A DNA stretch of 26,104 bases, from positions 1-26,104 of the IMG/VR virus record IMGVR_UViG_3300044305_000543; one strand, written 5' to 3'. The position numbers and the translations under genes are program-made. The DNA comes from a virus. Its lineage: Duplodnaviria > Caudoviricetes. Under the pieces are notes generated by a model that did not search any database, was not told the DNA's origin, and saw only the letters and a program-made list of their open reading frames with translations. Shown here one piece after another: positions 1-26,104 of this stretch (positions are counted from its first letter, which is position 1; every line of letters starts with the position of its first letter).

Positions 1-993
1 AGATCTAAACAAGCAAGAGCAGAAATAGATAAATTCCAAAAAGAAAAGGAAGTAACAGTAGATAACACAGGTAGGGTTATAAGAGTATCTGACGGTAAAA
101 CAGTTGGTATACAAAAAATAAAAGATACCAGAGGTTTTTGGGATAAAGCGTTAGACCCTAACGGTGTTGTATCAGGTTTTAAAATTTTGCAAGACGCTGC
201 AGACAAAGTTAATAAAGATATAACTGCAGATAAAAATTATTTAAAAGAACCAGCTAAAGCGGGTAAAGATATTAAAGAGGCACTTGATACAAGAAAAGAC
301 TTAGCTTTTTCTGCAAGAGAATATTATGGGCTTGCACAAATAGCAGCTCAAAACGGTAATATGAAAGATTACCAATCTTATATGAAAATAGCCGATGCAT
401 ACAAAACTAATATAAACCAACAAGATGACCAAATAGTTTATCTAGAAGGCATGCAATCATTAAACGAATTAACACAAGGCAGCACAGGTCGTGCATCTAA
501 AGTATGGTCTTTATTTTCAGGTAGAGATGTACAAATTATAAAAAGAGATGACGGTAACTTTGACGTTACTATTGATGGTCAACAACAAAGAACAGGTGTA
601 AGTCTTAAAAGGTTATCAGATGAATTAAGATTACAGTTTGATACTGGTCACAGAACAAGACTCGCACAAGCTGCAGTAGGCAGAGCTGAATTAGCTTTTG
701 CGAATAATTTAGAAATTAAAAAAGAATATGTAAAACTTCTAGCTCAAGCTAAAACAGAAAAAATGAAACTTGTAATACAAGGTCTTATTGACGAAGCAAA
801 AGATGGGAAAGCTAAACTATTTCAAGATAGTTATGGTTTCTATAAGGGTACAATTTTTGTAAATAGAAATGGTGTTATAACAGCTTTACAGCAATCAGAA
901 ACAGAGATAGACGGTAAAACACAAACTAGCTTACAGGAAGTTCCTGTAAGTCAGTTAGCAGGTGGTAATCAATTTTTATCTGCGTACGATTAA
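1..993 (+). CDS. Phage virion-module protein, 5'-truncated (probable internal virion protein)
   Basis: Frame 1 is open from base 1 (RSKQARAEIDKF...) to TAA at 991-993, so the track's TTG start at 187 is probably not the real start. The function is inferred only from its position upstream of the giant virion gene. Confidence 0.6.
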   Translation, partial: RSKQARAEIDKFQKEKEVTVDNTGRVIRVSDGKTVGIQKIKDTRGFWDKALDPNGVVSGFKILQDAADKVNKDITADKNYLKEPAKAGKDIKEALDTRKDLAFSAREYYGLAQIAAQNGNMKDYQSYMKIADAYKTNINQQDDQIVYLEGMQSLNELTQGSTGRASKVWSLFSGRDVQIIKRDDGNFDVTIDGQQQRTGVSLKRLSDELRLQFDTGHRTRLAQAAVGRAELAFANNLEIKKEYVKLLAQAKTEKMKLVIQGLIDEAKDGKAKLFQDSYGFYKGTIFVNRNGVITALQQSETEIDGKTQTSLQEVPVSQLAGGNQFLSAYD

Positions 994-1000
994 ATAAATA

Positions 1001-1005
1001 AGGAG
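1001..1005 (+). promoter_or_regulatory. Shine-Dalgarno site of the giant gene
   Basis: AGGAG lies 5 nt upstream of the ATG at 1011. Confidence 0.75.
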
Positions 1006-1010
1006 TTACT

Positions 1011-4000
1011 ATGGTAGAAAAAGTAGGCTTAACAACTCCTCAAACAACTTCAGACATAACTACATCTGAAGGTTTAGGTGTAGGAAGTTTTGGTAATCCT
1101 TATTTGCCGCAAGATTCTTCTGGTGCTCTCGAAAAAGATATTGCAAAAACTTCAGCTTTACTTGACATTGTTACAGATACATCACAACTAGAAGAACCTG
1201 AGCAAGTAGACTTAGGCCCACAAGTTTTATTTAGCCCATCAACTAAAAAGATGTTTGTTAATGGTGCTACTTTTGATGTTGACGATTACCAATCAGCGTT
1301 AGACGCAAAACAATTTTTAACACAACCAACGGCTCCAGCCCCTGTAGATGTAGCAGAGGATTGGGTTAGAGTAAGTCCAGATACTTTCACTAAGTATATA
1401 CAAGATATAAAAAATCCTAGCTTAGGCAGACTAGCTTCTAAAAACTTTGATATTGGTGTAGATAATTTAAAATTATTAGCTGGTAGAGGCTTACAATTTT
1501 ATGGCAAAGAAGAAACAGGTAAAGAGTGGGTTGACGAAGCACTAGCAGATTTATACAAAAACCAACCATTCCAAAGAGAATTCCAAAACGAATCAGGTGA
1601 GTTTGTATCTAATGGTTTAGTCGACTGGTTTGTAGCAAACTTAGCACAGCAAGGTCCTATGATATTAGAATCTATTGCTGTAGCTTTAGTCGGTGGTGTT
1701 GCAGGTGGATTAGCTGGTGGAGGTGCAAACCCATTTACAGCCCTCGGTGGTAGTTTATCCGCTTTAATGGGTAAAGAATCATTTAAACAAGGTGTATTGG
1801 CTGCTGCTAAAAAATACAGTAAAGGACAACCAATGACTGTTGGCGAGAAAAAACTTCTTCGTGAAGTATCAGGCATGGCTGGTGCAACAAAAGTTAAGAA
1901 CGATGTTTTTTATAATAACCCGTTTACAGGTGCGAAAAACAGAGCTATTAGAGATGATGCTTTAGAATATACTGGGGCTAAAATAGCAGGAAAAGGTGGT
2001 GCAACTCAAGCTCGTATAGGTGGTGCAGCAGGATTTTCTATACTAGGAGCTCAACAATTAGGTCAAGCTGACATCTATGGAGAAGTTAGAGAGACTGGTG
2101 TTGGTGATAGAGGCACAGCTTTTCTAGGTTCGTTCCCTTATGCTGCGGCTGAAGTTATACCTGAGTTTTTTCTAGCGGGTAAAATACTAGGTTTAAATCC
2201 AGCTAAAATGAGAACAGGTGCTGACGTATTAAAACGTGGGCCTAAAAATATTTTTAGAAGAGCTGCTGAAGGTATTGCAGTTGGTGGTGCATTAGAAGGT
2301 GCTACTGAATTAGCACAAGAAAGTATACTACTAGGTGGTACAGACCAGCTAGGAGATGCTGGTACATATAGAAGATTACTCAATGCGTTTGCAGCAGGTT
2401 TTGCAATCGGTGGTCCTATCGGTGGTATTGCAAATCTTAAAACGGACAAGGTTGCTGATGTATTAAATCCAGAAAGTAACAAAGACCCAGAGCCAGAAAC
2501 TACTTCACAGAAACCACCAGAGCCAGATGAGACTGGGCAACTTCCACTATTTGGGCCTGAAGTAACATCAAGAACTAGAGATACTAGAAGGAATCCAACA
2601 GGTGTTCCACAACCTCAACCTGTAGAAACACCACAACCCACACAATTAGATATTTTTGGTGGTGAAGATGTTATACCTACACAACCAGAAACAGACCCAA
2701 ATCAACTAGAATTAGATTTAACTGGACAACAACCTGCTGCAACAGGGCAACAAAGTTTACTTACACCAACAGGTCGTGCTAGAAACAGAAGAAGGCAACA
2801 AGCTGCAACAGCTGGAGCAACTGGAGCGGCTGCAACAGCTGGGCCATCTGCATCTAACCTTCAAGTTTCTGACCCTATAGGTTCACCTATACCTGCACCT
2901 AATCCAGTTATACAACAAGTTCAACAAAATAGACAACCTCCTGTTCAAACTACTGGTCAAGTTTCTGACCCTATAAGTTCACCTGCATTTGTACCTAATC
3001 CAATTTTGCAAACAGTTCAGCAAACTGACCAGACTAAGCCAGAGGCAGACATAAATAATGAATTATATAAATTAAAAACAGGTAGAACTATAAGTACTTT
3101 TGGCCAACAAGATTTATTAGACCAAAGAGACAGATTAGTACGTAAGAAAAAATTAACCAAAAGAGAAGACAGAGACCTTCAAGCTATTCAAGCTGCTATT
3201 CTTAGACGTGAAGCTGCTATGGCAACAGGTGCTGCAGTAGGTGTTGGGACTGAAAATAGATTACAACAAGTTGTTAATGAACGAAAACAAATAGCTGAAG
3301 ATAATAAGCGAAACGCAGAAATTTTAAAACAGGCTCAAAGAGACGAGGCTAAACGTAGAAAAGCAGAAGAAAAACTAGAAGCTGAAAGAATAAAACAAGC
3401 TGAAGCACAAACTAAAATATTAGAAAATCAAGCTGCTGCAACTGCAGCTGCAACAACAGAAGGAGGTACACAAGATGCCATTCAAGAGCAAGAAACAAAT
3501 GAAGTGGTTGTTCAAGAACAAGCCCGAGATAGCGAAGCAGTTCCAGAAGGAGACCAGCAAACAACAACTGTTGAAGTTACCGAACAAGGTCAAGAAAACC
3601 AAGGACAAGCTCAAACTGGAAGCCCGATTACGGGACAAGAAACGAAAGCTGATAGCCTTAAAAGGGGCAGGGAAAATATCAGCGAACAAGTTCAAGAATC
3701 AACCAATAGGGCGAGGGAAAATCGTGTAGTAACACCTGTTAGACCTAAAGCTACTAGAGACCCAGCTACTATATGGGCGTCTTTAGGTACAGCTTTAACT
3801 TACGATAACTTGTCACCAGAACTTCAAGAACAGTTTCAAAATGACCCATCATTTACAAGAGCTGATGAGCCTAACATAGGTAAATTAAGAAACAAATATA
3901 TGTCGCTTGCACAAGCAGAAGTAGAAGCAAATAGAAATATTGGGTCTAATTCTGAAATACTATTAGATGCACAAGCACAAATAGAAGGGTTACAGGGAGA

Positions 4001-7000
4001 AACTACAGCAGATGTAGATGCACTTACTGATGCTATAGCAGATATGATGGAGATTGCATTTGGAGGTGAAAATCCTAACGCTAATAAATCTCAAGATTTA
4101 TTAAAAGGTAAATCAGAACGTAAATTTGTTAAAGATTTTTTACTTAACACTCAGTTTACTGACCAACAAATAGATATTATAAGGCAGGAATTTATTAGTT
4201 CGATTATTGCACAAGAAAGAAGAAGTATGCAAACAGGCGGTGTTGAATCTGACTGGGTAGTTGTAGCAGAAAAATTAGGAGCAATGGATACAATACTTAA
4301 CACAGATACTTTAAGTGTAAGAAATAAAGTTGCAAGATATCAAGCAGCACAAGAACCAGTTACAGATACTATTGGTGATACTGAGCAGGCAGGTACAGAT
4401 TTAAATGAAGAGAAAGCCACTCAAAAACTAACCGATATGATAGTTGGGTATTTAACAAATAAAAAATATATAACTAACGCTGTACCTGAAGAAATAAAAA
4501 CTCTTTATGCTAGTGCAAACAAAGAAGCGATTGTGCAAGGAGTACCACTAAAAGATTACTTTGATAAAGATGGTAATATAAATCTTGTGCAATCAACAAC
4601 TGAAAGTGGTATGAAAGTTCGTAAACCTGCACCCATAAACAATAAGCAAACAGCTCCTACTGTCAATGACATAGTTAATGAAGCTGATGGCAAAGATGGT
4701 AAGTATTATAGGTACACAGATGGGCAAGAAATAAAAGACCCTGTGCCTAAAGGTAAAGCAGAACTAATAGTTAAACAAGTATTAAGAAAACTTAAAACTA
4801 AACCTACAGTTACTGTAGTTAAAAACAGAGAAGAATTACAAGAAACAAACCCTGCGTTGTATAAAAGAGCAACAGAAGCTAGAGATGATTTTGATACAGT
4901 TAATGCATCAGGTTATTCTTTTGGTGACCAGATAATAATATTTACAGACTTTGTTAAAGATGAACAAATGTTACGAAGTATTATTGGGCACGAAGCACTA
5001 GGACACTTTGGCTTTAGAGCTTTCTTACCAATGAATAGACTCAAGTTAGTATTTGATGACATCTACAATAGTGACCCAGCTATAAGATTAATAGCTGATA
5101 TGAATATAAACAATGGGCAAGAAAAGTATGAGGCTATAGAAGAAGCATTAGCTGACCATGCTGCCTATGTTGATTCACATATACTAGCAAGATTTTGGAA
5201 TGCAATTAAAAACTTTATGCGAGATGCATTTGGCATAGAGTTCCAAGATGATATGACAAGATACTTAATATTCCAAGCTCGCAGGAACTTGCGTACAGGT
5301 GGTAGTGGTGTTGTAACAGTAGGGCAAATGATGGAGAACATGAACAGACTAAGAAACGAAAGTAAGTATGGTCGTTACTTTGTCGAAACACACTCAACTG
5401 TAGCAGCTAAAGGTTTAACAAGTATGGCACAAAGACTTACTAACCAGCCAGGTGAGTTATTTAATTATAAATCATATTATGAGGGAGCTAAAAAAATTGG
5501 TAGGCGTATATACGAGGGTGATGCATCAGGATGGTTTGGTAGAGTACTTGAAGAGTTTCAAACATTAGATAACGTAGCTTTGCGTAGTGAAGGCTTATCA
5601 AAAATCTTTGCGTTGTTTCAAGGACAAACAGCAAGGACAAGAAAGTATCAACAGATATATGGTGATATGACTAAGTTTACTCATAGTGCAAATTACTCTG
5701 GTTTGTTTGGGCAAAACGGACCTACAGCACAAGAGTTAGAAACAGCAGGTAAACTACTAGCATTTGGTGCACTGTTTAAAAGCGGTCAAATTAATAGTGA
5801 CGCTAATATAAGAAACGCTCCATCATTAATAACAAAAGACGGAGAAGGCAATCCAATTATTGACATGGCAGTTTTTGAAAAAATGAAAGCTGATAACATT
5901 ATAAGTAAAGAAACTTTTGAACAAGGTCTTGATGTTCAACTAGATTTTCTAGAAGACGGTACACCTAATCCAGATGGTAGACCTTTTAGATTTGAACCTG
6001 GTGCTATTAGCGATAGAGTTTATAGAATTTACCAAGAAAATAGAAACGCTGTAGATGAAGCTGCTAAAGATTTATTAGAGTCTAACCTAGAAGCTACCTT
6101 ATCAGAAACTACAGATATACTACAAATGGTTAAAGAGTACTCAGAAGACAGTCGTGGCGTAGGAGCTAGTGCTCAAGATGTAGCTGCAGCAAGAATTATT
6201 TTAAATAAATATAAAGAGATTTATTCTGAAGGAGCTACGCTAGAAGGTGTAGGTATTCAGTATAACCCTGAATCTGAAGCCAAAGCAGAAAGATTTTTAA
6301 GGGACGCTAATCGTGCTTTATGGGAACAAAAAAAACTTAACGATTGGGTTAGTGGTAATACCACTGAAGTTCCTATATTAAAAGACGGTAGTGAACAATT
6401 TACTGATGTAGTAAATAGTCTGCAACAACTACATGAAATCTATAATAATAAAAAAGCTGACGCAAAAACAGTAACAGATACAATACAAAACTTATTAATA
6501 CTAGATTTAAAAAATAACAATAATGAATTTAATGCAAAGAGAACTATACTAGGTGGGTATGTACCATTTACTAGGCGTGGTAAATTTCAAGTAACACTTA
6601 GAGCTTTTGATAATGATGGTAATGAAGTAGAACTAGCTGACCATACTAAAAATGTTTTACCATACTATCAAGTCGCTACTCAAGAAGATGCAAGAGCTTT
6701 AGAAAAAGAGTTAACAGAAGACTTTGGCGGTACTAATTATAAATTTATAGATAATAACTTACAAGAAGTAGAAGTTACTTTAGAAGCTAGAACAGCTGCT
6801 GTGTCAAAAAGTGCACCCGTATCTAGTGAGATGAATCTAAATGAATTTACTAGCATCATGGCTAGAATAGGAGTTAATCTAAAACCAGAGCAACAAAAGA
6901 AAATAATTACTGCTTTGACAAAACAAAGCGACAGGGCAAGAAGAAGTCTGCAACGTTCAGGTACAGCTGGTTGGGACGCAGATGTTGTAAGAAGTGTGTC

Positions 7001-8999
7001 AGAACATTTAGAAACTATGTCTCATGCAGCAGGTAAAACTTTCTACTCTCATAAACTAAATAAATATACTACTGATGTAAAACTATGGAGTAAAGGCAAC
7101 AAGAAAAAATTAAATAGACTTAGAGAAAGAATGGAGCAAGTAGAACGAACAGGTAATGATGAGCAGATAAAAATTGCACAACAACAATATGATGCCTATG
7201 CAAACCAGTATAGATATAGTGCAGAAAAAGGTGAGACCATCACGGTATTTAAAGGCAGTGGTAGAGGTAGAGAATCAATGCAGGTTGCCACTGAAGGTGA
7301 AGGTAATAGATATAAAGACATAGCTAGTGGGCTACTAGATTTCTATGGTAAAGCAGGAAACATAGACGTATCTACAGAAGATATGCTTTCAGGTGAAGCA
7401 GGTTCTGCTATAAAATTATTAACAGTAACTACACAACTTGGTGGTTCTCTTGCAACAGGTATTATAAATACCATGTCTATGGTTACTCATAGTATCCCTT
7501 ATTTATCTACGTATAACGCTAAGACGGGTTATGGTGGTGGCTTTGGTATGGGTAGGTCGGCTAGTGCTATGACTATGGCATTAAGAAATATGAAGAACTT
7601 TAATCTAGAGAACTTATCTCATGTGCAAAAAGTAATTGATGATAAAGCATTACAGAATAAATACGGTATAACTCAAGATGAAGCTCAGGTATTACTTGAA
7701 GCTACTGAACAAGGTGTACTTCAAGCGGCACAGTTTAATGCTCTTGTTGGTACAGCTAGAGGTGGATTGATGGCTAAGAAACAATTAGCTGCTGGTGTCA
7801 GAGCATGGATGAAAATATTCTCATACACAGAGCAGTTAAATAGAAGAACAACTTTCTTAGCAGCGTACAGATTACAAAGAGATAAGCTACAAGCTGCTGG
7901 TCAGAGTTTAAAAGAAGCTTCTAAAAGTGCAGAAGAGTTTGCCATAAGAGCTGTTAACACATCTCAAGGTGAATATGGAATGTTTAACAGACCACAAATG
8001 GCTCGTGGTAATGTACTTCAATACATCTTTATGTATAAACAATTTGTAATTATTACTGTAGAACTTATAAAAAACTTAGCTCCAAAAGAAAGATTAATAT
8101 TACTTGGTATGCTTGTATTACTTTCAGGATTAAAAGGCTTACCGTTTGCTGATGATATAACAGATTTAATAGATACATTAGTGCAAAAACTGGGTATTAA
8201 AATGGGAACTGTAGAAAAAGAATTAACAGAACTTATAGAAGAACTTGCACCTGGAGCATCACCAATAGCTATGAGAGGTATAATGGATTACTATCTTGGA
8301 GCTACCATATCTACAAGATTAGGCTTCGGTGATTTGGTACCACTAACAGGGCTCGGTAAGGCAGGCTCAGACAACTGGCAAGAAGTTAAAAACTTTTTTG
8401 GGCCTGTGTATTCTGCAGCAGAACAAACAGTAGTTACAGCAAATTTAGTAGCACGACAAGGTGCGGAAGCTATAGGACTTAAAGATGATACAACAACTTG
8501 GTCTGATATATTTAAGAACCAACCATTCGGTGCATTAAGAGGTGTAACAGATGGTATATCTTATATGGCAAACGGACATATAACAAACAAACAAGGTAAG
8601 ATATTACAAGAAGATGTAAGCGGTTTACAGACTTTCTTTAGATTCTTAAACTTCTACCCAGCAGGAGCTACTTACCAAAATGATATTATAAGAATGAGTA
8701 AACAAACTGATGGTTATGTTAAAGCAATTAAAAAAGGTTATACCGATGCTTGGGTTAAAGCAAAACTAATAGGAGATAGAGATAGAATGAGACAGGTAGA
8801 ACGAGATGTTAGAGAACATAACCAAGACCATAGAGGTACTGAGTTTGAATTAAAACGTTGGTTGCCTTCAGCACAAAGAGCATATAAAGCTTGGTCACTA
8901 CCAGCAGCTCAACGATACAAAAAGTTCGCTCCTAAAAATATCAGACCTGATACACAATTTTTATTAGACGCATACGAAGACGCAATAGATAATCACTAG
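1011..8999 (+). CDS. Giant (2662 aa) internal virion / DNA-ejection-type polyvalent protein with a zincin-like motif and a PLxRFG-like C-terminal region
   Basis: 8-kb ORF with an SD. Features in order: N-terminal Gly/Ala-rich hydrophobic segments; a long Q/P/T/E-rich disordered linker; HEALGHFG...EEALA at about 4989-5150; YVPFTRRG at 6558-6581 (resembles the PLxRFG signature); C-terminal helical region with KGLPF. It is the last gene of the + strand block. Confidence 0.75.
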   Translation: MVEKVGLTTPQTTSDITTSEGLGVGSFGNPYLPQDSSGALEKDIAKTSALLDIVTDTSQLEEPEQVDLGPQVLFSPSTKKMFVNGATFDVDDYQSALDAKQFLTQPTAPAPVDVAEDWVRVSPDTFTKYIQDIKNPSLGRLASKNFDIGVDNLKLLAGRGLQFYGKEETGKEWVDEALADLYKNQPFQREFQNESGEFVSNGLVDWFVANLAQQGPMILESIAVALVGGVAGGLAGGGANPFTALGGSLSALMGKESFKQGVLAAAKKYSKGQPMTVGEKKLLREVSGMAGATKVKNDVFYNNPFTGAKNRAIRDDALEYTGAKIAGKGGATQARIGGAAGFSILGAQQLGQADIYGEVRETGVGDRGTAFLGSFPYAAAEVIPEFFLAGKILGLNPAKMRTGADVLKRGPKNIFRRAAEGIAVGGALEGATELAQESILLGGTDQLGDAGTYRRLLNAFAAGFAIGGPIGGIANLKTDKVADVLNPESNKDPEPETTSQKPPEPDETGQLPLFGPEVTSRTRDTRRNPTGVPQPQPVETPQPTQLDIFGGEDVIPTQPETDPNQLELDLTGQQPAATGQQSLLTPTGRARNRRRQQAATAGATGAAATAGPSASNLQVSDPIGSPIPAPNPVIQQVQQNRQPPVQTTGQVSDPISSPAFVPNPILQTVQQTDQTKPEADINNELYKLKTGRTISTFGQQDLLDQRDRLVRKKKLTKREDRDLQAIQAAILRREAAMATGAAVGVGTENRLQQVVNERKQIAEDNKRNAEILKQAQRDEAKRRKAEEKLEAERIKQAEAQTKILENQAAATAAATTEGGTQDAIQEQETNEVVVQEQARDSEAVPEGDQQTTTVEVTEQGQENQGQAQTGSPITGQETKADSLKRGRENISEQVQESTNRARENRVVTPVRPKATRDPATIWASLGTALTYDNLSPELQEQFQNDPSFTRADEPNIGKLRNKYMSLAQAEVEANRNIGSNSEILLDAQAQIEGLQGETTADVDALTDAIADMMEIAFGGENPNANKSQDLLKGKSERKFVKDFLLNTQFTDQQIDIIRQEFISSIIAQERRSMQTGGVESDWVVVAEKLGAMDTILNTDTLSVRNKVARYQAAQEPVTDTIGDTEQAGTDLNEEKATQKLTDMIVGYLTNKKYITNAVPEEIKTLYASANKEAIVQGVPLKDYFDKDGNINLVQSTTESGMKVRKPAPINNKQTAPTVNDIVNEADGKDGKYYRYTDGQEIKDPVPKGKAELIVKQVLRKLKTKPTVTVVKNREELQETNPALYKRATEARDDFDTVNASGYSFGDQIIIFTDFVKDEQMLRSIIGHEALGHFGFRAFLPMNRLKLVFDDIYNSDPAIRLIADMNINNGQEKYEAIEEALADHAAYVDSHILARFWNAIKNFMRDAFGIEFQDDMTRYLIFQARRNLRTGGSGVVTVGQMMENMNRLRNESKYGRYFVETHSTVAAKGLTSMAQRLTNQPGELFNYKSYYEGAKKIGRRIYEGDASGWFGRVLEEFQTLDNVALRSEGLSKIFALFQGQTARTRKYQQIYGDMTKFTHSANYSGLFGQNGPTAQELETAGKLLAFGALFKSGQINSDANIRNAPSLITKDGEGNPIIDMAVFEKMKADNIISKETFEQGLDVQLDFLEDGTPNPDGRPFRFEPGAISDRVYRIYQENRNAVDEAAKDLLESNLEATLSETTDILQMVKEYSEDSRGVGASAQDVAAARIILNKYKEIYSEGATLEGVGIQYNPESEAKAERFLRDANRALWEQKKLNDWVSGNTTEVPILKDGSEQFTDVVNSLQQLHEIYNNKKADAKTVTDTIQNLLILDLKNNNNEFNAKRTILGGYVPFTRRGKFQVTLRAFDNDGNEVELADHTKNVLPYYQVATQEDARALEKELTEDFGGTNYKFIDNNLQEVEVTLEARTAAVSKSAPVSSEMNLNEFTSIMARIGVNLKPEQQKKIITALTKQSDRARRSLQRSGTAGWDADVVRSVSEHLETMSHAAGKTFYSHKLNKYTTDVKLWSKGNKKKLNRLRERMEQVERTGNDEQIKIAQQQYDAYANQYRYSAEKGETITVFKGSGRGRESMQVATEGEGNRYKDIASGLLDFYGKAGNIDVSTEDMLSGEAGSAIKLLTVTTQLGGSLATGIINTMSMVTHSIPYLSTYNAKTGYGGGFGMGRSASAMTMALRNMKNFNLENLSHVQKVIDDKALQNKYGITQDEAQVLLEATEQGVLQAAQFNALVGTARGGLMAKKQLAAGVRAWMKIFSYTEQLNRRTTFLAAYRLQRDKLQAAGQSLKEASKSAEEFAIRAVNTSQGEYGMFNRPQMARGNVLQYIFMYKQFVIITVELIKNLAPKERLILLGMLVLLSGLKGLPFADDITDLIDTLVQKLGIKMGTVEKELTELIEELAPGASPIAMRGIMDYYLGATISTRLGFGDLVPLTGLGKAGSDNWQEVKNFFGPVYSAAEQTVVTANLVARQGAEAIGLKDDTTTWSDIFKNQPFGALRGVTDGISYMANGHITNKQGKILQEDVSGLQTFFRFLNFYPAGATYQNDIIRMSKQTDGYVKAIKKGYTDAWVKAKLIGDRDRMRQVERDVREHNQDHRGTEFELKRWLPSAQRAYKAWSLPAAQRYKKFAPKNIRPDTQFLLDAYEDAIDNH
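2861..3024 (+). repeat. Imperfect in-frame tandem duplication inside the giant gene (96-nt period)
   Basis: TCAAGTTTCTGACCCTATA[G/A]GTTCACCT begins at both 2861 and 2957. The copies encode QVSDPIGSPIPAPNPVIQQVQQ and QVSDPISSPAFVPNPILQTVQQ. Confidence 0.85.
3461..3467 (+). promoter_or_regulatory. Internal Shine-Dalgarno site for the nested ORF
   Basis: AGGAGGT (full anti-SD complement) lies 7 nt upstream of the out-of-frame ATG at 3475. Confidence 0.65.
3475..3729 (+). CDS. Nested (+1 frame) 84-aa highly basic protein, MPFKSKKQMKWLFKNKPEIAK type
   Basis: It has a perfect SD with good spacing. The N-terminus resembles the MPFKSxxQxxW/YxxxNxPExAxxW pattern I recall from small stand-alone phage ORFs. 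It overlaps a low-complexity part of the host protein. Confidence 0.6.
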   Translation: MPFKSKKQMKWLFKNKPEIAKQFQKETSKQQLLKLPNKVKKTKDKLKLEARLRDKKRKLIALKGAGKISANKFKNQPIGRGKIV

Positions 9000-9016
9000 A
9001 TAATATGTAAAGTTTT

Positions 9017-9043
9017 AGGGGGTACCTAGGGTACAGCCCCCCT
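9017..9043. terminator. GC-rich hairpin between the convergent gene blocks (possible terminator)
   Basis: AGGGG-GTACC-TAG-GGTAC-AGCC-CCCCT forms a bulged stem in the 68-bp gap between convergent stop codons. Neither strand has a clear U-tract. Confidence 0.4.
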
Positions 9044-9067
9044 CTAGAAACAGCCTTCTCGAGCCTC

Positions 9068-11929
9068 TCAGACCCCTTCTTTTTTGTCGAGAACCTGTAA
9101 TTGTCCATATGACAAGTCATCTGCTTCAATATCAGCGTTATCTAATAGACTCTGAAATCTAGGGTGAGTAAGATTAAATCCAATAACATAAGTCTGTGCT
9201 AACTTCACAGGAGTATCTTTACCAAGTGATGCTTTCTCTGACTTAGGAGTAGCGACCACATTCTCAGCAACAAGTTCCTGTTTGAATGTCTTATAGTCTG
9301 CACCACGCATAGATAACCACTTTCTAAAATGAGTTCTATCAATCATCATAGTGCCTTTATCAAACGCATCAGCAGCTGACTTTCTAAATACATCTAGTCT
9401 TATTCTTATATCCCCTCTTGGTATTCTAGCAAAGTCTGGTTGTGCTTTTTGTCCTGTTGTATGCATAATAGTTACTGATGTATCAGCTGAGTCAGCCATA
9501 TATTCTGCAATTAAATCAAACGCATCTACTTGGTTTTCTTGTACAGTTCTACGGATAGCTCCTATCTGTGCAAGTACCCATTCAGTAGACTTCTCATAGT
9601 CATAGTCTATTAACCCCCATTCTTTAGCTAGGCTCATAGATAAGTCAGCAAGGATAATAGCTTGTTCCCAATATCTCTCTTGTCCGCTAAAACTACATCT
9701 ATATTTTTTACTAAAATTATCAGAAGCTTCCGCAATAATAGATTGAATACCTTCTTCGCCCATCTCTACTAGCTTTTTAATAAACTCTCTACCAGCATGA
9801 CCATAATTTTGATGGATAGCTTGGTATATTTTTTTGCCTACCTCACTGTTTCTTGTAAAGACATCAGTCTGTGGGACAGTTAGTTCTAGAAGTCTAGCCA
9901 TCTGTGCGTCTGTGTCTAGGCCAGAGGCAATCAGCTTACTTTGTAGAGACTTGTTGGTGGATACTAGTACAGGTGTAGCCCATGTTTTAGCATCCCGTTC
10001 TTCTGCATTTCTATTAAGTCTTGCTTTATCACGCCCTTGTGACACCCAATAACAAAAGTCTCCTACTTCTTTATCGTTCATCATGGTTACTTCATCTATA
10101 GTAAGTGGTAAGTTAGCGTATGTACCAAGTCGAGAGAACAAAGCCATCTGTGTATACTTAGCCGTAAAGTGTAGCTTCTCAGGGCTTCCATATATAGACT
10201 GAGCCCAATACTGTGCTAGTGTTTTACCACCGCCTGTTGGCCCATATAGTGATACTGTTAATCCTTTGAGCCCTGTAAAATTATAAAGTGGTGCAGAGAA
10301 TGCCACACCTAAACAGAACATATGCGATTTAAGGTTAGCCTTGTCCATAACAGAAGTAAGATTAGTCCATTGTTCTAATGAACCTTTAGCACCATATAAA
10401 TCTGAGCCTTGCTTTTGTATAATAGAAGCTAAGTTTATCTTCTCTTCTATTACAGACCCGTCAGGTTTTCTTTTTATTAATAAATTACCTAGTAAAAAAG
10501 ATGAGTTCTTTTCTTTCCAACCCATAGTAGAATACAAATTTGTCATGGTACGAATCTGTCTTAATTCTTCCATGTAAGTTCTTAACATAAGCTGAAAATA
10601 CTCCGTTTGTTTCTTATTGTACAGCACAATACCTTGGTCTGCTATAGCACTAGGGAATTCCCTACTACCATCAGTAAGATATGCTTGCCTTAATGATAGT
10701 TCTTGCCACCCCATATGTGGTCTATCCCAATGAAATCTTACAGTTTCGTATCCTAATGACTCATCAAATCCGTAGCCTACTGGATATATATCAAACTTAC
10801 ATATGTCTACATCTGTATCATCTATAGTAATTTTAATACCATCTTTAGTTCTTTTAAATGGTTTAGGCATAGGCACAGCGTTAGCTACTTTATCAGGAGC
10901 TTGTTTTATTATAGGAGTTTCTTGATACTGAACACCTAGTCTAGCTGGTGAACCTATCTTACCTTTGTACTTACAACCTCTACAACCTGTAGGTCTATTA
11001 GATTCAAACTTTGCACAGGTAGTTGGGCCTGAAGCAGACTCTTTCCACTGAAGAAGTTTATGTTTAGTTGATTTCTCACTATACCCTGAATGCCCCTTAG
11101 ACCACTCTATAGCCGTTGTTTCGGGGTTTTGGCAGAAAGCTGCTACTCCTATAAGAGAATACCATAAAGGCTCATCTACTTTGTCTTGATGCGATATAGC
11201 CCACTCTATTTGTTTACACTTACTAGCTACTACTGACCCAACAGCAGACTGGTGTTCACTCTTAGTAGATAAATTATCTAACAACGAGTTGTCACGAGTT
11301 TGACCTTCGGATGGATGCGAATCCATAACGTAATAGTAAGATAAACTTGTTTTTAGATGTGCAACACTAGTTGGTTTAGATTCTACTAATACTTTAACTT
11401 TATTACCATTCTTAGGATTATGAGTCCCTACAGGTCTTAGCACCAATGCACTGTTGGCTGTAAGACCAGCGTCTATTTTAAATTCTTTTTGAATTGCAGC
11501 TTGCTTCATAGCTTCTGCTAATGGTTTCCACTGCTCAGGCGGTAGCTCTTCATCAAGTACCCAGTATACATGTAAGCCATTACCTGAATGCACTATCATA
11601 GGTTTAGGTAACTTCAGGTCAGACACAAACTTCCCTAATGCTTTTAAACCTTCCTTCCAAGATTCATATGGTTTATTACCACCACAATCTATATCTATAG
11701 CTACTACTTTAGTAGCTCTTACATTATCTTGTTTCCTGTTTCCTTTCTGCTTGAATGCAGATATTGCAAAATAAGTATTGTTATTAGTTTTATCTAATCG
11801 TTCACATACTTGTGCAAGTTCCTCCCTAGACCTAAAAAACCCCTGTCGTCTACCGTCTTTGTTAATTACAGTAGTAACATAAAATCCCTCGTCTGGTAAA
11901 ACTTGCTGAAAAAATTCCAACATATTCAT
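9068..11929 (-). CDS. Primase-helicase: RepB/AEP-like primase, Cys-rich domain, DUF927 and P-loop helicase
   Basis: Primase motifs VAIDID, VHSGNGLHVYW and LRPVGTHN; Cys cluster C..EPLWY..TTC..GCRGC; DUF927-like TMGW region; Walker A GPTGGGKT and Walker B LTIDE. The start is placed at MNMLEFF (11929) after AAGGT; the track's 11992 start lies inside a hairpin. Confidence 0.85.
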   Translation of the reverse strand: MNMLEFFQQVLPDEGFYVTTVINKDGRRQGFFRSREELAQVCERLDKTNNNTYFAISAFKQKGNRKQDNVRATKVVAIDIDCGGNKPYESWKEGLKALGKFVSDLKLPKPMIVHSGNGLHVYWVLDEELPPEQWKPLAEAMKQAAIQKEFKIDAGLTANSALVLRPVGTHNPKNGNKVKVLVESKPTSVAHLKTSLSYYYVMDSHPSEGQTRDNSLLDNLSTKSEHQSAVGSVVASKCKQIEWAISHQDKVDEPLWYSLIGVAAFCQNPETTAIEWSKGHSGYSEKSTKHKLLQWKESASGPTTCAKFESNRPTGCRGCKYKGKIGSPARLGVQYQETPIIKQAPDKVANAVPMPKPFKRTKDGIKITIDDTDVDICKFDIYPVGYGFDESLGYETVRFHWDRPHMGWQELSLRQAYLTDGSREFPSAIADQGIVLYNKKQTEYFQLMLRTYMEELRQIRTMTNLYSTMGWKEKNSSFLLGNLLIKRKPDGSVIEEKINLASIIQKQGSDLYGAKGSLEQWTNLTSVMDKANLKSHMFCLGVAFSAPLYNFTGLKGLTVSLYGPTGGGKTLAQYWAQSIYGSPEKLHFTAKYTQMALFSRLGTYANLPLTIDEVTMMNDKEVGDFCYWVSQGRDKARLNRNAEERDAKTWATPVLVSTNKSLQSKLIASGLDTDAQMARLLELTVPQTDVFTRNSEVGKKIYQAIHQNYGHAGREFIKKLVEMGEEGIQSIIAEASDNFSKKYRCSFSGQERYWEQAIILADLSMSLAKEWGLIDYDYEKSTEWVLAQIGAIRRTVQENQVDAFDLIAEYMADSADTSVTIMHTTGQKAQPDFARIPRGDIRIRLDVFRKSAADAFDKGTMMIDRTHFRKWLSMRGADYKTFKQELVAENVVATPKSEKASLGKDTPVKLAQTYVIGFNLTHPRFQSLLDNADIEADDLSYGQLQVLDKKEGV

Positions 11930-11950
11930 ATTTGATTTACCTTTATCATG

Positions 11951-11999
11951 GGGGTAGCTGGAAAAACTCAAAACTACAAAATGAAAAACCAACTACCCC
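11951..11999 (-). promoter_or_regulatory. Stem-loop in the primase leader
   Basis: On the minus strand GGGGUAGUUGG pairs with CCAGCUACCCC (11 bp, one G-U) around a 27-nt U-rich loop. Confidence 0.55.
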
Positions 12000-12010
12000 G
12001 TTCTGTTATA

Positions 12011-12292
12011 TTATTCTTTTTCTTTTAAAACCTCAAGAAGCCTTCTGAATCTAAGTTTCTGTTCCATAGCTATAATCTCAGGCATAGGCCACCCGCTTTC
12101 CATAGCAGATAGTAATTTCCTTAAAGTATCTCGTACTCTCTCATCATTTTTTCTACGGACAGGTTTTCCTTTTACCCATCCGTAATAAGTCATACGGGAT
12201 ACCTCTAGAATCTCAGCCATATTACCTGTAGTAAGTAACATGTGTTTCCTTAAAGCTTCTACTCTTTTAAAATCTAGAGGTAACTTTGCCAT
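12011..12292 (-). CDS. Cro/XRE-like helix-turn-helix DNA-binding protein
   Basis: LRKHMLLTTGNMAEILEVSRMTYYGW fits an HTH pattern. GGGGAG SD precedes the ATG at 12292 (MAKLPLDF). Confidence 0.8.
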   Translation of the reverse strand: MAKLPLDFKRVEALRKHMLLTTGNMAEILEVSRMTYYGWVKGKPVRRKNDERVRDTLRKLLSAMESGWPMPEIIAMEQKLRFRRLLEVLKEKE

Positions 12293-12296
12293 TAGT

Positions 12297-13028
12297 TTAC
12301 TCCCCAACAAGCTTAGCTATTTCAGCAGCTAACTCATCATTAGTTGTTGTCGAAGGTACATCTTCAGGCTCTTCAACAGGTACAGGTTTAATTTTAGGTT
12401 TAGCTTTAGGTTTTTCCTTTGCTGCAGGTGCTGCATCTATGTTTACGCTTACATCAACTTGTTCCTGTGTGTTTGGAGATTCTGTTGATTCCGCCTGGTC
12501 AGCACCAGACACAAACCCATCTTCTTCCTCAAAGTCAAAACTGTCAGCTCCGCTACCTGTTCCTTCAACATATTGAATAACTTGCACAGCTTGAAGTCTT
12601 AGAGTTACACCACATCCAATAGCTGGCGAGCTATAAAATGCAAGTAATCCTCCAACTTTAAGTTCTGAGCCACCAAATATATTGTGGTCTATCATAGGTT
12701 GTTTCTTAGAATCAAATACAGCAGGCTTAAACTTAGATTTAAATTTAAATATAATGTTTCCTGTTTCCTCCCCATCTTCATCTACTTCACTACTAAATGG
12801 TAATGGTGCTTGCTTTAAATTTGCTTTAGGTTTTTTATCTTTTTCAGATTTCATACCAGCAACAAGCAACTCTTTAATTAATTTAACTAAAGGTTGAGCC
12901 TCTTCTTGTGGTATAGAAAGGTTTACTTTGTACATAGGCACACTTGCGTAACCTTTCTCAACTGCTTGTGTATCAGGTTTACTGATATACGGATAGTGAG
13001 CAATACCCACTGGTGTTGTAATTTTCAT
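12297..13028 (-). CDS. T7 gp2.5-like single-stranded DNA-binding protein with an extended tail
   Basis: TPVGIAHYPYISKPDT, FKFKSK, IFGGSELKV and GVTLRLQAVQVIQYVEG are followed by the acidic FDFEEEDGF; these are hallmark gp2.5-family motifs. Confidence 0.85.
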   Translation of the reverse strand: MKITTPVGIAHYPYISKPDTQAVEKGYASVPMYKVNLSIPQEEAQPLVKLIKELLVAGMKSEKDKKPKANLKQAPLPFSSEVDEDGEETGNIIFKFKSKFKPAVFDSKKQPMIDHNIFGGSELKVGGLLAFYSSPAIGCGVTLRLQAVQVIQYVEGTGSGADSFDFEEEDGFVSGADQAESTESPNTQEQVDVSVNIDAAPAAKEKPKAKPKIKPVPVEEPEDVPSTTTNDELAAEIAKLVGE

Positions 13029-13696
13029 AAGTCCTCCGACTTGTTATTGATTGAATACCCTACCTCAACAGAAAAATCAAAATCATCTGCGGTAGTTTTT
13101 GGTGTAGATATCTCGCCCGTAACTAACTTCACTTCTTCAGAATCTAATATTGTGTCAACATATTTCTGGATGTTGTCATTATTAAACCCACTAAATTTAA
13201 ATTTTAGTCTTGGGTAACTAACTTCCTCATCAAAACATAATGTTGTCTTACATATCTCAGGGACAATACCTCTCATAGATAATGTTTTATGATATGTATT
13301 TAGATTTTTTAAAGATGAAGGTGTTATATGTAAAAGATGTACACCCTCTTTTGGTTTGTCAGCAAGGATAACTGCTACTCTTTTTATATCAGAGCAATCT
13401 TTAACCTTGTACCCTTGAGGTGTTATTTTAGAACCCCATGCGTTGCGTGGACATAATGCACACACATCATTCTGAGGTGACACACTGGCTTTGCTAGGTG
13501 CCTTACCATCAAGAGAAAAACAATCTGGAGTTGTAGACTCCCTATCGTCTGACCATTCACTTTCGTACCACATCTTAGACACATTCGGATTAGCTCCTAC
13601 GAATACAACATCTAAACTTGTTTCAGATAGTTTGTCGTATGTGCCGTCTTGGATGGTAGCAAAAGTAGAATTCTTTATTGAAAGTTTTTTTCTCAT
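13025..13696 (-). CDS. Conserved phage replication-module protein with four Cys (putative Zn-binding ssDNA-binding/annealing protein)
   Basis: PDCFSLDG...CALCPRNAWGS...KDCS...ITPSSLKN. It is translationally coupled on both sides. The function is inferred from context. Confidence 0.55.
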   Translation of the reverse strand: MRKKLSIKNSTFATIQDGTYDKLSETSLDVVFVGANPNVSKMWYESEWSDDRESTTPDCFSLDGKAPSKASVSPQNDVCALCPRNAWGSKITPQGYKVKDCSDIKRVAVILADKPKEGVHLLHITPSSLKNLNTYHKTLSMRGIVPEICKTTLCFDEEVSYPRLKFKFSGFNNDNIQKYVDTILDSEEVKLVTGEISTPKTTADDFDFSVEVGYSINNKSEDL

Positions 13697-14100
13697 TAAT
13701 CTTCCACTTTGTTTACTGGTTTTCTTACATTGACATCAATACGAGTACCATAGTTAATACCTGATGGTACCGATTTATCAGCCTCTATATAACCACGAAC
13801 TGCTGTCTTACTAACTCTCTTTTCTAGTAAGTCAAAAGCGTCATTATCTTTTATAAACTCAAGCACTGCGTCCCAATCTGCAACTTGTGCAAAATCAGTA
13901 GTAGTTAAAAACGCTGTACCATTGCCTGTCTTAAAAGAATCTACGCCTTGTTCATCTGCTTGTTCTTTGATATATGCCTCTAATTTAGCCATTTGCTCTT
14001 TAATACTTTTAACTTTCTCTTTAGTTTTAGATTCAAGAGTTTCTTTTTCGCCTCTCAATTTAAGGTATGTATCTATAACTTTGTTTATAGGTATGTTCAT
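13696..14100 (-). CDS. Conserved hypothetical phage protein (N-terminal coiled coil)
   Basis: 134 aa with a GAGG SD and an ATGA overlap with the helicase stop. Motif SFKTGNGTAF...VADWD...DLLEKRVSK. Confidence 0.7.
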   Translation of the reverse strand: MNIPINKVIDTYLKLRGEKETLESKTKEKVKSIKEQMAKLEAYIKEQADEQGVDSFKTGNGTAFLTTTDFAQVADWDAVLEFIKDNDAFDLLEKRVSKTAVRGYIEADKSVPSGINYGTRIDVNVRKPVNKVED

Positions 14101-15650
14101 TCTTTCCTCTCTTTTTTAATAAGGTCTAGTAATAGACCCTGTAGTTTCTGTTTACTCCTTAACCGTTCATACATTTTATACTCAAGCTCTGTTGCCTCAA
14201 TATGTATAATGTTTGATACATGTTTCTTACCAATCCTTTCTATTCTTCCATTCGCTTGAATGTATTGCTCATTGCTTGTCACAGGACCATACCATATGAT
14301 AGTACTAGCTCTTGTAAGAGTAAGTCCATGTGCCATGGTAGCTGGGTGGGCAATAAGAACATGAGGATTGTCTGCGTTTTGGAAGTCATGAAATATCTTG
14401 TTTCTTTTTGTAGCTGATACTTCTCCATTAACTACCGCAACACTCCATTGTTTAGAGAGAGCTCTCTCTAACATTCTTAATGTACCTGTTAAAGGTACAA
14501 ATACTATAACTTTACCATCAACTTGTTCTATTGTTTCTTGAACAACGTTAACTCTTGGAGAACAATCAACTTCTATGTGGTCTCCTTCATCTCCGTACAC
14601 CACACCACAACTTATTTGTACAAGTTTTTGTAGTTTAACTGCTTCGTTAACAGCAGTAATTGTTCCTTCTTCTTCTAATTCTGTAGCAAAATGTTTAAGC
14701 ATTTTGTTATAATGTTTAGTTTGGTCTGATGTAAGAGCAACCTTTCGAGTTTGAAACACAGTCTCTGGTAGGTCAAAGCACTCATCTCTTGTATATCTAA
14801 CTGATGGATATAAAACTTGTTTAACTGTATCAATAGATTGAACTCTTGGTACCCATTTCCACTGACTAATTTTAAGCATTACCGATTCTCTAAAAGCTGT
14901 ATATGTTTTAGTATTAAATGGGCTCTCAACAAGTTTAGCTAAAGCCCATGCGTCTGTAGGGTCATTGGGTGTAGGTGTACCTGTCATAAGCCAAAGTCTT
15001 GTATTGGTTTCTCTCTCCATAAACTTACGAATAATTTTAAATCTATTAGTGGACGGGTTTCGCAACACGGCTGCCTCATCTATAATGATAAGGTCAAACA
15101 TGTTTCTACATTCTTGTTCAATTATTTGGAAACCATCGTGGTTAATAATAAAAAAGTCTGCTTGTGTTTTTAATAATTGTTTTCTTCTAGCACTAGTACC
15201 ATGTAAAGTTACTGCTTGTCTATGTGGAAAACTTTTAAATATACTATCACCCCATACTCTCTCTAAAGTTGACAAAGGTGAGATAACTAAAACCTTACGA
15301 ATCTTTCCTATTTCCATGAGGTAGTCGCATGCCCATAAAGCTGATTGAGTTTTACCTGTACCTATTTCATTAAGCACTAAAGCTTTATTATGTATAGTTA
15401 AAAATGCTGATGTCATTTTCTGATGGTGGTATGGAGTAAACTCCCCACTCCAATCGTAATAATAAAGTATTGGACTAGGAGCATTCAAACCAACTTTTTT
15501 CAAAACCTGAACCGATTCTATGGTATGAGGTGTGACAACAAGTTTGTGGTTGTTGTACGTTAATTCACGGGAATCAGGAATAGTCTCTAAAATTTTATTA
15601 GGAAACTTAGGTTTTAATGCTAATGCTTTTGCTTGTTCTACTACTATCAT
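14097..15650 (-). CDS. SNF2-family (SF2) DNA helicase
   Basis: Motif I EIGTGKT, motif II IIIDEA, motif III MTGTP, motif V AHGLTLT and motif VI QANGRIERIG. Confidence 0.92.
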   Translation of the reverse strand: MIVVEQAKALALKPKFPNKILETIPDSRELTYNNHKLVVTPHTIESVQVLKKVGLNAPSPILYYYDWSGEFTPYHHQKMTSAFLTIHNKALVLNEIGTGKTQSALWACDYLMEIGKIRKVLVISPLSTLERVWGDSIFKSFPHRQAVTLHGTSARRKQLLKTQADFFIINHDGFQIIEQECRNMFDLIIIDEAAVLRNPSTNRFKIIRKFMERETNTRLWLMTGTPTPNDPTDAWALAKLVESPFNTKTYTAFRESVMLKISQWKWVPRVQSIDTVKQVLYPSVRYTRDECFDLPETVFQTRKVALTSDQTKHYNKMLKHFATELEEEGTITAVNEAVKLQKLVQISCGVVYGDEGDHIEVDCSPRVNVVQETIEQVDGKVIVFVPLTGTLRMLERALSKQWSVAVVNGEVSATKRNKIFHDFQNADNPHVLIAHPATMAHGLTLTRASTIIWYGPVTSNEQYIQANGRIERIGKKHVSNIIHIEATELEYKMYERLRSKQKLQGLLLDLIKKERKE

Positions 15651-15957
15651 CTATAATCTTCTCTATGTAAGTTTTAACTTGGTTAATAGTTTTGTCATCA
15701 TACACAACAAAACATTTACCTTTAGCCATTTCAATATCTTTCATACACTTAAGTTGTAAGGCGGTGGGTTTCTTAGTCCTGTCCGCCTTACACTCTACTC
15801 CAATAAAGCTACCGCAAACCACAATAACTCTATCAGGTATACCTGACTTACCATATATCCCTGATTGTGGCGAATAAAACCACACTCCAGAGTTTTTCAA
15901 GGACTTTAACATGGTGTCAAGTTTATTTTTAATTTTTCCCTCTGGTGTATTAGCCAT
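15607..15957 (-). CDS. VRR-NUC domain nuclease (Holliday-junction resolvase-like)
   Basis: TPEGKIK...GKSGIPD...FIGVECKA...PTALQ pattern. The likely start is MANTPEG at 15957. Confidence 0.85.
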   Translation of the reverse strand: MANTPEGKIKNKLDTMLKSLKNSGVWFYSPQSGIYGKSGIPDRVIVVCGSFIGVECKADRTKKPTALQLKCMKDIEMAKGKCFVVYDDKTINQVKTYIEKIIDDSSRTSKSISIKT

Positions 15958-15983
15958 ATTATAGATATTTACAGTGTTGTCAA
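15956..15983 (-). promoter_or_regulatory. Sigma70-like promoter elements with non-canonical geometry
   Basis: The minus strand has TTGACA (15983-15978) and TATAAT (15963-15958), spaced 14 nt. An alternative -10, TAATAT, is spaced 16 nt. Confidence 0.35.
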
Positions 15984-15986
15984 GTA

Positions 15987-16649
15987 TTAAATTCGTGCAT
16001 ATTCGCAAATATTATTGGCTGGGCAATACCTACATAAACCGCTTGGTCTTGCTGGGAAGTTATTAGATGTATAGGCTTGGTCAATCTTATCTATTTTTGA
16101 TAAAACATTAGTCCACATTATATTAGTATCAACATGATTAAAGTTCTCGGTATCTATCTTGCCCTCCTTTAACCATACGAAACTAGACTTTACATGTTTT
16201 ATAGTTGGATAGTGTTTAAATGTTTGTAGAGCAAACAGTTCTAACTGAAAAAAATCTGGTCTTCTTTTACCTGTTTTCCAATCCATTATAATAGCTGTGT
16301 CATCTTTGAGGATAAGAACATCTAAGATACTGCGTAACCATGCGTCATTGTCATACCAACCTGTTGGTGTAAGGTTTTCATTGAGGCATAGCTGTTGTTC
16401 TAAATACAAGTCAGCATTTTCTGTAAGTTTTTCAATAGTGTTACAAACTTGTTCGTGCTTAATTGATTCTTTAGGTAATGGCTCGGAGAGAGCCAAGCGA
16501 TTTTCTAGTTGCTTGTGTACTCTCTCTCCATATATAGTAGCCTCGCTCCCCATATCTTTTACATCTTTGTTAATTCTCTGATGTAGATACCTTTTAGGGC
16601 ATTGTTCAAACATCTTAATAGATGAGTAGCTATGTGTAAGTTTTTCCAT
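15987..16649 (-). CDS. PD-(D/E)XK exonuclease, Cas4/RecB-like with a Cys staple
   Basis: HSYSSIKMFEQCP...G..VH..LE, E..L, ILDV, DWKTGK, QLELFA and a C-terminal CRYCPANNIC. Confidence 0.88.
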   Translation of the reverse strand: MEKLTHSYSSIKMFEQCPKRYLHQRINKDVKDMGSEATIYGERVHKQLENRLALSEPLPKESIKHEQVCNTIEKLTENADLYLEQQLCLNENLTPTGWYDNDAWLRSILDVLILKDDTAIIMDWKTGKRRPDFFQLELFALQTFKHYPTIKHVKSSFVWLKEGKIDTENFNHVDTNIMWTNVLSKIDKIDQAYTSNNFPARPSGLCRYCPANNICEYARI

Positions 16650-16861
16650 TACTTTGGTTGTTGATTCATTCTATTAATTATATCATGTTTTAATAAGTCA
16701 ATCCTACCTAGCTCACTCATAGTGTCATCTATCTGTGTTGAATGCCTAATATATGAATTCCCTACTCTTAGCAAAACAAAAACATGTGTTACCTCATCAT
16801 TATCTTCTGCTACTTTTTTTGTTTCATCTAATATTTTTATTACATTTTCTTTTGTTGTCAT
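16649..16861 (-). CDS. Hypothetical protein (~70 aa)
   Basis: GGAG SD and an ATGA overlap with the polymerase stop; its own stop overlaps the next start by one base. Confidence 0.7.
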   Translation of the reverse strand: MTTKENVIKILDETKKVAEDNDEVTHVFVLLRVGNSYIRHSTQIDDTMSELGRIDLLKHDIINRMNQQPK

Positions 16862-18720
16862 TTGCAATCTCCATAGTTATTACCTACCCCACTCTCACAT
16901 GCAACAGGCAAATTGCCTGCCCAGCTAGGCGGAGTAGACATTATTGTCTCAACGTGTTTCTGTGTCTTTGTATAGTTTTTAGCATCAGCCAGTAAAATTA
17001 GTTCATCATGTACTTGAAATAAAACTTTGTGTGTTTTCCCTAGTTTTACCATCTGTTCGGATATAACTAACCTTGCTAGTGCTTGTACTATATTCTCAGT
17101 CACTTTTCCTCCATAGATTTTAGTCCATTCCTTATCTTCAAGAGTACCATTAAGTTGTAGTTTCTTATAAGTTCTTGAGTTAGAAATGTATTCAAACCCA
17201 TTATCTGTTCGCCTTAGTTTTGGATATCTAATGCGAAGTCCATTCGGTAATAAGATTCCTCTAGAATCGTATTCCAACATGTCATCATGTATACTGCCTT
17301 TCCTATTATGTAGTATCCCACGCAATGCGTAATCACACACTCCCCAGAAAATTACAATCATATGGTTTTTTTGTCTATACAAGTTGACAATTCTTTGTGC
17401 CTCATTTATATCAATATCTACTGACATACCACCCTGTCCTAATGCCAAGGTATCTTTAAATTTTACTGCCCCCATTCCATAACCAAGCCCTAATATACAA
17501 GTCTTGCCTACAAATCGCTCTAGTTTATCTTCTTTAGTAATTTTTCTACCATAAATCTCACTAGCAAATTCACTGTATACATCTCTACCTTCTTTAAATG
17601 CTTGTACTAAATCTTTTTGTCCGCTTATATATGCAACCATTCGAGCCTCAATCTGTGATGAGTCACAGGCAATTAACATTTTGTCTTTTGGTACTGTCAA
17701 TGCTTTACGAATAGCTCCATTACGAGGTAAGTTCTGTAAATTAAGTTTATCCCCACCACTAAACCTACCTGTATGAGCCCCATAATAATTTAAAAGGATT
17801 GGTAATCTACCTCTATCACTTACATTAATTAAGTTTTCAGCTCTTGTCTGTTCAATAGTAGACTTAACATTCAATCTTGCTCCAACAAGTTCTCGTATGA
17901 TTGGATTATCGTGTTGACTCAGGGACGTAAGCTGTTTGTCTGTTTTTGCAAATGCATAAGTCTCTTTACCTGTTGTGGCGGAAATTTTTTTCGGTGGCTC
18001 CACGCCAAGTTTCTTCAAAATTTTTGCGAACATATTATTAGAGGACAAAATTTTTTCCACGCTTTCAGGTGAGGCTCCAATTTTAGTAGCTAAACTGTCA
18101 ACAAGTTTATGTTTGTCTGACTTTATCTTCTCTGCGTGCCTGCATAAAAGTTTTTTATCAAGTTCAATATGTGGCTCGGTGTACATTCTAATTGTTTGGT
18201 CTATAACCTTAAGTTCAGACTTAGGAAAATCTTTAACTAGAATTTTAAAGAGTTTGTAAGTTAGTTCGACATCATTAATACAGTAGTTCGCATAGTCCTC
18301 AAGTTCTTTAGGAGTAAAGTCTTTCTCTCTTTTACCTAAAGCATTGATAACTTCAGTTCCTTTTTTCCCTACCTTATATATAGAAGAAAGACTAGCCAAC
18401 GAGCAACCTACAGTTGCATTGTGGAGTGGTCTAGCCATAGACATAGTATCTAGCCAAAACTTAGGATTAATGTTGTAGTGCCACGAAAGTATAGACCCAT
18501 CAAAAATTGTGTTGTGTGCAAGTATACAAGAATTACTCATGTCCACTGAAGCCAGAGCATCATGGACATTTTTATACCAACGTGTTGGTGTGTCATTTAC
18601 CTTAATCGCCATCCCGATAATCTCAAACCTTTCGTCTCTAATGTAAGATTCAGTTGTCATTTTAGATAGAGAGTAGTCCCTATCATAATAGGTTTCAAAA
18701 TCTATAGTTATTATATCCAT
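16858..18720 (-). CDS. Phage family A DNA polymerase with a 3'-5' exonuclease domain
   Basis: Exo motifs IDFETY, AHNTIFD and YCINDV; HTGRFSG and NLQNLPR; motif A DSSQIEAR, motif B RFVGKTCILGLGYG and motif C VHDEL. Confidence 0.95.
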   Translation of the reverse strand: MDIITIDFETYYDRDYSLSKMTTESYIRDERFEIIGMAIKVNDTPTRWYKNVHDALASVDMSNSCILAHNTIFDGSILSWHYNINPKFWLDTMSMARPLHNATVGCSLASLSSIYKVGKKGTEVINALGKREKDFTPKELEDYANYCINDVELTYKLFKILVKDFPKSELKVIDQTIRMYTEPHIELDKKLLCRHAEKIKSDKHKLVDSLATKIGASPESVEKILSSNNMFAKILKKLGVEPPKKISATTGKETYAFAKTDKQLTSLSQHDNPIIRELVGARLNVKSTIEQTRAENLINVSDRGRLPILLNYYGAHTGRFSGGDKLNLQNLPRNGAIRKALTVPKDKMLIACDSSQIEARMVAYISGQKDLVQAFKEGRDVYSEFASEIYGRKITKEDKLERFVGKTCILGLGYGMGAVKFKDTLALGQGGMSVDIDINEAQRIVNLYRQKNHMIVIFWGVCDYALRGILHNRKGSIHDDMLEYDSRGILLPNGLRIRYPKLRRTDNGFEYISNSRTYKKLQLNGTLEDKEWTKIYGGKVTENIVQALARLVISEQMVKLGKTHKVLFQVHDELILLADAKNYTKTQKHVETIMSTPPSWAGNLPVACESGVGNNYGDCK

Positions 18721-18721
18721 G

Positions 18722-18955
18722 CTACCCCTGTTCTGCTTTCTTAATTAGTATATCTAAATATTGCCTAGCTTTTTTCAAGTCCTCTATCTGCCCTTGTTTC
18801 GTTGGGTGTTTGTGTTGCCACCTACAGACATACTTGATTACATTTGATTCACAATAAGGTATTTCATTCTCAACAATAAATGTTATTGGCTCAATCTTAT
18901 ACCTTGTGTAGTGTTCTGGTTTCTCTACCTTGTCATTACTTCTTACTATTGTCAT
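18722..18955 (-). CDS. DUF3310 protein (T7 gp1.7 nucleotide-kinase-like)
   Basis: VEKPEHYT..IEPI.FI...NVIKYVCRW..K....EDLKKARQYL signature. Confidence 0.85.
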   Translation of the reverse strand: MTIVRSNDKVEKPEHYTRYKIEPITFIVENEIPYCESNVIKYVCRWQHKHPTKQGQIEDLKKARQYLDILIKKAEQG

Positions 18956-19122
18956 ATATTTTCCTCCTCATATGGTTTAAAATAAAATATAATATTGCCC
19001 TCTAATGTTGCAACATCATCTGATACTCCAAAGTGTTCCTCCTCGTTGTACCATGCCCAATTAGTATGACCATACTTCCTCCTACAATAATCATCTATTA
19101 CTTCTGTTATATCACTCATCAT
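18952..19122 (-). CDS. Small hypothetical protein, YGHTNWA paralogue B
   Basis: The real start is at the AAGGAG-linked ATGATG (19122/19119), not 19302. MSDITEVIDDYCRRKYGHTNWAW...IIFYFKPYEEE is clearly similar to 19630-19818. Confidence 0.75.
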   Translation of the reverse strand: MMSDITEVIDDYCRRKYGHTNWAWYNEEEHFGVSDDVATLEGNIIFYFKPYEEENI

Positions 19123-19414
19123 CTTTCTCCTTATTAGTTGATGGATAAAACCATAATCTGTACTTGCCATCTTCTGCATATCCATGCTCGTACCATGAAC
19201 GGTCATCAACCCATTTTTGTCTCGTTTTAATACCCCACCTTTTACAAAAGCTAATAATGTTAGTTGCCTGTCTGCGATTACATACAATGCTGTCTCCGTC
19301 ATCTAACTCAGTAATCCATTTATACTTATGAATATATCTCGCTGTAGCACTCCCTTTCGTTTTCTTAGATGTAAAAGGTATGTTCTTTTCAATTTTAAAC
19401 TCACTCATCATCAT
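19112..19414 (-). CDS. Small phage protein, possible DNA-binding (FKIEKNIP...KY...GDS type)
   Basis: GGAGG SD; the start may be 19411 or 19408. It carries a motif I recognise as common in small phage early proteins. Confidence 0.7.
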   Translation of the reverse strand: MMMSEFKIEKNIPFTSKKTKGSATARYIHKYKWITELDDGDSIVCNRRQATNIISFCKRWGIKTRQKWVDDRSWYEHGYAEDGKYRLWFYPSTNKEKDDE

Positions 19415-19640
19415 CTTCCTCCTTTAATTGTAATTCACAATAACATTTACTGTCTGTAATCCAAACAAACGAACACTCCTCTCCTTCATCAACTTGTTCA
19501 TAATGACTACAAGATTCTGATTCTTTAAAGTCTTGTTCATACGGACACCTCTTTAGTTTATTAACACAAGGATTTTCAATGGTTTTTTCCCATGCATTAA
19601 AATCTTCTTTATTGTTAAGGTTTAAAAACTTACTCATCAT
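19401..19640 (-). CDS. Small Cys-rich acidic hypothetical protein
   Basis: 79 aa with 6 Cys, bounded by two junction repeats. Confidence 0.7.
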   Translation of the reverse strand: MMSKFLNLNNKEDFNAWEKTIENPCVNKLKRCPYEQDFKESESCSHYEQVDEGEECSFVWITDSKCYCELQLKEEDDDE

Positions 19641-19818
19641 CTTCCTCTTCTAAAGGGTCATGATAAAATATTATGCTAGGCATTTTATCTCCTAACTTTT
19701 TATCTTTGACTTCTTTAAGTTCTTCTTCTGTCAATGTGTCTGCAAATGCCCAATTAGTATGACCATATTCTGCCTCACATATATCATCTATCCGTTCTGT
19801 TATATCTCTACTCATCAT
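19630..19818 (-). CDS. Small hypothetical protein, YGHTNWA paralogue A
   Basis: MSRDITERIDDICEAEYGHTNWAF...IIFYHDPLEEEDDE, with an AAGGAGG SD. Confidence 0.75.
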   Translation of the reverse strand: MMSRDITERIDDICEAEYGHTNWAFADTLTEEELKEVKDKKLGDKMPSIIFYHDPLEEEDDE

Positions 19819-19963
19819 CTTCCTCCTTTCTATTTATTTTTTCATATGGAATAAGAAATTTTACATGAACATGTCCACCTTGCATTGATGATATAACAAA
19901 CTCATATGGGCATTTCTTAACCCATTCTAAAAAGCTTTCCATATTTTGTACGTGTGCATTCAT
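19808..19963 (-). CDS. 51-aa hypothetical protein missing from the ORF track
   Basis: Translated by hand: MNAHVQNMESFLEWVKKCPYEFVISSMQGGHVHVKFLIPYEKINRKEEDDE*. It has a GGGAG SD, an ATGA overlap with the upstream stop, and fills the gap exactly. Confidence 0.75.
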   Translation of the reverse strand: MNAHVQNMESFLEWVKKCPYEFVISSMQGGHVHVKFLIPYEKINRKEEDDE

Positions 19964-20163
19964 AGTTTTTTCTCCCACTCTATTATTTTTTCATACAACT
20001 GACTGGCACATTCCTGTCTAGTATAACCTTCTGTATTATCATTTAGTTCTTTCCTCAACCAGCTTTTAATTTTGTCTACCAACAATCTTCTTGCCAGACA
20101 CATAGATAAAAGCCTAGCTTTATCCATATCTTCCTCTTCCTTATCCTTTACAACAAATGTCAT
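19960..20163 (-). CDS. Small hypothetical protein
   Basis: ATGA-coupled at both ends. An alternative start at 20127 follows GGAAGAGGAAGAT. Confidence 0.65.
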   Translation of the reverse strand: MTFVVKDKEEEDMDKARLLSMCLARRLLVDKIKSWLRKELNDNTEGYTRQECASQLYEKIIEWEKKL

Positions 20164-20348
20164 AGTATTACCTCTCTAACTGATTTAAATGTAGCCCATG
20201 AACATGTTTTCAAATCATATCCTTGCCCTTTTACCCATTCACTTTCCGTTCCTACAACAATAGATACTTTCCAATAAAGAGTTACCTCTCCATTAGCACA
20301 GTCACATACTGCTATGTTTACAGATTGAACATCACTTTCACTTGCCAT
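20160..20348 (-). CDS. Small hypothetical protein
   Basis: AAGGAG SD before the ATG at 20348; packed in the operon. Confidence 0.65.
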   Translation of the reverse strand: MASESDVQSVNIAVCDCANGEVTLYWKVSIVVGTESEWVKGQGYDLKTCSWATFKSVREVIL

Positions 20349-20352
20349 TTTA

Positions 20353-21402
20353 TTACTCCTTTTCTACGTTGCGTTTATGTTCAGCCATACTATTATCGCT
20401 AAACAATTCTATTAATTCATCAGCTTGTTCATCAGTTAGATTATTTGATAATGTTTTCTTTTGGCTATTAAAACCTATGCTTTCAAAAACATTTAAAAAT
20501 TGTTTAAATGCTGTACTGTATTCATTTAAATAATTTCGTATGTGTTGTGGTTGAATTTCATTCTGCCCTAATTGGCTCTTCATTTGAAAACTATAATTAC
20601 TCATTTGAAACGAGATATTATACCTCAACAAGTTTAGGTATTGATTACTTAACTTTCCTGATTTCATAACTGATAGAATATATTCAGTTATTTTTGTATC
20701 TTCTAAATTTATTTTTCCAGAATGATAATAATAAGAATCTACAGTATCTGTTATTGTTTGTACTTTTTTCCTTATCACTTCTTGTACATCTTCATCTAAA
20801 AGTTTAAAACCACCTAGAGATGTCATAGTCAAAAGCATTTTCTTATGAGGTGTAAGTAATGACCTCCATATTTTTCTTTCATCTTCTCTCTCTACTGTCT
20901 TTTGTCTTTGCTTTGCATTTAGGTATTCACCTGTCAACAAGTTATACTGTAGCCCATTAAATATATAAGGTAGTTCTTTAAAATCAGTACACCCTTTTGC
21001 TATATCCCACATTGTCACTACCGAATAATTATTTGTGCCTAATCGGTAAAGACATACAGGCAAGTAGTTAGGCATACTGTTTACTTGTGCTTGTCCACCA
21101 GCGTCTGCCATTGATAACTCCCATGTCAGGATATTTTTATCATCAACAGTAAACATAGGCTGTCTATAATGCATTACTTTTATTTTAGATTTGTCAGTTA
21201 ATGCATAGAACAATCTAAACCCACTAGGTTTAATCGGTTTACCCTTGTCTTGATTTCTACAATGATTTTCTAATAAGTCTTTTAAATTATTAAACCTTAT
21301 GTCTGTATAATCTAGATATGCTCTCTGGTACATATCACTTGGGTTATTAAGACCTTGCATAAATGGTTTGTTTAATAAGTTATTATATTGCCATACTTCC
21401 AT
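20353..21402 (-). CDS. Hypothetical protein (349 aa)
   Basis: Long ORF with a GGAG SD and 3-4 nt gaps to its neighbours. No motif recognised. Confidence 0.8.
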   Translation of the reverse strand: MEVWQYNNLLNKPFMQGLNNPSDMYQRAYLDYTDIRFNNLKDLLENHCRNQDKGKPIKPSGFRLFYALTDKSKIKVMHYRQPMFTVDDKNILTWELSMADAGGQAQVNSMPNYLPVCLYRLGTNNYSVVTMWDIAKGCTDFKELPYIFNGLQYNLLTGEYLNAKQRQKTVEREDERKIWRSLLTPHKKMLLTMTSLGGFKLLDEDVQEVIRKKVQTITDTVDSYYYHSGKINLEDTKITEYILSVMKSGKLSNQYLNLLRYNISFQMSNYSFQMKSQLGQNEIQPQHIRNYLNEYSTAFKQFLNVFESIGFNSQKKTLSNNLTDEQADELIELFSDNSMAEHKRNVEKE

Positions 21403-21405
21403 AGT

Positions 21406-22134
21406 CTACTCTCCATCAATTAGTTTACTAGTTTGCACATGAGCTGTTAGTTCATCAAAGTCTATGGCTGATGTTTCATCAACAACATCTTTAGACTCAT
21501 ATGTATACCTCTCAACAACTCTTTTGTGTCTATCTTTAGCCTCCTCTGGTACTAAATCCCATAACCCCTCCCATTGTTTTAATGCTCTGTTTAGTGTGGT
21601 ATGTGCATTTAATAACGCCTTTACATTAGAAAGAAACTTATCTCTCTCAGCATATATATCAAATATAGGTTTGTTTAACTCTTTTATTTTATCTCTAAGC
21701 CAAATAAATCTTTCATCATTCCAATCTACTTTAGCGTAGCTATCACTCATCAATACATTATATTTTTTATATTCGTCAGTATTACGACTAAGAGGTATAG
21801 GTCTTTCTTTAGATAAGTCTAAAGTTATCCCACCATATCCATTCTCTTTAAGTTCACTTGCTAAGTCTGAATATGAATAGCCACTACTATGTTGTTCAGC
21901 ATTATCAAAACCATTAAAACTAATAGAGTTTTTATACTTTATAAAGTCTTTTGGAATACTAAGAAGTTTATCCTGAAGATGTTCTGGTATGATGGTATCA
22001 TATATCTTATCACCCCAACCACTTACATCAATAGGATTATTCTTTGCATAAGATTGTATTCTTTTGGTGAATACACGCTCAGCATTATTATTAATATCGT
22101 GACATAGACTGTCACTTAGTTTAACTGTAGCCAT
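21406..22134 (-). CDS. Nmad5-like (nucleotide modification associated domain 5) protein
   Basis: N-terminal VKLSDSLCHDI and C-terminal TTLNRALKQWEGLWDLVP resemble the Nmad5 pattern as I recall it; AAGGAG SD. Confidence 0.55.
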   Translation of the reverse strand: MATVKLSDSLCHDINNNAERVFTKRIQSYAKNNPIDVSGWGDKIYDTIIPEHLQDKLLSIPKDFIKYKNSISFNGFDNAEQHSSGYSYSDLASELKENGYGGITLDLSKERPIPLSRNTDEYKKYNVLMSDSYAKVDWNDERFIWLRDKIKELNKPIFDIYAERDKFLSNVKALLNAHTTLNRALKQWEGLWDLVPEEAKDRHKRVVERYTYESKDVVDETSAIDFDELTAHVQTSKLIDGE

Positions 22135-22156
22135 AATTTTACTCCTTTGGTTATAG

Positions 22157-23302
22157 TTAATTGTTGTCGTGCATTCTGACTATCTCGCCAAAAGGCACTC
22201 TCATGTTGTCATCACTTGTGGTAGATATCCACAGTACAGGGTACTCGGGCTCTTTACCAAAGTCATTACAATACAAGTCAGTAAGAAACACACAAGCCAA
22301 TGGCTGTATATCTTTCTTATCTAGGTATTCAAATACAGGGCTGAATGCTGTCCCACCTCCACCATGAGGCTTGATTACAACATCATCTCCTTTATTGAAT
22401 TCATCATAGTGAGATACTTCACTATCAAAGTACACCACATGTAAACGACTTGGTAGTAAGTCTTGCCATATGGTATTTATCTCACTGTTAAATTGGTTTA
22501 TCTCATCTTGACTAACAGAGCCAGAGCAATCAACAGCCACAGCTATCTCGCCTAGTCCCATGCCTGTAACACTAGGCATATACATTCCTTGGGTAATAAA
22601 TCTTCTGTTAGGTCTAGCATAAGTTCTATCATCAACACGAAGTTTTTGCATAAACTTAAGTAGTACTTCTTTCCAATCTACTTTAGGTCTAAGTACTTCA
22701 TTCACTAGTCTCTCAATACCAGAAGTCATCTTACCCATAATCTTAGTAGCATTGGCTGATTGAGCCACTTTAACTTTCCATTGGGCTGATAGTCTGTCCA
22801 AGTCAGATTGTGTCTTAGCTTGTTTATCATTGTTGTTACCAATACAATCATCTAATGGCTGTCCCTCGCCACCCATACCTTGCTCATCTTTCGGTGTATC
22901 AGGTAGTAAATTGTAAATACCCTCAGTATTTCCTTTACCTTGTTCGTAGATATTCCTATCAAGTAAGCCACCATCTGGCATTTTACCAATACCATCTTCA
23001 TCTAGCATATGATTGATTACATAGTCACCAGCTTGATTCCACTTGTAGCTATCTCTAGTCTCTAGTCTGAAACAATGTCCTAGCATAGGGTGACACACTT
23101 CATGTGCCAAAAGAAACACTAGCTCTTCATCAGTTAGACTATCCACATAATCGGGATTTAGTACAACTACCTCACCATTCGTACCAGCTGTTGGTATACT
23201 TGTGTCCCATACTATATCCATACCGAACAGTAGATTACCAACAAAGGGATAGCGAAGTATCAACTGAGTCTTAGCTCTCTTTACTCTTTCATCTCTAGTC
23301 AT
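22157..23302 (-). CDS. DUF2201-type metallopeptidase fused to a vWA domain
   Basis: PTAGTNG, zinc motif LAHEVCH, WNQAGDYVIN; MIDAS motif VDCSGS, GGGGTAFSPVF and FLTD. Confidence 0.9.
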   Translation of the reverse strand: MTRDERVKRAKTQLILRYPFVGNLLFGMDIVWDTSIPTAGTNGEVVVLNPDYVDSLTDEELVFLLAHEVCHPMLGHCFRLETRDSYKWNQAGDYVINHMLDEDGIGKMPDGGLLDRNIYEQGKGNTEGIYNLLPDTPKDEQGMGGEGQPLDDCIGNNNDKQAKTQSDLDRLSAQWKVKVAQSANATKIMGKMTSGIERLVNEVLRPKVDWKEVLLKFMQKLRVDDRTYARPNRRFITQGMYMPSVTGMGLGEIAVAVDCSGSVSQDEINQFNSEINTIWQDLLPSRLHVVYFDSEVSHYDEFNKGDDVVIKPHGGGGTAFSPVFEYLDKKDIQPLACVFLTDLYCNDFGKEPEYPVLWISTTSDDNMRVPFGEIVRMHDNN

Positions 23303-24143
23303 TCATGTATTCCTCCATCTGTTTCAAAATCTCTCTAGACTCTATGGCTTTCTGTCTCCTCAAGTCTAAGTCTAGCCTTAGAGATTCTGGGTTATTGTTC
23401 GCCAACTTTGTATCAACTTGTTGTCGTATGTTTTCCAAGTTAACATCATTGGTGATATTCATACGCTTTAGAACATCACATAACTCTTTTAAGTTGTCAA
23501 TCATAGTATCCCTAAAGATATTCTTATTGTCTGACAGCTTATCAGCTATGTGTTGAACTTTATCGTATAGTCTTTGCCATGCCTCACGCATAGCATTTTC
23601 AATAGAACTTTCTACTTTCTCTCCAACTTGTTTGCGTATGTTTTCCAACTCACTACTCGCAATGTCTACTCTGAAATCATCAGAGGGTATAGGTAGCACA
23701 GTCATGTCCATACCAAATTTAAGTTTCAGTTCATACTCGGTAGGGTATTCATTAGGGTTATATAAACTACCTAAGTCCCTTTGTGCATTCAACTGCAACT
23801 GTGGATATTGGTTTATAAAAGTATCTACTAATCTAAACCATTCAACTTTCATCTCATTAAACCTTTCCATGAATGGCATATAGTTTGCAGTAGGTAATAT
23901 CATAGTACCATCACTCAACCAAGGTAGAGTGTTCTGGTAAAAGAACTGCCTAACCAATGTAGTATACTTGTGTACATTACCAAGATACTCATTGTTAGGT
24001 AGTAATGATTTATGATAAGTACCAGCTGTTGTTATTGCGTTGTTAGTCATAGCAACTTGCTCACTAACCTTTTTATCACGCTTACTCATAGTAGGCTGTG
24101 ATACATTTAGCTGAACTAACAATGCTCTCTCATCTAGTTTCAT
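23295..24143 (-). CDS. Conserved phage protein between the AAA and vWA genes (DUF3150-like)
   Basis: 282-aa helical protein with TLPW..G..ILP and YNPNEYP. Its position matches the AAA-DUF3150-vWA triad; the family call is tentative. Confidence 0.55.
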   Translation of the reverse strand: MKLDERALLVQLNVSQPTMSKRDKKVSEQVAMTNNAITTAGTYHKSLLPNNEYLGNVHKYTTLVRQFFYQNTLPWLSDGTMILPTANYMPFMERFNEMKVEWFRLVDTFINQYPQLQLNAQRDLGSLYNPNEYPTEYELKLKFGMDMTVLPIPSDDFRVDIASSELENIRKQVGEKVESSIENAMREAWQRLYDKVQHIADKLSDNKNIFRDTMIDNLKELCDVLKRMNITNDVNLENIRQQVDTKLANNNPESLRLDLDLRRQKAIESREILKQMEEYMND

Positions 24144-24161
24144 AATATTTTCCTCTCTAGT

Positions 24162-25202
24162 TTATCTACCAGCTTGTGTAAACTTGGCATTCTTAACCAT
24201 CAACTCTGCATAAGGCTTACCTACTGCAACGAATGGCTCAATACCATGTTTACTCTGTACCATTTTCAGTGCAAGTATGGAATACTCAGCTTTATCATTA
24301 TCAAACAATCTGTCTAGATACTTGATAAAGTTTTCAGCATACTCATTGGCAATAGTACCAATAGAGGCACATAGGGCACACATAACATCTGGTTTCTCTG
24401 GTATTAGTGCTGTACTAGGTGACTTAAGTATTTCTTCAGGTTTAGGTAAGTCTGCATAAGTCTGTAGAAAACCAACAAACTCAGCCCCAGCTCCCTCACC
24501 AACTGCCCCCATAATACATTCTTGTAATGTAATATCTACACTACCATCTTTTATGTAGTCATTACTCCACAACTCCATGATAGCTGACACACCCTCAACC
24601 CAAGACCTTGGTGTAGGACTTTGCTCTTTTTGTGGGTTAAACATGTGCAGTAAGTCTGGTCTAAATTGTACAAACCCTTGCACAAGAGGGTGAACACCAT
24701 TTTCTGATGACCAATCTAGCCAATTAGATATGTTAGTATCTAGCTCAATTATAGTCATTCTATTACCCAAGTGTCTTAGCATTGATACAACACCAGACCT
24801 ATCGGATTGTTTATTACCTGTCATAATAAACATAATGTCTTTCAGTTTATGTCCATGATGAATACCACTTTGTACCATGTTAGCTACAACCTTTTGTATA
24901 TCGTGACTAGCCTGACCAAAGTCATCTAAACACACAATAACTTGTTGGTCATGCTTACTACCCTCAACAGGTATCCACTCAGGTAACACATACTTGATAG
25001 TGCCATCAGGCTGAGGCATAGGTATACCCATATCCTCTACCAACATAGTAGGCATATGTACTTCTACATATTCCACTCCTAGTTTCTTGGCTACATCTCT
25101 GACAATGGTAGTCTTACCACCACCTGGAGAGCCTTGTATATAGGTAGTTCGCTTAATAGCAAACAATCTCTCTAATGTAGTCATTAGTTCTTTAGCTTTC
25201 AT
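24162..25202 (-). CDS. MoxR/dynein-related AAA+ ATPase
   Basis: Walker A GSPGGGKT, Walker B VCLDD, sensor I MTGN, arginine finger LGNR and sensor II PTPRSW; AGGAG SD. Confidence 0.9.
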   Translation of the reverse strand: MKAKELMTTLERLFAIKRTTYIQGSPGGGKTTIVRDVAKKLGVEYVEVHMPTMLVEDMGIPMPQPDGTIKYVLPEWIPVEGSKHDQQVIVCLDDFGQASHDIQKVVANMVQSGIHHGHKLKDIMFIMTGNKQSDRSGVVSMLRHLGNRMTIIELDTNISNWLDWSSENGVHPLVQGFVQFRPDLLHMFNPQKEQSPTPRSWVEGVSAIMELWSNDYIKDGSVDITLQECIMGAVGEGAGAEFVGFLQTYADLPKPEEILKSPSTALIPEKPDVMCALCASIGTIANEYAENFIKYLDRLFDNDKAEYSILALKMVQSKHGIEPFVAVGKPYAELMVKNAKFTQAGR

Positions 25203-25228
25203 ATTTACTCCTATGATTACTAGTTATA

Positions 25229-25754
25229 TCTATACGCCATGTATAGAATTCATTAAGGATAGATAGGTAACTTGCAAGTTATTTACAGGTGTTACGCCAC
25301 CTATCTATCCCATTACATATGGATAACACCCGATATTTATTGTGGTATCGCCACAGTACTAGTTCTCTTTAGGTCATATGTAATTCATTAAGGATAGATA
25401 GCCCCTCTTTGTACATTGGTTTACTATCCGATAGAGTGCATTTAATCTATCTATCCCATGTTAAGGATAGTCTGTTCTGTTTAACAGTGAGCATTAAAGT
25501 GTCCGTGAATTACACTACTACTATCCCATTAATACCCAACTTTCTCCCATACCTGTTAGAGTCATTGTTAATAGGAATCCCACATCTAGTTAAGGTATGT
25601 TCCCACCTAACAGTATTAATTCTAAGGATAGATAGGAAGTCCCATGGGGCTAGTCTTCCCGACCTATCTATCCCATTAAAGTGACTAGTGCGTAGTCTTT
25701 AAACCACCTGAATAATGCACTAGTCACCACCTTGTGCTGTCTTACTGCTACAAG
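25229..25754 (-). ncRNA. Candidate structured RNA locus: tandem hairpin array with four conserved GGATAGATAG/CTATCTATCC stems and variable loops
   Basis: A ~550-bp gap in an otherwise gap-free operon is almost fully tiled by about nine stem-loops. A terminal G-U pair on the minus strand (A-C on plus) weakly favours minus-strand RNA. RNA expression is inferred, not shown. Confidence 0.5.
25254..25676. repeat. Four-copy repeat TAAGGATAG(ATAG)-variable-(CTAT)CTATCCCAT
   Basis: Stems lie at 25257-68/25299-310 (12 bp), 25392-401/25447-56 (10 bp), 25465-71/25520-26 (7 bp) and 25626-36/25663-73 (11 bp). Confidence 0.9.
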
Positions 25755-25946
25755 TTAATTCATATAATCTTTCATTACTATCCAATCAATAGCAATCTCA
25801 ATATCCTCTCTAGGTAATTCAGCCTCATCACAGAGGTGTTCTAAAACCCTTTTACATTGTGTATCTGATAGCTTTTTACCTAAGTAATCCTCTGCTACTC
25901 TATTAATATCTTCATAGTCTAGCTCTAATATAACTTTACTAGCCAT
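25755..25946 (-). CDS. Small hypothetical protein (63 aa)
   Basis: Perfect AAGGAGGT SD upstream of the ATG at 25946. Confidence 0.8.
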   Translation of the reverse strand: MASKVILELDYEDINRVAEDYLGKKLSDTQCKRVLEHLCDEAELPREDIEIAIDWIVMKDYMN

Positions 25947-26103
25947 GCTTACCTCCTTTATTATTAATACCTTTTAAATCTTCTTTATTGCTCACTACTA
26001 TGTAATTAGACTTGTGTAAAGGTACTACTGTGTGCCTAACCTTACGTGCCTCTACCTCACCACAGTTAAGACAGGTATCATAACCTAGCTTAAACCTACC
26101 GAT
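25939..26103 (-). CDS. 5'-truncated small zinc-finger-like phage protein (not in the track)
   Basis: Translated by hand: ...IGRFKLGYDTCLNCGEVEARKVRHTVVPLHKSNYIVVSNKEDLKGINNKGGKHG*. It has a CxxC motif and overlaps the next start. Confidence 0.7.
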   Translation of the reverse strand: MGRFKLGYDTCLNCGEVEARKVRHTVVPLHKSNYIVVSNKEDLKGINNKGGKHG

Positions 26104-26104
26104 T

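Follow-up and report, generated by a model that had tools for sequence, protein, structure and literature searches.

A small basic gene nested in the +1 frame of a giant podovirus gene, at a site where two small gene families appear to be exchanged

The window analysed here is a stretch of 26,104 nucleotides from a tailed virus (Caudoviricetes), a 26-kb fragment that is 48% complete. On comparative evidence, it almost certainly contains a real small gene at positions 3475 to 3729, lying wholly within a giant gene of the same strand (1011-8999) and read in another frame (+1) from a start signal of its own. The architecture, in which the linker of the giant protein offers an exchangeable slot to a small gene translated on its own, is held with nearly the same certainty; the best explanation of the data as a whole, which adds that the product would play a DNA-binding role in the phage head, is given a probability of roughly 0.55. 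The exchangeable slot is the new element; embedded +1 genes as such are already known from Rz1 in Rz.

The small gene is announced by a Shine-Dalgarno (SD) sequence, AGGAGGT (3461-3467, + strand), placed 7 nt ahead of the ATG at 3475, and the hexamer AGGAGG occurs on the + strand of the window this single time. The frame of 84 codons, with a stop codon ending at 3729, encodes a strongly basic product (28 Lys/Arg, 5 Asp/Glu, net charge about +23), whereas the host reading of the overlap (3474-3731, host codons 822-907) is acidic, polar and poor in order-promoting residues (8 Lys/Arg, 18 Asp/Glu, net charge about -10). The signal, its spacing, the Lys/Arg-rich frame and the acidity of the host frame are all as reported in the initial annotation, which had been made from the letters alone. 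Its further claim that the host codons are unusual here holds only in part: AGC and GCC are indeed enriched, AGC encoding 4 of 5 serines within the overlap versus 7 of 125 elsewhere and GCC 2 of 6 alanines versus 8 of 257, and the host-frame GC3 is 0.27 versus 0.18 elsewhere. On the minus strand, an ORF of 91 aa (3420-3695) overlies the same region. The longest stop-free +1 run of the giant gene extends over 101 codons, the runner-up reaching 52. When the overlap only was recoded synonymously, the +1 frame stayed open in 446 of 100,000 trials. Synonymous recoding of the whole giant gene gave a run of at least 84 codons somewhere in 218 of 2000 trials, and the openness of the frame is therefore, by itself, suggestive only. 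The decisive support for a nested gene is comparative, namely selection on the +1 frame, homology to stand-alone genes and conservation of the SD; the first two of these rule out a chance ORF.

The host gene (1011-8999, + strand) encodes a protein of 2662 aa, assigned to a virion or ejection type from phrog matches at its C-terminus and from gene order in a relative. The C-terminus matches phrog_11358, phrog_21376 and the DarB-like phrog_10089 and is about 26% identical to F116-like giant proteins, and the closest cultured matches are 25-27% identical. In G001, a relative with a complete genome, the orthologue of the giant closes the structural module; ahead of it lie the genes for the major head protein and the tail, a phrog_511 gene and two genes of 450-500 aa. 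In T7-like podoviruses, the large ejection protein occupies the corresponding place in the gene order. The host gene can thus be regarded as a putative podovirus gene for a giant protein of ejection type. In its size, late-module position and DarB-like/F116-like C-terminus it resembles the phage polyvalent and giant ejection proteins (PMC5512222); it differs from the former in that no Pfam family, polyvalent-protein domain included, was detected in it, and the word "overlap" is absent from the main text of that report. A blastp comparison with six relatives divides the giant into a conserved N-terminal part (about aa 1-500), a variable linker (about 500-1160) and a conserved C-terminal part, and the similarity of the linker to three of the six starts at residue 822, which is the first codon of the overlap. 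Near-identical DNA is present in seawater metagenomes. Few variants were seen among the contigs aligned over positions 3200-4100.

The nested gene is widely retained in relatives. Four of five metagenome loci found by host sequence alone keep the SD, the ATG and a frame of 84-85 codons, the fifth locus being unrelated, and one nested copy was present in each of five near-complete genomes chosen by their capsid protein, whose giants are 37-46% identical to that of the window. Among 80 loci found by the N-terminus of the giant, 43 have a clear nested copy (34 starting with ATG, 9 with GTG), and an SD-like motif precedes 40 of these 43, versus 80 of the 7024 other +1-frame ATG or GTG codons of the same host genes. 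In the window's clade, defined with a support of 99 in a quick tree, the gene occurs in all 27 distinct rows. Genomes carry a single copy of it. The substitutions point in the same direction. In eight pairs of relatives, pN/pS is 0.17-0.38 for the nested +1 frame, versus 1.6-4.2 for the host frame over the same bases and 0.30-0.47 for the host gene outside the overlap. The overlap is also the most inverted window of 85 codons, the third-minus-first-position differences being -0.17 versus a lowest value of -0.026 among 376 outside windows. Both halves of the protein are under selection, pN/pS of the C-terminal extension in the nested frame being 0.17-0.40 in three pairs. The preserved SD, ATG and open +1 frame that the initial annotation had asked for in homologous giants are found in these loci.

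The wobble positions of the small gene complete this picture. Of the 428 synonymous sites in 51 distinct nested copies where a T would create a stop codon in the host frame, none has it, versus 168 of 395 in 39 stand-alone copies; the window's own copy has it at none of 23 sites. T is also rarer in nested copies where no host stop would arise (68 of 566 versus 157 of 417). Taken together, these sequence comparisons show that purifying selection acts on the nested frame, while the host reading is kept open and is otherwise loosely constrained. A fossil, in other words a formerly separate gene absorbed by read-through and now untranslated, with the host frame alone mattering, is by the same evidence very improbable: decayed remnants do exist in one class of hosts, of scaffold type (10 of 80 loci), but the +1 frame shows purifying selection even in close pairs (pN/pS 0.17-0.19), and the SD and start retained in 40 of 43 copies, together with the single copy per genome, are difficult to reconcile with decay.

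Family comparison and AlphaFold2 divide the nested product into an MPFKS-type, phrog_1375-like domain (aa 1-40, 3475-3594) and a basic C-terminal extension (aa 41-84, 3595-3726) confined to the window's own clade; the 44-aa extension sets this copy apart from phrog_1375. It was also considered as a second free-standing family, an idea that was dropped when its seven loci all proved to belong to the same clade. The initial annotation had attributed the MPFKS N-terminus to widespread, tiny stand-alone phage ORFs, and this is supported: a profile built from 39 stand-alone copies alone matches the window ORF at E 3.4e-17, and the family profile recovers 4201 clusters, formed at 50% identity. With the phrog_1375 model, the window protein gives E 0.089, and 13 of 16 aligned relatives match with E values of at most 0.1, the lowest being 7.6e-7. 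Residues M1, P2/F3, S5, Q8, P17, A20 and P36 are invariant in the family, the median net charge of whose members is +11 to +12. The domain is N-terminal in 129 of the best 150 matches, 57 of which are fusions of at least 130 aa, some with InPase or DUF5661. For DUF3008 (PF11450), on which the Atlas leads scored 0.84 and 0.81, none of 81 members matched in Pfam at E up to 0.1. A Pfam match to Uds1 (E 4e-4, below the cut-off) was taken as one of helix and composition.

The members of this family adopt several genomic layouts. Among 110 loci found by motif, a classification by rules counted 57 as nested and 46 as stand-alone, besides 6 tail-overlapping loci and a single fusion, with the reservations that L066, L067 (terminase frame) and L105 are doubtful as nested, that L081 is truly a fusion and that L069 is truly a truncated scaffold; a further 52 loci comprised 23 nested, 26 stand-alone, 1 tail-overlapping and 2 fused. 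Nesting is nearly always in +1, another frame being possible in 2 of 109. In the stand-alone copies the -1 frame is closed, with a mean of 4.3 stops per 40 codons. Once the overlap is masked, the hosts fall into separate clusters, namely the group of giants to which the window's belongs, another such group, a gene of 390-420 aa that sits between portal and head-type protein genes, and a few singletons. As the initial annotation had predicted of standard gene callers, such copies escape annotation: the cultured Flavobacterium phage elemoA_7-9A carries an unannotated copy of 42 codons at codon 1221 of a giant structural gene. The scaffold-type group and the second group of giants include many copies without an SD that are preceded by an A-rich leader, as expected for Bacteroidota. 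Of 80 scaffold-type hosts located by their C-terminus, 50 have an intact nested gene, 10 a decayed one and 20 none, with at least seven changes of state on a quick tree, and the gene is dispensable in some lineages. A copy elsewhere was found in none of five scaffold-type genomes without the nested gene, by a model that also missed two of five positive controls.

With homologues counted in thousands, both stand-alone and inside unrelated host genes, the nested frame is the older of the two, and the acidic linker of the host is the newer reading. De novo overprinting is argued against by the existence of homologues outside the host gene and by the linker similarity that begins at residue 822. 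The term "overprinted gene", used in the initial annotation, consequently has the genealogy reversed, the nested frame being conserved and the host linker novel. No read-through intermediate of the form gene A, small gene, gene B was found. The split giants L394/L396 and L426 were considered as such intermediates and rejected; their layout differs, and they may be assembly frameshifts.

Most of the giants that seem to be devoid of the MPFKS gene hold another small gene in this position, likewise in +1. Among the 80 loci found with the N-terminus of the giant, near-duplicates included, so that the counts are not independent events, the slot holds an MPFKS-family gene in 50, a phrog_2423-type gene in 18, both in 0 and neither in 5, while 7 loci are too short; 7 of the 50 are divergent copies found only by a clade-built profile, and 4 of these 7 have no canonical start. 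The second occupant is a basic protein of 57-63 aa starting with MPLKKG, which matches phrog_2423 in five of five cases and DUF6496 (PF20106) in two of five, with 17.6 and 15.4 bits, below the gathering cut-off of 24. No homology between the two families was detectable by hhalign (probability 4.9%, E 0.008). The second family is under a similar regime of selection (pN/pS 0.15-0.40 in +1 versus 1.4-3.9 in the host frame), and 80 of its loci comprise 68 stand-alone, 9 nested and 3 fused copies. Natural swaps can be observed directly. The giants of L423 and L414 are 94.1% identical before and 93.6% identical after the nested gene and share the SD, the start context and the bases past the stop, and from start to stop they carry a different gene. 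L412 and L413 are likewise swapped, between flanks that are 88% and 92% identical. The type of occupant is scattered across the tree of the sister clade, which points to repeated exchange. At the level of whole genomes, the MPFKS family was found in none of five second-family genomes (96-100% complete) and the second family in none of four MPFKS-family genomes, the control of this search giving its expected match. This mutual exclusion may mean one shared site, not one shared function. The sequences thus indicate a slot filled by either of two apparently unrelated small basic genes, each exchanged whole from start to stop. Of the initial annotation's alternative between an absorbed gene and a truly nested one, a working nested gene stands, and the either/or framing falls with the exchange of whole genes among relatives. 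PHROGs (phrog_1375, phrog_2423) and DUF6496 are annotated families to which no function is assigned. No description of either family, of such nesting or of a swappable slot was found in the literature searched, which covered few subscription journals, and an MPFKS match in a phage paper (PMC12919940) proved to be an unrelated sequence.

Opposite charges encoded by the same bases (about +23 and -10) could suggest that the small protein serves the acidic segment as a chaperone, as the initial annotation had proposed, or as a dedicated partner, their expression being coupled as in Rz/Rz1, and the recurrence of nesting among giant virion genes goes along with this idea. It is nevertheless quite improbable: 46 of the 110 motif-found loci are stand-alone copies without any such segment, their -1 frame being closed, and the host segment changes freely (pN/pS above 1), is replaced along with the cassette and owes its acidity to the genetic code.

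The preferred function is instead a late head-assembly protein that would bind DNA and be packaged in the head, a reading judged slightly better than an even bet. In the AlphaFold2 model, residues 1-40 form three short helices (6-15, 17-26 and 29-33; pLDDT 94-97) and residues 41-84 a long basic helix (43-74). The predicted fold and that of A0A6J5L1Y8, a phage protein of 44 aa encoded by a stand-alone gene, superpose at 0.7 A across 43 columns (E 0.005, probability 1.00), both structures being predictions. A fold search of the PDB gave no match at E 0.001, and a PDB sequence search none for the nested protein. With VIA-align, the best Z against solved structures was 4.8, with rows covering the long helix (40-82) alone. 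The three-helix module being barely sampled there, these null fold searches do not make the fold new. In many of the 28 stand-alone loci, where the scan covered 114 of 129 neighbour ORFs, genes for terminase, portal or head proteins lie close by. Within 14 residues of the domain, KxA or ES, motifs that we take to be prohead (head) protease sites, follows in 38 of 54 fusions versus 140 of 841 in the background, the patterns having been picked post hoc, after the fusion sequences had been viewed. DNA binding is read from charge. Small basic head proteins have an analogy in the internal proteins of T4.

The closest experimental link is provided by gp10 of mycobacteriophage Patience, a distant member of the family (E 3e-6 among 14 sequences, E 0.006 genome-wide) encoded by a stand-alone gene next to the portal gene, unlike the nested copies inside host genes; it is expressed and counted with the virion proteins, alongside the very basic small particle proteins gp11, gp12 and gp111 (PMC4324244). 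Its spectra number 1 in particles and, in infected cells, 5 at 30 min and 2 at 2.5 h; the neighbours gp11 and gp111 have 36 each (PMC4324244). For gp383 of 201phi2-1, a weak family match, there is no virion mass-spectrometry note; its neighbour gp382 has one. Both observations count against a head role. The higher counts of gp10 in infected cells would suit a product acting in the cell, either injected or made there, that coats phage DNA or binds the ribosome, RNA polymerase or nucleoid. The patchy losses and allele-like swaps, reminiscent of accessory or conflict genes, would suit it too, as would the fusions with InPase, which belongs to the domains of polyvalent proteins that are injected (PMC5512222). 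Such a role is rather unlikely, as the genes are placed in late structural modules, the conservation over phages of distant host phyla speaks against a single host-protein target, and the structure searches found no enzyme fold. It also appears unlikely that the product is an accessory protein of capsid assembly, binding the inner face of the major capsid protein, the portal or the scaffold, as in the model for Patience gp4 (PMC11965321). The neighbouring portal, terminase and head genes of stand-alone copies, the nested class located between a portal and a head-type protein, and the invariant residues, which suggest a specific surface, agree with this proposal; the family nevertheless extends over podoviruses, siphoviruses and jumbo-type proteins whose capsids are unrelated, its profiles give no match to gp4, and its members are replaced by a family of no detectable homology. 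The DNA-binding head role is favoured because the charge, the position of the genes, the spread over unrelated capsid types and the replacement by another basic protein fit a generic polyanion target.

Several known systems can be compared with this arrangement. Like the nested gene, lambda Rz1 is wholly internal to Rz, on the same strand and in +1 (PMC6139136). Two-component spanin genes exist in embedded, overlapped and separated layouts, with stop-loss extension proposed as a route, and the survey found neither a family in which embedded members coexist with overlapped or separated ones nor a +1/-1 bias (PMC6139136). The MPFKS family, in contrast, has embedded, tail-overlapping, separate and fused members and is nearly always in +1; spanin partners form complexes and stay paired (PMC6139136), whereas this family sits exchangeably in unrelated hosts. 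The products differ as well, the Rz1 o-spanin being a lipoprotein and the 84-aa protein having neither cysteine nor hydrophobic signal, in a host of 2662 aa. Gene E in D of phiX174 is also an internal +1 overlap with one disordered product; in classical overprinting, however, the de novo frame usually has no remote homologues (PMC8227390), and here it is the nested frame that is widespread and the host segment that is novel. In the ORgenes of E. coli, for which out-of-frame fusion and transfer have been proposed (PMC8788219), a segment derives from the alternative frame of another gene, as in the host linker, with the difference that the donor gene is here intact, selected inside the host gene and swapped as a unit. 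Judged from these comparisons, the nesting is closer to out-of-frame remodelling than to classical overprinting, with a donor that is still alive.

The following mechanism can be proposed. Initiation at the internal SD of the late structural mRNA would yield the 84-aa protein, and ribosomes coming from 1011 would read the overlap bases as a spacer of the giant's disordered linker. Read one base earlier, Lys and Arg codons give Glu, Gln and Lys, so that a basic gene could double as an acidic, polar linker, and keeping T out of the wobble positions would leave the host frame open. Nesting would be tolerated because the code turns a Lys/Arg-rich gene into an acidic spacer once wobble T is avoided. 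Recombination between the start and the stop codon would then exchange whole small genes. Two further steps are the least certain: that the product, a three-helix module with a basic tail, binds DNA and neutralises charge or organises the core in the head, and that the two slot families stand in for each other in this role. A wider reading, put forward tentatively and at a little under even odds, would see in aquatic podoviruses a group of ejection giants with a +1 dual-coding slot, code-enabled swaps, and occupants that are interchangeable protamine-like head proteins forming a widespread, unannotated class of packaging aids, the acidic linkers of many giant virion or scaffold proteins being their shadows.

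Nested genes are usually one-off, young and bound to a single host gene; here, an old and large family is found in unrelated genes. Its swap at one site shows a testable route to gene overlap other than overprinting. This situation implies an unannotated gene in many abundant aquatic phages, and implies that some conserved-looking linker motifs, of the DAIQEQ type, are by-products of the other frame. The natural swap pairs and the cultured carrier elemoA_7-9A make the function of two large families directly testable.

The linker site of the giant virion gene is not reserved for the basic gene of the MPFKS (phrog_1375-like) family that is nested there in the window. In related phage loci, designated by L-numbers, a second small basic gene of the phrog_2423 type occupies the same place in the +1 frame, at 12564-12737 in L414 and at 12381-12557 in L413, and again in L390, L392, L395, L399, L404, L406, L410, L411, L418, L422 and L425. 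Other giant genes with a nested gene of this type were found in L440, L449, L455, L479, L489 and L504. The second family stands alone in 68 of its 80 loci.

Members of the first family also occur in other phages. An unannotated nested copy lies within gp21 of the cultured Flavobacterium phage elemoA_7-9A (L200:6001-6129; NC_055852.1, from 54224), and the same weak match recurs in 68 elemo records. Stand-alone members absent from the annotation were detected in phage C75C1, Prochlorococcus phage P-RSP2 and Gordonia phage Troje (L113, L115 and L202:852-992). The giant-type protein P0151 (949 aa), known from its protein sequence alone, carries the host-frame motif twice, which suggests that its gene harbours either a pair of nested copies or a single copy plus a remnant. 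The giant gene is represented by two ORFs in L394 (8770-10836 and 11296-17931), and likewise in L396 and L426; this split may be genuine or may stem from a frameshift introduced during assembly. The second of these ORFs contains, in L394 and L396, an N-terminally extended member of the first family. A further group of small, extremely Arg/Lys-rich proteins, gp111, gp10, gp11 and gp12 of Patience, is encoded downstream of the portal gene (L518:6881-7944), and particle association is clear or listed for three of the four.

A second +1 ORF of 36 codons in the giant gene of the window (2356-2466, plus strand) is found again in L001, L195 and L197. It is probably a by-product, since the surrounding host sequence is conserved and its AGGAG, directly at the ATG, is too close to serve as an SD. 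On the minus strand of the window, a run of small ORFs (18952-19818; 62-116 aa) shares similar SD-bearing ends (EEEDDE/EEENI). The resemblance of ORF 19630-19818 to the C-terminal half of ORF 18952-19302 suggests a tandem duplication. Consecutive genes for Nmad5, a DUF2201 vWA/metallopeptidase and a MoxR-type ATPase (21406-25202, minus strand) form what we take to be a known kind of phage module.

Decayed nested copies were observed within the first 100 codons of the scaffold-type gene in L131, L133, L134, L142, L154 and L155. These copies have gained stops and lost their start, and the shifted sequence is retained as a linker of the host protein. In L035, L048, L074, L106, L209 and L015, only the tail of an ORF of 120-150 aa overlaps the small gene, into which it runs for 25-45 codons in the same relative frame. 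These layouts are possible intermediates of nesting.

Follow-up and report, generated by a model that had tools for sequence, protein, structure and literature searches.

The hairpins that precedes the AAA ATPase gene of this phage form a genuine array of RNA cassettes, mobile and under selection, of a kind that has apparently not been described. Its anatomy is well supported, and the processing of its RNA is plausible. The explanation of the whole that we favor, with a probability of about 0.4, is an array of exchangeable cassettes from which RNase E would release small RNAs, their folded payloads serving as decoys for host proteins.

The stretch of DNA analyzed, referred to here as the window, is the whole of a linear virus record of 26,104 nt that represents about half of a genome (~48% complete). 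Its genes include PolA, an SNF2 helicase and DUF927 (Pfam), and an AAA/DUF2201 vWA/Nmad5 operon on the minus strand lies downstream of the array. The window's proteins have no close relative in cultured phages. A 63-aa ORF lies upstream, its stop codon overlapping the first linker variant of the array. Elsewhere in the window, positions 1011-8999 encode a virion-type protein of 2662 aa whose C terminus resembles the PHROG DarB-like antirestriction family. Locus L373 is the same phage past the right end of the window and contains the TTGACAGAAAAAATTTTTTCGTGCAAGGT motif twice (324-352 and 1711-1739); both copies lie near the left end of the genome, each preceding an early gene, and are promoter-like with a non-canonical -10.

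An earlier note, made from the letters of this DNA, had described four hairpin units with variable inserts, and their positions, stem lengths and insert lengths were confirmed base for base. Three more stem-closed cassettes and two small hairpins, located between and around the units, had been overlooked, and the array is larger than the note had it, extending over 25230-25765. Its features, in gene-strand order, are as follows.

25757..25765, minus strand: first linker variant, AUAUGAAUU, at the array start
25731..25754, minus strand: small leading hairpin, retained in the close relatives L374, L376 and L377
25681..25727, minus strand: class A cassette C12, with a stem of 11-13 bp
25626..25673, minus strand: clamp unit 4, arms 25626-25636/25663-25673, 11 bp
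between the arms of unit 4, minus strand: unit 4 payload, 26 nt, family F8
25618..25625, minus strand: linker variant UUAGAAUU, RNase E-type RNWUU
25531..25617, minus strand: class A cassette C1, an 87-nt RNA found at no fewer than 19 loci
25465..25526, minus strand: clamp unit 3, arms 25465-25471/25520-25526, 7 bp
between the arms of unit 3, minus strand: unit 3 payload, 48 nt, family F17
25392..25456, minus strand: clamp unit 2, arms 25392-25401/25447-25456, 10 bp
between the arms of unit 2, minus strand: unit 2 payload, 45 nt, family F3
25382..25391, minus strand: canonical linker UUAAUGAAUU
25315..25381, minus strand: class A cassette C9, ACAUAUG/CAUAUGU stem with an inner hairpin
25257..25310, minus strand: clamp unit 1, arms 25257-25268/25299-25310, 12 bp
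25269-25298, minus strand: unit 1 payload, 30 nt, family F2
25247..25256, minus strand: canonical linker UUAAUGAAUU
25230..25246, minus strand: last hairpin, CUAUAC/GUAUAG, at the 5' end of the AAA message; retained in L374-L378
24162..25202, minus strand: AAA ATPase, 346 aa, the first gene downstream of the array; a neighbor, not a dedicated partner

Read along the gene strand, the order is small hairpin, C12, F8, linker, C1, F17, F3, linker, C9, F2, linker, last hairpin, RBS and AAA. Both the repeated segments and the stems are confined to this region. All six exact copies of GGATAGATAG in the window, on both strands, are inside the array. The 26-kb window has five perfect stems of 10 bp or more that enclose loops of 20-60 nt, all within 25203-25760, and 300 dinucleotide shuffles of that segment gave a mean of 0.06 and a maximum of 2. 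The stem sequence of C12 differs across its four variants, and its inner UUCAGGUGGUUUAAAGAC segment is invariant. Payload F3 contains a short clamp-like copy (CUAUC GGAUAG on the gene strand, 25423-25433), which may be left over from the fusion of two units.

The repeat, read on the gene strand, consists of a linker, UUAAUGAAUU, a class A cassette with its own stem, an AAUG-type spacer, and a clamp with its payload, the clamp being GGGAUAGAUAGG...CCUAUCUAUCC on either side of the payload. Of 53 distinct linker-to-clamp segments, 41 are closed by a separate stem of 5 bp or more, against a mean of 9 and a maximum of 16 in shuffles. Class A cassettes range from a minimal hairpin without payload, C2, which is present at no fewer than 19 loci, to the 87-nt C1 and to a true tRNA-Asn. 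Because a genuine tRNA-Asn (70-73 bits) occupies the class A slot in 4 of the 26 loci scanned, the arrays are stable-RNA operons. The tRNA-Asn(GUU), which has no encoded CCA, is found in this slot at L007:3151-3224, L024:3066-3139 and L288:777-850. The start of its acceptor stem matches C2, hinting that the minimal hairpin may derive from tRNA-Asn. Small protein genes, one of them a DUF2958 gene, lie between cassettes and are bounded by the same linkers in L008, L011, L024 and L434:15502-15810, so the array can carry ORFs too. In a second AAA subgroup (L008, L024, L037, L301 and L321), the RBS of AAA is immediately preceded by ~100 nt of conserved non-coding sequence that looks structured. An AUG-GGA-UAG minigene was considered and rejected: of 125 distinct units only 61 follow an ATG, and just 3 of 70 have an SD-like motif within 9 nt.

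The extent of the family was assessed by scanning IMG/VR and JGI metagenomes with exact-arm patterns and by searching with the AAA protein. The pattern scans demanded exact arms, so the family is undersampled; loose-scan matches were mostly due to chance, and only units passing the arm filter were kept. At least 267 clamp units were found in at least 153 redundant marine viral or metagenome loci. The units listed comprise 116 distinct sequences in 61 clusters, and 151 of the loci listed form 52 groups by their flanking DNA. About 55 payload families are present among the matches listed, the 61 clusters having been reduced by dropping two lone context-free matches (F42 in L213 and F60 in L341) and merging four length variants. 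Payload lengths run from 8 to 89 nt across families, which share no 5-7-mer above the shuffled maximum. The inserts had been called unique, and this is correct within the phage itself; beyond it, all four window payloads recur. Among the loci listed, F2 is found in at least 19 (11 groups), F3 in at least 19, F8 in at least 8 (4 groups) and F17 in at least 5. The sole GTDB match, in a Victivallales MAG (L281), is without a linker and was excluded from the count. Cultured phages gave no nucleotide match to the array, and neither clamp nor payloads occur in the Pelagibacter phage EXVC031P Hodr or in the first 30 kb of HTVC023P.

The earlier idea of a constant handle with an interchangeable payload has held up well, the same payloads recurring across loci and in different stems, and among relatives both insert content and unit number change. 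In L374, L375 and L376 the AAA protein is 98-99% identical to that of the window, yet cassette content and order differ. F3 is present in Sak/RecE-type loci (L006, L021, L031 and L038) and F2 and F8 are present in the ArdC-type locus L001; with the arrays masked, the 3.9-5.5 kb flanks of these loci have zero proteins in common with the window. A threshold of two shared proteins resolves four contexts among the 44 loci flanked by 3 kb or more. The complete carrier genomes G003-G005 have no protein in common with the window plus L373, and G002 has only a distant PolA and helicase in common with the window plus L373. The G002 record (L427-L429) appears chimeric, its tail/lysis block being duplicated and a PolA module being present in excess. 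G004, an array-bearing 33-kb phage, encodes two adjacent fatty-acid desaturases (L432:12426-13849). Payloads also survive transplantation: F6 is found in a class A stem, AAACAG/CUGUUU, and three different stems carry the AUGGCUA loop. The canonical clamp holds 361 of the 397 payload matches in fetched loci; the other 36, read by eye, lie in variant stems or are truncated by contig ends. Payload identity between unrelated phages is about 90-100%, which may reflect recent transfer and not selection. The cassettes are probably swapped when the two constant segments undergo homologous recombination.

An alternative in which function resides in the frame and not in its contents would have the stems and linkers act as punctuation by which the early transcript, and the occasional tRNA, is matured and stabilized, the inserts being near-neutral cargo shuffled by recombination. 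An RBS and start do follow within 70 nt of the last clamp in 53 of 78 distinct downstream flanks, and C2 is a class A hairpin that dispenses with a payload altogether. Neutral cargo should decay, however, and the payload identity between unrelated phages, the survival of transplants and the covariation presented below all argue for retention; the tRNA, moreover, is confined to a few of the scanned loci. We regard this alternative as distinctly unlikely.

The genes around the arrays vary with the lineage. The earlier note had put forward the AAA/vWA/Nmad5 operon as a partner of the array, a proposal we abandon, AAA following the array in only 4 of the 22 phage groups (14 of 70 loci) with at least 1.5 kb of downstream sequence. 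Anti-restriction genes, ArdA and ArdC, are downstream of arrays in two lineages. A common phage partner protein was not seen among the carriers compared, G003-G005 included.

Against shuffles, both strands of the region fold far better, with z of -4.4 for the minus and -5.0 for the plus strand, so that folding energy alone cannot pick the strand. The mismatches in the clamp are more informative. The search patterns left clamp position 7 open to both G-U and A-C; G-U is found there in 11 families and A-C in none, and positions 1-11 together hold 37 G-U, 3 A-C and 13 other mismatches, the invariance of pairs 1-6 being an artefact of search selection. This wobble asymmetry indicates pairing as RNA on the gene strand. 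The array thus very probably acts as RNA transcribed from the minus strand, in agreement with the first reading of the sequence, and the same asymmetry counters the cruciform or origin that had been offered as its DNA-level alternative. Compensated changes occur in variant clamps recovered through payload searches, and covariation, for which a check had been proposed, is seen in payloads F1 and F6. The F1 pseudoknot keeps its crossing helix with double changes at two pairs, a score reached in 4 of 500 shuffles; the corresponding score for the F6 pseudoknot was reached in none of 500; and a by-eye model of C1 has room for 31 pairs in five helices that include crossings, with one covarying pair, all three cases involving 6-9 closely related sequences from which the structures were themselves drawn. 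Taken together, the payloads show no folding advantage over shuffles (mean z -0.27, n = 47), and potential for a pseudoknot reaches p <= 0.05 in only 2 of 44. Rfam 15, run on the window and 36 loci, passes tRNA alone, with the others far below the gathering score; no match falls inside the window's array.

A TTGACA-type promoter is found within 260 nt in 16 of 77 distinct upstream regions, and lies 9-11 nt before the first clamp in 10; in the window's own phage none was found close to the array. Contigs with the array are present in metatranscriptomes of 4 studies, which is weak evidence, the RNA runs having been picked because they contain it and the contigs carrying neither strand nor end information. 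Five of eight metatranscriptome pieces cover the array, as does the deepest piece of run X1, and some RNA-library contigs cross the linkers (X1 25307-25611, X2 25515-25713), a point against cleavage there. In one metatranscriptome contig unit 4 is joined to another cassette, the arrangement seen in L015.

Pairing in the clamp declines after position 11-12, and stems are 7-15 bp long. RNase III substrates are duplexes of about two helical turns, so these stems look too short for the RNase III cutting proposed at first, and the single-stranded linker matches the motif of a different enzyme, RNase E. We suggest that an early transcript would be cut by host RNase E at the single-stranded UUAAUGAAUU linkers, the products being end-protected small RNAs that have a hairpin at the 5' end and the clamp at the 3' end. 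Terminal structures of this type resist exonucleases. It is probable that RNase E frees RNAs of ~70-235 nt with this arrangement. The core motif RNWUU, given for RNase E in the available text of PMC5222698, is found in the linker in 117 of 137 right flanks, a raw count for a lax motif in A/U-rich sequence. A single-stranded RNWUU site between structured units, a feature of RNase E-processed polycistronic RNA, is present here.

Once released, the folded payloads would bind host RNA-binding or defence proteins as decoys. Since the carriers compared showed no partner in common, host components are the likely target of the payloads, and the decoy reading is favored because the fold is conserved, payloads are transplantable, turnover is fast, and the arrays are in the early region near ArdA and ArdC. 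We tentatively suggest that payloads act by shape on host proteins and not by base pairing. Base pairing would be the mode of action if the payloads were antisense regulators or sponges of host mRNAs or other RNAs, with the clamp presenting a seed. Several payloads are indeed short unstructured loops of 8-25 nt, the conserved AUGGCUA core is displayed in different stems, and strong internal folding is absent from most payloads. A closed clamp of 10-12 bp would nevertheless restrict helix formation, and the variation in F1, F6 and C1 preserves internal pairs. Searches for complements also argue against pairing: none that is convincing was found in the rRNA of 8 species, 2 of 55 families reached p <= 0.05 against 14 E. 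coli RNA-gene regions, and 2 of 14 tests did so against the window's own genes, with gapped best alignments. We rate antisense action as unlikely, although it deserves some weight.

Compact folds also raise the possibility that the payloads are ligand-binding or catalytic RNAs, such as small-molecule sponges or ribozymes. The multi-pseudoknot potential of C1 and the H-type pseudoknots of F1 and F6 are of the kind typical of aptamers and small ribozymes; against this, no Rfam riboswitch or ribozyme match was obtained at E <= 1-5, and many payloads are too short. We give this proposal a slim chance. The payloads might alternatively imitate the sense strand of rRNA and titrate ribosomal proteins or rRNA-targeting toxins, and there are isolated resemblances: F3 is collinear with E. 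coli 23S 427-469 (z 3.6, a weak likeness), F20 agrees exactly with 23S 712-725 over 14 nt, and conserved 8-mers are enriched 1.6-fold (z 2.4). Across the 55 families, however, the mean z was 0.35 for sense and 0.22 for antisense, with p <= 0.05 in 3 of 55 for each, and k-mer tests were mostly flat (n = 45). Compared with the 16S and 23S of 8 species, rRNA mimicry was rejected as a general explanation, and it retains very little probability. Mimicry of other E. coli stable RNAs was likewise rejected, 14 regions taken at presumed coordinates giving p <= 0.05 for 2 of 55 families. In Rfam, the payloads have no resemblance to known antitoxins, repeats or other families.

A lead to the host comes from three carrier genomes, G002, G004 and G005, which have 22-24 proteins in common with Hodr (terminase about 81%, capsid 78-80% and tail fibre 45-52%). 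From these sequence relationships, SAR11 or a relative is a plausible host for the Hodr-related carrier lineage, to which this lead is confined. Hodr itself has one long stem-closed non-coding element directly before its first early gene (L436:12223-12345), in a position analogous to that of the array and with a different sequence.

Under the decoy model, it is conceivable that marine phages, whose host is possibly SAR11, share a recombining library of RNA aptamers, in which each payload blocks or diverts a host protein of its own. The phage RNA decoys known so far are isolated examples. If the model is true, more than 50 exchangeable payloads in one scaffold, common to unrelated lineages, would constitute a new layer of phage-host conflict and a translation-free RNA counterpart of anti-defence gene clusters. 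Such RNA cassettes are invisible to gene callers. The hosts concerned may be the most abundant marine bacteria, and each payload is a short, synthesizable probe whose binding partner would reveal host anti-phage factors. As a design, clamp plus linker also lends itself naturally to the multiplexed expression of small RNAs.

No published description of the array was found in the literature searched, which left most subscription journals outside its coverage, and the clamp string is absent from the 7 searchable supplementary files of PMC10690425. Together with the Rfam result, this agrees with the initial view that the array is not of a described family. The contrast drawn at the outset with CRISPR is also sound. 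CRISPR arrays have direct repeats and near-constant spacers, whereas here payloads of 8-89 nt lie inside an inverted clamp, with a second cassette class between units. A foreign-DNA origin of spacers finds no support in IMG/VR, where the F2 core has 9 matches and the F6 core 4, every one of them inside a stem, and neither a Cas match in the Pfam-scanned proteins nor an Rfam CRISPR repeat in the array was found. A guide array for an RNA-guided effector, whether CRISPR-, TIGR- or bridge-RNA-like, or a DNA-level array of hairpins or recombination sites, would account for two alternating constant segments with variable inserts, the constant segments probably being used in recombination. It does not account for the range of payload lengths with no common internal motif above the null, for the G-U asymmetry, or for the payload matches outside the canonical clamp, which lie in variant stems or are truncated by contig ends. 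Nop, Cas, RT and integrase were not found by Pfam in the scanned proteins. Guide behavior, which had been suggested for the inserts, is not supported, and neither is spacer behavior, given the stem enclosure of every payload copy found and the several payloads that covary as folded RNAs. We consider such an array very improbable.

The phage arrays called TIGR, as described in the available text of PMC12045711, are similar in form: their units are tandem and closed by stems, their interiors vary, and a host RNase yet to be named processes them. In that text, each TIGR unit has two spacers of 8-12 nt set among box C/D motifs, and a Tas gene with a Nop domain is adjacent; the interiors here are 8-89 nt long, conserved across phages and without a shared motif. 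None of the 161 Pfam-scanned proteins has a Nop domain, a count in which Pfam may miss remote members and the window contributes only about half a genome. An integron-type array would have an integrase and cassettes that bear genes; here no integrase was found by Pfam in the scanned proteins, and the cassettes are without an ORF.

Phages T4 and T5 have tRNA clusters with co-transcribed small stable RNAs, which are polycistronic and matured by host RNases. The array resembles these clusters in that tRNA-Asn can occupy a cassette slot, and it differs in being mostly tRNA-free, in its fixed two-slot grammar, and in a large payload pool that is mobile across phage lineages. Single-stranded RNWUU between structured RNAs is shared with the polycistronic sRNAs matured by RNase E, although those covered by the available text of PMC5222698 are host RNAs, largely Hfq-dependent and antisense, and not swappable phage cassettes. 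The precedent for a decoy is the pseudo-ToxI of phage PhiTE, an RNA mimic of the type III antitoxin ToxI (PMC3475682, in the part available). Both systems have intergenic non-coding phage units, pseudoknot RNA, copy number altered by recombination, and a proposed host-protein decoy. Pseudo-ToxI, as presented there, consists of tandem, near-identical 36-nt repeats of one mimic, whereas here some 55 unrelated payloads without likeness to ToxI occupy a standard clamp. Units differ within each array, and pseudoknot support is limited to F1, F6 and C1, so these are not type III antitoxin repeats. Of the known systems, the array works most like a stable-RNA operon, and possibly one whose products act in the manner of pseudo-ToxI.
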